From an uncultured Methylomirabilota bacterium (GTDB taxonomy: Bacteria; Methylomirabilota; Methylomirabilia; Methylomirabilales; 2-02-FULL-66-22): 64,000 bases of DNA. Under the pieces are notes generated by a model. That model saw only the letters and a program-made list of their open reading frames with translations, was not told where the DNA came from and did not search any database. Location: contig OY970067.1 in assembly GCA_963705305.1 (NCBI GenBank), forward strand, positions 1,888,001 through 1,952,000. Reading direction: 5' to 3'. A program made the translations under genes and the position numbers. How positions within the stretch are numbered: position 1 is the stretch's first letter; each line of letters starts with the position of its first letter. This document shows positions 1 to 64,000 of the stretch, one piece after another.

Positions 1-366
1 AACTCTATCCGCCCGACCAGTGACATTCGCCTGACACATTATTACGATTCCAGCTCCATCGTCGTTACGGGCAAGGCGCCCATTACCAACTTTTCCCACG
101 TCGGAGCTGTCGACGCAGACGGGTCCGGCAAGATCTCGACGATCGATGACCTGCTTGAAGCGGCGCGCACTGAATTGGATTCCAAGCGACAGAATGAGAT
201 CTGGAAACAGGCCGTGCTCAAGCTTCTCGACTGGGACGTCTCATACCCGATCTTCGTCAAGAAGTGGACCTTCGCACGATCGAACAATCTCCACTGGGGG
301 TATAATCTGGACACGGTTATCCTGAACTCTCCGGTCATCGACGAGCAAACCTACATAGCCAAGTAG
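1..366 (+). CDS. ABC transporter substrate-binding protein (peptide/nickel family 5), C-terminal part, truncated by window edge
   Basis: Frame 1 is open from base 1 (…IDDLLEAARTELDSKRQNEIWKQA…), a typical family-5 SBP C-terminus, and lies directly upstream of DppB/DppC-type permeases. Confidence 0.8.
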   Translation, partial: NSIRPTSDIRLTHYYDSSSIVVTGKAPITNFSHVGAVDADGSGKISTIDDLLEAARTELDSKRQNEIWKQAVLKLLDWDVSYPIFVKKWTFARSNNLHWGYNLDTVILNSPVIDEQTYIAK

Positions 367-382
367 GACGGAACACCCCGAC

Positions 383-416
383 GAGGAGGCGCAGAATCGC
401 TCTGCGCCTCCTCTTT
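383..416 (+). terminator. Intra-operon stem-loop after the SBP gene (mRNA stabiliser or leaky terminator)
   Basis: GAGGAGGCGCAGA-atcgc-TCTGCGCCTCCTC forms a perfect 13-bp stem followed by TTT. Confidence 0.6.
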
Positions 417-438
417 GCCGGTGGACCTCAGGGGCTGG

Positions 439-1383
439 ATGATGATTGCTCTTGTCATTCGAAGGGTCTTGGTCGGGATCGCGACCCTTCTCATCGTGGT
501 GACGCTGACATTTGTCCTGATACGGATTGCACCCGGGGACCCAGCGCAGGTGAGGCTCGGTGACTACGCCTCCAAAGCGTCTGTGCAGGCCCTGCGGCGG
601 GAAATGGGTTTGGACAAGCCCATGCTGGCGCAGTATTTTGAGTCCATGACCGGATTGCTCCGCGGGGATTTTGGTCGATCCATGCTGAGCGCACGACCGA
701 TCGCCGCAGACCTGCTCCGCGACCTGCCGTACACCTTGGAGCTCACCCTCGTCGGCATTCTCCTTGGCGCGTTCTGCGGGATTCCGATGGGGATCTATAG
801 CGCCCTGAAGCGCAACACGCCTGTGGACTCCGTTGTGCGGACCCTTTCTCTCGCCGGGCTCTCGATCCCAAGCTTCTATCTTGGAATACTCCTGATGCTC
901 GTGTTTTCAATCCAGATGCACCTCTTCCCGGTTGTAGGCGGGGGGGACATCCACAACCTGAAGAGTAACCTCTCCCACTTAATTCTTCCGGGACTCACTT
1001 TAGGGCTCATCATGATGGCATATGTCACCCGTATGACGCGGTCGTCGGTGCTCAACTCGCTCAATGAAGACTATGTGAGGACAGCGAGGGCAAAGGGACT
1101 GACCGAGCGAATGGTGATCTATAAGCACCTCTTGAGAAACGCACTCCTATCGATCACGTCCCTTATTGGCATCTATGCGATTGTGCTGACCGGCGGCTCG
1201 GTCATGGTCGAGATCGTGTTCTCCCGACCCGGTTTGGGGAGAATAATGATCGGGGCGCTGAAACAGCGTGATTACACGACACTGCAGGCGGTGATGACAA
1301 TGTTTGCCACGTTCGTCATCGCCATCAATATTATTACCGATGTGGTCTACGGGCTCATTGACCCCAGGGTGAGAAACAAATAG
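439..1383 (+). CDS. dppB: Peptide ABC transporter permease (DppB/OppB family)
   Basis: N-terminal PGDP motif, EAA loop (EDYVRTARAKGL), RDY motif, multiple TM helices; start 439 or 442. Confidence 0.9.
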   Translation: MMIALVIRRVLVGIATLLIVVTLTFVLIRIAPGDPAQVRLGDYASKASVQALRREMGLDKPMLAQYFESMTGLLRGDFGRSMLSARPIAADLLRDLPYTLELTLVGILLGAFCGIPMGIYSALKRNTPVDSVVRTLSLAGLSIPSFYLGILLMLVFSIQMHLFPVVGGGDIHNLKSNLSHLILPGLTLGLIMMAYVTRMTRSSVLNSLNEDYVRTARAKGLTERMVIYKHLLRNALLSITSLIGIYAIVLTGGSVMVEIVFSRPGLGRIMIGALKQRDYTTLQAVMTMFATFVIAINIITDVVYGLIDPRVRNK

Positions 1384-1410
1384 GTTGTCTATCGATCTGG
1401 TTGAGATCCG

Positions 1411-2256
1411 ATGGAACAGAGCGGCCAAAGGCTAGTCAAAATCTTCCTTCGGAACAGGACGGCGGTTGTAGGTGGCTGGATCTGCGTGATCCTGGTCCTG
1501 ATTGCCATCTTAGCTCGCTGGATCTCCCCCTATGACCCCCTCACTCAAAACGTGTATCATCGTCTTACAGCACCGGAAGCAACCCATCTCTTCGGTACAG
1601 ACGTTTTTGGACGGGATGTCCTGTCAAGGGTCTTAGTCGGAGCGCAGGTCTCTCTTTTTGTCGGAGTCATTTCCATCTTTCTCGGAATGGTTGTAGGGAC
1701 TGCCTTGGGCATGATCGCGGCGTATTCCGGGGGGGGGACAGAAATGGGGATTATGCGTCTCCTCGATATCATGATGTGCTTTCCCGATGAAGTGTTCGGG
1801 GTCATGGTGATGATCGTCTTGGGGCCCGGAATGCGAAATGTCATCATAGCGATCACGGCTTTAATGCTCCCCCGGTTTGCTCGGATGAGCCATGCTCCTA
1901 CCCTGGCGATCAAAGAGTTGGAATATATCGCAGCGGCGAAATCAATCGGTGTCTCACACCTCCGCATCCTTGGACGCCACGTTTTGCCGAATATTTTTGG
2001 CGATACCCTCGTCATGAGCACGCTCTGGCTCGCCACCGCGATTCGGCTCGAGGCGAGCTTGAGCTTCCTGGGTGTAGGAGTGCAGCCGCCAACACCCACC
2101 TTAGGCAACATGGTGCGGGAGGGTGTGGACTTTCTCGTGATGGCTCCCTGGGTTTCCGTATTCTCCGGCCTGGGGATCCTGATTTCAGTCCTCGCCTTCA
2201 ATTTGCTGGGGGACGGCTTGAGAGACATCGCAGATCCCAAGCTCTATGGAGGCTGA
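1411..2256 (+). CDS. dppC: Peptide ABC transporter permease (DppC/OppC family)
   Basis: HLFGTDVFGRDVLSR, EYIAAAKSIG and NLLGDGLRD motifs. Confidence 0.92.
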   Translation: MEQSGQRLVKIFLRNRTAVVGGWICVILVLIAILARWISPYDPLTQNVYHRLTAPEATHLFGTDVFGRDVLSRVLVGAQVSLFVGVISIFLGMVVGTALGMIAAYSGGGTEMGIMRLLDIMMCFPDEVFGVMVMIVLGPGMRNVIIAITALMLPRFARMSHAPTLAIKELEYIAAAKSIGVSHLRILGRHVLPNIFGDTLVMSTLWLATAIRLEASLSFLGVGVQPPTPTLGNMVREGVDFLVMAPWVSVFSGLGILISVLAFNLLGDGLRDIADPKLYGG

Positions 2257-2286
2257 GTCGATGATAACTGGTCCGGCGGGCGTGAG

Positions 2287-2357
2287 AGGGGACCCGGCCG
2301 TTTTCGCGGCGTCAAGGTGGATCCCTCCTGTCGATGCGGATTGGTGACCGCGGAAAT
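2287..2357 (+). repeat. Dispersed 71-bp direct repeat, copy 1 (copy 2 at 8819-8889)
   Basis: Ungapped alignment by eye, 58/71 identical. Confidence 0.75.
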
Positions 2358-2362
2358 GGATT

Positions 2363-2498
2363 AGGTGACGTTGCTGCAGTATTCGCATTACGGTCCAACC
2401 TCCAGCCCGGCGCCTCGGGCCGCGCGGACCGGCCGATTGGGACCGACTGGTTTGCGTAATGGATTGCCGTGCCAGCCCTGCCAATGTCCCCGATCTCC
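2363..2498. mobile_element. MITE-like element with GGGAC-type ends; left ~70 bp shared with 5506-5575
   Basis: AGGTGACGTTGCTGCAGTATTCGCATTACG…CCGGCGCCTCGGGCCGCGCGGACCG is ~80% identical to 5506-5575; inverted end …AATGTCCCCGATCTCC. Confidence 0.55.
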
Positions 2499-2527
2499 CT
2501 GTGCCGCCCGCGGTCCCTGTCGGGGAA

Positions 2528-2556
2528 TTGACGCCTCTTGCCCCGTTCTCTAGGCT
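2528..2556 (+). promoter_or_regulatory. Candidate sigma70 promoter
   Basis: TTGACG-17 nt-TAGGCT. Confidence 0.45.
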
Positions 2557-2677
2557 CCTGTGATCGGGACGTTCCGTACAATCATAAAATTCCCTGAAAA
2601 GAAGGGCTGCCGAACGAGGGGGGATTCCTATCGAAGCGCTGCGGCCTCGATAGGCGCCCTCTTTACGCGGTCGAAAA

Positions 2678-2697
2678 ATTAGTGTATATACACTAAT
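2678..2697. promoter_or_regulatory. Palindromic operator of the brnT-brnA operon (putative)
   Basis: Perfect 20-bp palindrome ATTAGTGTATATACACTAAT abutting the brnT ATG. Confidence 0.7.
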
Positions 2698-2979
2698 ATG
2701 TTTTCCTGGGATGTCAGGAAGGCGCAGGCGAACTCTGACAAACACGGCGTGGCATTCGACGAGGCGGCGGCCGTCTTTGCTGATCCGGCGGGCCTCGACT
2801 GGGACGATCCGGCGCACTCGCACGGGGAGAGCCGGCACAGGCGCCTCGGCAGGTCGGGAGCCGGCCGAATCCTGCTGGTCGTGTATACGGTGAGGAGGAA
2901 GCCCCATGATCAAGAAACGATCCGCGTCACCAGCGCGCGCCAAGCCTCGCGCAAAGAGCGCACGGCATATGCCGGATAG
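2698..2979 (+). CDS. brnT: BrnT family toxin (type II TA ribonuclease)
   Basis: FSWDVRKAQANSDKHGVAFDEAAAVF…ILLVVYT…IRVTSARQASRKER family signature. Confidence 0.9.
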   Translation: MFSWDVRKAQANSDKHGVAFDEAAAVFADPAGLDWDDPAHSHGESRHRRLGRSGAGRILLVVYTVRRKPHDQETIRVTSARQASRKERTAYAG

Positions 2980-3199
2980 CCGCATCGACTTCAGCGACAT
3001 TCCGGAGTTGACGGACGCGGAGCTGCGGCGTGCGCGCCGGGTGGGACGGCCGGCGACCGGCCGGGCGAAGCAGCTCATTGCCATCCGCCTCGATCCCCGC
3101 CTCCTGGCCAAACTCCGCCGGTTGGCAGCGCGGCAGGGGAAGCCCTACCAGACGCTCGTGCACGAGCTGCTGGAAGCCGCAGCCGCACGGGCCGCATAG
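2906..3199 (+). CDS. brnA: BrnA family antitoxin (ribbon-helix-helix)
   Basis: IDFSDIPEL and IAIRLD…GKPYQTL motifs; overlaps brnT; start could be 2969. Confidence 0.88.
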   Translation: MIKKRSASPARAKPRAKSARHMPDSRIDFSDIPELTDAELRRARRVGRPATGRAKQLIAIRLDPRLLAKLRRLAARQGKPYQTLVHELLEAAAARAA

Positions 3200-3238
3200 C
3201 ACTGGGAAAAATTCTCGGGGTGAAAAAGGGTCCGGACG

Positions 3239-3385
3239 GTATGCCGTGGATACTCTAGCACTCGCCGGTGGAAGTCCGGCCCCGGGAGCGGGCAGCGCGC
3301 CCGGGTAGCTTGAGGGAGGTGTGAGGGGTAACCTGAAACACCGAGTTCCCTGACGAGCGCTCACCGAGGTGAGCGCGCAACCCCG
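3239..3385 (+). mobile_element. Group II intron-like 5' fragment (domain I only, no RT ORF or domain V/VI)
   Basis: GTATG start resembles GUGYG; GCCGG-TGGAAGT-CCGGC GNRA-type hairpin; GGGTAGC; GGTGT…GGTAACC…ACACC stem; GCGCTCAC/GTGAGCGC stem. Order matches group II domain I as I recall it. Confidence 0.6.
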
Positions 3386-3528
3386 TCCGCCGACGGCGGA
3401 TAGCGTGCAGCGAACCAGGCGGAGCCCCAGTAGCCTGGATCCGGCGTGGTCAAGATGCCTCAAAGCGGCGGCGAGTAGCATGCATTCCTTGCGCGAGAAC
3501 CCCCAACAGGGCATTCCGGGAGGGTGGC

Positions 3529-5007
3529 ATGAGGACGGAGATGGATGACAGACAACACCGCGTGATCCTGCAGAGAATTGCCCATCGGGCGATGCGGGAA
3601 CGAGGACTTGTTCCCGATTTCCCGCCCCAGGCGCTCGCCGAGCTCGACGGAATCCACGGGCCGGCGACGCGAGCTGACAGATCGACGCGCGATCTCCGGA
3701 ACCTGCCCTGGTGCTCCATCGACAACGATGATTCGCGGGATCTGGACCAGCTGACCGTTGCCGAAGCCCTGCCCGACGGGGCCGCCAAGGTCCTGGTCGC
3801 CATTGCCGATGTGGACGCGCTCGTCCCGAAGCGGTCGGCGCTTGACGAGCATGCGCGGCAGAACACCACCTCGGTCTACACGGTTGCCGAGACGTTTCCG
3901 ATGCTGCCCGAGAAGCTCTCCACGGATCTTACCTCGCTCAACCCCGAATCCGACCGCCTGGCCATCGTCGTTGAAATGGTTCTCGCCGGGGACGGATCGC
4001 TGCAGCGGTCGGACCTGTATCGAGCGACGGTGCGGAATCGGGCCAAGCTGGCCTACAACAGCGTGGCCGACTGGCTGGAGGGGAACGGGCCGATGCCCCG
4101 AGGGATCGGCACGGTCAGCGGTCTGGAGGAAACCCTGCGACTCCAGGACCGCGTGGCGCAGAAGCTGAAGGCGCTCCGGCACCTGCACGGGGCGCTCACT
4201 CTCGAAACCGTCGAAGTCCGTCCGGTCTTTGAGGGCGATGAGCTCAAGGACTTGGAAGCCGACGAAAAGAACCGGGCCAAGGCCATTATTGAGGACTTCA
4301 TGATCGCCGCCAACGGCGTTACCGCACGATACCTCGCGGCAAAGCAGTGTCCGTCGCTGCGGCGCGTGGTCCGCGTCCCCAAACGCTGGGACCGGATCGT
4401 CGAGCTTGCCGCCGAGCGGGGCACAACACTGCCCACGGAACCCGACGCACAGGCCCTGGAGCAGTTCCTGGTCACGGCGAGAGCCGCTGACCCTCTCCGC
4501 TTTCCCGATCTCTCTCTCAGCGTCGTGAAACTGCTGGGTCCGGGTGAATACGTCGTCCAACTTCCGGGAGGCAATGTCGCCGGGCACTTCGGTCTTGCGG
4601 TCAAGGACTATGCGCACTCCACCGCCCCGAACCGCCGATTCCCCGACCTGATTACACAACGCCTGCTGAAAGCATCGGAGGCGGGACACTCCGGGCCCTA
4701 CGAGAACGACGAGTTGGCCACGCTCGCCAAGCACTGCACCGAAGCGGAAGACGCAGCGAAAAAAGTTGAACGGCAGGTCACAAAATCCGCCGCCGCGATG
4801 CTGCTGCAAGCAAGGATCGGGGAGCAATTCGATGCCGTCGTCACCGGCGCATCGGACAAAGGGACGTGGGTCCGCCTGCTGCGTCCGCCCATTGAAGGAA
4901 GGCTGGAGAGCGGGTTTGAAGGCGTGGACGTCGGCCACACGCTGCGTGTACAACTGGTCCGCACGGATGTAGAGCGCGGATATATCGACTTCAAGAGACT
5001 GGCGTAA
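3529..5007 (+). CDS. RNB-domain exoribonuclease (RNase II/R family, short form)
   Basis: SIDNDDSRDLDQ catalytic motif, VAIADV, HFGLA…YAHSTAPNRRFPDL, C-terminal S1-like region. Confidence 0.92.
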   Translation: MRTEMDDRQHRVILQRIAHRAMRERGLVPDFPPQALAELDGIHGPATRADRSTRDLRNLPWCSIDNDDSRDLDQLTVAEALPDGAAKVLVAIADVDALVPKRSALDEHARQNTTSVYTVAETFPMLPEKLSTDLTSLNPESDRLAIVVEMVLAGDGSLQRSDLYRATVRNRAKLAYNSVADWLEGNGPMPRGIGTVSGLEETLRLQDRVAQKLKALRHLHGALTLETVEVRPVFEGDELKDLEADEKNRAKAIIEDFMIAANGVTARYLAAKQCPSLRRVVRVPKRWDRIVELAAERGTTLPTEPDAQALEQFLVTARAADPLRFPDLSLSVVKLLGPGEYVVQLPGGNVAGHFGLAVKDYAHSTAPNRRFPDLITQRLLKASEAGHSGPYENDELATLAKHCTEAEDAAKKVERQVTKSAAAMLLQARIGEQFDAVVTGASDKGTWVRLLRPPIEGRLESGFEGVDVGHTLRVQLVRTDVERGYIDFKRLA

Positions 5008-5084
5008 GGAGAGACAGATTACCGGATGGCAAGGCGGCGCCTCCCCGCCCTCGCGTAGGGGGGACATAAGAAAGGTACCGGCCA

Positions 5085-5141
5085 GCATGCCGTGGATACG
5101 CTGGAACCCGCCGGTGGAAGTCCGGCATCCGGAGCGGGCAG
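5085..5141 (+). repeat. Second, shorter copy of the group II intron-like 5' end
   Basis: 5087-5141 matches 3241-3295 at 48/55 positions. Confidence 0.7.
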
Positions 5142-5197
5142 GAGCAGGGCCCTCGCGCAAACGGAGGGGTTGGCCTGCGGAGGAGTGAAAGAATCCC

Positions 5198-5494
5198 ATG
5201 TTCCTGGCGATGACCATTCTGTGCGGGATCTTCCTGGGGTGGGCGGCGGGCCGGGAGGGCGTGCTCGCCATGGCGGTCCCGGCCGTGGCGGTGGCAGCGG
5301 TGCTGACCCTCGCCGGGTATCTGTGGTTCCTGCTCAAGACCTGGCGCCTGACGCTGCGCCGCGCCTCGGCCCACGGCCGCCGGGCGTTCCAGCGGGAGGT
5401 GGGAACGACGCTGGCCTGGTCGTTGATCTTCCGCCTCGTGGTCATGGCGGCGGCGGGCTCCCTAGCCTACTGGATTTCCGTTCTCATCCATTGA
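5198..5494 (+). CDS. Hypothetical membrane protein (3 predicted TM segments)
   Basis: GGAGGAG upstream, hydrophobic segments, host-like GC3. Confidence 0.6.
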   Translation: MFLAMTILCGIFLGWAAGREGVLAMAVPAVAVAAVLTLAGYLWFLLKTWRLTLRRASAHGRRAFQREVGTTLAWSLIFRLVVMAAAGSLAYWISVLIH

Positions 5495-5500
5495 GAGAGA

Positions 5501-5773
5501 AAAGTAGGGGACGTTGCTGCTTTATTTGCATTACGTTCTGATCTCCCAAGCCGGCGCCACGGGCCGCGCCGACCGTAATTGAAGACGCCGCAAATCTCGC
5601 CAACTGGTGGGAGGATTCCTCGACGATCCCTTGCCACGCAGGGCTGGCGTCCCCCGGGCGGCCCCGCGCCCTGGCCCACCAAGCGGCCCGCCGGGGGGCG
5701 GCGCAGGCCCGGGGGTGGGTCCGCCTCCTGGGAGGCGAAGCAAGGCAACGCAAATTGCAGCGTCCCGCATTTC
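5501..5773. mobile_element. MITE-like element with imperfect inverted ends
   Basis: Left AAAGTAGGGGACGTTGC and right GCAGCGTCCCGCATTTC (rc GAAATGCGGGACGCTGC); abuts truncated hsdM. Confidence 0.55.
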
Positions 5774-5895
5774 GTGGTAAAGAGGACATCATCCACCTTC
5801 CGCCCGAGCAGCTTGTGGACGGCATCCTCCAGAAAGAGCAGCGCATCGGGGAGATCATGGGAGAGATCAAGCAGCTCCTGGAGAAGGAATTGTGA
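5773..5895 (+). pseudogene. hsdM: C-terminal stub of a type I R-M methyltransferase (HsdM)
   Basis: Translates to RGKEDIIHLPPEQLVDGILQKEQRIGEIMGEIKQLLEKEL*, resembling HsdM C-termini; no start codon; stop overlaps the next gene's GTG (GTGA). Confidence 0.65.
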
Positions 5896-6911
5896 AGCGC
5901 AGAGTCAAGCCCCGGGGTGTGGCGGAGCCCATTGCCGCGTACGGATCGGACCGCGGCGAGGTCGCGCTCTACCGGGCGCCCGATGGGACCGTGACCCTGG
6001 ATGTCCGGTTGGAGCGCGAGACCATCTGGCTGAACTTGAACCAGATGGCCGACCTGTTCGGGCGGGATAAATCCGTTATCTCCCGCCATTTGCGAAAGGT
6101 CTTTGGTGACGGGGAGTTAGAGCGGGATTCAGTTGTTGTTTTTTTTGCAACAACTGCCTCCGACGGAAAGACCTACCAAGTTGAATATTTCAACCTGGAT
6201 GCCGTCATCTCTGTAGGCTACCGGGTGAATTCAAAGCGAGGGACCCAGTTCCGGGTCTGGGCGACTGGCGTCCTGCGCGACCACCTCCTCAAAGGATATA
6301 CGGTCAATGCTCGACGGCTGAAGGAGTTGAACCAGGCCATCCGGCTGATCGCCGACGTGGCCGAGCGGCGGGAGCTGAAAGGGGACGAGGCGACCGCCCT
6401 TCTGCGTGTGGTGGCCGACTACAGCTACGCGCTCGACCTGCTGGACGACTACGACAATCAGCGGGTTGCGGTGGCCGGGACCACCCGGGCCGACGCTGTC
6501 GCAGTGACGTATGACGAAGCGCGGGATGCCATCGAGCGACTCCGAGGGAAGTTCAAGGCCTCCGACCTCTTCGGCCGGGAGAAAGACAACAGCCTGCGCG
6601 GCTCCCTCCAGTCGGTGATGCAGACGGCAGACGGGAAGGACGTTTACCCGAGCATCGAGGAGAAGGCGGCCCACCTGCTGTACTTCCTGGTCAAGAACCA
6701 TCCCTTCGTGGATGGCAACAAGCGCATCGCCGCCGCCCTGTTCCTCTGGTTCCTACAAAAGAATTGCGCACTCTACCGCCCTGACGGCACCAAGCGTATC
6801 GCCGACAACGCCCTCGTGGCCATGACCCTGCTCATCGCCGAGAGCAGCCCCGCGGAGAAGTCCGTGCTCGTCAGCGTCATCGTCAACCTCATCAACAAGC
6901 GGAACCCATGA
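5892..6911 (+). CDS. RhuM-family / Fic-Doc domain protein
   Basis: RhuM region (ETIWL…QMADLF, NLDAVISVGYRVNSKRGTQFR) plus Fic motif HPFVDGNKRIA. Confidence 0.92.
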   Translation: MKRRVKPRGVAEPIAAYGSDRGEVALYRAPDGTVTLDVRLERETIWLNLNQMADLFGRDKSVISRHLRKVFGDGELERDSVVVFFATTASDGKTYQVEYFNLDAVISVGYRVNSKRGTQFRVWATGVLRDHLLKGYTVNARRLKELNQAIRLIADVAERRELKGDEATALLRVVADYSYALDLLDDYDNQRVAVAGTTRADAVAVTYDEARDAIERLRGKFKASDLFGREKDNSLRGSLQSVMQTADGKDVYPSIEEKAAHLLYFLVKNHPFVDGNKRIAAALFLWFLQKNCALYRPDGTKRIADNALVAMTLLIAESSPAEKSVLVSVIVNLINKRNP

Positions 6912-7039
6912 ACAGCCCGCGGCGAGAGAATAGGGGACCCGTAAGGGGGGACGTCCATAAAATCATAAGATTCTCTCACCCGTTTCTGTCGAGGAGCGAA
7001 GGGGGATCGCAGTCTTGCGAATGAGATTCCAGGGGAACT

Positions 7040-7237
7040 ATGGCTTCTTCCACCGCAGCAGCGCGGCCGGTAATCCATGTAGAGTTGGACTTGATTCACC
7101 CTTTCCGCGAAGGGAATGGGCGGATGGCACGAATGTTGGCCGTCCTCATGGGCTTGCAGGCCGGCTTGCCGGCGCTCGTTTTTGACAAGCTGGCATCGCG
7201 GAATCGGCAGCGATAATTTGCGGCGGCGCGGGCCGGG
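7040..7237 (+). pseudogene. Fic family protein remnant
   Basis: VIHVELDLIHPFREGNGRMARMLAVLMGLQAGLPALVF…QR*FAAARAG; canonical HPFxxGNGR motif at 7097-7123, internal TAA at 7214-7216, N-terminus missing. Confidence 0.8.
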
Positions 7238-7588
7238 CGCACGCGAGGGTCCGCAGGGGGCGAACAACCGGGGCGTTGCTGTTGACAAGCGTCCTCGAGC
7301 TTTGGTAAAGAGCGCGTGGCGGTACCTTGGGGTCCTCCCCCAGCGCCGGCCTTGAAAGGTGCGTCGAGATGCCCGATCAGGGTCCGGACAGCGTTCTACA
7401 TCCCCCGGGCCTCCGCGATGACCGTCGGGGGCGTGTGTTTTTGGGGGCTGACACAATGCCCACCGCAGAGAGGGGATAAGGGTTCGGACGGAGGACAGGC
7501 GCCAGGGGAGTGGAGCGTCTTCTCCCCTTCCCGGCCGCCCGCGTGCATCCCGCCGGCGGGGCCTGCGTCCTCGGAAGGAGGGAACGCC

Positions 7589-8731
7589 ATGCGACGAAGG
7601 CTGGGGGGCCTCGGGTTCCTGGCGGTGGTGGTGCTGCTGCTCGGGTCGGCGGCGTGGGCGGGGGAGACCACGCCGGGCGAGATTCGGATCGGCATGAGCG
7701 CCCCGCTCACGGGCGGCTGGGCCGCGGAAGCGGATCTGTACGTCAAGGCCATCCACCTCGCGGAGCAGCAGATCAACGCGGCGGGCGGCGTCAACGGGAA
7801 GAAGCTCCGGGTCATCATCACGGACAACCAGTCCACCAACCCCGGCGCCCTCGCGGCGTTGAATCGGAACGTAGAGCAGGATCACGTGCTCGCCATGATC
7901 GGGCCGGTGAAGAGCACCCAGATCCTGGCCATGTCCGACGCGGTAAAGGCCTACGGCATCCCCATGATGGTCGGCGGCACCAACGCCTCCATCACCAAGG
8001 TAGGCAACCCCTGGTTCTTCCGCTGCCGCGTCAGCGACGCGATCATGGCTGCGGCGGCGGTCAAGTTCCTCAAGGAGGACCTGCGGCTCACGAAGATCGG
8101 CCTCCTCTACTCGAACGAGGCCTTCGGGATGGGGGGCGCCGATCTGGTGGAGGCGGATGCCAAAGCCCAGGGGCTCACGATCGTAGGGCGCGCGTCGTTC
8201 ACCCTGGGCGATCGGGACTTCACCGGCCAGCTCCTCGCCCTGAAAGGGGCGGGCGCCGAGGCGGTCGTCCCCTACAGCGCCGGGACCGTCGAGCTGGCCA
8301 AGATCCACACGCAGTACCGGCAGCTGGGCTCCCCGTACACGTACGTGGGCATCGCCGGCTTCGCCATGAAACACGTGCTGGGGCTGGCCCGCGACGCGTC
8401 CGAAGGGCTGGAGGGCATCGTGGAGGTGCTGCCGAACCAGAGCGAGCAGAACCGGAAGTACATCGAGGACTTCAGGCGGGCATTCAACACCGAGCCGGAT
8501 ATGCTCGCCACCTGGAACTACGACGCCCTGCAGCTGCTCGCCAAGGCCATCCGGGAGGTGGGGGAAGATCGGGCGAAGATCCGGGAGGCCATCCTGGCCA
8601 CCAAGGGGTACCCGGGGGTGATCGGGACCTTCAATTTCTCGCCGGACGGCGAGGGGCTCCGCGCCGCCTTTGCCGCCGTCATCCAGAACGGGGAGGCCAA
8701 GCTGATCAAGCCGATCCCCGTGGCCCCATAG
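7589..8731 (+). CDS. Branched-chain amino acid-type ABC substrate-binding protein (LivJ/K family), orphan
   Basis: RBS GGAGG, signal peptide, IRIGMSAPLTG, INAAGGVNGKKL, YDALQLL motifs. Confidence 0.9.
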   Translation: MRRRLGGLGFLAVVVLLLGSAAWAGETTPGEIRIGMSAPLTGGWAAEADLYVKAIHLAEQQINAAGGVNGKKLRVIITDNQSTNPGALAALNRNVEQDHVLAMIGPVKSTQILAMSDAVKAYGIPMMVGGTNASITKVGNPWFFRCRVSDAIMAAAAVKFLKEDLRLTKIGLLYSNEAFGMGGADLVEADAKAQGLTIVGRASFTLGDRDFTGQLLALKGAGAEAVVPYSAGTVELAKIHTQYRQLGSPYTYVGIAGFAMKHVLGLARDASEGLEGIVEVLPNQSEQNRKYIEDFRRAFNTEPDMLATWNYDALQLLAKAIREVGEDRAKIREAILATKGYPGVIGTFNFSPDGEGLRAAFAAVIQNGEAKLIKPIPVAP

Positions 8732-8818
8732 AGCGCCGAGGAACCCCGCGAGCCCGGATCGGGAAGGGCCGTCGACCCCAAAGGCCCAGCGGTTCCCGTC
8801 AGGAGAAGGTGCTCGGCA

Positions 8819-8889
8819 AGGGGGCCCAGGCGTTTCTGCGGTGTCAAGGCGGACCATTCCTGTCGAGGCGGATTGGTGACCGTGGGAAT
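8819..8889 (+). repeat. Dispersed 71-bp direct repeat, copy 2
   Basis: 58/71 identical to 2287-2357. Confidence 0.75.
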
Positions 8890-8978
8890 AGTGTCCGGTA
8901 TCTTTCTTTCATGCAACCCCACCAGAGGCGAGGAGGCTCAACTCCCAACCCTAATTTGGACAAGAGCGGAAGGAAAAC

Positions 8979-9335
8979 ATGAAAGTAATCCAGGTAGATA
9001 ACCTGAAGGTGATGCCTGATTCGCTGGGCCTTTTCTTTGGAACCGTAGAGAGACAACCTCTGGTCGAAAAGGGGACGGCGGGGCTTGTGGTCAGCATGGT
9101 CAAGTTCGGCCCTGGCGCCGGAAACAAGATGCACTCCCACACCGGCGAGCAGGTTCTGATCGTAACCGAGGGGAGGGGCATTGTGGCGACAGAGAAGGAA
9201 GAGCACACCGTCAGGCCGGGAATGGTCGTGTATATTCCCAAGAACGAGACGCACTGGCATGGGGCCACCAAGGACTCGTCGTTCGCGCACTTTTCCATCC
9301 AGACGCCCGGGGAAACCACGGTGAAAGGAGAGTAG
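8979..9335 (+). CDS. Cupin domain protein
   Basis: HSHTGEQ…V.EG.G and IP.NE.HWHGA cupin motifs. Confidence 0.88.
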   Translation: MKVIQVDNLKVMPDSLGLFFGTVERQPLVEKGTAGLVVSMVKFGPGAGNKMHSHTGEQVLIVTEGRGIVATEKEEHTVRPGMVVYIPKNETHWHGATKDSSFAHFSIQTPGETTVKGE

Positions 9336-9655
9336 GACCCCTCGCCGACGCTCACCCCGCTGCGGCTCCAGGGGCTGGCGTTAGGAGCCGGTTTGAATTA
9401 AGATTAGTGAATGATTGCCTCGGACTGGATTCTTCAGGGCAGCAGGAAGAGTACGGGTTACGCGGGGAGGAGAAGGGTTCTCTTGCCAAGCAGGCAAGGG
9501 GGAAAAGGGCATCCGCGAGGACAACCCGCCAAACTCCGGGAATTCCGGTAGGCCTCTATGATTACCTTGGACTTGAGTCCGTGGAGTAGGGGGAAGTCCT
9601 TTTTCCCGTGGGTCTGAAACGCCGCCAATCGATCCTGGGCTGAAAGGAGTCTCCG

Positions 9656-10694
9656 ATGAAAATGAAGGCCTTGATCAAGGAAACACCGCAGACGGGCGCC
9701 GTCCTCAGGGAAGTCGAGGTCCCCGGCATCCGGGACACCGAGGTCCTGGTGAAGGTGAAGCGAGCGGCCATTTGCGGGACGGATATCCACATTTATTTCT
9801 GGACCGCCTACGCTCAGCAGCGCCTGAAGCTCCCCATGATCTTTGGGCATGAGTTCTGTGGCGAGGTCGTCGAGGTGGGGAAGAACACCAAGCGCCTGAA
9901 GAAGGGCGACCTCGTGGCTGTGGAAACCCACATCCCCTGCGAGGTCTGCTTTCAGTGCAACACCGGACTGATGCACGTCTGCCGGGACATGAAGATCATC
10001 GGCGTGCACACGACCGGCACCTTCAGCGAGTATGCCGCCATCCCGGAGATATGCGCCTGGAAGCTCTCGCCCGCCACGTCCCCCGATATTGGCGCGGTCT
10101 ATGAACCCTTTGGAATCGGCGTCCACTCCTTGACCCGGCACAAGGTCGCGGGAAAGCGGGTCCTGATCACCGGGGCCGGCCCCATTGGCCTGTTCGCCCT
10201 CGCGGTGGCCAGGATGAGCGGCGCCATGAAGATCTTCTCGTCGGAACGTCAGCGAGGAACGGCTGGCGCTGGCCCGCCGGATGGGCGCGGACGTCGTCCT
10301 GAACCCCCAAAAGGTTGACGTGGTCAAGGAAATCATGAAGGCCACTGGAGAGTTCGGGGTGGACATCTTCGTGGAGCTTTCGGGCAACGGCGAAGCCTGC
10401 CAGACGGGCCTCAAAGCCCTGCGCCGAGGCGGCTCCGTGTCCCTGGTCGGGCTCTTCAACAATACCGTGGAACTCGATCTCGTGAATGACGTGATTTACA
10501 AGGAGGCGACGGTATACGGGATCACCGGCCGGACCATGTTCTCGACCTGGACCGAGGCGGCGGACATCCTCGACTCGGGCAACATCGACATCTCGCCCGT
10601 GCTCACCCATCATTTCCCCATGGAGGAGTTCGAAAAGGCCTTTGAAACGGCCCGCTCGGGCAAGTGCGGCAAGATCCTCTTTGACATCGGCTGA
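9656..10694 (+). pseudogene. Zn-dependent dehydrogenase (L-threonine 3-dehydrogenase-like) with a single +1 frameshift (real or sequencing error)
   Basis: ICGTD, GHEFCG, four-Cys structural Zn site, GAGPIG; removing one A at 10245-10246 gives SSDVSEERLALARRMGAD and joins the two ORFs. Confidence 0.8.
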
Positions 10695-11146
10695 GATACA
10701 AGCCGACCTGGCGGCCACCGCCAAACAGGATCTCGAGGCTGGCGAGGCCACCGACGGAGAGCCCAGGCCCGTCAAAGGGACGTAGTAGATTTAAGAGACC
10801 TATTTTCTTGGGCGCTGCTCGAAGACGTGGGTTGTGCCTCGTTGGCGTCGAGTACATGCCGATGCGAGGCCGCACGACTTCCTCGTGCGGTGGGGGCGAA
10901 AATCCATGAGGACGTGGCAGCATTAATTACATTGTTTGATGCTGGGCCGCGCCGCGCCTCCACCGCATGGCCGGCGGAAATCTCCCTCTCCGCCCGGGGG
11001 CGGGGACCGGTGGAGTCTCGGCGTTCGGAGAACAAGCTCCCGCTCGATGCCGGATGCGGCGAAGCCGGGAGTCCCCCCGGCCCGGCGGCGACTTGCGCCC
11101 GATCGAGGGGTCCGATCGATCACCCGATGTCGCTCCGTGGCGTGGG

Positions 11147-11677
11147 TCACGCCTGCCCCTGGAGCAGGAGCCGTGCGACGTCCGGGGTGATGGCGCGCGC
11201 CCGCTGGACCAGCTCGGCTTCGGTGAGGTTCGCTGTCGGATGCGGCATGGTGAGGAACCGGTAGTAGGGAAGCCCCCACTGTTCGGCCATGGCCCGCCCC
11301 GTCACCTCAAACGGGTCCGTCACGATCGCGGCCGAGGGCACGCCCGCCTTTTCCAACAAGATGCCGTCGAGCACACTGCCCGATGAGCACGACCCTCAGT
11401 CACCGATGCCCGCGACCATGAGGTCGCAGCTCCGGCGAAGCTCCGCGATGATCGCCTCATCCGCGGGCACGCTGGCGTTCTGCTTCCGCCACATGCGGGT
11501 CTCGGCCACCCCGTACTCCGCCTTCAGAATCTCCCCGATCTTTTGCAGCAGGCGGTCGGAGTTGAATTTCGTGTTGTCGATCAAGCCGACGCGCTTGCCC
11601 GCGAGGGATGCGGGTCGCGGCGCGTAGGCCACGGTCTGCGGGGCCGCTTCGAGAGTGGGATCGAGCAGTTCCATCAT
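11147..11677 (-). CDS. UGSC-type selenoprotein (thioredoxin-like U-x-x-C); UGA at 11396-11398 read as Sec
   Basis: The 93-aa and 75-aa ORFs are in frame across one TGA: …VAGIGD-U-GSCSSGSVLDGILLEKAGVP…; hairpin just downstream of the UGA. Confidence 0.85.
11367..11383 (-). promoter_or_regulatory. Putative bacterial SECIS element
   Basis: UCGGGCA-GUG-UGCUCGA forms a 7-bp stem with a G-first loop, 19 nt after the UGA. Confidence 0.6.
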
Positions 11678-12711
11678 TGTTTGACCTCCTTGGTCACCGC
11701 CTGGGAGGAGCGCCGGCTCCCCCAGCCAGGGACGTAGGCCGAAAAGGCGCCGGCCCGGCCGCCGGCCGCGATGACGAGAATATCGCCCGGGGATTCCACG
11801 AGCGGCCGCAGGCGCGTCTCGTCACCCGGCTTCACCGCCCCCGAGAGGCGGTGGGTCTGCTTGAGGTGGGCGAGCGAGTTCTGGGTGTGGTCGAAGATGA
11901 ACTGGCGGATCCGGGCCTTGGGCCACCCGTCCTGCGCAATCGTGCGCATATGCTCGCCGGCCAGGATGACCAGGTACTGGGGCTGGCCCACGACGTTCCC
12001 GGACACGCGCATATCGTCACACAGCGTCGCGAGGATCCCTTCCGCCGTGTTGGAGAGTTGGTTGTAGAATTGGTGCGGGGCCTCCGCCGCCATGACGCTG
12101 ACGGCGCTCTGATCGGGGCGGAAGCCGCGCTCAACGTGCAGCGGCGTCCACGGGCTGTCCGCCTCGTTTTCGGCGATGACGTACGAGAGCTTGCCCGGGT
12201 GCCCGAGCGTGCCCCGATCGAGCGCGCCCGGGCGGGACCCGCAGACGTTGCGCATGATCAGCCGCACCGCGCGCCCGATGGTGGCGTTGGCCCGCCAGCC
12301 CGGGCCGAACAGGTTATCGCCCGCGTTGATGTCGAGTTCCCGGGCGATCGGGCCGTTGACGACGATGAGGACGCCGGCACCCGCGGTGGACGTGCCGGGG
12401 CCGTGGTAGTTCCAGGCGGGCTCCCCGATCGCCTCGACGGCGGCCAGCACGACCGGCAGATATTCGGGTTTGCAGCCAGCCAGGACGGCGTTGATGGCGA
12501 CCTTCTCGGCCGTAATGGGGACAGCCCGATGGGCGATGTAGGCGACCTGGTGATCGGGGGCCAGCCGGACCGCCTCCAGCATGGCGTGGATTCGGTCCGG
12601 GGTGGGCGGGATGACGGGGAGTCCGTCCGTCCAGCCCTGGGCATGGCAGTATTCGATCGGGTCCGTCTCGTCGTCAATCACGTGACGCTTGGATGCCAGC
12701 GTTTCCGCCAT
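11674..12711 (-). CDS. Conserved hypothetical protein (GWTDGLPVIPPT family), partner of the UGSC protein
   Basis: Motifs GWTDGLPVIPPT, EKVAINAVLAGCKPEY, VVNGP, RANATIGRA, ENE..SPW; stop overlaps the selenoprotein start. Confidence 0.85.
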   Translation of the reverse strand: MAETLASKRHVIDDETDPIEYCHAQGWTDGLPVIPPTPDRIHAMLEAVRLAPDHQVAYIAHRAVPITAEKVAINAVLAGCKPEYLPVVLAAVEAIGEPAWNYHGPGTSTAGAGVLIVVNGPIARELDINAGDNLFGPGWRANATIGRAVRLIMRNVCGSRPGALDRGTLGHPGKLSYVIAENEADSPWTPLHVERGFRPDQSAVSVMAAEAPHQFYNQLSNTAEGILATLCDDMRVSGNVVGQPQYLVILAGEHMRTIAQDGWPKARIRQFIFDHTQNSLAHLKQTHRLSGAVKPGDETRLRPLVESPGDILVIAAGGRAGAFSAYVPGWGSRRSSQAVTKEVKQ

Positions 12712-12975
12712 CCGCCATCCTCCTGGCGCTGGGCCGGAGCCGGTTGGAAAGCGCCGGCGACGCTTGTCCCCTGGGCCTCGCGGCCGACGCCTCCAATCAC
12801 CGAGACAGCCAATGCCGTTACTATGCGGAATCTACCTTTGGTTGTCAATTGCATCTGTTCATCGAAGGAGAGGAAAGATCACTCATTGCATCATGAGATT
12901 AGTGGCGTTGTTGCCTATGTTAACCTACGCTTACCAAGCCGGCGAGGTCTCTTGAGCCTGGGCGCAGTGGAGCAA

Positions 12976-13005
12976 GGGAGAATCGGGGAATCGGCGAATC
13001 GGAGA
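12976..13005 (+). repeat. Short tandem octamer repeat GAATCGGN x3
   Basis: GAATCGGG GAATCGGC GAATCGGA. Confidence 0.5.
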
Positions 13006-13476
13006 GATGCAGCCGTGGGGGAGACCGGAGCTCGGCACGTGTGGCAGAACGCCGTGAGAAGGGTGGGGATCCGGCGGCGGCCAGCGGCCTATTGCACACC
13101 CTGCGCACGGGCCACCGCGAGGCGCCGCTGGTGGTTCCTGCGGAGGCATGCCTGGCTCCCCTGCGGTCTGCGGAATGCGGGACGTTGGAGCAGAGACAGC
13201 GTGTCGGATCCATGCCTGAACGGGACTCTCGAAGAGTCCGGGAGTTGACGGAAAAAGGGAACGCTGCTTCTAAGGGCGCTTGTTTCGCAGCGGCCTTGCG
13301 AGAATCATATCCGCCGACCGGGACGACGGACCGACGGGCCCGGTCGGTTCGCCCATATCACGGAAGACCCCTCCGCGCGGCGCGGCGCGCCGCGGAATCT
13401 GCCCGAGTTGGTGTCCGGGCGACCAGGTGCGGTGCGAGGTGACAGCGCGGTCCGATTATCGGCGGAGGGTCTTGAC

Positions 13477-13800
13477 CTACGCGAGAAGCCGGAGGCGCAT
13501 CAGCCGTTGCGCGAGCCGATAGATGTCCTCTCGGGATCCCTCGCGACGAGGTCCGACGGCGACCACGAGAACCTCTACCTGGGTCCGGCGCACCCGGTAG
13601 ATGATGCGGAATCGTTGGCCAGCGGCCCGCACGCTGCGGAAGCCTTTGAGTTCTCCGAGAAGCGACTTGCCTTGGAGCTCGGGATCGAGGGCGAGCCCGT
13701 CGATCCGCTCCCGAATTGTTTCCAGGGTGCGGCGATCTGTGATTGTCGCCAGCATGTTGCGGGCCGTCAAGGCTAGGCGGACGCGATATGGGCCCGGCAT
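13477..13800 (-). CDS. RelE/ParE family toxin
   Basis: GKSLLGELKGFRSVRAAGQRFRIIYRV…VVAVGPR; TGATG coupling to the antitoxin. Confidence 0.88.
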   Translation of the reverse strand: MPGPYRVRLALTARNMLATITDRRTLETIRERIDGLALDPELQGKSLLGELKGFRSVRAAGQRFRIIYRVRRTQVEVLVVAVGPRREGSREDIYRLAQRLMRLRLLA

Positions 13801-14075
13801 CACAGGTCCAGTTCCCGCTTCACCTTCTCCCACGGGATGGTCTTTCCGCTCCGCGCCTCCCTGACGCTTCGCCGCAGCGCTCGCATAGTCTCCTCATCTC
13901 CGAGGATCTCCAGGGTCTCTACCAGACTCTCGTAGAACTCCCACGGGAGCACCGCGAGCACGGGCTTTCCCCGCTTGGTCACGGTCACCGCGCTTCCCGC
14001 CGGGGGCTGGTTCAGCGCCTCGGCCAGCTCCAGCAATTGCGATCGAACCTGGGTGATGGACATCGTCTTGGTCAT
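13800..14075 (-). CDS. Phd/YefM family antitoxin
   Basis: RBS GGAGGAG; MSITQVRSQL…VTVTKRGKPVLAVL…YESLVETLEIL. Confidence 0.9.
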   Translation of the reverse strand: MTKTMSITQVRSQLLELAEALNQPPAGSAVTVTKRGKPVLAVLPWEFYESLVETLEILGDEETMRALRRSVREARSGKTIPWEKVKRELDL

Positions 14076-14091
14076 GGGCACTCCTCCACAC

Positions 14092-14130
14092 TGTGCACAT
14101 GAGTGTACATGCACCCGTCCTGGGTGTCAA
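14092..14130 (-). promoter_or_regulatory. sigma70 promoter with tandem palindromic operators of the phd-relE operon
   Basis: Minus strand TTGACA-17-TACACT; palindromes TGTACA (14104-14109) and TGTGCACA (14092-14099). Confidence 0.75.
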
Positions 14131-15119
14131 TCTCCGGCTCAGGCTCGGTCGTGTATCGAAGAGGACGTAGTTACCTTGATTACCTTAATTGCGACCAGCA
14201 TGCGGCCGCCTCAGCCTGTGGGTTGGGAGCCGTTGTTGACTCATCGGACGTGTCCATCGCGGGAAGGGGCCGGGAGGCATGCCGTGGAGACGCCGGGTAC
14301 AGGGGACACTGCAATTTCTGTCGTCTTCCGCAGAAAAGGCTATGGGACGGCTACGTGCCTCGTAGTGAGGGAGTGCACGGTCAGGGAGGACTCCGCCGCC
14401 TGCGCAGGAGGAATGAACGCGGCCAGGGGTGATGTGGACACAGGAGACTCAAGGCTTGAATCCCTGCGTGCCATTTGAGAGGAAAAATCAGAAACCTTCT
14501 GAGAACTGATCACGTGTATTTCCTCATGCGCGATTTTGATGCTTGGCGGTCAAAACTATCGGTAGGGGGCCGGGGAGAGCCGAATCTGCCAGTTGGGAGC
14601 CCGGCCCCAGCTCCGTGGGTGGCCGAGTAGCGCATTGCATGCTCGAGAGCGGCGAGGCCCGCGGAAACAATGAGGTGGCGCCGTCGCAAAAACGGGAGGC
14701 GCGCCCCGAATGGATTTGCGGGGCCTCTTTATAAGATGCCGCATCGTGGGTCGAGTCGTGTCCGCCCCTCATGCCCAAAACCCGGCATTGGCCAATATTT
14801 GACTCCATCCCCCTCGTGTGTCTTCCGTCACGCATTTCATTCCATTTAGTCAAAATGACATGTCACGAGTTTGGCGAGACTGCCACTATGGCATAAATGA
14901 TTCACACGAGACGACAAGCCACCCATCCACGAGCACCGGAAGCCCCTAAGTCCTTGGTAAGCTTCTGAATGGAGAGTGCTCGAAAATTTGGCAAGCCGCC
15001 TTCTTGGAACACCCGTTGCACTCGGACAGTCAACGTACCCCCGGATGCCAGGACCCAGAAGATCGGTGGTCGCCTGCATCGAAGGCGACCACAACGGCCC
15101 TTCATCAGGAGGCAACGGA

Positions 15120-15221
15120 ATGTTTGAGATCCTGTTCGTCGTGACGCTGTTTGGGGTCTTGTACCTGGACATCATTGAGTTTCTCGACAAGTGCGATTCT
15201 CCCCCAACATCGACCTTCTGA
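15120..15221 (+). CDS. Possible 33-aa small membrane protein
   Basis: AGGAGG RBS; MFEILFVVTLFGVLYLDIIEFLDKCDSPPTSTF. Confidence 0.35.
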   Translation: MFEILFVVTLFGVLYLDIIEFLDKCDSPPTSTF

Positions 15222-15579
15222 GGATCCGCCTGGAGTCCTCAGGCGCCTTTATGCGCCTGCCCTGCTGCCCTGGCCAAGGACTGTGATTGCAGCTTGCCTC
15301 GTCCCTCCCACGCCGCACCTGCTCCTGCTGAGGCACGCCCGTCTGCCGATCCAACGGGACGTAAGCTCAATTTCTGTGTATGATGGCGGCCTCCGCGCGC
15401 CTTGTTCCCGTCAGTGAGAGCGGAAGCCGGCGCGCTGTCGGATCGCATCCAGTCTCGCCCACTCCGTTGCAATGCCGGTCGTCCGGTTCGGGCATCCATG
15501 AACATCTCGCCTCGGAGATCTGCCGGCCCCGGCAGAAGGCCCTGGTCGTCGTTCGCCAGCCGGGGGCTGTCAGCCAGGG

Positions 15580-15680
15580 CTAGCCCACGGCAGCGAGAAA
15601 CCGATCGACCAGCTGATTGAGGACCCCGGCCCACTCGAAGTAGACCGAGTGGCCGACGTCCCAGACCTGCTCGACCTGAG
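15580..15680 (-). pseudogene. alpha/beta-hydrolase C-terminal remnant
   Basis: Minus strand reads …QVWDVGHSVYFEWAGVLNQLVDRFLAAVG*, resembling the catalytic-His end of alpha/beta hydrolases. Confidence 0.45.
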
Positions 15681-16267
15681 AAAAAGGTACCGGAAAGCTT
15701 TGGGGAGCGAAGTGCTTGAATTCCCGGAGCAGCGCTTTCAATTCTTGGCCAAGGATGGGCCCGGCGAGGATGCTGTGATGCCGCGCGCCCGGTACGCGGC
15801 CCTTGGAGCGGACTCCGGCAGTGGCCGGAGCAGACGAAAGACGGGACGCCAGGGCCGATCTCCGCGAGCCGCGCAGTGGCGCACCCGAAAGGCGTGATCA
15901 TCATGACCATGGTCGGATTCCCCTTTGTGCGCTTCGCCCCTTTGGAGGATAATACGTCGACTCACGAGGCCCGCCACTAGGGAGCGCTTGCCCGCTCGGG
16001 TGCGGCCTGAGCCGGACGGCTTGGGCAGTCCGCATTCCCCCCGTCCTCTCACTCCAGCTCCCGATGGCCGCCGGCGGTCTTCCCGTCCGCGGACAGGCTC
16101 GCGTGGGGCACTGACGTGCCTGTCCGGAGAGGCGCGGAATGGATTCGCCGACCAGTGCGGTGCGCGCCGGCGGAGCCGCCTCGGGCGGTCCGCTGCGCGC
16201 GAGGCAGCCTTTTCGCACACGTCATGAAGTCGCCGCAATCTCGGGGCGGCGACGGGAGGAAACCGCC

Positions 16268-17293
16268 ATGGAGCACGCACCCTTTGATTTCGCAACGCTC
16301 CCGTTCGCCTATCAGCGGACGGATGGGAACATCCGGTATTGGTTCCGGAATGGCGAGTGGTCGGCCGGAGAGCTGACGGCCGATGAGCACGTCCCTCTCC
16401 ATATTGCCGCCACGTGCCTGCACTACGGCCAGGAGATCTTCGAGGGCCTAAAGGTGTACCAGCGGCACGACGGCCGCCTCCAGACGTTCCGGCTGGTCGA
16501 GAACGCGCGCCGCTTCCAACGCTCTGCCCAGAAGCTCTTGATGCCGGCTGTCCCCGAAGGGCTGTTCCGCGACGCCGTGCACCGGGTCGTGCGCGCCAAC
16601 CGGCGGTTCGTCCCGCCGTATGGGAGCGGCGCCAGCCTGTATGTGCGCCCGCTCCTGCTCGGGACGGGTCCCGAGATCGGGGTGAAGCCGAGCACGGAGT
16701 ATCTGTTCCTAGTCCTCGTCACCCCCGTCGGGCCCTACTACAAGGGGGGTCTCACCCCGGTTCGCCTGCGGGTGGAGGAGGCGATCGACCGCGCCGCCCC
16801 GGGGGGCGTCGGGGACGTCAAGTGCGGGGGCAACTACGCCGCGGGGCTCCGGGCAACGGCGCCGCTCAAGGCGCAGGGCTACGCCGAGGTCCTGTACCTC
16901 GACTGCCGGGAGAAGAAGTACCTCGACGAGTCCGGCTCCTCGAACTTCTACGCCATCATCGGCTCCCGGTACGCCACACCGGCCAGCCCGTCCATCTTGC
17001 CCAGCATCACCAACGCGAGCGTCCGGCAGCTTGCCGCCGACCTGGGCCTCGTTGTCGAGCAGCGGCCGGTCGCGGTCGACGAGCTCCCGACTTTCACCGA
17101 GGCGGGGTGTCTGGGCACGGCCGCCGTCATCACCCCGGTGGAGGCCATCACCTATCGCGGCAAGGACTACACCTATCTGACGGACGGCCAGGCGGGGCCG
17201 ATCACCCGGCAGCTCTACACCCGCCTGACCGCCATCCAGTGGGGCGAGGCGCCCGACCCGTACGGCTGGGCGGAGATCATCCCCGAGGACTGA
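16268..17293 (+). CDS. ilvE: Branched-chain amino acid aminotransferase
   Basis: LHYGQEIFEGLK, LYVRP, KCGGNYA (PLP Lys), ILPSIT, GTAAVITP. Confidence 0.95.
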   Translation: MEHAPFDFATLPFAYQRTDGNIRYWFRNGEWSAGELTADEHVPLHIAATCLHYGQEIFEGLKVYQRHDGRLQTFRLVENARRFQRSAQKLLMPAVPEGLFRDAVHRVVRANRRFVPPYGSGASLYVRPLLLGTGPEIGVKPSTEYLFLVLVTPVGPYYKGGLTPVRLRVEEAIDRAAPGGVGDVKCGGNYAAGLRATAPLKAQGYAEVLYLDCREKKYLDESGSSNFYAIIGSRYATPASPSILPSITNASVRQLAADLGLVVEQRPVAVDELPTFTEAGCLGTAAVITPVEAITYRGKDYTYLTDGQAGPITRQLYTRLTAIQWGEAPDPYGWAEIIPED

Positions 17294-17817
17294 CACAGCG
17301 CCGGAGGCGTCGCGTGTAGTTGGGGACGCAACAAGTCTCGTGCGCTTGTGGAAGTGCTCCCCGACTACACGTTGCCCACGCCACCACTTCCCAGGGCATC
17401 CCGGCACACCTTGTCGCCTTCGGTCGCGTGCGCAGGAACTGCTCAGCAGGATGGCTAGACGATCTCCCAAATCCCGGCGGGGGCGATTTCTCATTTGACA
17501 TCACCCCCCCACGACCTGATATAGACCAGCTCTCGGCATCGGGACCAGCATCGGAGGAGAATGGAGGGTACTAGGCCAAGAACACGCCCGCCAATGTGGG
17601 GGGATACCGCCGAGGTGCCGGCGCCACCCCCGCCCCCTGGGGACATGAAGGGAGGGGCAATCGTGTAGCAATGATCCCAGCGTCAGGACATGTTCTCCCG
17701 CCAGTGGGACTTGACCCACAAAGACCATCAACCGTACGTTCGAGATCCGAAGATATTGCACAGCAAGCGGCGGCCCCTGAAACTCTGGTTCATCACGTAG
17801 AAAGGGGATGAGAAACC

Positions 17818-18858
17818 ATGCGAACCGTCAAGCTAACTCGCCTGACTCTGGCTGCGATTGCCGCTGTGCTTGTTGCTGCGGTGGCCGCTTCGGCAGGCCA
17901 GCCGCTCCTTTTGCGAGCGGGCTGCGGAGATCCGGGCGGGCAGTCCTCTCTGGCCACCACGGTGGGGAAATTCGCCGAGCTGGCAACCCAAAAGAGCAAG
18001 GGCGAGTTGAATGTCCAAGCTTTCTACCAATCCCTCGGAGCTGGCCCGGCTCTGACCCAGGCAGTCATCAGCGGGAGCGTGGACATCGGCACGGATGCGG
18101 CGGGCAGCCTGTCCCGCTTCACGGATGCGTTCCTCACTCTGGACCTGCCCTTCCTCTTCAAAAGCGATGCGGCCGTGCTGGACTTTTTCGACAAGGATCC
18201 CCACGGCAAGAAGATCATCGAGCAGTTCGAAAGGGAAGCGGGGGTGAAGGTCCTGATGCTTATCACCCACACGTCGACCTCGCCGATCAACGGAGCCAAC
18301 ATCTCGACCCGCAATAAGCTCCTGCGGGTACCGGCCGACATCAAGGGGCTCAAGCTGCGGACGATGACCACGCCGGTTGACCTCGCCCTGTTCAGGGCCT
18401 GGGGCGCCAATCCCACTCCCGTAGATTGGGGCCAGCTCTACTCCGCGGTGCAGCAGGGAGTGGTCGACGGCTCGACCGGCTCGACGCTCCCCGCCTACGC
18501 CTCGATCAAGCTGTACGAGGTCACGAAGTACTACCTCGCCTTGCCCTTCCGGAACTTCGTGCTGCCCTTGTACATGAATGCCAGCAAGTACAACTCGCTG
18601 ACCCCGGGTCAACAGCAGGTCCTGCATGACGCCGCAGAGGAGGCCAAGGCCTTCAACCGCAAGGATGCGGTGGAGTTCGTCGATCGGGCTCTGGAGGTTA
18701 CAAAGAAGGCAGGCGTGACGATTGTGTTCCCCACCCCGGCTGAATACGCGCAGTGGGCGTCGGTCCGCGAAAAGGTCTGGCAGGAGGTTGCCGAACAGTT
18801 CAAGGGGAAGATCGACCTGGACCTGGCCCGCGAGATCCAGAAGAACTACGGGCGTTAG
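17818..18858 (+). CDS. dctP: TRAP transporter substrate-binding protein
   Basis: Signal peptide, LDLPFLF, DIKGLKLR, WGANPTP…QQGVVDG. Confidence 0.9.
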   Translation: MRTVKLTRLTLAAIAAVLVAAVAASAGQPLLLRAGCGDPGGQSSLATTVGKFAELATQKSKGELNVQAFYQSLGAGPALTQAVISGSVDIGTDAAGSLSRFTDAFLTLDLPFLFKSDAAVLDFFDKDPHGKKIIEQFEREAGVKVLMLITHTSTSPINGANISTRNKLLRVPADIKGLKLRTMTTPVDLALFRAWGANPTPVDWGQLYSAVQQGVVDGSTGSTLPAYASIKLYEVTKYYLALPFRNFVLPLYMNASKYNSLTPGQQQVLHDAAEEAKAFNRKDAVEFVDRALEVTKKAGVTIVFPTPAEYAQWASVREKVWQEVAEQFKGKIDLDLAREIQKNYGR

Positions 18859-19070
18859 GCGAGGCTTGCCGCCCAGGCAATTTGGGGCTGCCGGTCCTCG
18901 TAGTGTCTCTTGCGTCACGCGTCGGGCAGCAGCTTCCCGGTGTGTCTTTCGATGGGACCCGAGCACATCGGAGGCGGGCCGCAGGCCCATCGGCTCGCTG
19001 GTCGGGCCTCCTCGTTGGTTAGAGCAATTTCGCGAGCATTTTCCGTTCGTTCGAAAGAGAAGGAGAGCGG

Positions 19071-20945
19071 ATGGAGAGGAAGGAGGGGCGGGGGAGCGGG
19101 CCCGTTGTTTTCCTCAGCGATGCCCTGGACCGGCTAACCGAGGTTTTCTACCTGGCGACGACGGCCGGATTTGCGGCACTGATGGCGGTGGGAGTCTTCT
19201 GTCGGTACGTCTTGAATAGCTCCCTGGCGTGGTCCGACGAATTGGCGATGATGCTGTTCGTTTGGTCCACGTTCCTGTCCATCGCCACAGGGTATCGGCA
19301 CGATAAGCACACGGGGGTCCGCTTTGTGGTGCAGGCCCTCCCGCCCGCCGGGCAAACAGTGGCAAACTTCCTTGCCGACGGGCTGGCGGGGGGGTTTCTC
19401 TTGAGCCTGCTCATGTCGGGCATCGAGGCCATTCCCTCCACGGTGCGGGTCCATACCGACGTTCTCCTCCTCCCCAGCACCGTGTCGTATGCAGCCATTC
19501 CGGTGGCGAGTGGGTTGATGCTGGTACACTGGCTGCGCCGCATCGTGGCCGAGGACCGCTGGAGAGCGATTATCGGGAAGCTCGTGTTTGCCGCGGCCGT
19601 GTTCGGTCTGCTGTATCTTCCCCTCGGTCTGTATCTGCCCCTCGTTGGCTCGGCGCGCTACTGGTTCCTCACGGTTGTCTTCCTCCTATCGCTTTTCCTG
19701 GGTGTGCCAGTGGCCTTCGCCCTCGGCTTGCTGGCCATCGCCTACCTGTCGGTCGTGGGCACGATGCCCTTCCTGACGGGTGCCATGCAGATATTCTTCG
19801 GAACCGAAACACTTACCTATCTGGCGATTCCGCTGCTCATCCTTTCCGGTACCCTCATGCACGTAGCGGGCATTGCCGAACGGATGGTTGATTTTGCGCA
19901 GGTGCTGGTCGGGCGGGTGCGGGGCGGCCTCGGCATGGCCGACATTGTCACGAGCCTGATCTTTGCCGACATCTCCGGATCGGCTGTCTCGGATACGGCG
20001 GCGATCGGGGCACTGGTCATCCCGGAGATGCAGCGACGAGGGTACCGCGCCGATTTCGCCGTGGCCTTGCAGGCGTCGGCAGGAACGCTGGGTCTGATGT
20101 GCCCGCCCGCCATCGCCCTGATGATTTATGCGGCGGTCATCAACGTGTCGGTGAGCCGCCTCTTCGCTGCCGCCATCGTGCCGGCGTTCCTGGTGGCAGC
20201 GAGTTTTGCGCTGGTGACGTACGTGCACGCCCGTAGGAACGGGTACCCGGCTGAGCATGTGCCCCGCGAGGAGATCCTGCCACGCATCTGGCGAGCCGTC
20301 CCCGGCCTGTTCGCCGGGGTCGTCGTGGTGGGGGGCATTCTCGCCGGGATTTTCACTCCAGCGGAAGCCGGGGCGGTGCTGCTCGTCTACGTGCTCCTGC
20401 TTGGTGTGACGCTCTACCGCAAGCGCATCAACCTTGAGGAGATCGTCCATTCCACCCTAGAGGCGGGCTATACGAGCGGCATGACCCTCTTCCTGACGGC
20501 GACCTCGGTCGCCGTGGGGTTCATGCTGGCGAGTGATCTGATCCCGACACACATCGCCGAGGTCGTCTCTCACCTCACCCAGGACAAGTACATGGTGCTT
20601 CTGCTGCTGAACCTCTTCTTCATTGGCACGGGGGTCCTTCTTGAGCCTCCGGCGGTCATCGTTGCCTTCCTGCCTTCGGTGATGCCGCTCCTGCACAATG
20701 TGGGGGTCGATCCCGTGGTCTGGGGGGTGATATTCGTCATTAATGCCGGAGTCGGCATGATCCACCCGCCGGTCGGTCTCACCTTGTATGTCTCAGCCGC
20801 AATCGGCAAGGTGCGAATTGAGCGGGCGGCGCTCGCGGCGTTACCGTTTCTTGCGATCATGCTGCTGGATCTGATTCTCGTCTCGCTGGAGCCCAATTTC
20901 TCCCTGCTCTTGCCGCACCTTCTTTTTGGTTATCCCTTGAGGTGA
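19071..20945 (+). CDS. TRAP transporter fused small+large permease (DctQM)
   Basis: DctQ-like N-terminus (RYVLNSSLAWSDEL), DctM motifs ISGSAVSD, TPAEAG, HPPVG. Confidence 0.9.
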   Translation: MERKEGRGSGPVVFLSDALDRLTEVFYLATTAGFAALMAVGVFCRYVLNSSLAWSDELAMMLFVWSTFLSIATGYRHDKHTGVRFVVQALPPAGQTVANFLADGLAGGFLLSLLMSGIEAIPSTVRVHTDVLLLPSTVSYAAIPVASGLMLVHWLRRIVAEDRWRAIIGKLVFAAAVFGLLYLPLGLYLPLVGSARYWFLTVVFLLSLFLGVPVAFALGLLAIAYLSVVGTMPFLTGAMQIFFGTETLTYLAIPLLILSGTLMHVAGIAERMVDFAQVLVGRVRGGLGMADIVTSLIFADISGSAVSDTAAIGALVIPEMQRRGYRADFAVALQASAGTLGLMCPPAIALMIYAAVINVSVSRLFAAAIVPAFLVAASFALVTYVHARRNGYPAEHVPREEILPRIWRAVPGLFAGVVVVGGILAGIFTPAEAGAVLLVYVLLLGVTLYRKRINLEEIVHSTLEAGYTSGMTLFLTATSVAVGFMLASDLIPTHIAEVVSHLTQDKYMVLLLLNLFFIGTGVLLEPPAVIVAFLPSVMPLLHNVGVDPVVWGVIFVINAGVGMIHPPVGLTLYVSAAIGKVRIERAALAALPFLAIMLLDLILVSLEPNFSLLLPHLLFGYPLR

Positions 20946-21113
20946 AGCCCGGGGTCGTCAAAGGCGTCTCCGGTAGCGTCGAATGGGCCTCGTGAGTTCG
21001 GGGACGCAGTTCAAGGGAAGAACTTCCAACCATCTGGAGAAGAGGGGGATAGCCCCCTGCGCATCAGAAGCGGTAGTGTGCCGGCGCTTACCCGCAAGCA
21101 GAGGAGGTCCATT

Positions 21114-21860
21114 GTGGCAATAACCCTCCGGTATCTTGGCTGGTCGGCCTTTGAAATGAGTTTGGCCGATGGGCGGCGGATTGTCCTCGATCCACTACTC
21201 ACGGGAGCGCCCGACCAGGATGTGCCGCCGAGTCCGGCGAAGGTGGAGGAATTTGATAAGGCCAGCATGGTCCTGGTGACCCACGCAGCAGGGGATCACC
21301 TCGGGCAGGCGTTCGACATCCTCCGCCGGAGCAAAGCGACGCTGGTCTGCGATGTCGCTACCAGGTTCCTGGCCCTGGCGGCCGGCATTAGGAGAGAGCG
21401 CATTTACCACATGGTTCCCGGCGTCCAGTTCGAGTTTGAGGGCCTTCGCGTCAAGGCGCTCGCGGCCCAACATCTGTCATTTCGAGAGGTTGGCCCGAAC
21501 GCATACATCAGTGCGCCGCCTCTGAGCTATCTCGTGACCACCCCGGAGGGAGACCGCATCTTCCTGGGAGGCGACAGTGCGATCAGCAAGGATCATCAGC
21601 TGTTCGGGGAGTTATACGAACCGCAGATCGCCGTTCTCGGAGTTGGTGGAGTCAATGTAATGGGCCAGTCCTTTACGGAGCTTTACCCCGCGGAGGCGGC
21701 CCTCGTCGCCAAGTGGCTGAAGGTCCAAGTGGCGATCCCCATCCATTATCGCTTCGATGAAGGAGTGCGATTCGCACAGGAGCTGAAATCCCGCGCTCCG
21801 GGGGTCCGGGCCAAGCTGCTTCGTCCTGGCGAATTCTATCGGTACCCGGACCCGGCGTGA
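21114..21860 (+). CDS. Metallo-beta-lactamase-fold hydrolase (UPF0173/UlaG-like)
   Basis: GAGGAGG RBS + GTG; LDPLL, VTHAAGDH, GGDS, IPIHY. Confidence 0.82.
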   Translation: MAITLRYLGWSAFEMSLADGRRIVLDPLLTGAPDQDVPPSPAKVEEFDKASMVLVTHAAGDHLGQAFDILRRSKATLVCDVATRFLALAAGIRRERIYHMVPGVQFEFEGLRVKALAAQHLSFREVGPNAYISAPPLSYLVTTPEGDRIFLGGDSAISKDHQLFGELYEPQIAVLGVGGVNVMGQSFTELYPAEAALVAKWLKVQVAIPIHYRFDEGVRFAQELKSRAPGVRAKLLRPGEFYRYPDPA

Positions 21861-22316
21861 TTTGCCGGGGTCCGAAAGCAGGGTACCGGACACTTTTGCG
21901 AGGTGAGCGGCTGAGGTCCTTGAATGGCGCCCGCAATTCCTGCCGATCAAGGCGGTCGAGCCCCGGAGGCGCGAGCGCCGAGGGGGAGCTGGGACAATTC
22001 GAACTTCGGAATGCGAGTCTCGAAATGGAAGGAAACGGGATACAGGCAGCCCAACGCACCGCCTCCTGAGGGCGAAGAGGCGCAGAGGCAAACGAGATGG
22101 GGAGGCGACAGGGAGAGAGGGTGCGGGGGTGAAGACGCGTTGAGGGTTTTGTTAACTCAACGGACATGCCTATTGCGGGCAGGCGCCGTGGAGGCGCCGG
22201 GTCCCGCCAGCGGAGGTCCGGCCCGGCGTCCCTCCCCCAAATAGGCGTTGCCCCCGCGGGCCGAGCCGTGGTATGCGAGGGCGGTTCTCAACCCGCGGGC
22301 ACAGGAGGACACCTGC

Positions 22317-22970
22317 ATGGATTCGCGCGAGATCTGCGAGCGGTACGAGCGGTTGTACACGGGGGCGGTCGCCGACATCCTGGACGAGAAGGGGTACCGG
22401 TCCCAGTGCCTCGGCGCGGCGCTCCGGCCCCTGCTGCCCACCCGGCGGGCGGCCGGCTTTGCCTACCCGGCCCTGGGGGAGGCCTGCGCGGACGTGGGCT
22501 ACGACTGCCGGCCCGCCATCCTGACGTTTTTGGGCGGGATCCCCACGAATTCGATGGTGGTCTTCGACCCAGGCAAGGAGAAGGTCTGCGCCGCCTGGGG
22601 TGAGTTCATGGCGCTGGTGGCGCGAAACAACGGCTGCCGTGGCGTGGTCGTGGACGGGCCGATCCGCGACGCCGAGATGATCGTCCAGGCCGAGTTCCAG
22701 ATCTTCCACACCGGCTTCTGGCCGGTCTCCTCCGTCGGGCGCTGGCGGCCGGTCCACGCCGGCCACCCGGTCCGCTTCCAGGGGGTCGAGGTGCGGCCCG
22801 GGGACCTGGTCCTCGGCGACGTCGACGGGGTGGTGGTGGTGCCGCGGCCCCTGGTGGAGGAGGTGCTCCTGGCCGCCGAGGGCTGCTACCAGGCCGAGCG
22901 GAGCATGAAGGAGGAATTGCGGGCCGGCAAGACCATGGCAGAGGTCTTCGAGAAGTACGGCCGCTGGTGA
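22317..22970 (+). CDS. RraA family protein (HMG/CHA aldolase-like)
   Basis: AGGAGG RBS; WGEFM…VVDGPIRD…VRPGDLVLGDVDGVVVVP. Confidence 0.88.
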   Translation: MDSREICERYERLYTGAVADILDEKGYRSQCLGAALRPLLPTRRAAGFAYPALGEACADVGYDCRPAILTFLGGIPTNSMVVFDPGKEKVCAAWGEFMALVARNNGCRGVVVDGPIRDAEMIVQAEFQIFHTGFWPVSSVGRWRPVHAGHPVRFQGVEVRPGDLVLGDVDGVVVVPRPLVEEVLLAAEGCYQAERSMKEELRAGKTMAEVFEKYGRW

Positions 22971-23028
22971 GGGCCGGGACCCACGATGCCCCCAGGCTTC
23001 GCGAGCATCGCGCTCCCGGTCCCGCCGC

Positions 23029-24033
23029 CTATTCCTTCCGGCCTGCCTGCCCGGCCTCGATCATGGCCCGGATGTTGTCCACGGGCGTGTCCGGCGCGAC
23101 GGCGCATCCGGCATTGAGGATGTCCACGCCCTCGGCGAGGCACTGCCTGGCCGCAGCAGCCACTTCGCCGGACGAGCCGTCGCGAAGGAGCGAGGTCGGC
23201 AGGTACCCGATCAGGGCCGCCCGGCCCTTGAGATGCGCGCGGGCGGCCGCGATGTCGGTCTTCGCGTCGAAGCTGACGCCGCGAAATCCGGCGGCCGCCA
23301 GGTGCGGCAGCTGCCGGGTCAGGTCGCCACAGATGTGGATGATAAGCGGGCGGCCGATGCCCCCTGTCAGCCGGCGGTGGGAGGGGAAGACGTGCTCCAA
23401 GTACTGGGTCGGGGAGATGAGGTCCCCGGAAGCGGTGGGATCCCCGACCTGGATGAGGTGGGCCCCGGCGGCGTACTGGGCCTCGAGGTAGCGCGCCTCC
23501 AGGCGCGCAGCGGTCGCGACAACCGCCCGCACCTTTTCCGGCTCGTCGAGCATCCACACCAAGAGGGTCTCCACGCCGAATAGGCAGCCGGCCAGCGTGA
23601 AGGGGCCGAGCACCGAGGCGATGACCGGCACGCGCCCGCCGTACTGTCTCCGGGCGATCCGGATGGCCTCCAGGACTACCGGAAAGCGGCCGCGGGCCAG
23701 GAGGTCGTCGGCGAGGGTAAACTCCTCCGGCGTGCGGAAGGGCGGCGTTCGGAGCCTGGGCAGCGCGGTCTGGGTCCCGAAATCGACCTCACCCCCCAGG
23801 GCCTCCGACTCCACCGTCATGTCGATGGGCACCTTCACCGACTCCAGGCCGCAGACGAGGTGCGCCGCCGCGCCGGCACGCGCCATCTGCTCGGGATCGC
23901 GGTGGGCATCCGGCCAGCGCGTCCCCACCTGCCGCATGAGGTCGACGGTCACGACGCTGGTCACGCCCATCACGGGGGCACGATCCACCGGCTGCAGGTT
24001 CAGGACACGCTGAAGTCGTTCGACCGGATTCAC
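23029..24033 (-). CDS. MtaA/CmuA-type methyltransferase (uroporphyrinogen decarboxylase superfamily)
   Basis: WPDAHRDPEQMA, VESEALG, GPFTLA, DPTASGDLISP; Zn ligands H-I-C and C in AGCAV. Confidence 0.85.
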   Translation of the reverse strand: MNPVERLQRVLNLQPVDRAPVMGVTSVVTVDLMRQVGTRWPDAHRDPEQMARAGAAAHLVCGLESVKVPIDMTVESEALGGEVDFGTQTALPRLRTPPFRTPEEFTLADDLLARGRFPVVLEAIRIARRQYGGRVPVIASVLGPFTLAGCLFGVETLLVWMLDEPEKVRAVVATAARLEARYLEAQYAAGAHLIQVGDPTASGDLISPTQYLEHVFPSHRRLTGGIGRPLIIHICGDLTRQLPHLAAAGFRGVSFDAKTDIAAARAHLKGRAALIGYLPTSLLRDGSSGEVAAAARQCLAEGVDILNAGCAVAPDTPVDNIRAMIEAGQAGRKE

Positions 24034-24162
24034 TCACGCCTCGCTTTCGTGAAAGGGCTCGACACCGGGACATACTTCTATCGCCTCCACCGTCCCGGCG
24101 GCAACCCCTTTCTTCCGCTCCCCAGTGCGAATCCCTGATCCCTTCGACGAGGCCCTCCGGCG

Positions 24163-25017
24163 CTAGCGAACTCGCTCAAGGAGCCGGCGGAGGCCGGCCA
24201 GGGACTCCCGCACGCCGTCCTCCGGACGCCCGCCCGGCGGGACGTAATGGTTCTCCAGCGTGATCACCCCCCGGTAGCCATCCTCGGCCAGCGCGCGGAG
24301 CTGTCCCAGCAGATCAACCTCTCCGGTTCCCAGCGCCACCCATCGCGCCATGCCGGTGGCGGGGTCCCGCACGGCATCCTTGACATGGACGTGCCCGACG
24401 AGGTGCTTCACCCGCCGGTAGCCGTCCGGGAAGGGCACCTCCCCGCCGAAGTAGGCGTTTCCCGGATCCCAGAGGAGCCGCAGGGTGGGCGAGTCCAGCT
24501 CGTCGAGGAGGCGCGCCGCCTCCGCGCCTGTCCCCACGTTGCACTCGTAGTCGTTCTCCATCACCAGGGTCATCCCCTCCTGCCGGGCCAGGGCGATCGC
24601 CTCCTGCAATCGCCGGTGAAGCGCCGGCCAGAATGCGCCGGGGTCGCCCTCGATGCGCCAGAAGGAGAAGCACCGGATCAGGCGGGTCTCCAGGAGCCTG
24701 GCGATGCCGAAGGCCCGGCGCAGGACATCCATCTCGCCCGCCTCATCCCGGGGCCGGGCGTGGTGGGTCTCGGCAGGGGCTGTCCCCCGACCTCCGAGGT
24801 AGCACTTAAACAGCGGCGCGGCGACGCAGGGGACACGCAGGCCCCGCTCCCGGATGGTCTTGCAGACCTCCAGCACCGTCTCCTGCGGCTGGTCTGCCAG
24901 GTTCTTGCCCCAGGCGCTGCGAATCTCGATCCAGCGGAGCCCCAGCTCCTGGACGACGTCGAGCGCCCGGGGAAGGTCCTGGTCGATGTCATCGGCGAAG
25001 ACGGCCAGCTCGAACAT
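24163..25017 (-). CDS. Sugar phosphate isomerase/epimerase (xylose isomerase-like TIM barrel)
   Basis: IRCFSF, LVMEND, WDPGN, HVHVKD, LENH metal-binding motifs. Confidence 0.88.
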   Translation of the reverse strand: MFELAVFADDIDQDLPRALDVVQELGLRWIEIRSAWGKNLADQPQETVLEVCKTIRERGLRVPCVAAPLFKCYLGGRGTAPAETHHARPRDEAGEMDVLRRAFGIARLLETRLIRCFSFWRIEGDPGAFWPALHRRLQEAIALARQEGMTLVMENDYECNVGTGAEAARLLDELDSPTLRLLWDPGNAYFGGEVPFPDGYRRVKHLVGHVHVKDAVRDPATGMARWVALGTGEVDLLGQLRALAEDGYRGVITLENHYVPPGGRPEDGVRESLAGLRRLLERVR

Positions 25018-25126
25018 GGGATCCTCCGTGCGGCTTCCGCCGATCACGTCAGGCGGGGACTAGGTGAGGCCGCCAGCATTTCCGGCTCGTAGTGGGCCAG
25101 CGTCGATCCGGGTCCGCGCATGGCGC

Positions 25127-26143
25127 TCACCCGCCTGAGCGCCAGTGGACGATGAGGCCGAGGTGCGACTCCGAATTGTCGCGAAGCATGGCGTGGGCGC
25201 CCAGGGCCCGGTCCATGTCGAGCTCATCGGTGATCAGCCCCTCGGTCGTAAGGTCGCCCGCCGCCATAAGATCGAGGGCCAGGCGCAGGTTCCGCAGGCG
25301 GGGCCATACGTGGCCGGCGTCGAAGGGCAGCGCGGTCTCGTGTCCCCCGACCAGGCGGAGGGCCTTCCGGTGCACCAGGCTGTAGACATCGAGGGCGACG
25401 GTCCCGCGGGTGGAGCCGAGCAGGACGACCCTGCCGCCCCGGGCCGCCGCCTCCAGGGCGATGGCGACCAGGGCCGGATTGCCCGTGGCCTCCACGACGA
25501 TGTCCGCCCCGCCGGCCCCCAGGGCCCGCTCCAGGGCGATCGGGATCTCCTCGCGCGAGGTGTCGACAGGGAGGATGCCCATGCCTTCGGCCAGGCGCAG
25601 CCGCGAGGCCAGCCGGTCCACGCCCGCCACGGGCCGGGCGCCGGCCAGACGGTACAGCTGGCCGGCCAGCAGGCCGACGAGTCCCAGCCCCAGGATGACG
25701 ACGTGCTCGCCCAGCTCGGGCGGGGCCAGGCGCAGGGCCGTGAAGGCGATGCCGGCCAGGCGGGCGAGCGTCGCCCGGGCGCCAGGGACGCCGTCCGGCA
25801 CCGGCACCACGGCGTGGGTCCGCGTGTCGGCCACGGCGAAGGTGCCGTGTCCGGCCTCCATGAGGACCCGCTGTCCCACCTGCAGCCCGCGCACCTCGCT
25901 CCCCAGAGCGTGGACCTCGCCCACCATGGCGTAGCCCGGCCGGTGCGGCATCAGGGGGAACGGCGGCCGGGGCAGGCTGAACCCGATGTGGCTGCCGGTG
26001 AAGATGGCCAGCTCTGTCCCGGGGCTGACCAGGCTGCAGAGCGAGCGCGCGACGACGGCATGGGCCTCGGGGGGCTCGGGAATCTCGAAATGCTCCCAGG
26101 CGGCCTGGTTGACCTCGGGGAACAGCAATCGCAGGGCCTGCAC
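25127..26143 (-). CDS. Zn-binding MDR dehydrogenase (YcjQ/BchC-like, no structural Zn loop)
   Basis: SLVSPGTE, PGY, GLGLVG, VVEATG. Confidence 0.85.
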   Translation of the reverse strand: MQALRLLFPEVNQAAWEHFEIPEPPEAHAVVARSLCSLVSPGTELAIFTGSHIGFSLPRPPFPLMPHRPGYAMVGEVHALGSEVRGLQVGQRVLMEAGHGTFAVADTRTHAVVPVPDGVPGARATLARLAGIAFTALRLAPPELGEHVVILGLGLVGLLAGQLYRLAGARPVAGVDRLASRLRLAEGMGILPVDTSREEIPIALERALGAGGADIVVEATGNPALVAIALEAAARGGRVVLLGSTRGTVALDVYSLVHRKALRLVGGHETALPFDAGHVWPRLRNLRLALDLMAAGDLTTEGLITDELDMDRALGAHAMLRDNSESHLGLIVHWRSGG

Positions 26144-26171
26144 AGACGCCTCCTTGTCGGGGCCGGCGGGA

Positions 26172-27029
26172 TTATCCCTTCAGGCCGGTGGTGGCAATCC
26201 CGCTCACCAGGTACCGCTGAAGGACGGCGAAGACCACCGTGACGGGGATGATGGAGAGCACGGTCATGGCCAGGACGTAATTCCAGTCGGTCACCAGCTC
26301 GCCCCGGAAGCGGGCGAGGCCCAGCTGCAGGGTGAAGAGGCGATCCTGGTTGATCACAATGAGGGGCCAGAGGAAGTCGTTCCACCGCCACATGACGGAG
26401 AACACGGTGAGCACCGCCAGCGCCGGTCGTGTGAGCGGCAGGACGACCTGCCAGAAGACCCGGAACTCGCCGGCCCCGTCGATGCGCGCCGCCTCGAGCA
26501 GCTCGTCCGGGATGGTCAGCATGTACTGCCGCAGGAGGAACACCCCGGTGGGCGTCGCCGACGGGGGGATGATGATGCCCCAGAGGGAGTTTGCCATGCC
26601 GAGCTTGGCGATCACCAGGTACACCGGCAGCATGATGACCTGCAGCGGGATCATGAGGGTGCCGAGGATCACCAGGAAGACGGCATCCCGGCCGGGGAAA
26701 CGGTACTTGCTGAGGGCGAAGGCCGCCATGGAGTTGATGCTGAGGGTGAGCGCGGTCGCCGTCACCGTCACCGTCACGCTGTTCGCCAGGTAGCGCAGGA
26801 ACGGGAAGCGCACGAGGGCGCCCGAGTAGTTGGTCACGATCCAGTGCCGCGGCAGGAAGGTGGGTGGAATATGGTAGATCTCGCTCAGGCCCTTGAAGGA
26901 CGACAGGGCAATCCAGAGCACCGGCAGGAACATCACCGCGGTGCCGAGCACCAGACAGCCGTACGCCCCGATCGTGGCCGCGTCCACCCGTCCGCTGCGC
27001 GGCTGCGCCATCGTGACAGAGGTCGTCAT
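26172..27029 (-). CDS. Carbohydrate ABC permease (MalG-like)
   Basis: ELLEAARIDGA EAA motif, WNDFLWPL. Confidence 0.93.
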   Translation of the reverse strand: MTTSVTMAQPRSGRVDAATIGAYGCLVLGTAVMFLPVLWIALSSFKGLSEIYHIPPTFLPRHWIVTNYSGALVRFPFLRYLANSVTVTVTATALTLSINSMAAFALSKYRFPGRDAVFLVILGTLMIPLQVIMLPVYLVIAKLGMANSLWGIIIPPSATPTGVFLLRQYMLTIPDELLEAARIDGAGEFRVFWQVVLPLTRPALAVLTVFSVMWRWNDFLWPLIVINQDRLFTLQLGLARFRGELVTDWNYVLAMTVLSIIPVTVVFAVLQRYLVSGIATTGLKG

Positions 27030-27039
27030 GCTGGCTCCC

Positions 27040-27921
27040 TCACATCGACTCCCGCGACCGGCCGAGGAGGTATTGCGTGACCGTCAGGGTGAAGATCACC
27101 ACGAACAGCACCAGCGAGGCGGCGGCCGCCAGCCCGAACTGGTCGAGCTGGAACGCGGAACGGTAGATGTACTGGACGATCAGGAGCGTGGCCGTCCCCG
27201 GCCCGCCGCCGGTCAGCACGTAGATGTGGTCGAAGACCTCGAAGCTCCGGATCATGCTGAGGATCAGGACCACCATCATGGTCGGCATCAGCATGGGCAA
27301 CGTCACGTGACGGAAGCCCGCCCACCGGCCGGCGCCGTCGATTCGGGCCGCCTCGTACAGGCTGGCGGGGATGGATTGCAGGCCGGCGAGCACGATCATC
27401 GCGAAGAATCCCAGCGTTGCCCAGACGTGGACGAAGATGGCCCAGAACATGGCCCAGTCCGCGCGGAGCAACCAGGGCTGCCGCGCGAGGCCCAGGTCCT
27501 GCAGCACGGCGTTCAGCACGCCGAACCGGTTGTTCAGGATCCACTGCCACACGAGGGCCACCACGACGGGCGACAGGAGGACCGGGAAGAAGAAAGCGCT
27601 CCGGAAGAACCCGCGAAGGCGGACGTTCTGGTTCAGCAGCACGCCGATCAGGACCGACAGCAGGGTGATCAGGCCGACGTCGCCCACCACGAAGACCACG
27701 AGGTTCTGCATGGCCCGCCAGAACAGGTCGTCCTGCTGGGCCAGGTAGCGAAAGTTCGCGAGGCCGGCGAACTCGGGGGGGTGGTAGGGCGAGGTCCGGA
27801 ACAGGCTGAGGTAGAAGTTGTACAGGGCCGGGGCGATGATGAAGATGGCAAAGACGGCCAAGTTGGGCGAGAGGAACAGGTACGGCGTGATCCTGATCCG
27901 ACCACGGCGGGATGCTTGCAT
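27040..27921 (-). CDS. Carbohydrate ABC permease (MalF-like)
   Basis: GLANF, LAGLQSIP..LYEAARIDGA, LTGGGP; GGAGG upstream of the 27921 start. Confidence 0.92.
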   Translation of the reverse strand: MQASRRGRIRITPYLFLSPNLAVFAIFIIAPALYNFYLSLFRTSPYHPPEFAGLANFRYLAQQDDLFWRAMQNLVVFVVGDVGLITLLSVLIGVLLNQNVRLRGFFRSAFFFPVLLSPVVVALVWQWILNNRFGVLNAVLQDLGLARQPWLLRADWAMFWAIFVHVWATLGFFAMIVLAGLQSIPASLYEAARIDGAGRWAGFRHVTLPMLMPTMMVVLILSMIRSFEVFDHIYVLTGGGPGTATLLIVQYIYRSAFQLDQFGLAAAASLVLFVVIFTLTVTQYLLGRSRESM

Positions 27922-27975
27922 GGCGGCCGGCCTCCAGCCCGACATTGCGCCGGGTGAGCGATGGCCGCCGCCGAC

Positions 27976-28013
27976 CCCTCGGGGCAGGGGCCGGCGGCGG
28001 ACTGCCCCGAGGG
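27976..28013 (-). terminator. Stem-loop after the sugar SBP gene (mRNA stabiliser)
   Basis: Perfect 12-bp stem CCCTCGGGGCAG / CTGCCCCGAGGG directly after the stop codon. Confidence 0.55.
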
Positions 28014-29270
28014 CTACTGCCTGATCAGCTCCTTGGCCTTGGCCTGGGCCAGCCCCAGCGCCTTGTCGACCGTGAGCTCGCCGGTGATGGCCTGGGTCAC
28101 GCGGTCGCGGACCTCGTTGGCGACGGGGCCGAAGTGGAGGTTGTAGTTGTCCACGTACGCCGACTGCGGGAGCTGCCCCAGGCCCTTGACGAAGGTGTTC
28201 ATGTCCTCGTTCCGCACCGGGTACTTCACCCCCCGCCGGACGAGGTCCTTCCGCGTCGGCAGGAACATCGCCTGGCTGACGTACTCGGTCATGGCCTTGG
28301 CGCTGCCCAGGAATTCCATGAGGCGGGCGACCTTGTCGGGCGCCTTGGTGTTCTTGAAGGCGATGATGAACTTGCCGCCCGGCATGCCACCGTGCTGGCC
28401 GTCGTAGCCGTTCATGACCGCCTTCCACTCGAACTTGGTGCCGATGGCCTCGTCGAACTGGGAGACCTGCCAGTTGCCGGAGATGTAGAACACGAGCTGG
28501 CCGTTGACGAACTGCTGGTTGGCGCCCACGTAGCCCGTCCCGCCGGCCCAGATGTCCAGGGGCATCGTCCCGTTCTTGTGGAAGCCCACGAAGGCCTCGA
28601 CCCCCTTCCGGGTCTCCGGGCTGGTGATGCGGACGTCCTTCCCGTCGGCGGTGAAGTAGCCGCCGCCGTAGGACTGGAGGAAGCCGTCCAGGCGATGCCC
28701 GCTGCGGTCCGCCGTCGCCGCGAAGGCCACCCCGGTGGCCTTCTGGACCTTGGCCGGCGCCGCCATCCACTCCTCCCAGGTCACCCGATCGCCGGCGGGC
28801 AGGGGAACGCCGGCCTGCTTGAACAGGCTCACGTTGACGAAGGGCCCGTTCATGGTGAGATCGTGGGGGATGCCGAACACTTCCCCCTTCGGGCCGGTGA
28901 CGGACTTCACCGGCTCGTCCAGGAACTCCTTGATGAAGGTGCGGTTCTTGAGGTACGGCCGCAGATCCAGCGCGTACTGGAAGTAGCGGTACGGCTCGTT
29001 GACGCGGGCCAGGTCGGGCGCCTGGCCGCCGGAGGCCTGCGTGACGAGGAGCTGATTCAGCTCGGCGAAGGGGACGATCGAGAACTCGATCTTGATATCG
29101 GGGTTGGCCTCATTGAACTTCTTCACCAGCCCTTCGATGGCCGGCTTGTCCGGCCCATCCGTGAACCAGAGGAAGCGCAGGGTCGTCACCTGGGCCTCGG
29201 CGGGCGGTCCTGCGACCAGGGCCATCCCGAGGAGGAGCAGGACTGCTGCGAGCAGAGCAGCTCTCTTCAT
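28014..29270 (-). CDS. Carbohydrate ABC substrate-binding protein (CUT1)
   Basis: Signal peptide, FNEANPDIKI, APDL, LFKQAGV. Confidence 0.92.
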   Translation of the reverse strand: MKRAALLAAVLLLLGMALVAGPPAEAQVTTLRFLWFTDGPDKPAIEGLVKKFNEANPDIKIEFSIVPFAELNQLLVTQASGGQAPDLARVNEPYRYFQYALDLRPYLKNRTFIKEFLDEPVKSVTGPKGEVFGIPHDLTMNGPFVNVSLFKQAGVPLPAGDRVTWEEWMAAPAKVQKATGVAFAATADRSGHRLDGFLQSYGGGYFTADGKDVRITSPETRKGVEAFVGFHKNGTMPLDIWAGGTGYVGANQQFVNGQLVFYISGNWQVSQFDEAIGTKFEWKAVMNGYDGQHGGMPGGKFIIAFKNTKAPDKVARLMEFLGSAKAMTEYVSQAMFLPTRKDLVRRGVKYPVRNEDMNTFVKGLGQLPQSAYVDNYNLHFGPVANEVRDRVTQAITGELTVDKALGLAQAKAKELIRQ

Positions 29271-29409
29271 GGGGTCCCCCTTGCCCTTGCGGGCTTCGCC
29301 GGTCAATCAGACGCGGGCCATTTCACAGGATGATGAGCGGCTGTCCGCCTCCAAAAACGCCGCGCAGGCCGGGCGCCCCCCCGCCGGCGTGCCAGCGGCC
29401 GGGACGCCC

Positions 29410-29607
29410 GCGCGGCAGTCCTCGAAGACGCTGTCACAGGTGTTCACCAGGTTGTCCTTGGAAAATCGTCGGGCGCAGAGCTGCGCGAGCCAGTCCTTGA
29501 GGAAGGCGTGCCCGTCCCGGCCGTCGGTCCGCCACTCGGTGATCGAGGGGAGGTGTCAGAGACGCGCCCCGTACCATGCTGCCGCCGCCGACGAACGTGA
29601 TCTTCAT
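29410..29607 (-). pseudogene. Family 4 glycoside hydrolase remnant (internally deleted)
   Basis: Starts MKITFVGGGS (GH4 Rossmann N-terminus), then jumps frame to ITEWRTDGRDGHAFLKDWL, resembling the GH4 mid-region. Confidence 0.55.
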
Positions 29608-30039
29608 CGTGACCTGCGTCCCGTCCGTATGATGGCGAAGCGGCCAACGATTAACCCACGTGCACGGCCAAGTCAAGGGAATTGCTGGCTGACTGACGTG
29701 GTTCCCGAAGCCGCTCGCAGGCCGTTTTGGGTCCCCCAGCACCCGCGCATCCGCAGCGATCAGCCTCCTCCGCTGCCCGCTGGCCTCTCGCCGAGACGAA
29801 AGTGCGCGGCAACCCGCTGGAAGGCTGCGAGCTGCCTCGACTCCGAACCGGAGCCGTATTCCAGTTTATGCGCCATGAGCGAGACGCCCTTCGGCGCTTG
29901 ACTCTGCGACCCTGGCCGTGGTAGCGTCCCTGCCGTTCGACTTCCTGGGCTTTTTCCCGTCACGATTCGGCCGCCCCCGGCCGGTCCCGCCCGATCGGCC
30001 CGCGTCCGAGCGAGGCTGACTTTCCCAACTTCCTCTCCC

Positions 30040-30261
30040 GTTCGCGTGCAGATGCAGACGGAGATGACCGCGCTGCACCAGCGCCTCAAGACAACGATGA
30101 TCTCCGTCACGCACGACCAGATCGAAGCGATGGCGATGCCCGTCAAGATCGTCGTGCTGCGCGGGGGACGCGTCGAGCTCCTCGAACCGCGGGGCGCGAC
30201 GGCCTTCCTGTATTGCACGCTGCCGAGCGGAGAGAAGCTGGCGGCGCGCCCCGAGGCCTGA
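30040..30261 (+). pseudogene. MalK/UgpC sugar ABC ATPase remnant
   Basis: [30 protein letters not shown]…KIVVLRGG joined to a TOBE-like EP.G..FLY segment; Walker A/B absent. Confidence 0.8.
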
Positions 30262-30265
30262 GGCG

Positions 30266-32626
30266 ATGCAGCCTATCGTCGCCGCGTCGTTCGTCGAGCG
30301 CAGCGCGGATGGCGCGCGGTTCGCGCTGCAAGACGGGTGGCAGTGCCGCATCTTTGTTCTCGCGAACGATCTCGTGCGTGTGCTGTTCCTTCCGCCGGAA
30401 GGACTGCGCGAGCCGCGCACGTGGATGGTCGCGCCCAACGGCGGCGACGTGCCTTGGGAGGGGCGCGATCGGCTCGACGTTGCGGCGTTCGAGCGTCCGG
30501 CGTTCGATGTCGAAACCGGCGAGCGCGAGGTCGTCCTGCAAACGCCCGCGTTGCGGGTCGCGGCGCGGCTCGATCCGTTCGGGCTCGAATGGTCGGCGCG
30601 AGGCGCCGGGCGCTTCGCAGCCGATCGCCCTACCTCGGCCTATCAGTGGAGTCCTCAGAGCGGGACGCTGCGCCACTTCATGGTCCGCCAATCCGACGAC
30701 CGCTACTTCGGGCTGGGCGACAAGACCGGCCCGCTCGACAAGCACGGGCGGCGACTTCGCACGCTCGCGCTCGATGCGCTTGGCTACGACGCCGAGACGA
30801 GCGATCCGCTGTACAAGCACTGGCCGTATCTCATCGTGTGCGACGCGACCAGCAACGTGGCGTACGGGCTCTTCTACGACACGCTGTCAAGCGCGACGTT
30901 CGACCTCGGCTGCGAACACGACAACTACCACGGCTTCTACCGCTATTGCGAGATCGAGGACGGCGACCTCGACTACTACGTCTCCGTCGGCCCTGCCGTC
31001 CGCGACGTCGTGCGCAAGTTCGCCGAGCTGACCGGCCGGATGGCGTTCGGCCCCCGCTGGAGCCTGGGCTACGCGAACACGGCCATGAGCCTTACCGACG
31101 CGCCGGATGCGCAGGCGCGACTGTCGGATTTCATCGGCACAGCCTCGCAAAAGGACATCCCGATCAGCGCGTTCCACTTCGGCTCGGGGTACAGCAGCGT
31201 CGGTCCTCGCCGGTACGTCTTCACATGGAACCGCAGCAAGTTTCCGGATCCCCACGCGCTCGTCGGCCAGTTCGAGCGCGCCGGGATCCGGCTCGTCGCG
31301 AACGTCAAGCCCTGCCTGCTCGACGATCATCCCGCATTCGCAGAGGTCGCGGCGCGCAACGCGTTCGTCAACAAGGCGGGAGGCGGCGAGCCTTCGATCA
31401 GCCAGTTCTGGGATGGCCAGGGCGCGCATATCGACTTCACGCATCCCGAGGGGGTCCGGTGGTGGCAGGAGTCGCTCGCGCGCCAGCTGCTCGACTACGG
31501 CATCCTGGGCTGGAACGACAACAACGAGTACGAGATCTGGGACGAGGCGGCCGCGTCGCACGGATTCGGCCGGCCAATACCGATCGCGCGATCGCGCCCG
31601 CTGCAGCCGCTGCTGATGACACGTGCGAGCTACGAGGCGCAGGCGGCGCGCTTCCCGGGCGAGCGCGTCTTCACGGTGACGCGGTCGGGGCCGCCGGGCA
31701 TCCAGCGCTACGCGCAGACATGGTCGGGGGACAATGCGACCTCGTGGCGCACGCTGCGCTGGAACATCCGCATGGGCCTGACGATGGGTCTGTCGGGCAT
31801 GTTCAACGTCGGCCACGACGTCGGCGGCTTCGCCGGCCCCGTTCCCGATCCCGAGCTGCTCGTGCGATGGGTGCAGAGCGCGACGTTCAGCCCCCGCTTC
31901 ATCATGAACTCGTGGAAGGCCGGCGGCGAGGTGAACACGCCGTGGTTGCATGAGAGCGTGACGTCGATCATCCGCGACTGGATTCGGCTGCGCTACCGGC
32001 TGATGCCGTACCTGTACACGCTCTATTGGCGCGCCGCGCAATTCGGCGAGCCGATGCTGCGGCCGCTGTTCTACGAATTCGAGCCCGATGCAAGCGCCTG
32101 GGCCGACAGCGACGACTTCATGCTGGGGCCGAGCCTGCTCGTGGCGTCGGTCGTCGAAGCCGGCCAACGCCAGCGGCGGGTCTATCTGCCACAGGGACCG
32201 GCCGGTTGGTTCGACTTCTGGTCCGGAAACCGTTTCGGCGCCCGCAGGACAGTGCGCGCGCCAGCCCCGCTCGAGCGCATCCCTCTCTTCGTTCCGGCCG
32301 GCGCAATGGTTCCGACAACGGACACAGACGACATGCGCAGGCGGCACGACGAGCCGTCGCGCGCGCTGCGCATCTTCCCCGGGCGCGGCCGTATGACGAC
32401 GACCTTCACGCTGTACGAAGACGACGGGCGTACGCTCGCGTATCGCGACGGCGACTGGGCGCAGGTCGCGTTCGAGATGACGACGGGCGCGACGACGATC
32501 GCGTTGCAGGCGCGCAAGAGCGGCGGCTATCGGCTGCCGTACGAGCGCATCCGCGTCGTACTGCCCGCCGGCGAGCGCAGGAGCGTGCGGCTCGACGGAC
32601 AGGGGGTCGCGCTCGTCGTCGGATGA
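30266..32626 (+). CDS. Glycoside hydrolase family 31 (alpha-glucosidase-like)
   Basis: YFGLGDK, DPLYKHWP, WNDNNE nucleophile, WSGDN acid/base, GHDVGGF, LYEDDG. Confidence 0.93.
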   Translation: MQPIVAASFVERSADGARFALQDGWQCRIFVLANDLVRVLFLPPEGLREPRTWMVAPNGGDVPWEGRDRLDVAAFERPAFDVETGEREVVLQTPALRVAARLDPFGLEWSARGAGRFAADRPTSAYQWSPQSGTLRHFMVRQSDDRYFGLGDKTGPLDKHGRRLRTLALDALGYDAETSDPLYKHWPYLIVCDATSNVAYGLFYDTLSSATFDLGCEHDNYHGFYRYCEIEDGDLDYYVSVGPAVRDVVRKFAELTGRMAFGPRWSLGYANTAMSLTDAPDAQARLSDFIGTASQKDIPISAFHFGSGYSSVGPRRYVFTWNRSKFPDPHALVGQFERAGIRLVANVKPCLLDDHPAFAEVAARNAFVNKAGGGEPSISQFWDGQGAHIDFTHPEGVRWWQESLARQLLDYGILGWNDNNEYEIWDEAAASHGFGRPIPIARSRPLQPLLMTRASYEAQAARFPGERVFTVTRSGPPGIQRYAQTWSGDNATSWRTLRWNIRMGLTMGLSGMFNVGHDVGGFAGPVPDPELLVRWVQSATFSPRFIMNSWKAGGEVNTPWLHESVTSIIRDWIRLRYRLMPYLYTLYWRAAQFGEPMLRPLFYEFEPDASAWADSDDFMLGPSLLVASVVEAGQRQRRVYLPQGPAGWFDFWSGNRFGARRTVRAPAPLERIPLFVPAGAMVPTTDTDDMRRRHDEPSRALRIFPGRGRMTTTFTLYEDDGRTLAYRDGDWAQVAFEMTTGATTIALQARKSGGYRLPYERIRVVLPAGERRSVRLDGQGVALVVG

Positions 32627-32895
32627 ACGGGACGTCGCGGCCGCCGTCGGGCCACATTCCTCGCGCACGACGTGCGCTGGCTGACCGTATTCCGCGCGCG
32701 CCACAAGAGGGCGGCGGCGCCTCCTGGCACGTGCGGCGCTAGCCTTTCGATTGGCCGGCACGTCCCTTCTCCCTCCCCGCGGCGACCCGCCGGTCCCTCG
32801 CTCCGGCCGCGGGAGTGGCCGGATGTCACGCTCCGCCGGCGGCGGGGCGTGCCGCTTACCTGACGGGTGCCCGCCGCCAGCCGAGGAGCTTCCCC

Positions 32896-32924
32896 TTGAC
32901 GGGGCCGTCCACCCGGGGTAGGGT
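32896..32924 (+). promoter_or_regulatory. Candidate sigma70 promoter of the SDR gene
   Basis: TTGACG-17-TAGGGT. Confidence 0.45.
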
Positions 32925-33002
32925 CGGCGCACAGGGATGTCGGAAGCCCGCGCCGGACCGGCGCGGCGCAGCCACACGAGATCCGGCAAGAGGAGGAGCA
33001 TC

Positions 33003-33746
33003 ATGCAGACACGCGTCGCCCTCGTCACGGGCGGCTCACGGGGCATCGGCCGCGCCATCGCGCTGGAGCTGGCCCGCGCCGGGTACGCGGTGGGGGTCAA
33101 CTACGCCAACCGGCAGGATCAGGCGGAGGCGGTCGTCGCCGCGATCGCGACCGGCGGCGGGGAGGCGACTGCGCTCCAGGCGGATGTGGCCGACCCACGG
33201 GCGGTCGAGGCGATGTTCGCCGCGCTCGACCGGCGCTTCGGCCGCCTGGATGCCCTGGTGAACAACGCCGGCATCGGGACCCGGATCGAGTCCCTCACCG
33301 CCATCGACGATGCCACCTGGCGACGCACGCTGGCGGTAAACCTGGACGGGGCCTTCTACTGCCTCCGCGCCGCGGTGCCGCGCCTGCGGGCGGCCGGCGG
33401 GGGTCGGATCGTGAACGTCTCTTCGGGGGCGGCGAAGACGGGAGGGGCGATCGGGGCACACTATGCGGCCAGCAAGGCCGGCCTCCTGGCGTTGACCGCC
33501 AAGGCCGCCCGCGAGCTCGCCCGCGAGGGGATCGCCGTGAACGCCGTCCTGCCCTCGGTGATCGAGACCGAGATGATGGAATCGCTGGCGGCAACCCCCG
33601 CGGCCCGGGAGCGGCTGCAGGCCCAGTTCCCCATCGGCCGCTTCGGCCAGCCGGAGGAGGTGGCGCAGGTGGTGCGCTTCCTCGTGGCCGAGGCGCCGGC
33701 CTACCTGACGGGCGAGTTTCTCAGCCTGCGCGGCGGACGGCTGTAG
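33003..33746 (+). CDS. SDR family oxidoreductase (FabG-like)
   Basis: TGGSRGIG, NNAG, YAASK; GAGGAGG RBS. Confidence 0.92.
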   Translation: MQTRVALVTGGSRGIGRAIALELARAGYAVGVNYANRQDQAEAVVAAIATGGGEATALQADVADPRAVEAMFAALDRRFGRLDALVNNAGIGTRIESLTAIDDATWRRTLAVNLDGAFYCLRAAVPRLRAAGGGRIVNVSSGAAKTGGAIGAHYAASKAGLLALTAKAARELAREGIAVNAVLPSVIETEMMESLAATPAARERLQAQFPIGRFGQPEEVAQVVRFLVAEAPAYLTGEFLSLRGGRL

Positions 33747-33762
33747 CGCCCCCCGCCCGCGC

Positions 33763-35472
33763 TCACGGCAGCAGGCCGGCGGCCTTCATGGCCGTGTAGG
33801 TCAAGTAGCCTCCCGACAGGTTGTGCGCCCGATACCCGCGCTGCGCCAGGAATCGCGTCGCGGAGTAGGCCCGCTGTCCCACCACACAGCAGATCCAAAG
33901 ATCGCGGTCCTTCGGCAGATCGCCATACCGATCGCGAAGCCGGGAGAGCGGCAGGTTGATCGCCCGGGGGATGTGGCCCTCGGCGAACTCGTCGGGCTCC
34001 CGCACATCCAGCACCAGTGCATCCGTGCGGGCGAGCTCCGCCCAGTCGGCGATGGGCATGTCGCCGGTCAGCACATTCGCCGCGAGCATTCCCGCCATGT
34101 TGACCGGATCCTTGGCGGCGCCATACTGCGGCGCATAGCACAGCTCGGCCTCGGCCAGATCGTGGACGGTGCCCCCGAACTGCATGGCCGTCGCGATCAC
34201 GTCGATCCGCCTCTCCACCCCCTCGCGCCCGACCGCCTGCGCACCCAGGATGCGCCCGTCGGGGACCGAGAACACCAGCTTGAGGTGGATGCGGCTGGCC
34301 CCGGGGTAGTAGCTGGCGTGGTGCCACGGGTGCAGGTATACCTTCTGGAAGGCCGTGACCCCCGCCCGCCGCAGGCCCTTCTCGCTGGCGCCGGTGGAGG
34401 CGACGGTCAGGCCCAGCACCCCCACCACGGCGGTGGCCTGCACCCCGCGGAACCGCGTGGCCCGCCCGGCGATCGATTCGGCCGCCACGCGGCCCTGGCG
34501 GTTGGCCGGCCCCGCCAGCGGCAGGACGGTGTCCTGGCCGGTCACCACATCCGGCACCTCGACGGCGTCGCCCACGGCCCAGATATGCCGATCGGAGGTG
34601 CGCATCTGGTCATCAACGGCGATGCCCCCGCGCCGCCCCAGGCGCAGGCCGGCCGCCTCGGCCAGGGCGATCTCGGGCCGGACGCCGATGGCGAGGATGA
34701 CGAGATCGGCGGGCAGCGCTGCCCCGCTCTCGGCGACGACGCGCAGGCCGCCGTCCTCGCGCCGCTCGATGGCGGCCAGCCCGTCGCCCAGCCGGAGCTG
34801 CACGCCCTCCGCCCGGAGGTGCTCCAGGAGGGGCGCGGCCATCTCCGGATCGAGCGGTGGCATCACCTGCGGCAGCTTCTCGAGGACGGTTACGGCCAGC
34901 TTCCGGTGGCGCAGGTTCTCGACCATCTCCAGCCCGATGAAGCCGGCCCCGACGACCACCGCGCTGGCGGCGTTCCGCTCGGCGATCCACGACCGGATGC
35001 GGCGCGAATCGGGGATGCTGCGCACCGCGAAGACGCCGGGCAGGTCCACGCCGGGCAGCGAGGGGCGGATCGGCGCCGCGCCCGGGGCCAGCACCAGCGC
35101 GTCGTAGCGCTCCGTGCGACTGGTGCCGCTCTTTCCATCGCGCACCGTGATGGTGCGCGCCCTGCAGTCGATGCCGGTGACTTCGGTCTCGGTCTGCATC
35201 TGGACGTTGAAGCGGACGCGGAACAGCTCCGGCGAGGCCACCAACAAGGCCTTTTCCTCCGCGATGACATCGCCGACGTAATACGGCAGCCCGCAATTCG
35301 CGAAGGAGACGTACGGACCGCGCTCGAAGACGACGATCTCGGCCGATTCGTCCAGGCGCCGCAGGCGCGCCGCGCATGAGGCGCCTCCCGCGACGCCGCC
35401 GACGATAAGGACGCGACGCGGAGCCGCGGGGTTGCCCGGGCCACCCGGGTGTGGATCGGCGTGCTGGCTCAT
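33763..35472 (-). CDS. CoA-disulfide reductase / NAD(P)H persulfide reductase-like flavoprotein with C-terminal rhodanese domain
   Basis: GGVAGG, SFANCGLPY redox Cys, GAGFIG, YAPQY, LDVREPDEF..GHIP rhodanese. Confidence 0.92.
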   Translation of the reverse strand: MSQHADPHPGGPGNPAAPRRVLIVGGVAGGASCAARLRRLDESAEIVVFERGPYVSFANCGLPYYVGDVIAEEKALLVASPELFRVRFNVQMQTETEVTGIDCRARTITVRDGKSGTSRTERYDALVLAPGAAPIRPSLPGVDLPGVFAVRSIPDSRRIRSWIAERNAASAVVVGAGFIGLEMVENLRHRKLAVTVLEKLPQVMPPLDPEMAAPLLEHLRAEGVQLRLGDGLAAIERREDGGLRVVAESGAALPADLVILAIGVRPEIALAEAAGLRLGRRGGIAVDDQMRTSDRHIWAVGDAVEVPDVVTGQDTVLPLAGPANRQGRVAAESIAGRATRFRGVQATAVVGVLGLTVASTGASEKGLRRAGVTAFQKVYLHPWHHASYYPGASRIHLKLVFSVPDGRILGAQAVGREGVERRIDVIATAMQFGGTVHDLAEAELCYAPQYGAAKDPVNMAGMLAANVLTGDMPIADWAELARTDALVLDVREPDEFAEGHIPRAINLPLSRLRDRYGDLPKDRDLWICCVVGQRAYSATRFLAQRGYRAHNLSGGYLTYTAMKAAGLLP

Positions 35473-35494
35473 GCAGACTCCTCCTGCGTTAGCC

Positions 35495-35605
35495 CCATTC
35501 CGAAAATATCCCACCGCCAAGGCGCCAAGGGAAAAATTCGAATTTCGAAATCGAAAGGGGCTCTCTTGGCGTCATAGCGGGAGAATGGTTCTCTGGGTTC
35601 AAGGT
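35495..35605. repeat. Palindromic intergenic repeat, copy 1 (CCGCCAAGGCGCCAAG…CTTGGCGTCATRGCGG with AATTCGA-type spacer)
   Basis: Closely similar to 48577-48702; arms also present at 54511-54635. Confidence 0.8.
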
Positions 35606-35630
35606 TCGGTGTCGGCTCCCCCTCCCGCTG

Positions 35631-36914
35631 TCAGCGGCCGGCGGGGCGGGGGAGCTCCATGAAGGTGCCCGCGCGGACCGCCGCCACGGCGACCAGCCGC
35701 CGGCCGGTCTTCCGGGTGCGTCCGTCCACGTCGGTCACGGTGAACTCGCCCTCCTCGAGCCGGAGCAGCGTGGCGTCGCCCACCCCGCCGATCTCCAGCC
35801 TCCCGAGCTCGGGGTGGCGGAGATTGGCCGCGGGATTCACGGTCATCCGCGGCAAGCACTCCTCGAAGGGCACGCCGAAGGCCATGAACTGGGTGGCCAC
35901 CATCATCAGGCTGAAATCGGGATCGGCGCCATTGACCCTGGTCAGGTCGGTGCTGAAGCTGTCCGGCAGCAGGCCCCGCTCGACGGCGGCCTGCATCTGG
36001 GGGAAGGCCATGTGGTTCCGACCGCGTGCCGTGTCGAGGCGGACGCCCCGCTCGCGGGCGGCGAAGACCTCAGGAATGATGGAGGCGCCCGGGATGGCCT
36101 GCACGCCCAGGATATTGGACTTGCGGCTGGTCAGGTAGTGGGAGACCACATCGCCGGGGCGGAGGAGATTCAGGATCTGCCCCAGCGGCTCGACCGTGTC
36201 CCCCACGTGGATCATGACGGGAAGCTTGGCCGCGTTGCCCGCCTCCAGGAGGAGCTTCAGGGCCGGCAGGCAGGGACCCCCCCCGGTCACGTAGGTGCTG
36301 AGGCGGGCCTTGAAGCCCACGATGACGTCGGGGTGCTGCTGCGCCAGCGCGACCGCCGCATCGACATCCAGCAGGGGCAGGAACGCCAGCTCGCCCAGGC
36401 GGGTGTCGGTCTGGCCGATGCTGGAGATGTTCAGCCACACCAGGACGCGGGTCTGGCTGGCCGCGATCACCGGCCGGAAGGCGCCGAAACTGGACGCGCC
36501 GCAGGTGCCCCCGTCGGCCACCGTGGTCGCCCCGCGGCGGATGCCGATGGCGTCGGGATTGGCGGCCTCGCCCAGGCCTTCCGCGGCATGGACGTGATCG
36601 TCGATCAAGCCGGGCACCACCAGCGCCCCGCTCGCCGATTCCACCCGGCTCGCCCGCGCCGGGTCGATGGCCGGCTCGATTGCGGCCACCCGGCCTGCCG
36701 CGAAGGCCACATCGAGCCGCCCACGCCGGCCCGAGGCCGGATCGATGAATTCCCCGCCCCTCACCAGCAGGTCGTAGCGGGGCTCCGCCTCGGTCGGGGA
36801 ACCGCCGCGGCCCGTCCGCCTCCCCGTTGCAGATTGGGGGTTTCCCTGTGTGCGTGCGCCCCCCGCCCGGTGGGCGGCAGACCGGCTCGATCCTGGTCGA
36901 TCAGACCTCTTCAT
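35631..36914 (-). CDS. Amidohydrolase / dihydroorotase-like metallohydrolase
   Basis: PGLIDDHVH, GATTVADGG, GFKARL, MIHVG, VSHY, STD; start uncertain. Confidence 0.85.
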   Translation of the reverse strand: MKRSDRPGSSRSAAHRAGGARTQGNPQSATGRRTGRGGSPTEAEPRYDLLVRGGEFIDPASGRRGRLDVAFAAGRVAAIEPAIDPARASRVESASGALVVPGLIDDHVHAAEGLGEAANPDAIGIRRGATTVADGGTCGASSFGAFRPVIAASQTRVLVWLNISSIGQTDTRLGELAFLPLLDVDAAVALAQQHPDVIVGFKARLSTYVTGGGPCLPALKLLLEAGNAAKLPVMIHVGDTVEPLGQILNLLRPGDVVSHYLTSRKSNILGVQAIPGASIIPEVFAARERGVRLDTARGRNHMAFPQMQAAVERGLLPDSFSTDLTRVNGADPDFSLMMVATQFMAFGVPFEECLPRMTVNPAANLRHPELGRLEIGGVGDATLLRLEEGEFTVTDVDGRTRKTGRRLVAVAAVRAGTFMELPRPAGR

Positions 36915-37691
36915 CGAACGTCTCTCCTCTGCAAGGGTCGGACCCGGGGCAGCCGGCCCCGCACGGCGCGCCGCCTCCCGGCGGCGACGCAGGGAACTCC
37001 GCCCACCAGCGGAACATCCACCAGAAAGCGCCGGGGTGTCAAGCCGCACCTCGAGGAAGGTGCTGGAGATCGAACAGGACCGCCCCGCGGAGGGCCGGGG
37101 GCCCGCCCGCCGCCGGCCGCGGCGGGGTGCAACGTTCCGCGAGCGAGATCCGGAGCATTCTCGCATTGACAATCCGGGCGGGTATTGATAGGCATACCGA
37201 CAAACAACGGGCCCCCTGTATGACCTGGGGGACGAATTCTCTGTTCGACCATTCCCCGGACGGCCCCACGGAAGCAGTAGCGAGCAACTCGATTGCGCGT
37301 CATCGGCAGCTTCCGCCATGTTGCTTGACTCGCCGCCGCTCGGCGGCGTCCAGATCTTCGAGAGGGGAAGTCGGGATGCGGCTCCCGGATTCCCCGGCCG
37401 CGCGGATGCCCCCTTCCAGACCGCGCCCGCCCGAACGATTCGCGTGACCCCGCCTCCCGGCCTCGGAATCCAGGACGCCCGCAGCGCCCCGGCCGAGGGG
37501 GCCGCCCGGGATGCGCCTCCAGCCCCCACGCGAGGGGGCGGGGGCCGAGCCTGGCTCATGGCGGAGAGGGGGGCCGGGCGGCCTCCCCCGCCGGGGCGGC
37601 GGGATGAGCTCTCCAACCCTCACACGGCCCGGCAGCCAGTATTCGTCGATCCCGTGCGAGAGTGCGCGGCGCCGGGTATGGAGGCAAGACC

Positions 37692-38999
37692 ATGAGTCTT
37701 CTGGGTATTGCGATTCTGGGGCTTTGGCTCGTCGCCTGCATCTTGCTGATGCGCGGCTACCCCATGGTCCCGGTGCTGATCGGATTGGCGATTATCTGGG
37801 GGCTGATGGCGGGGGCCGGCCACAAGGTGCTCACCGATGTGATTGAGGGCGGGATCTTCAGCTTCGCCACCACCACCATGGTGATCATCATGGGGGCGTG
37901 GATGGCGGAGTGCCTCATGCAGACCGGCATCGCCGAGACCCTGATCCGGAACGCGGCGGAGCTGGCCGGAGACCGCCCCCTCGCCGTGGCCATCACCATG
38001 GTGTGTGTGATCACCTTCCTGTTCACCTCGATGTACGGCGTGGGGGCCGCGGTCATGGTGGGCGTGATCGTCTTTCCCATCATGCTCAACCTGGGGATCC
38101 CGTCGGAGGTCGCCGCCCCGCTCTTCACCTTCTCGATCATCGCCGGCATCCAGCTCAGCCTCGTGGAGTGGGGCATCTGGAAGGCGCTGTTCAAGATCCC
38201 CCAGGACTTCAACGCCTTCTTTACCCTGTCCATGGTGCAGCTGTTCATCTGGGCGGCGCTGGCCATCGTCATGGCCATCGTGAGGATCCGTGCCACAGGC
38301 CCGGTGCGCGCCCACGCGGTGAACACCTCCAGCGGATACGGCCACGGGAGCGCCGACGAGGCGAAATCCGGTGTGGCGCGCAAGGCGCCCTGGTTCGCCC
38401 TGCTGACCCCGATCGTGCCGGTCGCCGTGGTGATGATCTTCAAGTGGCCGCTGGTGCCGGCCTTTCTCCTGGGCGTGGTCGTGGCGCTCCTGGCCACCAT
38501 CCATCATCGCCCCTTCCGCCAGAGCGTGGATCTGCTCCAGCGGGCCCTCTATGACGGCTTCCGCAGCATGGCACCGGTGTGCGCCGTCTGGATGATCATC
38601 GGCGCGATCATCAAAGCCTCCTCGCTCCCCGAGGTGCAGGCCCCATTGAAGAGCCTGCTGGGCGGGCTGCTGCCAAGCACCCCCTGGACCATCGTGGCGT
38701 TCCTGGGCATCTTCGCCCCGCTGGCCATCTACCGGGGCCCGGTCTGCCTGGCCGGCGTCGGCTCGGCCCTCGTGCCCCTGTTCTTGGGTATGAAGACGGT
38801 CAGCCCCGGCTTCCTCTTCGGGGCCTGGAAAGGGACCAACTACGTCCATGGGTCGACGGATCCGATCAACTCCTGGGTCCTCTGGACCCTCGGCTACCTC
38901 AACGTCCCCGGGGTCGTCCACATCAAGAAGACCCTCCCCTTCTCCTGGGTGGCGGCGATCCTCTCGGCCATCGCCGCTGTGCTGATCCTCCACTCCTGA
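37692..38999 (+). CDS. Secondary transporter (ion transporter superfamily, GntP/CitM-like)
   Basis: About 11-12 TM helices; TGIAETLIRNAAELAGDRP; GGAGG RBS. Confidence 0.8.
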   Translation: MSLLGIAILGLWLVACILLMRGYPMVPVLIGLAIIWGLMAGAGHKVLTDVIEGGIFSFATTTMVIIMGAWMAECLMQTGIAETLIRNAAELAGDRPLAVAITMVCVITFLFTSMYGVGAAVMVGVIVFPIMLNLGIPSEVAAPLFTFSIIAGIQLSLVEWGIWKALFKIPQDFNAFFTLSMVQLFIWAALAIVMAIVRIRATGPVRAHAVNTSSGYGHGSADEAKSGVARKAPWFALLTPIVPVAVVMIFKWPLVPAFLLGVVVALLATIHHRPFRQSVDLLQRALYDGFRSMAPVCAVWMIIGAIIKASSLPEVQAPLKSLLGGLLPSTPWTIVAFLGIFAPLAIYRGPVCLAGVGSALVPLFLGMKTVSPGFLFGAWKGTNYVHGSTDPINSWVLWTLGYLNVPGVVHIKKTLPFSWVAAILSAIAAVLILHS

Positions 39000-39115
39000 C
39001 GAAGCGGGCCGCCGCCGGCCGGGAGCTGCCTCCCATCTCGCGGGGGGCTCCCGGGCGCCGGCGGAAACCAGGCAGAACGCCCCCGGGCGCCCGGGGGGCT
39101 CCGGAGGGACGTCGG

Positions 39116-41263
39116 ATGGAAGTCCGGATCGGAATCGATGTGGGCGGCACCTTCACCAAGGCGGTCGCGATCGACAACGCCAGCCTCGAGATCGTGGGCA
39201 AGGCCAGTACCATGACCACCCACCGCGCGGCCGAGGGGGTCGCCGCCGGGGTCATCCAGGTCTTTCACGATGTCTTGGCCCAGACGCACATCGAGCCCTG
39301 CGAGGTGCGCTTCGTGGCTCACAGCACGACCCAGGCCACCAACGCCCTGCTGGAGGGGGATGTGGCGCCGGTCGGCATTCTGGGAATGGGCGGCTCCTGG
39401 CTGCAGAGCTGGCTGGCGCGCCGCCAGACCCGCATCGGGGACATCCAGCTGGCACCGGGGAAGACGCTACCCACCTTCCATGCCTACCTGCGGACGGCCG
39501 ATCTCACGACCGACGCCGTGCGCCGGGCGCTGGAAGAGCTGACCCGCCAGGGGGCCCGCGTCATCGTGGCGAGCGAAGCGTTCGGGGTGGACAGCAGCGC
39601 CAACGAGCGCCGGGTCATCGAGGTCGCGGAGGCGTTCGGCCTGCCGGCCTGCGGCGGCAGCGCGATCACCAAGCTGTACGGGCTGACCGTGCGGACCCGC
39701 ACCGCCGTGGTGAACGCCTCCATCCTCCCGAAGATGGTGGAGACCGCCGACATGACCGAGCGGAGCGTGCGCAGCGCCCACATCGAAGCCCCCCTCATGA
39801 TCATGCGCGGGGACGGCGGCCTCATGGATGTGGCCGAAATGCGCAAGCGGCCCATCGTGACCATGCTCTCGGGACCGGCAGCCAGCGTGGCCGGCGCCCT
39901 CATGTATTTGCGCGTCTCCGACGGGATTTTCTTCGAGGTGGGCGGCACCAGCACCAATATCGGCGTTATCAAGAACGGCCGTCCCATGGTGAAATACGTC
40001 GACCTGGGCGGCCATCGCACCTTCCTGAACTCTCTGGACGTGCGCGTCTTGGGCGTTGCCGGCGGGAGCATGCCCCGGCTGGCCCACGGCCAGCTCGTGG
40101 ACGTGGGGCCGCGGAGCGCGCACATCGCTGGGCTGCCCTACGCGGCCTTCGCCGACCCCGAGGAGCTGCGCGGATGCGAACTGATCCTGGTGCGCCCACG
40201 GCCGGCGGATCCGGAGGACTACGCGGCGGTCCGGACGCGGGCGGGGAAGGCCTATGCGATCACCAACACCTGCGCGGCCAACGTCCTGGGGCTGGCGCAG
40301 CCCGGCCACTACGCCTACGGGAACCCGGAGGCCGCCAGGGCGGCGATGGGGGCTCTAACCGGCCGCCTCGGCCAGCCCGTGGAGGCGGTGGCCCGGCGCA
40401 TCCTGGAGATTCCCTCGGCCAAGATCGCCGCCCTCCTCGAAACGCTCATCGCGGAGTACCAGCTGGAGCGCCGGGGGGTGGTCCTGGTGGGCGGGGGCGG
40501 CGGCGCGGCGGCCCTCATCCCCTTCACCGCGCAGGCCATGGGCCTGGAGTACCAGATCGCCAAGAATGCGGAGGTCATTTCCTCCATCGGGGTGGCGCTG
40601 TCCATGATCCGGGACATCGTGGAGCGCACGATCCCCAACCCCCGCCCCGAGGACATTGCGGCCATCAAGCGGGAAGCGGTGGAGGCCGCGGTGCGGGTGG
40701 GCGCAGCGCCCGAGTCCGTGCAGGTGTACATCGAGGTGGACAGCCAGAAGAGCCGGGTGCGCGCGACGGCGCTCGGCACCACCGAGCTGAAAGCCCGCGA
40801 TCTGCTCAGGGCGGTGAGCGGGGCAGAGGCGGCTGCCATCGCCGCCCAATCCATGCATGCCGACCCCGCCACCGTCCGCCTGCTGGGACAGACCGAGACC
40901 CTGCGCGTGTACGAGGGGCAGCTCGAACGGCGGGAATGGGGGGTGTTCCGCACAACCCGGCGACCGATCCGGGTGGTGGACCACCAGGGCTTCGTCAAGC
41001 TGCAGCGCGAGGTCGCCCTGGTGCAGCCGACCACCGTGGCGGTCTGGGCGGAGGCCTTCCGGGGCCTCTGGCAGAAGGGCACCGTCTACGTCGGGGACGC
41101 CACGGTGTACCCAGACATGTTCCTGCTGGTGGGCAGCCGGCTGATCGACCTGTCGGGCATGCAGAAGCTGGAGCAGGCGGAGGAGGTGGCCCGGACCGAA
41201 ACGGTGGGACACCCCGCGACCGAGACGATCGTCCTCATCGCCGGGATGCGAGAGGGGATGTAG
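39116..41263 (+). CDS. Hydantoinase/oxoprolinase (HyuA-like) ATP-binding protein
   Basis: IGIDVGGTFT, HSTTQATNALLEG, SGPAA, EVGGTST, GPRSA, GGGG. Confidence 0.9.
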   Translation: MEVRIGIDVGGTFTKAVAIDNASLEIVGKASTMTTHRAAEGVAAGVIQVFHDVLAQTHIEPCEVRFVAHSTTQATNALLEGDVAPVGILGMGGSWLQSWLARRQTRIGDIQLAPGKTLPTFHAYLRTADLTTDAVRRALEELTRQGARVIVASEAFGVDSSANERRVIEVAEAFGLPACGGSAITKLYGLTVRTRTAVVNASILPKMVETADMTERSVRSAHIEAPLMIMRGDGGLMDVAEMRKRPIVTMLSGPAASVAGALMYLRVSDGIFFEVGGTSTNIGVIKNGRPMVKYVDLGGHRTFLNSLDVRVLGVAGGSMPRLAHGQLVDVGPRSAHIAGLPYAAFADPEELRGCELILVRPRPADPEDYAAVRTRAGKAYAITNTCAANVLGLAQPGHYAYGNPEAARAAMGALTGRLGQPVEAVARRILEIPSAKIAALLETLIAEYQLERRGVVLVGGGGGAAALIPFTAQAMGLEYQIAKNAEVISSIGVALSMIRDIVERTIPNPRPEDIAAIKREAVEAAVRVGAAPESVQVYIEVDSQKSRVRATALGTTELKARDLLRAVSGAEAAAIAAQSMHADPATVRLLGQTETLRVYEGQLERREWGVFRTTRRPIRVVDHQGFVKLQREVALVQPTTVAVWAEAFRGLWQKGTVYVGDATVYPDMFLLVGSRLIDLSGMQKLEQAEEVARTETVGHPATETIVLIAGMREGM

Positions 41264-41275
41264 TGGAGAGCTGGA

Positions 41276-41953
41276 ATGGAGCGGAATCCTGAGGTCTCGC
41301 GCCTGGTGGCGGCGGCCCTGGCCCGTCCGGTAGACGCGGCCCTCTGGGCGGCCATGCTGCGCGAGGATCTCGTGTACGCGAAGATCCCCGTGGACCTCCG
41401 CCAGCCGGCCATCGAGCGCGCCGCGGCCGCGGGCCGCCAGGCCGCACTCGAGTGCCGGACTCGTCACGGCACGGCCGATCCCGTCGCCCTCGTAAAGCAT
41501 TTCGGCGTTCGGCTTGTCGAAAGCGACGCGCCTTACGTGTACGGCAAGCTCGTGCAGACCTCCACCTACGTGCACCGAACTCCGACGATCACCCTCTACA
41601 CGGGGGCCATCGAGGAGATGAATCGCTTCCTGGCCGATCAGGATCTGACGGGACTTCTGGGCATCCGCGACGTACGCCCGGTCTACCTGGCCCATGAGCT
41701 GTTTCACCACCTGGAGGAGTCCTCCCTGGGTCGGGCGGCCGCTCTGGTGCGCGTCGTCACCTTCCGGCTCGGCCCGCTGATCCTGCGATCCGGGATCGCG
41801 CAGCTCAGCGAGATCGCCGCCGACGCCTTCGCCCAGCGACTGCTCGACCTGCCCGCCGCCCCGCGACTGCTCGATTACCTGACGGTCTGGATTCACAATG
41901 AAGCCGCAGGCCTCCGAGGCCTGGCAGCCCTGGCCGCGGAGGGCCCGGGATAG
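41276..41953 (+). CDS. Hypothetical protein with HExxH motif (ImmA/IrrE-like metalloprotease fold)
   Basis: LAHELFHHLE plus downstream SEIAADAFA. Confidence 0.75.
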   Translation: MERNPEVSRLVAAALARPVDAALWAAMLREDLVYAKIPVDLRQPAIERAAAAGRQAALECRTRHGTADPVALVKHFGVRLVESDAPYVYGKLVQTSTYVHRTPTITLYTGAIEEMNRFLADQDLTGLLGIRDVRPVYLAHELFHHLEESSLGRAAALVRVVTFRLGPLILRSGIAQLSEIAADAFAQRLLDLPAAPRLLDYLTVWIHNEAAGLRGLAALAAEGPG

Positions 41954-42106
41954 GTCCCCTTTTTACAGCCCCTCCGGGGCGCGGGTCCGCGGAGGGAGCG
42001 CTCGTGACCGAAATCAGTCGGGGCGCGCGCGGCCCGAATGCGGTGCCCGCGGGGGACCCGGCGCTGCGTGGCCGACCGCGAACACAACCGCCATCACCGC
42101 AACCGA

Positions 42107-42135
42107 TTGACAGCCCAACATGGCATGGGCATATT
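42107..42135 (+). promoter_or_regulatory. Candidate sigma70 promoter of the dehydrogenase-sugar ABC operon
   Basis: TTGACA-17-CATATT followed by an AT-rich segment. Confidence 0.5.
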
Positions 42136-42249
42136 AGGCCGAAAATATGATCCGATATTGATTCCATCGCGATCCGCAGGGCAGGCAAATCCGGCGTGGG
42201 GGCAGCCGCGGCCGGGCGAGAAAAACCCACACACAAAGGGGGCGAGGCC

Positions 42250-43329
42250 ATGAGTGAAGGGGTCCCGAAGACCATGCGCGCCGCCGTGCTGCATGGGAAG
42301 AACGATTTGCGGGTACAGGACTGTCCCGTGCCGATCCCCGGCCCCCTGGAGGTGCTGATGCGGGTCCACGCGTGTGCCATCTGCGGCACCGATCCGCGCG
42401 TCATCAGAGAGGGGTGGCCCGGCATGCCGCCCTTTGGGGTTTTCATCCCCGGCCATGAATACAGCGGACAGATCGTCGCGGTCGGCCCCGGGGTCACCGG
42501 GTTCGCCGTAGGAGACCGGGTGGCGATCGAGTCCCACAAGGGGTGCGGTCACTGCATCAACTGCAAGCGGGGGCGGTACACGATCTGCCTGAACTACGGC
42601 AAGCCGGAGACAGGGCACCGGCATTACGGATTCACCTTCAACGGGGGGTACGCCCAATATGCGGTGAACCATATCAGCACGCTGTACCGCATTGGCGATA
42701 ATGTCGCCTATGAAGAGGCCGCCCTGGTGACGACGGCCGCCTGCGTCCATTTCGCGCTGGACAACGTGGGCGGGCTTCTGGGCGGCGAGACGGTCGCGGT
42801 GCTGGGGCCCGGCCCCATCGGGTTGATGGGTGTGCAGCTGGTCAAGGCGCTGGGCGCCACCAAGGTCATCCTGACGGGGACTCGCCCCGAGCGGCTCGCG
42901 GCAGGCAAGGCGCTGGGCGCCAACGTCGTCGTGAACGTCCACGAGCAGGATCCGGTCGCGGTGGTGAAGGCTGAAACCGGGGGGCTCGGCGCCGAGCTCA
43001 TTCTGGAGTGCTCGGGAAGCTCTGAGGCGGCCGCGCAGGCGGTCGAGATGGGGCGGCGCGGCGCGCGGATCTCCTTCATCGGCGACCCGCACACCCCGGC
43101 CACCATCAACCTCCGGCGCTTCGTCCTGGAAGACATGCGGGCGGCCGGGGTGCGGGGCGAGGGCATGGCCGATTGCCAGCGCAGCCTGGCGCTGCTGGCG
43201 GCCGGCCGGATCGCCGCCAAGCCGATGATCACGCACCACTTCCCGCTGGAGCAGATCAACGAGGCCCTGCAAACCTTCATCCAGCGGAAAGGCGGGGCGC
43301 TCAAGGTGATCCTCCTGCCCAACGGATAG
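42250..43329 (+). CDS. Zn-dependent polyol/sugar dehydrogenase (sorbitol DH-like)
   Basis: ICGTD, GHEYSG, CGHCINC…C, GPGPIG. Confidence 0.9.
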   Translation: MSEGVPKTMRAAVLHGKNDLRVQDCPVPIPGPLEVLMRVHACAICGTDPRVIREGWPGMPPFGVFIPGHEYSGQIVAVGPGVTGFAVGDRVAIESHKGCGHCINCKRGRYTICLNYGKPETGHRHYGFTFNGGYAQYAVNHISTLYRIGDNVAYEEAALVTTAACVHFALDNVGGLLGGETVAVLGPGPIGLMGVQLVKALGATKVILTGTRPERLAAGKALGANVVVNVHEQDPVAVVKAETGGLGAELILECSGSSEAAAQAVEMGRRGARISFIGDPHTPATINLRRFVLEDMRAAGVRGEGMADCQRSLALLAAGRIAAKPMITHHFPLEQINEALQTFIQRKGGALKVILLPNG

Positions 43330-43373
43330 CCGCTCACCTCTCCGGGCCGCCGCATGACCGAACGGGACCAGTG

Positions 43374-44870
43374 ATGCCAGAGCAGCCCCTTCTTCGATCG
43401 CGACAGATCACGAAGACGTTCCCAGGCGTGCTGGCCCTGGACCGCATCGATTTTGACCTGTACCCGGGAGAGGTGCATGTGCTTCTGGGCGAGAACGGGG
43501 CGGGCAAGTCCACGCTCATGAAGGTCCTGGCCGGCGCCTACCAGCCCGATGCGGGGACGATCGAACTGTGCGAACGACCGGTGCGCCTCGCCAACCCGCG
43601 CCAGGCCCAGCGGCTCGGCGTGGGGATCATCTATCAGGAATTCAACTTGGCCCCCTACCTGAGCGTGGCTCAGAACATCTTCCTGGGCCGCTTTCCCCAC
43701 CGGTGGGGACTCCTGGACCAGGCCAGGATCCATGCCGAGAGCCGGCGTCTCCTGGACAGCCTGAACATGGCCATCGACACCCGGGCCAAGGTGGTGAGCC
43801 TCGGTGTGGCGCAGCAGCAGATGGTGGAGGTAGCCAAAGCCCTCTCCATGCAATCCAAGATCCTGATCATGGACGAGCCGACGGCGGCTCTGACCGAGCG
43901 CGAGATCGAGCAGCTCTTTGCCACGATTCGCCGCCTCAAGCAGCAGGGCATCGGGATCATCTATATCTCCCACCGCCTCCAGGAGGTGCACCAGATCGGC
44001 GATCGGGTGACGGTTCTGCGTGACGGCAAGCTGATCGGCACGCGCCCGGTGCAACAGGCGACGGTAGGCGAGCTCATCGCCATGATGGTGGGACGGACCA
44101 TCACCCAGATGTTCCCGCGCGACTACCAGCCCCGGGGGCAGGAGGCGCTGCGGGCGGAGGGGCTGGTGAGCGGGACCCGGCTGCGCGGGGCCTCCCTGAC
44201 CGTCCACGGGGGGGAGATCGTGGGGCTGGCCGGTTTGGTGGGGGCGGGGCGCACCGAGCTCGCTCGCGCGGTCTTCGGCGCGGACCCGGTCGAGCAGGGC
44301 CAGGTCTCCGTCTTCGGGCAGCCGGTGCGGGCCGCCAGTCCGGACAAGATGGTGAGCCTGGGGATGGGGCTGCTGCCCGAGGATCGAAAGCTCCAGGGGT
44401 TGGCCATGATCCTCTCCCTGAGCGAGAACGTGGTCCTGGCCAGCTTGCGGCGCCTGTTCCCGCGCCGCGTTGTGGACAAGAGCGCGGAGCGCGAGGTGGT
44501 GGCCCGGTATATCCGAGATCTCCGGATCGCCACACCCTCCCCCAACCGACTGGTGCAATATCTCTCCGGTGGGACGCAGCAGAAGGTCGTGCTGGCCAAG
44601 TGGCTCTGCACCCACTCCAAGATCTTCATCTTCGACGAGCCCACCCGGGGCATCGACGTCGGGGCCAAGGCGGAAATTCACGGCTTCATGAACGAGCTGG
44701 TCAAACAGGGTGCCGCGGTGCTGATGATCTCTTCCGACCTGCCGGAGATCCTGGGCATGAGTGATCGCATCTATGTGATGCGGCAGGGACGAGTTGTGGC
44801 CGAGGTTCCCCGCGAGCAGGCGACCCAGGAGCGGATCGTGGCATATGCCATGGGGCACCAGGTCGCGTGA
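43374..44870 (+). CDS. Monosaccharide ABC ATPase (RbsA-like, tandem domains)
   Basis: GENGAGKST, MDEPT, LSGGTQQK, DEPTRGIDVGAK. Confidence 0.94.
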   Translation: MPEQPLLRSRQITKTFPGVLALDRIDFDLYPGEVHVLLGENGAGKSTLMKVLAGAYQPDAGTIELCERPVRLANPRQAQRLGVGIIYQEFNLAPYLSVAQNIFLGRFPHRWGLLDQARIHAESRRLLDSLNMAIDTRAKVVSLGVAQQQMVEVAKALSMQSKILIMDEPTAALTEREIEQLFATIRRLKQQGIGIIYISHRLQEVHQIGDRVTVLRDGKLIGTRPVQQATVGELIAMMVGRTITQMFPRDYQPRGQEALRAEGLVSGTRLRGASLTVHGGEIVGLAGLVGAGRTELARAVFGADPVEQGQVSVFGQPVRAASPDKMVSLGMGLLPEDRKLQGLAMILSLSENVVLASLRRLFPRRVVDKSAEREVVARYIRDLRIATPSPNRLVQYLSGGTQQKVVLAKWLCTHSKIFIFDEPTRGIDVGAKAEIHGFMNELVKQGAAVLMISSDLPEILGMSDRIYVMRQGRVVAEVPREQATQERIVAYAMGHQVA

Positions 44871-45854
44871 TGAGCGCCATGGACGACCCGGAGAGAGCGG
44901 GGGAGAACGTGACCACGCCGGCCCCGTGGAAGAGGGTCCCGCCGGTGGCGTGGGTGCTGCTGCTGCTGATCGCCTTCTTCGGCCTGGCCGCCCCGGGGTT
45001 CTTCACCGCCGGGAATTTCTTGAACATCACGCTCCAGGGGTCCGTCCTGCTGATCTTGGCGGTGGCGGCTACGCTGGTGATCCTGACGGAAGGCATCGAC
45101 CTCTCCCCGGGAAGCGTCCTCACCCTGGCCGGCGTCACCAGCGTCCTGGCGCTGCAGCAGGGGCTGCCCTTGCCGGCGGCGATTCTCACGGGGGTGCTGA
45201 CGGGGGTGGCCTGCGGGGCGGTGACCGGGCTCCTCATCACGCTGGGCAAGCTCCCTCCCTTCATCGCCACCCTGGGCATGATGGGGATGGCCGCAGGGAT
45301 GGCTCTGGTTTTTACCCGGCAGGGGGCCATCTATACCGATCGGCCCGGGTTCATCTTTCTGGGGAGCGGGTCCGTCGGACCGCTGCCCATGCCGACGGTC
45401 GTCTCCGGGCTCGTGTTCCTCCTGGCCTGGATCGTGCTGTACCAGACAGACTTCGGCCGATACATCATCTCCATCGGGGGCAACGAGGCGGGGACGCGCC
45501 TCTCCGGCGTCAACACCCGCTGGTGGGAGTTCCTGACCTACGTCGTGGCCGGTGCCCTGGCCGGGCTGGGGGGCGTGATCATGGCCGCCCGTCTGCATGC
45601 CGCCGATCCCATCGTGGGGAACGGGTGGGAGTTTGACGCCATCGCGGCCACGATCCTGGGCGGCACCAGCTTCGAGAAGGGCAATGGGGGCCTCGCGGGG
45701 ACGGTATTGGGCGTGCTGCTCATCGCGGTTCTGCGAAACGGGCTCGAACGTCGTCGGGGTGGAGGGGATGTGGCAGCCGGCGCTGATCGGCCTGGTCATC
45801 ATTGCCGCCATCGTGTTCAACGTCCTGCTCAAGCAGCGGGGGGTGATCCCGTGA
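44867..45854 (+). CDS. Monosaccharide ABC permease 1 (RbsC-like) with a +1 frameshift near 45746
   Basis: GIDLS, PPFIATLG, GGTSF; removing one base gives NGLNVVGVEGMWQPALIG…GVIP* ending at 45854. Confidence 0.8.
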
Positions 45855-46834
45855 GCCCCGCCGCCGAGGTCCGGGTCCGGGGGCGGCACCTGGATCGCCG
45901 CCTGCTCTCCACCGGCTCCCGGCTGTTCGCGCTGGTGTTGTTGTGCCTGGTCATGACGGCCGCCTCGCCGGTGTTCCTCACCGGCACGAACGCCCTGAAC
46001 GTGCTCCGCGTGGCCAGCCTTCTGGTCATCCTGGGCATCGGCCAGACCATCGTCATCCTCACGGCGGGCATCGATCTGTCCATCGGCGCGGTGCTGACCA
46101 TGTCCAGCGTCATCGCCGCGCTGGGGCTCAAGGCCGGCATCCCGTTGCTGCTGGCCCTGGCTGCAGGCCTGGCGGTGGGGGCGGTGCTGGGGTTTCTCAA
46201 CGGAGTGATGGTGGCGGTGGTCAAGCTGCCTCCTTTCATCGCCACCTACGGCATGATGTGGGTGGCCTCCGGCTTTGCGGTGGTGCTGCTCAAGGGGCAG
46301 GTCATCTACGGGTTTAAGGAGAACTTCCGATTCTTGGGGGTGGGGAATCTGATGGGAATCCCCATGCCGATCGTCGCCATGGCGGTCCTCTGGGCCCCGA
46401 CCTACTTTCTCCTGCGGCACACCACCTTCGGTCGGGCCCTCTATGCGGTCGGCGCCAATCCGGAGGCGGCCCGCCTCTCCGGTGTGAAGAAGGACCGGAC
46501 GCTCACCCTGGCGTACACCCTGAGCGGGTCGCTGGCGGCCGCCGCGGGGTTGGTCTACGTCGCGCGCCTGAATGCGGCCGAGGCGGGGATCGGGGCCAAC
46601 ATGCTCCTGCCGCCGATCGCGGCCGTCGTGATCGGCGGCACCAGCCTCTTCGGCGGCGAAGGAGGCATCGTGGGCACCGTGATCGGCGCCCTGATCATGA
46701 CCATCGTGCAGAATGGCATGAACCTGCTGGGCGTGGAATCCGTCTGGCAGGGAGTCGTGCTGGGAGCCCTGATCGTGATCGCCGTGCTCCTGGATCAATG
46801 GGCGCGGTGGGCCGTGGCCGGGGGGAACACCTGA
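45851..46834 (+). CDS. Monosaccharide ABC permease 2 (RbsC-like)
   Basis: GTGA overlap with permease 1; GIDLSIG, GANPEAARLSG, IGGTSLFGG. Confidence 0.88.
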   Translation: MSPAAEVRVRGRHLDRRLLSTGSRLFALVLLCLVMTAASPVFLTGTNALNVLRVASLLVILGIGQTIVILTAGIDLSIGAVLTMSSVIAALGLKAGIPLLLALAAGLAVGAVLGFLNGVMVAVVKLPPFIATYGMMWVASGFAVVLLKGQVIYGFKENFRFLGVGNLMGIPMPIVAMAVLWAPTYFLLRHTTFGRALYAVGANPEAARLSGVKKDRTLTLAYTLSGSLAAAAGLVYVARLNAAEAGIGANMLLPPIAAVVIGGTSLFGGEGGIVGTVIGALIMTIVQNGMNLLGVESVWQGVVLGALIVIAVLLDQWARWAVAGGNT

Positions 46835-46961
46835 GGTCGGCGAGGGGTCTCTCTGGACGGCCGGGAAGAGAGGACCCGCCGGATCGGCTGCTTGCCCGGG
46901 GGATGGCCGCAGCCATGCGTGCAACTCACTCGATCCGAAGCGCGCTTCGGAGGAGGACGCC

Positions 46962-47933
46962 ATGAACAGATTGGTTCCGCTGATCCTCGCAGCCTTCGTG
47001 CTCGCCTTCACCGTGGTGACGCCCGCCTCATCGCAGAGTCTCGAGCCGGTGTACAAGTTCGACACCAAAGTGAAGCCGGCCAGGCCCTATCGGATCGCCG
47101 TGGTTCTGAAGAACCTCACCGACCCCTTCTGGCTCACGCACCAGAGAGCTGCCGAGCAGGCCGGCAAGGATCTGGGCGTGGAGGTCACCGTCTTCGCCCC
47201 CACCAAGCCGGACAACGTGGAGGAGCAGATTCGCATCCTGGAGGATCTGATCTCGAAGAAGGTGGATGCGGTTGTGGTGGCGCCGACCAACACGCAGGCC
47301 ATCGCGGCGGGGGTGCAGAAGCTCAACGCGGCCAAGATTCCGGTGGTGTACGGCAACACCCGCGGCTCGGGGGGCAGCTTTGTTGCCTACATCGGTGCGG
47401 ATAATATCCTGGTGGGGCGGACCATGGCCGAGGAGATGGTCCGGCGCATGGGTGGGAAAGGGAAGCTCTTGATCCTGGAGGGCCTGCCCGGGCAGCAGAC
47501 CGCCGACGATCGCCTCAAAGGCGTGAAAGAGGTGCTGGCCAAGTACCCGGGGATCCAGGTCGCCTCCCAGACCGGCAAATGGACCCTGGACGAAAGCCGG
47601 AACGTCGCCGAGAACACGCTGGAGCGCTGGCCCGACCTCACCGCCATCCTGTGCATCGGCGGACAGATGGGCCTGGGGGCGGTGGAGGCCGTGAAGGCCG
47701 CCGACAAGGAAGGGAAGGTCATCATCTCCAGCATGGATGTCTATCCGGCACAGGTCGCCGCGGTGAAGGCCGGCAAGATCCAGTTCACCATCTCCCAGGC
47801 CCCGCAGGAGCAGGCCTACTGGAGCATCGTGGCCGCCGTCCGGGCGCTGAACGGCGAGAAGGTGCCGCAGGAGATTCGCACGCCCGTCGTGGTCGTCACC
47901 AAGGAGAATGTGGACAAATACGCAGAGCGGTGA
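46962..47933 (+). CDS. Monosaccharide ABC substrate-binding protein (RbsB-like)
   Basis: GGAGG RBS, signal peptide, DPFW, KKVDAVVVAP, TISQAP. Confidence 0.92.
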   Translation: MNRLVPLILAAFVLAFTVVTPASSQSLEPVYKFDTKVKPARPYRIAVVLKNLTDPFWLTHQRAAEQAGKDLGVEVTVFAPTKPDNVEEQIRILEDLISKKVDAVVVAPTNTQAIAAGVQKLNAAKIPVVYGNTRGSGGSFVAYIGADNILVGRTMAEEMVRRMGGKGKLLILEGLPGQQTADDRLKGVKEVLAKYPGIQVASQTGKWTLDESRNVAENTLERWPDLTAILCIGGQMGLGAVEAVKAADKEGKVIISSMDVYPAQVAAVKAGKIQFTISQAPQEQAYWSIVAAVRALNGEKVPQEIRTPVVVVTKENVDKYAER

Positions 47934-48129
47934 GCGCTCCACGCCAATATCCCTTAGCCCAGTGGGGGGGCGGGTCACACACTCTCGCCTCTTGCACCTC
48001 CCCCCTCGACTTGAAACACGGGAACAGCCGTGCGAGTATAATATAAATAGATATAGGAGAGCCGCGCCGAAGCCATCGACCGGCTTCCTGGGGCCAGCGG
48101 GCCGCGGAAGCCTCACGACAGGAGACACA

Positions 48130-48573
48130 ATGGGCAGAAACTGCAGATCATGGCTTGTTCGGGCCGCCGGCATCGTTCTGGCGTCCGCCCTCGGGTTTGC
48201 CATGGCGCCGAACGTGATGGCGCAGGATTGGCACGACCGGGGGCCGGGTTGGGACCGGCACCACGACATCCGGCATTTCGAGGAGCGGGACCTCCATATA
48301 TGGCGGAGCGGACACTGGGCGCACACCCGGCATCACGGGCGCCTGGGCTGGTGGTGGGTGGTCGGCGGAGTGTGGTACTTCTACGAAGCCCCGGTGTACC
48401 CGTATCCCAACCCGTACGTGCCGCCCGTGGTCGTGACGACGCCCCCGCCGGCCCAGGCCACGCCGCAGTACTGGTACTACTGCGGGAGCTCGCGGGCGTA
48501 CTATCCCTACGTCACGGCCTGTCCGGAGGGCTGGATGCAGGTGGTTCCGCAGACGGTGCCGCCTCGACAGTAG
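48130..48573 (+). CDS. Secreted His/Trp/Pro/Tyr-rich hypothetical protein
   Basis: AGGAG RBS, signal peptide, GWWWVVGGVWYFY, YWYYC…YYPYVTACPEGW. Confidence 0.75.
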   Translation: MGRNCRSWLVRAAGIVLASALGFAMAPNVMAQDWHDRGPGWDRHHDIRHFEERDLHIWRSGHWAHTRHHGRLGWWWVVGGVWYFYEAPVYPYPNPYVPPVVVTTPPPAQATPQYWYYCGSSRAYYPYVTACPEGWMQVVPQTVPPRQ

Positions 48574-48576
48574 AAT

Positions 48577-48702
48577 CCATTCCGAATGGTATCTCACCGC
48601 CAAGGCGCCAAGGGAAAAATTCGAATTTCAAAGTTCGAACTTCGAAATTGAAAGGGGCGATCTTGGCGTCATGGCGGTTGAAGAGCTCTTTCGGTTCAAG
48701 GT
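48577..48702. repeat. Palindromic intergenic repeat, copy 2
   Basis: Arms CCGCCAAGGCGCCAAG / CTTGGCGTCATGGCGG (14/16 complementary) around AATTCGA-like heptamers; lies between convergent genes. Confidence 0.8.
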
Positions 48703-48766
48703 GGGCTTGCACCGTGGGTGGCCAGCCGTGGTCTCCCGTCCGGGTCCGCTCCCCGCGTCGTGAGGC

Positions 48767-49880
48767 TCACAGCGTCCGGCGGAAGAGGGCCGTCGCCAGG
48801 ACGAACATCAGGGCGGTGAACCCGACCAAGAAGACGAGATCCCCGGCGATCGCCGTGAGCGAGGTGTTCTTCAGCAGGAGGCTCTTGAAGGCGTCCACGG
48901 CGTACGTGAAGGGGTCGAAGGCGGAGAACGTCCGCATCCACTGGGGAAAGCCGTAGACGGGATAGACGGCCCCGCTGGGGAAGAAGAGCAGCGTGTTCAG
49001 CACGCCGAAGGTGGCGCGCGGCACCAGCGGGTCGTTCACGCGGACCATCATGAGGAACATCATGCTGATGAGCGCGAGGGCCGTGGCCGCGATCACCAGC
49101 ACGAGCTTGCACAATCGGAGAGGATCCAGGGCGTTGGGGATGCCCGCGATGAGCGAGCCCAGAGTGGTCAGCACGAGCCCCGCCAGGAAGGCCTTCAGCG
49201 CTCCGGACAGGGTGAAGCCGAGAATCAGCTCGAACTTCTTGATGGGGGTCACCAGGTAGCCCTCGTGGAGGCCGCGGGCCTTGTCGTCGATGTAGATGAT
49301 GCCTCCCCCGATCATGGCCGAGACGAAGATGGCCAGCACGATCGAGCCGGACAGCAGGTACTGGATGTACGGGACGTAGGGATAGATCTCCACCACGGAG
49401 AGGGTGGCGCCCGGGTTGACCCGCGGCTGGATGCCGCCGTGATTGAATGCATCCAGCAGATCGGTCAAGGCCGCCTGGAGCGCACTCACCGAGAAATTAT
49501 CCGTGTTGTCCTCGATCAGGGCGACCTGCGGCTCGTTCTGGCTGAGCACCCGCCGGGAGAACCGCGGGGGAATGTTCAGCACCGCATTGATCTTGCCATT
49601 CCGAAGATCCGTCATGGCCTGCCGCAGATCCGTGTAATCCACGGTCGTGAAGGTGCGGGCATTGGCGGCGATGGCCCCGAACATCTCGCGGAGCTTCACC
49701 GTCTGCAGCGCCCGGTCCTGGTCCACCAGACCGACCTCCAGATTCTGGATCTTCCCGCCGAAGGCGTAGCCCAGGATCACCAGCTGCACCAGCGGAAAGA
49801 ACATGGAGACCAGGATCAGGGTCGGGCTGCGCAGGAACTTGCGGAACGTCCCGCTCAATCAGGGCGAGCACTCGGTGCAT
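48767..49880 (-). CDS. ABC-2 type permease with a +1 frameshift near 49845
   Basis: MHRVLALIERDV joins RKFLRSP… after removing one base; ABC-2 C-terminus FFPSGAVYP…DPFTYAVD. Confidence 0.82.
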
Positions 49881-49892
49881 GGAACGGCTTCC

Positions 49893-50882
49893 TCATTGCG
49901 ATCGGTACATGAAGCTGGGATCGTAACTCAGGGCATCCTGCAGCGCGTCCCGCAGCTGGCGGCCCGTGAAGTGCACGAACACGTCGTCCAGGGTGGTGCT
50001 CTGGACGGAGAGCGAGGTGATCGACAGCCCAGCCTGGCGGGCGGCCGCCAGCAGCTCCAGGGTGGTGCGGGGTCCGTTGTCGGAGCTGATGCGGAAGACG
50101 TGCCCGTCCGCCTTCACGTCCTGGGTGTCCGCCAGCCCCCGCAGAACATCTCCCCACCCGTCCGGGACCTGCGAGAAGCTCACCTCCAGGATGGTGCTGC
50201 CGGGAATGGAGGCCTTCAGCCGCAGGGGCGAATCCAGCGCCACCAGCTTTCCGTGGTCGACGATGGCGATGCGGTCGCAGAGCTTGTCGGCCTCGTCCAT
50301 GTAGTGGGTGGTCAGAAGAATGGTGAGGTCGCGCTCCTTCTTCAGGGAGGTGATCATCTCCCACACCGCCACGCGCGAGGCGGGATCCAGGCCGGTGCTG
50401 GGCTCATCCAGAAAGAAGGTCTTCGGCTCGTGGACCAGGCCGCGGGCGATCTCCAGCCGCCGGCGCATCCCCCCGGACAGGTTCTTCACCGGCTTGTCCT
50501 TCCAGGGCAGCAGGTCGACGACCCCCAGCAGGTGATCGATCACCCGGCTGCGCCTCTCCCGCGGCACGCCGTACAGCTTGGCAAAGATGAGCATGTTCTC
50601 CGCGGCGGTCAAATCCAGATCCGAGGTCATGGCCTGGGGGATCACGCCGATGGAGGTGCGCACCTGATCCGCCTCCGCCACCACGTCGAACCCGTTGACG
50701 CGCGCCGTGCCGGCCGTGGGGGGGAGGAGCGTGGTCAGCATGCGGATGAGCGTGGACTTCCCCGCGCCGTTGGGGCCCAGCAGGCCGAAGATCTCTCCCT
50801 CCTCGACCGCGAAACTCAGGTCGTCGACGGCGCAGAAAGAATTAAAGCTCTTTCGGATTCGGTTGACTTCGATGGCCGGCAT
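49893..50882 (-). CDS. ABC efflux ATPase (DrrA/NodI-like)
   Basis: GPNGAGKST, LSGGMRRR, LDEPSTGLD, TTHYM. Confidence 0.93.
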   Translation of the reverse strand: MPAIEVNRIRKSFNSFCAVDDLSFAVEEGEIFGLLGPNGAGKSTLIRMLTTLLPPTAGTARVNGFDVVAEADQVRTSIGVIPQAMTSDLDLTAAENMLIFAKLYGVPRERRSRVIDHLLGVVDLLPWKDKPVKNLSGGMRRRLEIARGLVHEPKTFFLDEPSTGLDPASRVAVWEMITSLKKERDLTILLTTHYMDEADKLCDRIAIVDHGKLVALDSPLRLKASIPGSTILEVSFSQVPDGWGDVLRGLADTQDVKADGHVFRISSDNGPRTTLELLAAARQAGLSITSLSVQSTTLDDVFVHFTGRQLRDALQDALSYDPSFMYRSQ

Positions 50883-50935
50883 ATGGGGTCGCCTTGCGCC
50901 TCCCGCCGCAGACAGCGGTCCGGGCACGGCGGTGA

Positions 50936-51991
50936 TCAGCGCACGTCCTGCGGGGGGAGCAGTACATACGCGGTCAGGCCGGGCCAGATCCGGCGATCGC
51001 TGTTGTCCACCCGGAGGCGGATTTCGAAGGTCTTGATGTCCCGCTTGGTCTGGCTGACGTCGCGCTGGGTAGCGTAGTCGGCATCCACGCCGCGGAAGTA
51101 GACGGCCCCCTCCTTCTCCAGACCCGAGGGGAGCCGCACCCGGAAATGGTCGCCGAGCCGGATCCGGTCGATGTACGTCTCCTCCACGTCGGCGCGAATC
51201 CAGAGGTTGTCGGGATCGATCAGCGAGAGGATCGGCTGGCCCACATTGACCACCTCGCCCTGCCGCGCGGCGTCCAGCGCGACGACCGCCGGGATCGGCG
51301 CCCGGATCTCGGTGTAGTCCAGCCGGACATTCGCCTTCTGTCTCTGCGCTCCGGCGGCGGCCCGCTGGTGGCGCATGGCCTCCAGCTCGTCCCGCCGGAT
51401 CTGGATCTGCTCCTCCGTGGACTGGGCCAGGGCGAGGGCCGCGCGCTGGGCCTCTACCTGCTTCTGCAGCGACTCCACGCGGGCCTGCTGTCCCTGGAGG
51501 GTCGTGCGGGCCTGGTCCATCTGCTGCGCCGCGATGGCGCCCTCCCGGAAGAGCTCCTGCATGCGCCTGTGGTCGAGCCGGGCCTGCTCCAGATCCGCCG
51601 CGGCCTGGGTCACCTGGGCCTGGGCCGCGGCCAGGGCCGCCTCCGCCTGGCGAATCTGATCCCGCGTCTGCGCCTCCTGGTAGCGCAGGGTCGTCACGGC
51701 CTGGGTCACCTGCGCCGTGGCGCTCTGCTCGGTGTGGGCGTAGTAGGCCCGGTCGGCCGCCAGCTCCTGCGGCTGGATCACGGCGAGCAGCTGGCCGGCC
51801 CGCACCGTGTCTCCCTCCTTCACCAGCAGGCGGGCGAGCTGGCCCTGGATCTGGGAGCTCACCACCACATCATCCGTCGTAACGATCCCCGTGAGGACCA
51901 TCTCCCGCGGGCGCAGGAGGGCCTGGGAGTACATGAGGCCGCCGGCCACCGCGGCCAGGATCACCAGGGCCAGCAGGATCTTGCGTCGCAT
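50936..51991 (-). CDS. HlyD family efflux periplasmic adaptor
   Basis: N-terminal TM helix, VKEGDTV, long coiled coil, IRAPI, GEVV. Confidence 0.9.
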   Translation of the reverse strand: MRRKILLALVILAAVAGGLMYSQALLRPREMVLTGIVTTDDVVVSSQIQGQLARLLVKEGDTVRAGQLLAVIQPQELAADRAYYAHTEQSATAQVTQAVTTLRYQEAQTRDQIRQAEAALAAAQAQVTQAAADLEQARLDHRRMQELFREGAIAAQQMDQARTTLQGQQARVESLQKQVEAQRAALALAQSTEEQIQIRRDELEAMRHQRAAAGAQRQKANVRLDYTEIRAPIPAVVALDAARQGEVVNVGQPILSLIDPDNLWIRADVEETYIDRIRLGDHFRVRLPSGLEKEGAVYFRGVDADYATQRDVSQTKRDIKTFEIRLRVDNSDRRIWPGLTAYVLLPPQDVR

Positions 51992-52626
51992 CAGGCGGTT
52001 GTCTCCGGATCGGTCAAGAGGGCGTAGCGGACGAACTGCACCACCTCCGCTTTGCGCCGCCGCAGGTTGGTCCGGCTGAAGAGGTTCTGTCCGCTCACCA
52101 GGCGAATGACGGGTGCGGCATTGAAATAGAAGACCGTCAGGGCCACCAGGGAGATCGCCGTATGGTCCACCTGGAACGGCCGGAACTCACCGGCCTGGAT
52201 GCCCCGGCGTAGCAGCGCCCCGAGCGCGCGGGCCACGGGGAGCATCCGCTCCGTCACCAGCCGGTCGCCCCCTCGCCCGCCCGCCAGCATCAGGCGCTGG
52301 AACAGGCGCGGGTAATGGGGGTGCGCGCCGATGAAGTCGAAATGGGCGCGGACGTACTCGAGGAGGATGGGCGCGGCCGGGCCGTCCTGCGAAAGGATCT
52401 CGATGGCCTTGCGCTGGAAGCCCTGCATGTGCTCGTCCAGGACCGCGTGGTAGATGTCCTCCTTGCTCTTGAAGTAGTAGTAGAGCAGCGCCTTGTTGAC
52501 GCCGGCCTCGGCCGCGATGGCGTCCGTCCGCGCCCCCGACAGGCCCTGCTCGGCGAAGATCCGCCCCGCGGCCTCCAGGATCATGGCCCGCGAGTCCCCG
52601 CCGCCCCGCTGGATGTGATTGCCCAT
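51991..52626 (-). CDS. TetR/AcrR family transcriptional regulator
   Basis: ILEAAGRIFAEQG…IAAEAGVNKALLYYYFKSKE HTH. Confidence 0.93.
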   Translation of the reverse strand: MGNHIQRGGGDSRAMILEAAGRIFAEQGLSGARTDAIAAEAGVNKALLYYYFKSKEDIYHAVLDEHMQGFQRKAIEILSQDGPAAPILLEYVRAHFDFIGAHPHYPRLFQRLMLAGGRGGDRLVTERMLPVARALGALLRRGIQAGEFRPFQVDHTAISLVALTVFYFNAAPVIRLVSGQNLFSRTNLRRRKAEVVQFVRYALLTDPETTA

Positions 52627-52654
52627 GCCGACCACCGCACCGGGATGAATTGAC

Positions 52655-52691
52655 TAACTAGATAGTTAAATGATTGGACGGGTTCTGTCAA
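52655..52691 (-). promoter_or_regulatory. Promoter and putative TetR operator
   Basis: Minus strand TTGACA at 52691-52686; palindrome TAACTA-GA-TAGTTA (52655-52668) overlaps the -10 region. Confidence 0.65.
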
Positions 52692-52829
52692 CGGAAAGTT
52701 GCGGGTGGGCCGGATCAACGGCCGGCGCGGGGTCCGCGCGGCTCCCGGGGACCCGGGGGGCTCCCCCCGATCGATCGGCCGGCGGGCGGGTGGACGGAGG
52801 AGGCGGCCGGCGGAGGGTTGGACCGCCGA

Positions 52830-54470
52830 TCAGGCGCAGGCTGCCAGGGCCGTCTCCAGCTCCCCGAAACCGTCCAGGGACTCCAGGGTCGCTTCGCCGA
52901 TTCCCCGGAGCAGGACGAACCGGATCTGGCCGCTCTGGATCTTTTTGTCATACCGGACGAACCGGGTAACCTCCACGGCATCCATGGGGAGTGTCACCGG
53001 GAGGCCGAAGGCTTGCAGGAGCCGCTTCAGGCGGGTGAGGTCGTCCTCGCTGCAGAGCCGGCGGTGGGCCGAGAGGGTCGCGGCCACCGCCATGCCGATC
53101 GACACGGCCTCCCCGTGATTGGGGCCGTGGTACCCGGTGGCGGCCTCCAGGGCATGGCCCACCGTGTGGCCGAAGTTCAGCAGGGCCCGCACGCCGGTAT
53201 CCCATTCGTCCGCCTCCACCAGGTTGGCCTTGATCTCGCAGGCCTGGCGGACGAGGCGCGCCAGGACCCGGAGGTCGCGCGAGAGCACCTCCTCCACATT
53301 CCCCTCGAGGTACTCGAAGAGCTCCCGATCCCGGATCACCGCAACCTTCACCACCTCTGCCAGGCCGGCCCGGAACTCGCGGTCTTCCAGGGCGGTGAGG
53401 GTCTCCACGTCGCTGACCACCAGGCGCGGCTGATGGAAGGTCCCCACGAGGTTCTTTCCCTCCGGCAGGTTGACCCCCACCTTGCCCCCGATGCTGGTGT
53501 CGACCTGGGCGATCAGCGACGTGGGAAGATGGATCAGCGGGAGACCCCGGAGGTACGTGGCGGCGGCGTATCCGGCGATCTCCTCGATGACGACGCCCCC
53601 CAGGGCGAAGACGGGCGACCGGCGCTCCAGCCGGAGCTTGGCCATCTGCCGGTACAGCCAGCTGAGCTGCTCGAGCCCCTTGTCCTTCTCCTGCTCCGGG
53701 ATCTCGAGGCAGGTGACGACGCACCGGCTCTCATCGAGGACGCGCGCCAGGCGCAGGCCGAAGCGCTGGTTGTCCTTGGGATTGGTGATCAGCACGCCGG
53801 TCCCGGCGAGGTCGAGGCCCTGAATCAACCGCCCCACCTCGCCCAGGATGTTCGGGCCGATGATGACCTCGTGGGACCGGGGCCCCAGGGCCAGACGGAA
53901 GCCCTCGGCCGCGGCCGGCAGCGCCATCGCCGGTCCGCGGGGAGCCACGTGGTGCAGGTCCAGGAAATCCAGGATGTGCTTCACCACCTGGTCGATCGTC
54001 TGCGCGGAGGCGTCCACGATGAGGTCGGCCCTGGCGTAGACCGCTGCACGCTGCTCTAGAAGCGTCTGGATGCGCCCCAGCGTGTCCCCGCCCCAGAGCA
54101 TGGGTCGATCGTCGACCGAGCCGATGCGGGCCAGGATGGTTTTGGGGTCGGCGGTCAGCGTGATGACCAGGCCGTCCCGCTTCAGCGCCTCCAGATTGTG
54201 CGGGTTCACGATCGTCCCGCCCCCGGTGGCCACCACGCAGCCCGTCCGGTTCGCCACGTGCTCGACCATGCGGGTCTCCAGGGCACGAAAGGCGGACTCG
54301 CCCTGGGTCGCGAAGATCTGCGAGATGGGCATCCTGGCCTCGGCGGCGATCAGCGTGTCGAGGTCAAGAAAGTCGTACCCCAGCCGGATGGCCAGGCGCC
54401 GGCCCACCGAGGACTTGCCGGTGGCCATGAAACCCGCGAGGATAATATTTTGTCTGCCAGCCTGTGTCAT
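52830..54470 (-). CDS. aroKB: Bifunctional shikimate kinase / 3-dehydroquinate synthase
   Basis: AroK: GFMATGKS, FRALE, ATGGG, RPML. AroB: TYLRG, QVD.SIGGK, GKNLVG, LNFGHT, HGEAV. Confidence 0.88.
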   Translation of the reverse strand: MTQAGRQNIILAGFMATGKSSVGRRLAIRLGYDFLDLDTLIAAEARMPISQIFATQGESAFRALETRMVEHVANRTGCVVATGGGTIVNPHNLEALKRDGLVITLTADPKTILARIGSVDDRPMLWGGDTLGRIQTLLEQRAAVYARADLIVDASAQTIDQVVKHILDFLDLHHVAPRGPAMALPAAAEGFRLALGPRSHEVIIGPNILGEVGRLIQGLDLAGTGVLITNPKDNQRFGLRLARVLDESRCVVTCLEIPEQEKDKGLEQLSWLYRQMAKLRLERRSPVFALGGVVIEEIAGYAAATYLRGLPLIHLPTSLIAQVDTSIGGKVGVNLPEGKNLVGTFHQPRLVVSDVETLTALEDREFRAGLAEVVKVAVIRDRELFEYLEGNVEEVLSRDLRVLARLVRQACEIKANLVEADEWDTGVRALLNFGHTVGHALEAATGYHGPNHGEAVSIGMAVAATLSAHRRLCSEDDLTRLKRLLQAFGLPVTLPMDAVEVTRFVRYDKKIQSGQIRFVLLRGIGEATLESLDGFGELETALAACA

Positions 54471-54510
54471 ATCTGCTTCCGTGAGGTCGGCGGGAAGTAC
54501 GTAGATCTCG

Positions 54511-54635
54511 TTCCGAAGATATCTCACCACCAAGGCGCCAGAAATACCATGGCTGAAATGGGCGGATTACCGAGGGGCTGGAGCCGCGTCAAGTCCCCAC
54601 CAGGAATGCTGGAGGGGAATCCTGGTGTCATGGCG
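54511..54635. repeat. Palindromic intergenic repeat, degenerate copy 3
   Basis: TTCCGAAGATATCTCACCACCAAGGCGCCAG…CTGGTGTCATGGCG with an unrelated spacer. Confidence 0.6.
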
Positions 54636-55016
54636 CTCGATGATCTTTCTGGACTCTGAATAGGATGTACCTTAGGGCATCGGAAGCGACCAGTCAAGCG
54701 GAAGCGCAATGCCCCCCGCCGACTTGAGCCGGGGCTCGCGCACCCGTTCAGGATGACCGGCAAAGGCATCGTTCGTGGGAGAGAACTTCCTCCTCCCGCG
54801 CATGCCGGTTGGGTGATCCCTGTTCCCTGGCTGAATGGCGCCTTGACCAGATCGCCCATCTCTGCGAGGCCGAATTCCCCCACCCCCGAGGTCGCCGGGC
54901 CGGGACCGCCGAGCCCCAGGCCCGGCCTGCCAGCCGGATCCAACCCCTCCGCATACCCCCAGCAACAGGGCAGGTCTCGCGGGACTCCCGGCGACCTTGG
55001 CCGGCGGTGAGTATCC

Positions 55017-56003
55017 TTAAGGAATGCTGATGACGGTCTTGACGCGGCGAGGAGAGCGAAAGTCTGCCAGAGCTTGGCCGACCTCATCGAGGGGCCTCAC
55101 CTCCGTCAGGAGCGGAGTGACACGGATCTTTCCCTCCTTCAGAAGGTCGAGGACCGCCGGAAACTCGTCCGTGTAGATCATGGAGCCCAAGATGTTGAGC
55201 TCCTTCCGGGTGATCAGCGCCGAGGGCACGGAGGACTCCTTGTCGGGGAGCCCGGTGAGCACCACCCGGCCCCCAGGGGCGCTGAGCGCGACGATCTGGC
55301 CCGGCGCCTCGGGAACACCGCTGGTTTCATAGACGATTGAGAACGAGTCTGCATTATCTTGCAGTTCCGAGGTTGAGGCGAGTAGGGGCCTCGCTCCCAA
55401 TTCCGCGGCGAGGGCCAGCCGGGGCTCGGCGACGTCCAGGGCCGACACGTCCGCACCGGCCAGAGCGCACAACTGCACAAACAGAAGTCCAATTGCACCG
55501 GCCCCATAAACGAGGACCTTTTCCCTGAGATGAGGGAGGGCTGCGCGAAAACCATGAAAGGCTACGGCCAGCGGCTCTGCGAAGACGGCCGTCTCGTAGG
55601 GAAGTCCCTCGGGAAGGGCCCACACGAAGCTCTCCGGGGCGGCGACGTACTCGGCGAACACACCGTGGACGTCCAAGCCCAGCCGTACCTTGTGGCGGCA
55701 GATGTTGATCCGGCCGCTTCGGCACATGTCGCAGGCCCCGCACGCGAAATTCGGCTGCAGGACGACCCGCTCGCCGATGTGGAAACGGGACGCCCCGGGG
55801 CCCAGCGCCGCAACGTCCCCCACCGCCTCGTGGCCCAGGACGAGCGGGAGCGGTCCGCGGAGCGATCCAGAATATGCGGCATAGTCGGTGCCGCATATCC
55901 CCGCCTGCCGGAGGCGGACCAAGACTTCCTTCGGTTGCGGGTCAGGGGCGGGGATATCCGCCATTTCTATCTTGCCGGGTGCAACAAGAACCGCCGCCTT
56001 CAT
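55017..56003 (-). CDS. Zn-dependent alcohol/sugar dehydrogenase
   Basis: GICGTD, GHEAVG, CGACDMC…C, GAGAIG; GGAGG RBS. Confidence 0.9.
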   Translation of the reverse strand: MKAAVLVAPGKIEMADIPAPDPQPKEVLVRLRQAGICGTDYAAYSGSLRGPLPLVLGHEAVGDVAALGPGASRFHIGERVVLQPNFACGACDMCRSGRINICRHKVRLGLDVHGVFAEYVAAPESFVWALPEGLPYETAVFAEPLAVAFHGFRAALPHLREKVLVYGAGAIGLLFVQLCALAGADVSALDVAEPRLALAAELGARPLLASTSELQDNADSFSIVYETSGVPEAPGQIVALSAPGGRVVLTGLPDKESSVPSALITRKELNILGSMIYTDEFPAVLDLLKEGKIRVTPLLTEVRPLDEVGQALADFRSPRRVKTVISIP

Positions 56004-56103
56004 TTTTCCTCCGCCCTGGGTCCTGACTGGTTTCCCTCGAGGGATTGTGGGAGAAATGGAGGGATGAGAATCCCTTGACAGCATCCTTGAACCTATGCTA
56101 CCG

Positions 56104-56121
56104 ATATTTCCGAAATATTTC
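56104..56121. promoter_or_regulatory. Putative GntR operator in a divergent promoter region
   Basis: Overlapping palindromes ATATTTC-C-GAAATAT and GAAATATTTC; TTGACA at 56075. Confidence 0.45.
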
Positions 56122-56160
56122 AAAGGAATTTGTGTGAAAATCTACGCAGGTTGAGAAGAA

Positions 56161-56802
56161 ATGAGAGATTTCAAGAGCAAGAAGCTGCGTGTCTATGAGA
56201 CGCTGAAACAGCGGATCATCAACCATGCTCTGCCGCCCGGCGAACCGATCAACGAAGCGATCCTGTCCAGAGACCTCAAGATAAGCAAGACGCCCATCCG
56301 CGAGGCCCTTCAGCAATTAGAGAAAGAGGGGTTTGTTGAGAATTTCCCTGGAAGGGGCAATTTCGTGTCCCGCATCTCCCTCCAGGATCTCCGGGAAACC
56401 TTCGAGATCCGAGAGATCCTGGAGTGCGAAGCAGGCAAGCGGGCGGCGCTCAAGCATGACCCCGGGAAACTAGAGGCGATCCGCAAGGCATTCGAGTCCG
56501 GGCAGGAGTCGCCCCCGGGAAGACTGCCCAGCCATTTCCGCTCGGGCGACCAGATCCACGCCTTCATCTTCGAGTCGCTGGGGAATCAGCGTCTGCAGGA
56601 GTTCTACCGACGGCTCTTGGATCACATCGTGCGGCATCGCATTCACTTCTTCAGCAATTCCCATGTCGGGCGGTCGGAGGCTTCGTACCAGGAGCACCTC
56701 GAGATCCTCGACGCCCTGGCCGCGCGGGACCCGGCCCGCTGCGAGCAGGCCATCAAGATGCATCTCAGGAATTCCCTCGACTACATCAAAAATATCATTT
56801 GA
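56161..56802 (+). CDS. GntR family regulator (FCD domain)
   Basis: VYETLKQRII…ISKTPIREALQQLEKEG; EHLEILDAL. Confidence 0.93.
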   Translation: MRDFKSKKLRVYETLKQRIINHALPPGEPINEAILSRDLKISKTPIREALQQLEKEGFVENFPGRGNFVSRISLQDLRETFEIREILECEAGKRAALKHDPGKLEAIRKAFESGQESPPGRLPSHFRSGDQIHAFIFESLGNQRLQEFYRRLLDHIVRHRIHFFSNSHVGRSEASYQEHLEILDALAARDPARCEQAIKMHLRNSLDYIKNII

Positions 56803-56943
56803 GGTAAAAGGATCTCGAGAACTGACAGTAAGCCCTCCAACATCACTTGTGCCCCACCGAACACCGGAGAAGGGCAACCCGGCGGGGCGATCATCCATCC
56901 GTGCGATGCCGCGCTGTTCGGCCTCTTCCTTGGAGTGGCGTGA

Positions 56944-57690
56944 ATGGAACTGGAAGGGCTCGTGGCGATAATCACAGGATCGGGAAAGGGGATAGGCAAA
57001 GGCATTGCCGACGCATTCTTCCGGGAAGGCGCTCGGGTCGCCCTGTGGGATACGGACCTCGGATTGGTGAGACAGACGCGGACGGAACTCGATGCGTCAG
57101 GGCAGCGGACCCTTGCCGCAGGGGTCGACATCACGAGCGAGGCAGACGTTGGCCGGGCGGTCTCGCAAACGGGAGACAGATTCGGACGAATAGATGTCCT
57201 GGTCAACAACGCGGGGATTTCCCGTCATCGGCCGATTGAAGACATGACCGTCGAAATGTTCGAATCCGTGATGAGGGTCAACGTCACGGGGACGTTCATC
57301 TGTTGCCGGGCGGTCACCCCGATCATGAAGCGACAGAACAGGGGAAAGATCGTCAACATCTCCTCCCTGGGGGGTCGGACCGGCCGGCCGGGAGTTGCCG
57401 TCAACTATGCGGCGTCGAAGGCGGCCGTCATCGGCCTCACACAGACCCTGGCGAAGGAGCTTGGGCCTTCTGGCATATGGGTGAACGCCATCGCTCCCGG
57501 TCCGATCCTGACGGAGCAAACACGGCAGTACGTTCCCGAGCCGTTCGCCTCGTGGAACGTCGGTCGTGCGATTCTGAAGGACGGGTTGGCGGAGGATGTG
57601 GCCGGCGCCGCGGTCTATCTGGCATCGAGACGGTCGGATTGGGTGACCGGTGTAACCCTTGATGTGAACGGAGGGATCCTGATCCGCTGA
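56944..57690 (+). CDS. SDR family oxidoreductase
   Basis: TGSGKGIG, NNAG, YAASK. Confidence 0.92.
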   Translation: MELEGLVAIITGSGKGIGKGIADAFFREGARVALWDTDLGLVRQTRTELDASGQRTLAAGVDITSEADVGRAVSQTGDRFGRIDVLVNNAGISRHRPIEDMTVEMFESVMRVNVTGTFICCRAVTPIMKRQNRGKIVNISSLGGRTGRPGVAVNYAASKAAVIGLTQTLAKELGPSGIWVNAIAPGPILTEQTRQYVPEPFASWNVGRAILKDGLAEDVAGAAVYLASRRSDWVTGVTLDVNGGILIR

Positions 57691-57823
57691 TAGAGGGTTC
57701 CTGCTGCCTTCTTTGGTCTGAAAGCAAGAGGTGGCGCCAGCCACCTCGATCGGCGTCAGAGGCGCCCCAAACGGAACGCGCGCACGGGCCGAGGTCGGCA
57801 ATCGGGCAGCGAATGAGGCGAGG

Positions 57824-59749
57824 ATGTCTGAGCGAGTGACCGCCCCCCTCGAGGGAGGCACGGAAATTGATGTCATGGCCAACCCGCCCGGGCAGCTGTC
57901 CGCTCTCGCGGACAGTTGCCGATTCGCCCCGTGGCTGGAAAGGACCTTCGATGCGGTTCTGATATTCATTCTGTTCTCAGAGCTGGTGCTGCTGTTCGGG
58001 AATACGATGTTGCGCGCCATTTGGGGAGAGTCCATTGAGTGGGCCAACGAGGCCGCGGGGTTTGCGCTGACCTCCTTGGCATTTATCGGGGGTGCTATCG
58101 CGTACCATCGCGGCTTGCACATGTCCGTGCATTACGTGCTGGAACGTCTCCCGAGCAAATTGCGAGGGTACGGGGAGGCGGCGGGGCATTGCATCACGCT
58201 GGCCGTCGCCGCCGTCGGGATCGGCCTCGCCTATCCGATGTTTTCCAGCTCTTGGTCGAACTGGACTCCTGTTCTTCAGATTCCCATATCGTGGACACTC
58301 CTGCCATACATCATCGGGATGGTCCTGCTGGCCGTATTTTCCCTGAGACGGCTGGTCAGGTACCCCCTCCGGATCTCAGTGGCCGGCGGAGTACTCGTCC
58401 TGGTACTGGGATCGATCTGGTTCTGGGCGCAGCAATACACGGGGCCGTGGAACGGCCTGGGTGGGATTTCGATCGCCCTGCTGCTCTTGCTGGCGATGGT
58501 CCTTTTCGGCGTCCCGATCGCCTTCGTGCTGACGATTGTGGCGTACATGTCTCTGGTGAGCGCCAGATCCGCCGAGATCATCGCCGTGCCGTTCGCGATG
58601 CAGAATGGAATCAGCAGCTTCATCTTGCTGGCCGTTCCTTTCTTCATCCTAGCAGGCAATATCATGACCGAGGGGGGTCTCACGAAACCCCTGGCAGATT
58701 GGGTCTGCTCGCTGGTGGGCCGCTTCCAGGGCGGGCTCATGCAGGCCGTCATCGTCGCCATGTACATCTTTTCCGGAATCTCGGGGTCCAAGATCGCGGA
58801 CGTCGCCGCGGTTGGCACCGCATTGAAGGGCATGTTGAAGGAACAAGGGTATCATCCAGCGGAGAGTACGGCTGCGTTTGCCGCCGCGGGGATCATGGGT
58901 GAAACCATTCCGCCCAGCCTCGTCATGATGGTGCTGGCATCGATCACCACGCTCTCCGTCGGCACCTTCTTTGTGACCGGGGTGGTTCCAGCCACGCTGA
59001 TGGCGCTCTCCCTGATGGTCTTCATTTGTTGCCGCGCGCGACTAAAAAGATGGCCGAGGTGCGAGCCGGTGTCGTGGGGGGTGAGGACCAAGCTCACCCT
59101 CTTGGCGGTGCCGGCGTTGCTGGTGCCGGTCATCTTGGTCGTGGGAATCGCAGGCGGGATTGCGACGCCGACCGAGGTCTCCTCCTTCGCGGTCGTGTAC
59201 GCCATACTGATCGCCATGGTACTCTATCGAAGCCTGGGAGTCCCCGGTCTCTCGGCTACGATGGGGCATGCAGCGGTGGCCTCGGGAATGATCCTCTTCA
59301 TGGTGTCCGCGGGATGCGCATTCTCCTGGAGTCTCACCATCGGCGGCCTGCCGAATCTGATCACGCAGTTTCTGAACAGTCTGGGGGGGTCGTCCGCCGT
59401 GTTCATGGTCACGTCGATCCTGACGTTGATTGTCATGGGCTCGATGCTGGAAGGCCTGCCCTCGCTGCTGATTTTCGGCCCGCTGCTGCTGCCGCTCGCC
59501 ACACAATACGGCGTGAATCAACTGCACTTCGGCATCGTGATCATTATCGCCATGGGCATCGGGACGTTCATCCCTCCCTTCGGGATCTGTTATTTCGTCA
59601 CCTGCGCGGTGCTCGAGGCCAGCGTGGAGGAGTCGACCCCCAGGTTCCTGCCGTACCTGGCCATCACGGTTGTGGGGCTGATAGTGATAGCGGCGGTTCC
59701 GTGGTTCAGCCTGGCGCTGCCAGCGGCGCTGCATCTTTCGGTGAAATGA
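57824..59749 (+). CDS. TRAP transporter fused permease (DctQM)
   Basis: DctQ-like N-terminus; FSGISGSKIAD, IPPS, ATPTE, PPFG; start uncertain. Confidence 0.9.
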   Translation: MSERVTAPLEGGTEIDVMANPPGQLSALADSCRFAPWLERTFDAVLIFILFSELVLLFGNTMLRAIWGESIEWANEAAGFALTSLAFIGGAIAYHRGLHMSVHYVLERLPSKLRGYGEAAGHCITLAVAAVGIGLAYPMFSSSWSNWTPVLQIPISWTLLPYIIGMVLLAVFSLRRLVRYPLRISVAGGVLVLVLGSIWFWAQQYTGPWNGLGGISIALLLLLAMVLFGVPIAFVLTIVAYMSLVSARSAEIIAVPFAMQNGISSFILLAVPFFILAGNIMTEGGLTKPLADWVCSLVGRFQGGLMQAVIVAMYIFSGISGSKIADVAAVGTALKGMLKEQGYHPAESTAAFAAAGIMGETIPPSLVMMVLASITTLSVGTFFVTGVVPATLMALSLMVFICCRARLKRWPRCEPVSWGVRTKLTLLAVPALLVPVILVVGIAGGIATPTEVSSFAVVYAILIAMVLYRSLGVPGLSATMGHAAVASGMILFMVSAGCAFSWSLTIGGLPNLITQFLNSLGGSSAVFMVTSILTLIVMGSMLEGLPSLLIFGPLLLPLATQYGVNQLHFGIVIIIAMGIGTFIPPFGICYFVTCAVLEASVEESTPRFLPYLAITVVGLIVIAAVPWFSLALPAALHLSVK

Positions 59750-59908
59750 ACAGCGGACGGACATCGTCCGGCAGGACCGGGCCCACAGGGGGCGGGCGGC
59801 CGTTATTTCCCGATCCGGGATCATGATCATTCGGGGAGGAGGTGAAGAGGTTTCCAGGCTTCTGGCGAGGGGTCTACACGTCGCGGGTGTGCATTGAAGG
59901 AGGATGCG

Positions 59909-60958
59909 ATGAGGAAATCATTGGCGTTCGGTCTGATCACCCTCGGGATTTGTCTGGTGGCGTTGGCGGGACCTTCCTGGCTGGGTGTCCCACAAGCGCA
60001 GGCGGCGCAGTTCGAGATTAAGCTCGGCCATGCGGACCCACCGGATGTCTACACCTCCCGGAAGGCGGCCTCGTCGTCGGTTTTCAAGCAGATGGTGGAG
60101 AGCGAGACGGGCGGCGCCGTTGCGGTCAACCTGTTCCCGGCCGGCCAACTGGGAGGGGAAGCCCAGCTGGCTCAGGCCACGAAGCTGGGCAGCATTCAGG
60201 TGTCCATGCTGTCCGGGCCGTTTAGCACTTTCTGCCCGGAGGCGCAGGTCTTCGACATCCCCTATCTTTTTCCTTCGTACCTCGTGGCGTGGAATGTCCT
60301 CGCCGGGCCGTTCGGTAAGGATCTGGCCCAGGAGTGCCTGAAGAAGTCGGGGATGCGGATCCTGGAGTACGGCCAGGTGGGGTTCCGGAACTTCACGAAC
60401 TCGACCCGGCCGATCAAGTCGCCGGCGGACCTAAAGGGCATGAAGATCCGGGTGATGGAGAGCCCGGTCTACATGTCGCTCGTCCGGGCCCTGGGCGGCT
60501 CCCCGACCCCGGTTCCCTGGACGGAAACCTATACCGCCTTGCAGCAGAAGGTCGTCGACGGTGAGGAGAACCCCGTATCGTCCATCAAGTTCGCGAAGCT
60601 CTACGAGGTGCAGAAGTACCTGACCCTGGATGGGCATTCGTACGGGGTCAGCTTCATGCTCATGAATGAGAAGTTCTTCCAGAGCCTGCCCAAGCAGTAT
60701 CAGACCATTGTGAAGAACGCGGCGCTCACTGCCAGCGTTGTTGAAGACGGGATCGACACGCTCGATTCGTCCCTCGGCATCCAGTTCCTGAAAGACAAGG
60801 GGATGGAGGTGTACGCCCCCACGCCTGCGGAGAAGGAGGCCTTCAAGGCGGCCGCGCAGCCCGCGGTCATCGAGTACCTGGAGAAACAGATTGGACGGCC
60901 ATGGATCGATAAGGTGTTGAACGCCGTCAAGGCGACGGAAGCGTCGTTGGGGAACTAG
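59909..60958 (+). CDS. dctP: TRAP transporter substrate-binding protein
   Basis: AAGGAGG RBS, signal peptide, GFRNFTNS, DLKGMKIRV, VDGEENP. Confidence 0.93.
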   Translation: MRKSLAFGLITLGICLVALAGPSWLGVPQAQAAQFEIKLGHADPPDVYTSRKAASSSVFKQMVESETGGAVAVNLFPAGQLGGEAQLAQATKLGSIQVSMLSGPFSTFCPEAQVFDIPYLFPSYLVAWNVLAGPFGKDLAQECLKKSGMRILEYGQVGFRNFTNSTRPIKSPADLKGMKIRVMESPVYMSLVRALGGSPTPVPWTETYTALQQKVVDGEENPVSSIKFAKLYEVQKYLTLDGHSYGVSFMLMNEKFFQSLPKQYQTIVKNAALTASVVEDGIDTLDSSLGIQFLKDKGMEVYAPTPAEKEAFKAAAQPAVIEYLEKQIGRPWIDKVLNAVKATEASLGN

Positions 60959-61132
60959 CAGGCTGCTGAAAAAGGCCCATCTGCCGCGTTGGCCCGCTCG
61001 GGCACTCGCTGCGGCGTATCGGAAGTACGCCTTGACCCGCCTGCGGCGGGTGCCCCGCCCATCGCGCGCGGCCTTGCATCTGGGCCCTTTTGAGCAGCCT
61101 GGGCGAAACCGGGCCTTTCAGTATCTTGCTAG
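60955..61132. mobile_element. MITE with CAGGCTGCTGAAAAAG-type inverted repeats, flanked by CTAG
   Basis: Left CTAG-CAGGCTGCTGAAAAAGGCCCA; inner right TGGGCCCTTTTGAGCAGCCTG (ends 61101); outer right TTTCAGTATCTTG-CTAG (ends 61132). Confidence 0.75.
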
Positions 61133-61253
61133 AAGCGGCGAGGGTGCGCTGCCGGCCTGCGCAGGATAGCTACCGGACACTGCGGGGGCGGAGAGGTGCG
61201 TCCACCCCCGCAGCGGGCGGGAGTCGCGGGGCCGGGGATGGAGTTCAGCCGCC

Positions 61254-61562
61254 GTGGTGATCCAGTTTTTCGCGAGCCTGCGCGACATCACGCAAGAAAA
61301 GCAGATTGAATGGGAGCCCTGTCCGTCCACCCTGGGCGAGTTGCTCCGCCAGCTCTCCGAGAAATACGGCCCGCCGTTTCAGCGCTGGGTGCTCGACGGT
61401 GAGACGCTGGGCGAGTCGGTCCTGGTCCTGGTCAACGGCCGGGATGCGCGCCACGGCGCGGACCTCGAGACGCCCCTGGCCCCCGCCGATGTCGTCTCCA
61501 TTCTTCCGATGATGGCCGGCGGGAGGGCGCCGGCCAGCTGCCAACCCACCCTCCCCGGGTAG
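61254..61562 (+). CDS. MoaD/ThiS/SAMP-like ubiquitin-fold protein with an extension after the GG motif
   Basis: FFASLRDI, TLGELL..L, VLVNGR, D.VSILPMMAGG followed by RAPASCQPTLPG. Confidence 0.8.
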   Translation: MVIQFFASLRDITQEKQIEWEPCPSTLGELLRQLSEKYGPPFQRWVLDGETLGESVLVLVNGRDARHGADLETPLAPADVVSILPMMAGGRAPASCQPTLPG

Positions 61563-61599
61563 TGGGCCACGATTCGTCTGCGGGCGCTACAGTTTTCCC

Positions 61600-61652
61600 T
61601 TGACATTAGCCTGCCAATGACTATTTTTATTATATAATTGCACTATAGCGAA
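61600..61652 (+). promoter_or_regulatory. AT-rich promoter region of the etf operon
   Basis: TTGACA at 61600, TATTTT/TATAAT elements and ATTATATAAT palindrome. Confidence 0.5.
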
Positions 61653-61712
61653 GATATACTGATGGGAGGGGCATGGGGGGTCGGCCGGCCCAACCCGTCG
61701 ATAGGAGAGCAG

Positions 61713-62516
61713 ATGGCGTTCAGGATCCTGGTGACGAGCAAGCGTGTCGAGGACCCCGAATCGACGATCAGCGTGAGACCGGATGAATCCGGAATCAACA
61801 CGGAAGGCCTCACCTACAAGGTGAACCCGTTCGATGAGATCGCAGTCGAGGAAGGGTTACGCCTCAAGGAGCAGCACGGCGGGGAGGTGGTGGTCGCCTC
61901 GATCGGTGGCAGCGAGTCCATGGCCGAGATCCGCACGGCGCTGGCGATGGGCGCCGATCGCGGCGTACTGGTGCGGCACACCGGCGCGCTGGACCCGGGA
62001 ATCGTCGCGGCCTTGCTCCTGAAGGTTGTCGAGGAGGAGAAGCCCGACATCGTGATCCTGGGCAAGCAATCGGTGGACGACGACCAGAACCAGACCGGCC
62101 AGGTGCTGGCCGAGAAGCTTTCGTGGCCGCAGGCCACCTTCGCCTCCAAGAAGGAGAGCCTGGAGAGCGAGGCGGAGCGGAAAAGGCTCCCCGGCATCGC
62201 GGTCGACGCCGCTGGCAAGCGCATCCGGGTGGTGCGCGAGGTCGACGGCGGCGTGGAAACGCTCGAGCTCGAACTGCCTGCAGTGGTGACGACCGACCTG
62301 CGGCTCAATACGCCGCGGATCACGTCGCTCCCGGGGATCATGAAGGCGAAGAAGAAGCCATTGAAGGAGATCGAGGCAGCCGGCCTTGGCGTCGACCTCA
62401 GGCCCACGGTGGTGGTGAAGAGGCTCCTCGCGCCCGAGAAGCGCAAGGCCGGGGTGAAGGTCGCCGATGTGAACGAGCTCTGGGCGAAGGTGCATGACGA
62501 GACCAAGATCCTCTGA
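61713..62516 (+). CDS. etfB: Electron transfer flavoprotein beta subunit
   Basis: KRVEDP, NPFDEIAVEE, ALAMGAD, GKQSVD, LNTPR, IMKAKKK. Confidence 0.95.
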   Translation: MAFRILVTSKRVEDPESTISVRPDESGINTEGLTYKVNPFDEIAVEEGLRLKEQHGGEVVVASIGGSESMAEIRTALAMGADRGVLVRHTGALDPGIVAALLLKVVEEEKPDIVILGKQSVDDDQNQTGQVLAEKLSWPQATFASKKESLESEAERKRLPGIAVDAAGKRIRVVREVDGGVETLELELPAVVTTDLRLNTPRITSLPGIMKAKKKPLKEIEAAGLGVDLRPTVVVKRLLAPEKRKAGVKVADVNELWAKVHDETKIL

Positions 62517-62534
62517 GGCCTCTGGGGGCGAGCC

Positions 62535-63497
62535 ATGTCCGGTATCCTCGTTGTTGTCGAGCAGTCGCACGGCCACATCAAGAAGGCGTCCCTCGCCGCC
62601 CTGGGAGCCAGCCGCACCCTGGCGGGACGCATCGGCGGCCAGGTCTCGGCGCTCGTCCTCGGCTGCGGCGTGGAACCCGTGGCAACGGAACTGGCCGACC
62701 TCGGCGTCCAGGTGAAGCTTGCCGACGCGCCGGTGCTGCAGCACTACCTCGCAGAGAGCTTTGCGGTGGTGGTCGCGGAGGCGGCCAGGGCCGATGGTGC
62801 GACGTGGATCATCGCCGCCGCCACGGCCCAGGGGAAGGACCTCCTGCCCCGTGCGGCAACCAAGTTGGGCGCGGCGTGCGCCACCGACGTCGTGGCGATC
62901 GCCGGAGAAGGCGCCACCGTGCTGCTCCGCCGTCCCATGTGGGCCGGCAGTGTCATTGCCGAGGTCGAGCTGACCACGCCCGTGAAGGCGTTCACGGTTC
63001 GCGCGAGCGAGTTTCCGGCGGCCAAGAAAGAAGGCTCCGGCTCGGTGACCCGGGTGGCCGTCTCCCTGGACGGGACGACGCTCAGGACCCGCTTCGTGGA
63101 GTTCGATGAGGTGAAGAGCACCCGGCCGGATCTCACCGAAGCGCGCATTGTCGTCTCCGGCGGACGCGGAACGAAGGGGGACTTCAAACAGATCGAGGGA
63201 CTCGCCGACGACCTCGGCGGTGCGGTGGGAGCGAGCCGGGCCGCGGTGGATGCCGGCTGGGTTCCCAATGACTGGCAAGTCGGTCAAACGGGGAAGGTGG
63301 TGGCTCCGGAGGTCTACATAGCCGCCGGCATCTCCGGATCTCTTCAGCATCTCGCAGGCATGAAGGGATCCAAGGTGATCATCGCGATCAACAATGATCC
63401 GGAAGCCCCGATCTTCCAGGTGGCGGACTACGGGCTCGTCGCGGACCTGTTCGAGGCGATCCCGGAGCTCCGAAAGAAGATAACCGCACAGGCGTGA
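62535..63497 (+). CDS. etfA: Electron transfer flavoprotein alpha subunit
   Basis: VSGGRG, GASRAAVDAGW, QVGQTGK, GISGSLQH, AINNDPEAPIF. Confidence 0.95.
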   Translation: MSGILVVVEQSHGHIKKASLAALGASRTLAGRIGGQVSALVLGCGVEPVATELADLGVQVKLADAPVLQHYLAESFAVVVAEAARADGATWIIAAATAQGKDLLPRAATKLGAACATDVVAIAGEGATVLLRRPMWAGSVIAEVELTTPVKAFTVRASEFPAAKKEGSGSVTRVAVSLDGTTLRTRFVEFDEVKSTRPDLTEARIVVSGGRGTKGDFKQIEGLADDLGGAVGASRAAVDAGWVPNDWQVGQTGKVVAPEVYIAAGISGSLQHLAGMKGSKVIIAINNDPEAPIFQVADYGLVADLFEAIPELRKKITAQA

Positions 63498-63666
63498 CGG
63501 CCCCATGGCCGACGGCCGCCTGGCGCGTGCCGTCGCGACCGTGAGCTGCTCACAGCCAACGCACTCGGACTTCAATGCCGACATTCCTCGCCGATCCCCA
63601 CTTCTCAAGGACCGCTGCATACCGGCGGCGCGGTGCGTTGCCGCACATGCCAGGGGAGACATCGCC

Positions 63667-64000
63667 ATGGACTTCTCGTTGACCGACGAACAGAAGATGC
63701 TCGTCAGCGCGGTCCGTCGTTTCATCCAGACCGAGTTGAAGCCGCTCGAAGAGGAGATCGAGACAACAGGGCGTCTCGACCCGGCCAAGGCCAAGGAGAT
63801 CTTCCAGAAATCCCGAGAGCTCGGCTTCTACGCCATGAACATCCCCGAAGAGTACGGGGGTGGAGGGCTTTCCGCCGTGGATACGATGCTGGTGGAGGAG
63901 CAGTTTGGCCACACCACCGATATCCTCATCCGGCGGGCCTTCGGGAACGTCTACGAGGCGCTCCTGGTGTGCAACGACGCGCAGAAGGAGCGCTGGCTGC
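63667..64000 (+). CDS. Acyl-CoA dehydrogenase, N-terminal part (runs off the window)
   Basis: MDFSLTDEQKML…RRFI…ELG…IPEEYGGGG…QKERWL; GGAG RBS. Confidence 0.9.
   Translation, partial: MDFSLTDEQKMLVSAVRRFIQTELKPLEEEIETTGRLDPAKAKEIFQKSRELGFYAMNIPEEYGGGGLSAVDTMLVEEQFGHTTDILIRRAFGNVYEALLVCNDAQKERWL

What the first reader, a model, noticed from the sequence alone, without database searches (positions are those of the whole stretch)
11147..12711. Selenoprotein hidden as two ORFs: U-G-S-C redox protein coupled to an uncharacterised partner
Seen: an in-frame TGA (11396-11398) in GIGD-*-GSCSSGSVLDG, with a 7-bp hairpin and G-first loop 19 nt downstream, and coding-like sequence on both sides. The gene overlaps the stop of a 345-aa conserved protein. 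Known: UGSC-motif proteins are a predicted selenoprotein family with a UxxC motif, and I know of no established function. Inference: a two-subunit selenium-dependent redox enzyme, perhaps analogous to the Sec subunits of glycine/proline reductases, with the large subunit binding substrate.
Basis: partly seen in the sequence, partly recalled or inferred. Interest (0 to 1): 0.75.

Follow-up and report, generated by a model that had tools for sequence, protein, structure and literature searches.

The report
UGSC selenoprotein with its conserved partner gene
Two overlapping genes encode a small selenocysteine-containing redox protein of a known but unstudied family and the larger uncharacterised protein it is nearly always found beside or fused to; what the pair does is still unknown.

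Summary
On the minus strand, a 345-aa gene (11674-12711) overlaps by ATGA the start of a 176-codon gene (11147-11677). Codon 94 of that gene is TGA (11396-11398). Read through, it is a full-length UGSC-family (seleno)protein (Pfam PF24696, 204.5 bits; NCBIfam NF041046, above cut-off).

In related genomes, 63 of 66 UGSC copies carry TGA at this column and 3 carry TGC. A hairpin starting 12 nt after the TGA (7 bp, loop GUG) is kept with compensatory changes across 62 sequences.

The partner has no Pfam, NCBIfam or PDB relative. It belongs to a very large family (5293 representative clusters). Of 80 related loci, 63 have a UGSC gene within the fetched flanks, usually directly beside the partner. 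Natural UGSC-partner fusions are common. This is the 'Unknown_1' domain already reported fused to UGSC in 2008.

New here:
- UGSC models as a flavodoxin-like fold, not a thioredoxin fold.
- Some partners are instead fused to CxxC redoxin-like or ferredoxin:thioredoxin-reductase-like domains.

Best reading: UGSC is a selenol/thiol electron carrier serving a new reductase subunit of unknown substrate. The selenoprotein call is nearly certain and the mechanism is inferred. The glycine/proline-reductase analogy finds no sequence support. This is an ordinary member of a known, unsolved family.

The parts
12820..12848 (-). promoter-like site TTGACA-17 nt-CATAGT, about 110 nt upstream of the partner's ATG
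   Evidence: 10 of 12 consensus matches; 2 sites found in the region against 0.4 expected. This is a consensus match only.
12719..12724 (-). Shine-Dalgarno AGGAGG, 7 nt before the partner's ATG
   Evidence: read from the sequence
11674..12711 (-). partner gene, 345 aa ('Unknown_1' family); Cys80 present, Val178 where most relatives have Cys
   Evidence: ORF. No Pfam or NCBIfam family. 5293 representative clusters at E <= 1e-3. AF2 model pLDDT 96.1 with no convincing PDB match. Cys pattern.
11685..11691 (-). Shine-Dalgarno AAGGAGG for the UGSC gene, inside the end of the partner gene
   Evidence: read from the sequence
11147..11677 (-). UGSC-family selenoprotein gene: 176 codons plus stop TGA (11147-11149); its start overlaps the partner's stop as ATGA
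   Evidence: read-through; Pfam PF24696 at 204.5 bits; NCBIfam NF041046 at 140.7 bits against cut-off 125; AF2 pLDDT 94.6
11396..11398 (-). in-frame TGA, codon 94, read as selenocysteine (first residue of U-G-S-C, codons 94-97 = 11387-11398)
   Evidence: Same column: TGA in 63 and TGC in 3 of 66 related copies. Cys in full-length database homologues.
11367..11383 (-). SECIS-like hairpin core: 7-bp stem with loop GUG (11374-11376), starting 12 nt after the TGA; a lower stem can extend it to 11361-11390
   Evidence: Searches give the fold. (62 sequences): 84.6% of cells paired against 77.4% shuffled; covariation 0.199 against 0.080; 0 of 500 shuffles reach it. RNAalifold finds the core 5 pairs on its own.

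Best explanation
SHOWN OR NEAR-CERTAIN:
- The locus is a translationally coupled two-gene operon.
- The second gene encodes a UGSC-family selenoprotein.
- Its UGA-94 is most likely decoded as selenocysteine with the help of a conserved hairpin just downstream.
- The first gene encodes a 345-aa protein of the large, unnamed 'Unknown_1' family. That family is the habitual neighbour or fusion partner of UGSC, so the two act together.

INFERRED:
- UGSC is a small flavodoxin-fold redox carrier.
- Its U94-G-S-C97 motif sits at the N-terminus of helix 3. It cycles between selenol/thiol and a selenenylsulfide, as a thioredoxin CxxC does.
- It passes reducing equivalents to the partner.
- The partner is the catalytic, substrate-binding subunit. 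It uses Cys80 at a helix N-cap, and in most relatives a second Cys at position 178, together with a conserved Asp/Arg/Asn/Glu set (D29, R140, N142, R147, E181).
- The substrate is not identified. A small anionic one is my guess from those residues.
- In the window's clade position 178 is Val. Sec94 may then resolve the Cys80 intermediate directly.
- Upstream electrons would come from a thioredoxin-type system or, in some relatives, from ferredoxin through a fused FTR-like domain.
For: Identity of the selenoprotein:
- Searches give the read-through and the family matches.
- Among 91 alignment rows of UGSC homologues including the query, the Sec column holds C in 69, W in 2 and R in 1. Fragments end at GIGD.
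- In loci from many phyla, 63 of 66 UGSC copies have TGA at the column and 3 have TGC.
- TGA is an ordinary stop in 25 of 40 window ORFs, so the code is not reassigned.

SECIS:
- The hairpin is conserved in 62 sequences.
- Pair 25-35 changes on both sides in 16 sequences.
- Pair 27-33 switches CG to GC in 9. There a Trp TGG codon co-occurs with a C-ending codon three codons later; where that codon is Val the change is synonymous.
- The covariation score is 0.199 against 0.080 shuffled, and at most 0.096 with slid partners.
- RNAalifold agrees.

Partnership:
- A UGSC domain lies within the fetched flanks in 63 of 80 partner loci, usually directly beside the partner.
- L002 and L005 hold in-frame Sec-UGSC::partner fusions.
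- Of 57 partner-family representatives scanned (55 of them 382 aa or longer), 29 carry UGSC parts: 8 a whole UGSC, 17 the part after the Sec codon, and 4 the part before it. Three of these matches are below Pfam's gathering score.
- Four carry AhpC/TSA-Redoxin domains and 2 carry a ferredoxin:thioredoxin reductase catalytic domain.
- Two loci carry an in-frame N-terminal extension with a CATC motif.

Folds:
- UGSC models as beta-alpha x5, with U94 between strand 3 and helix 3.
- Its structural neighbours are flavodoxin-like proteins (TM 0.40-0.50), with no thioredoxin-fold protein among the rows listed (ranks to 50).
- In the partner, Cys80 directly precedes helix 82-95.
- Cys80 and Cys178 are both present in 74 of 88 partner copies.
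Against: - No experiment exists, and no paper in the held library gives a function.
- The direction of electron flow is inferred only from domain swaps.
- Neither partner Cys is universal. Eight copies are C80/V178, 3 are A80/C178 and 1 is G80/V178. This weakens any fixed two-Cys mechanism.
- Fifteen of 80 partner loci show neither UGSC nor a fused redox domain in the visible flanks. Some of these are cut by contig ends.
- Neighbouring genes differ from genome to genome and give no substrate clue.
- Sec-insertion genes could not be checked for this genome.
- The hairpin overlaps conserved coding sequence, so part of its conservation is protein-driven.
Confidence: 0.55

Rival explanations
1. 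Reverse roles. UGSC is the catalytic selenoenzyme (for example a peroxidase-like or small-molecule reductase). The partner, through Cys80 and Cys178, is its dedicated recycling reductase or electron relay.
For: - Sec normally sits in catalytic sites.
- The partner has two nearly invariant Cys, in 74 of 88 copies.
- The partner is fused to peroxiredoxin-family (AhpC/TSA) domains in 4 of 57 scanned representatives and to an FTR-like domain in 2. This could be read as reductase plus peroxidase fusions.
Against: - The fused redoxin-like domains seen in loci carry CxxC (CATC), a carrier-type motif rather than a peroxidatic one.
- An FTR-like domain could reduce a UxxC carrier directly, so a 345-aa relay would be superfluous.
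- The partner's invariant Asp/Arg/Asn/Glu set looks like a substrate site.
- Both partner Cys are dispensable in some clades.
Confidence: 0.2
2. The pair is not an oxidoreductase. It binds or transfers a metal, metalloid, sulfur or selenium through U94, C97 and the partner's Cys residues. Many relatives have UGSCxxC..H.
For: - UGSC has Cys at +6 and His at +9 in 31 of 64 paired copies. Together with U and C this resembles a metal or cluster ligand set.
- The partner's weak fold matches are to iron-sulfur class I fumarate hydratases.
Against: - The +6 and +9 residues are Gly/Leu in the window and Trp/His elsewhere, and they track the RNA hairpin.
- The fold matches have TM of only 0.26-0.35.
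- The fusions are to thiol-disulfide redox modules.
Confidence: 0.12
3. Glycine/proline-reductase-like enzyme. UGSC would correspond to selenoprotein B (UxxC) and the partner to the substrate-activating subunit.
For: - The general plan is shared: a UxxC selenoprotein beside a larger subunit. That GrdB/PrdB carry UxxC comes from Table 2 of PMC2398784 for PrdB and from general knowledge.
Against: - Neither protein matches GRDB or any other Pfam family at E <= 10.
- No grdA/C/D, prd or thioredoxin-system genes were found among the 42 window ORFs scanned or among the 79 neighbour proteins scanned.
- The hosts are mostly aerobic soil and marine lineages (record titles; the lifestyle is from general knowledge).
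- Cys80 is Ala in some paralogues, so a universal self-processing site there is unlikely.
Confidence: 0.06
4. A broken gene or a sequencing error: the TGA is a true stop and the two halves are remnants.
For: Gene callers do split it. Many database entries are fragments ending at GIGD.
Against: - The same TGA is found in 63 of 66 copies across phyla.
- The reading frame is intact and codon bias is strong on both sides.
- The downstream hairpin is conserved.
- A single domain with strands from both halves models at pLDDT 94.6.
Confidence: 0.02

Closest known systems
UGSC-containing (seleno)protein family (Pfam PF24696, NCBIfam NF041046; Zhang and Gladyshev, PMC1976440 and PMC2398784)
   Same: - Full-length match above both curated cut-offs.
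- U-G-S-C motif at the family's column.
- TGA-encoded Sec with a downstream hairpin.
- Function unknown in the literature I could read.
   Different: - Nothing that sets it apart. It belongs to a Methylomirabilota/Rokubacteria-like branch with Gly at +6 and Leu at +9.
- The papers call the fold 'likely Trx-like'. The model here is flavodoxin-like.
UGSC/Unknown_1 fusion proteins of the Global Ocean Sampling study (PMC2398784, supplementary Figure S1A)
   Same: - The same two modules.
- The printed Unknown_1 block (A-V-N-G-V-M-A-G-C-R-P-E-Y...) is the partner's most conserved stretch around Cys80.
   Different: Here the modules are two genes in the order partner then UGSC, joined by an ATGA overlap. 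The fusions run UGSC then partner.
Thioredoxin or TlpA-type CxxC carriers with their target reductases (works like; not a member)
   Same: - A two-residue redox motif spaced x-x at a helix N-terminus.
- Replaceable in this system by a redoxin-like CxxC domain.
- Can be wired to a ferredoxin:thioredoxin-reductase-like domain.
   Different: - A different fold (flavodoxin-like).
- Sec instead of Cys.
- A dedicated, co-encoded target.
Glycine / D-proline reductase selenoprotein B with its proprotein subunit
   Same: A UxxC selenoprotein next to a larger subunit.
   Different: - No detectable sequence relation.
- No accompanying grd/prd genes.
- Different hosts.

Membership tests
UGSC family (PF24696 / NF041046) | profile match above the curated cut-off over the whole domain | tested here: met
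   Pfam 204.5 bits (cut-off 25), residues 3-172 on profile 1-171 of 172. NCBIfam equivalog 140.7 bits (cut-off 125).
UGSC family (PF24696 / NF041046) | Sec or Cys followed by G-S-C at the conserved column | tested here: met
   U94-G95-S96-C97. Column 94 and G95 are invariant, and S96 and C97 are kept in at least 90% of 51 aligned sequences.
Bacterial selenoprotein gene | in-frame UGA aligned with Cys or UGA in homologues | tested here: met
   63 TGA and 3 TGC among 66 copies. C in 69 of 91 database rows including the query; some of those C may stand for U in the source.
Bacterial selenoprotein gene | stem-loop shortly after the UGA with G (and U) in the apical loop | tested here: met
   The hairpin starts 12 nt after the UGA and its loop is GUG. 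It is conserved with compensatory changes in 62 sequences. The spacing and loop rules are recalled from the literature and were not checked against a program such as bSECISearch.
Bacterial selenoprotein gene | selA, selB, selC (tRNA-Sec) and selD in the genome | not testable with these tools
   There are no tRNA genes in the window and no Sel-protein domains in 42 window ORFs. The rest of the genome was not available.
Bacterial selenoprotein gene | selenium found in the protein | not testable with these tools
   This needs 75Se labelling or mass spectrometry.
Thioredoxin-fold oxidoreductases (as suggested in PMC2398784) | thioredoxin fold | tested here: not met
   The AF2 model (pLDDT 94.6) is a five-fold beta-alpha repeat. 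Foldseek finds flavodoxin-like, FMN-reductase, receiver and G domains, with no thioredoxin-fold protein among the rows listed (ranks to 50). This rests on a predicted structure only.
Glycine/proline reductase selenoprotein B and proprotein subunit | sequence membership (Pfam GRDB and related models) | tested here: not met
   Neither protein has any Pfam match other than UGSC at E <= 10.
Glycine/proline reductase selenoprotein B and proprotein subunit | accompanying grd/prd and thioredoxin-system genes | tested here: not met
   None among the 42 window ORFs scanned or the 79 neighbour proteins of related loci.
'Unknown_1' domain (partner family) | conserved block around the A-G-C motif and association with UGSC | tested here: met
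   The block printed in Figure S1A matches the partner's most conserved stretch, which was used as the scan pattern. UGSC is adjacent in 63 of 80 loci. The family has no curated model, so this was judged by eye.

The most novel reading that the evidence does not exclude
UGSC and its partner form a previously unrecognised kind of selenol-dependent reductase. A flavodoxin-fold 'selenoredoxin' replaces thioredoxin as the electron donor. Its target is a catalytic subunit whose fold has no solved relative. In some lineages the system is wired to ferredoxin through an FTR-like domain. [quoted passage not shown]
Probability: 0.35. Interest if true: 0.7.

Novelty: new member of a known kind. Interest (0 to 1): 0.4.

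Why it matters
[quoted passage not shown] A 2026 review still files it among selenoproteins whose functions remain largely uncharacterised (PMC13188914, passages).

This window adds nothing unusual to the family. The comparison it prompted does give testable handles:
- an obligate partner with a very large family of its own;
- a fold assignment that differs from the one in print;
- interchangeable CxxC and FTR-like modules that point to a thiol/selenol electron relay;
- cultivable hosts of Cys and Sec forms in which the pair could be knocked out.

Tried and rejected
- Single-sequence folding of the region after the TGA is not better than shuffles. I therefore rest the SECIS case on the comparison across genomes only.
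- Rfam finds nothing at the locus at E <= 1.
- PDB sequence searches with single proteins and with profiles gave only chance-level hits.
- Foldseek with the partner model gave only weak partial matches: class I fumarate hydratase, cyanuric acid hydrolase and PrpD, all with TM 0.35 or less. I do not read these as homology.
- The ESM Atlas placed the partner only among unnamed clusters. It gave no usable hit for a UGSC homologue once UGSC clusters were left out.
- The six 'longer' UGSC hits turned out to be a partner, then out-of-frame Arg-rich sequence, then the UGSC N-half. They are probably frameshift artefacts. I use them only as evidence of adjacency, not as fusions.
- Neighbouring genes were surveyed for a substrate clue: 79 proteins, same strand, within 300 nt. 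They are heterogeneous and no conclusion can be drawn. Recurring types were MFS transporters, family III CoA-transferases, TctC, LarA-like proteins, short-chain dehydrogenases, amidohydrolases and alpha/beta hydrolases.
- I looked for a link between the partner's residue 178 and UGSC residues +6 and +9. There is no clear pattern.
- A scan of the window for other in-frame TGA genes found none.
The geometry between Sec94 and Cys80 therefore stays unexamined.
Full report
**What is in the sequence**

The feature lies on the minus strand. The ORF list shows a 345-aa ORF at 11674..12711. Behind it, in another frame, are a 93-aa ORF (11396..11677, ending ...GIGD then TGA) and a 75-aa ORF (11147..11374). 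Translating 11150..11677 with TGA read as U gives one 176-residue protein with U at position 94 in ...MVAGIGD-U-GSCSSGSVLDG....

The ATG of this gene (11677-11675) overlaps the stop TGA of the 345-aa gene (11676-11674) as ATGA, with AAGGAGG at 11691-11685. The upstream gene has AGGAGG 7 nt before its ATG. A TTGACA-17-CATAGT promoter-like site lies at 12848..12820.

Third-position GC is 0.90 before and 0.88 after the TGA. With that filter the only other in-frame TGA in the 64 kb is an ordinary stop between two ETF genes. TGA ends 25 of 40 window ORFs, including both genes here, so a reassigned code is not the explanation.

**What the small protein is**

The read-through protein matches Pfam PF24696 'UGSC family' over residues 3-172 (1.7e-60, 204.5 bits). 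It also matches the NCBIfam equivalog NF041046 'UGSC family (seleno)protein' (140.7 bits, cut-off 125).

A database search found 90 homologues at E <= 1e-3. An alignment of 91 rows including the query has, at the Sec column, C in 69, W in 2, R in 1, A in 3 (frameshifted rows) and a gap in 16. The closest relatives are fragments that stop at GIGD. Some C may stand for U in the sources.

**Comparison across genomes**

The one genome scan was anchored on the partner (alignment A1). It found 616 relatives and kept the best 80 loci. These come from Methylomirabilota/Rokubacteria, Burkholderiales, Dehalococcoidia and other Chloroflexota, Poribacteria, Binatia, Acidobacteriota, Actinomycetota and Alphaproteobacteria.

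I built an HMM from the full-length UGSC homologues. It finds a UGSC domain in 63 of the 80 loci. Of 66 UGSC hits of at least 60 bits, 63 have an in-frame TGA at the Sec column. Three (L027, L031, L049) have TGC. The usual order is partner then UGSC. In about a dozen loci it is UGSC then partner, and in one locus the UGSC gene is on the other strand 2.6 kb away.

**The hairpin**

In the window the RNA after the UGA folds into a 7-bp stem with loop GUG: UCGGGCA / UGCUCGA, at 11383-11377 and 11373-11367. It starts 12 nt after the UGA, and a lower stem is possible.

Alone it is unremarkable for GC-rich sequence (z -1.19, 23 of 200 shuffles as good; a 91-nt stretch gave z -0.24).

Across 62 sequences, aligned without gaps (A3), the helix is kept:
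- 84.6% of cells pair, against 77.4% in shuffles.
- The covariation score is 0.199, against 0.080 +/- 0.011. None of 500 shuffles reach it, and slid partners give at most 0.096.
- Pair 25-35 changes on both sides in 16 sequences.
- Pair 27-33 switches CG to GC in 9.

The last switch is telling. Copies with Trp (TGG) at +6 all use a C-ending codon at +8, while the Cys/Gly copies use a G-ending one. For Val that is a synonymous choice (alignment).

RNAalifold predicts the core five pairs independently. Rfam has no match here. That this spacing and a G/U-containing loop fit bacterial SECIS elements is from my recollection of the field.

**The partner**

The 345-aa protein has no Pfam or NCBIfam family even at E <= 10. 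It has no PDB relative by sequence or by profile. Yet its family is very large:
- An exhaustive search found 5293 representative clusters at E <= 1e-3, and 1295 at E <= 1e-30.

The structure model is confident (pLDDT 96.1, pTM 0.94). Its best PDB matches have TM of only 0.26-0.35: class I fumarate hydratase, cyanuric acid hydrolase and PrpD. I treat the fold as having no solved relative.

Among the 66 aligned relatives, P32, G79, P86, G120 and R147 are invariant. D29, N74, C80, R140, N142, E181, W188 and a Cys at position 178 are kept in at least 90%.

Over 88 copies in the loci and the window:
- C80 plus C178 occurs in 74.
- C80 plus V178 occurs in 8, which is the window's clade.
- A80 plus C178 occurs in 3. 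These are a second, UGSC-fused paralogue that sits beside the split pair in L002, L005 and L006.

Cys80 directly precedes helix 82-95 in the model.

**Evidence that the two proteins work together**

Besides adjacency and the ATGA overlap, there are natural fusions.

L002 and L005 hold in-frame Sec-UGSC::partner genes. After the Sec TGA the next stop comes at residue 528 and 535 respectively.

I scanned 57 partner-family representatives with Pfam. These were all 55 of the 150 listed that are 382 aa or longer, plus two of normal length. Results:
- 29 carry UGSC: 8 a whole domain before the partner, 17 only the part after the Sec codon before the partner (as expected if a gene caller starts after the TGA), and 4 the part before the Sec codon after the partner. 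Three of these matches are below Pfam's gathering score.
- 4 carry AhpC/TSA-Redoxin domains.
- 2 carry the ferredoxin:thioredoxin reductase catalytic domain. One of these also has UGSC.
- The other 23 have no family, and several of those are tandem duplications of the partner.

Two loci without UGSC (L053, L057) have an in-frame N-terminal extension with a CATC motif. The other 15 loci without UGSC show no redox neighbour in the visible flanks, and some are cut by contig ends.

**The UGSC fold**

The model (pLDDT 94.6) is five beta-alpha units, with U94 in the turn between strand 3 (86-92) and helix 3 (95-110). An unstructured but conserved N-terminal arm contains invariant P7 and R21. Foldseek returns flavodoxin-like domains, FMN reductases, receiver domains and G domains at TM 0.40-0.50. 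No thioredoxin-fold protein is among the rows listed, which run to rank 50. This differs from the 'likely Trx-like fold' stated in PMC2398784 (passage seen). It rests on a prediction.

**How it most likely works (inference)**

A UxxC pair at a helix N-terminus is the geometry of a redox-active dithiol. In some relatives the module is replaced by a CxxC redoxin-like domain, and in others the partner is joined to an FTR-like domain. Both facts point to a thiol/selenol electron relay ending at the partner. The partner's conserved polar set and helix-capping Cys look like an active site.

I therefore favour UGSC as the carrier and the partner as the reductase of an unknown substrate; that the substrate is small and anionic is my guess from the conserved Arg and Asn residues. 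In the window's clade, which lacks Cys178, Sec94 may resolve the Cys80 intermediate directly.

The reverse assignment, a metal or sulfur-handling role, and the glycine/proline-reductase analogy are kept as rivals. The last has no sequence or context support.

**What is already known**

- PMC1976440 (passages) calls UGSC a selenoprotein of unknown function.
- PMC2398784 (passages and Table 2; supplementary Figure S1A) ranks it among the major ocean selenoprotein families and reports a UGSC/Unknown_1 fusion. The printed block is the partner's Cys80 region.
- Reviews of 2022 and 2026 (passages) still list it without a function.
- Two full-text searches for 'UGSC' found no functional study. Subscription journals are not covered.

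**Verdict**

Its coupling to the partner is real but already in print as a fusion. The function remains open.

**Left unchecked**

- Sec-insertion genes of this genome.
- The share of UGSC genes that lack a partner.
- The closed metagenome and viral collections.

Noticed in passing
window 9656-10694 (+): A zinc alcohol/threonine-dehydrogenase-like gene, convergent with the operon, is split into two overlapping ORFs: 9656-10318 with ADH_N and 10281-10694 with ADH_zinc_N. This implies a frameshift near 10240-10320, either a pseudogene or a sequence error.
   Followed up: no
window 13477-14114 (-): A ParE-like toxin and Phd/YefM-like antitoxin pair lies directly upstream of the operon's promoter region. 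Close relatives have an MFS transporter gene there instead.
   Followed up: partly
L002 2376-3956, L005 1304-2905, L006 2-814: In the nearest relatives, a second fused Sec-UGSC::partner paralogue (partner Ala80/Cys178) sits beside the split pair (partner Cys80/Val178). The two copies have complementary Cys patterns. The window shows only the split pair.
   Followed up: partly
window 3262-3415 (+): Rfam match to group II intron domains D1-D4 (RF02003, 60.2 bits against gathering score 49), just upstream of an RNB-domain (RNase II-type) ORF at 3529-5007.
   Followed up: no
window 14115-16138: About 2 kb without a convincing ORF and with lower GC (0.57-0.60 against 0.66 for the window) between the toxin-antitoxin pair and a class IV aminotransferase gene.
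   Followed up: no
window 5892-6911 (+): An ORF combining RhuM-family and Fic/DOC domains.
   Followed up: no
representative proteins P0218, P0226, P0234, P0236, P0256, P0275 (about 710-740 aa); locus L023: The partner domain also occurs as tandem duplications within one protein and as three genes in a row. This hints that it works as a dimer.
   Followed up: no
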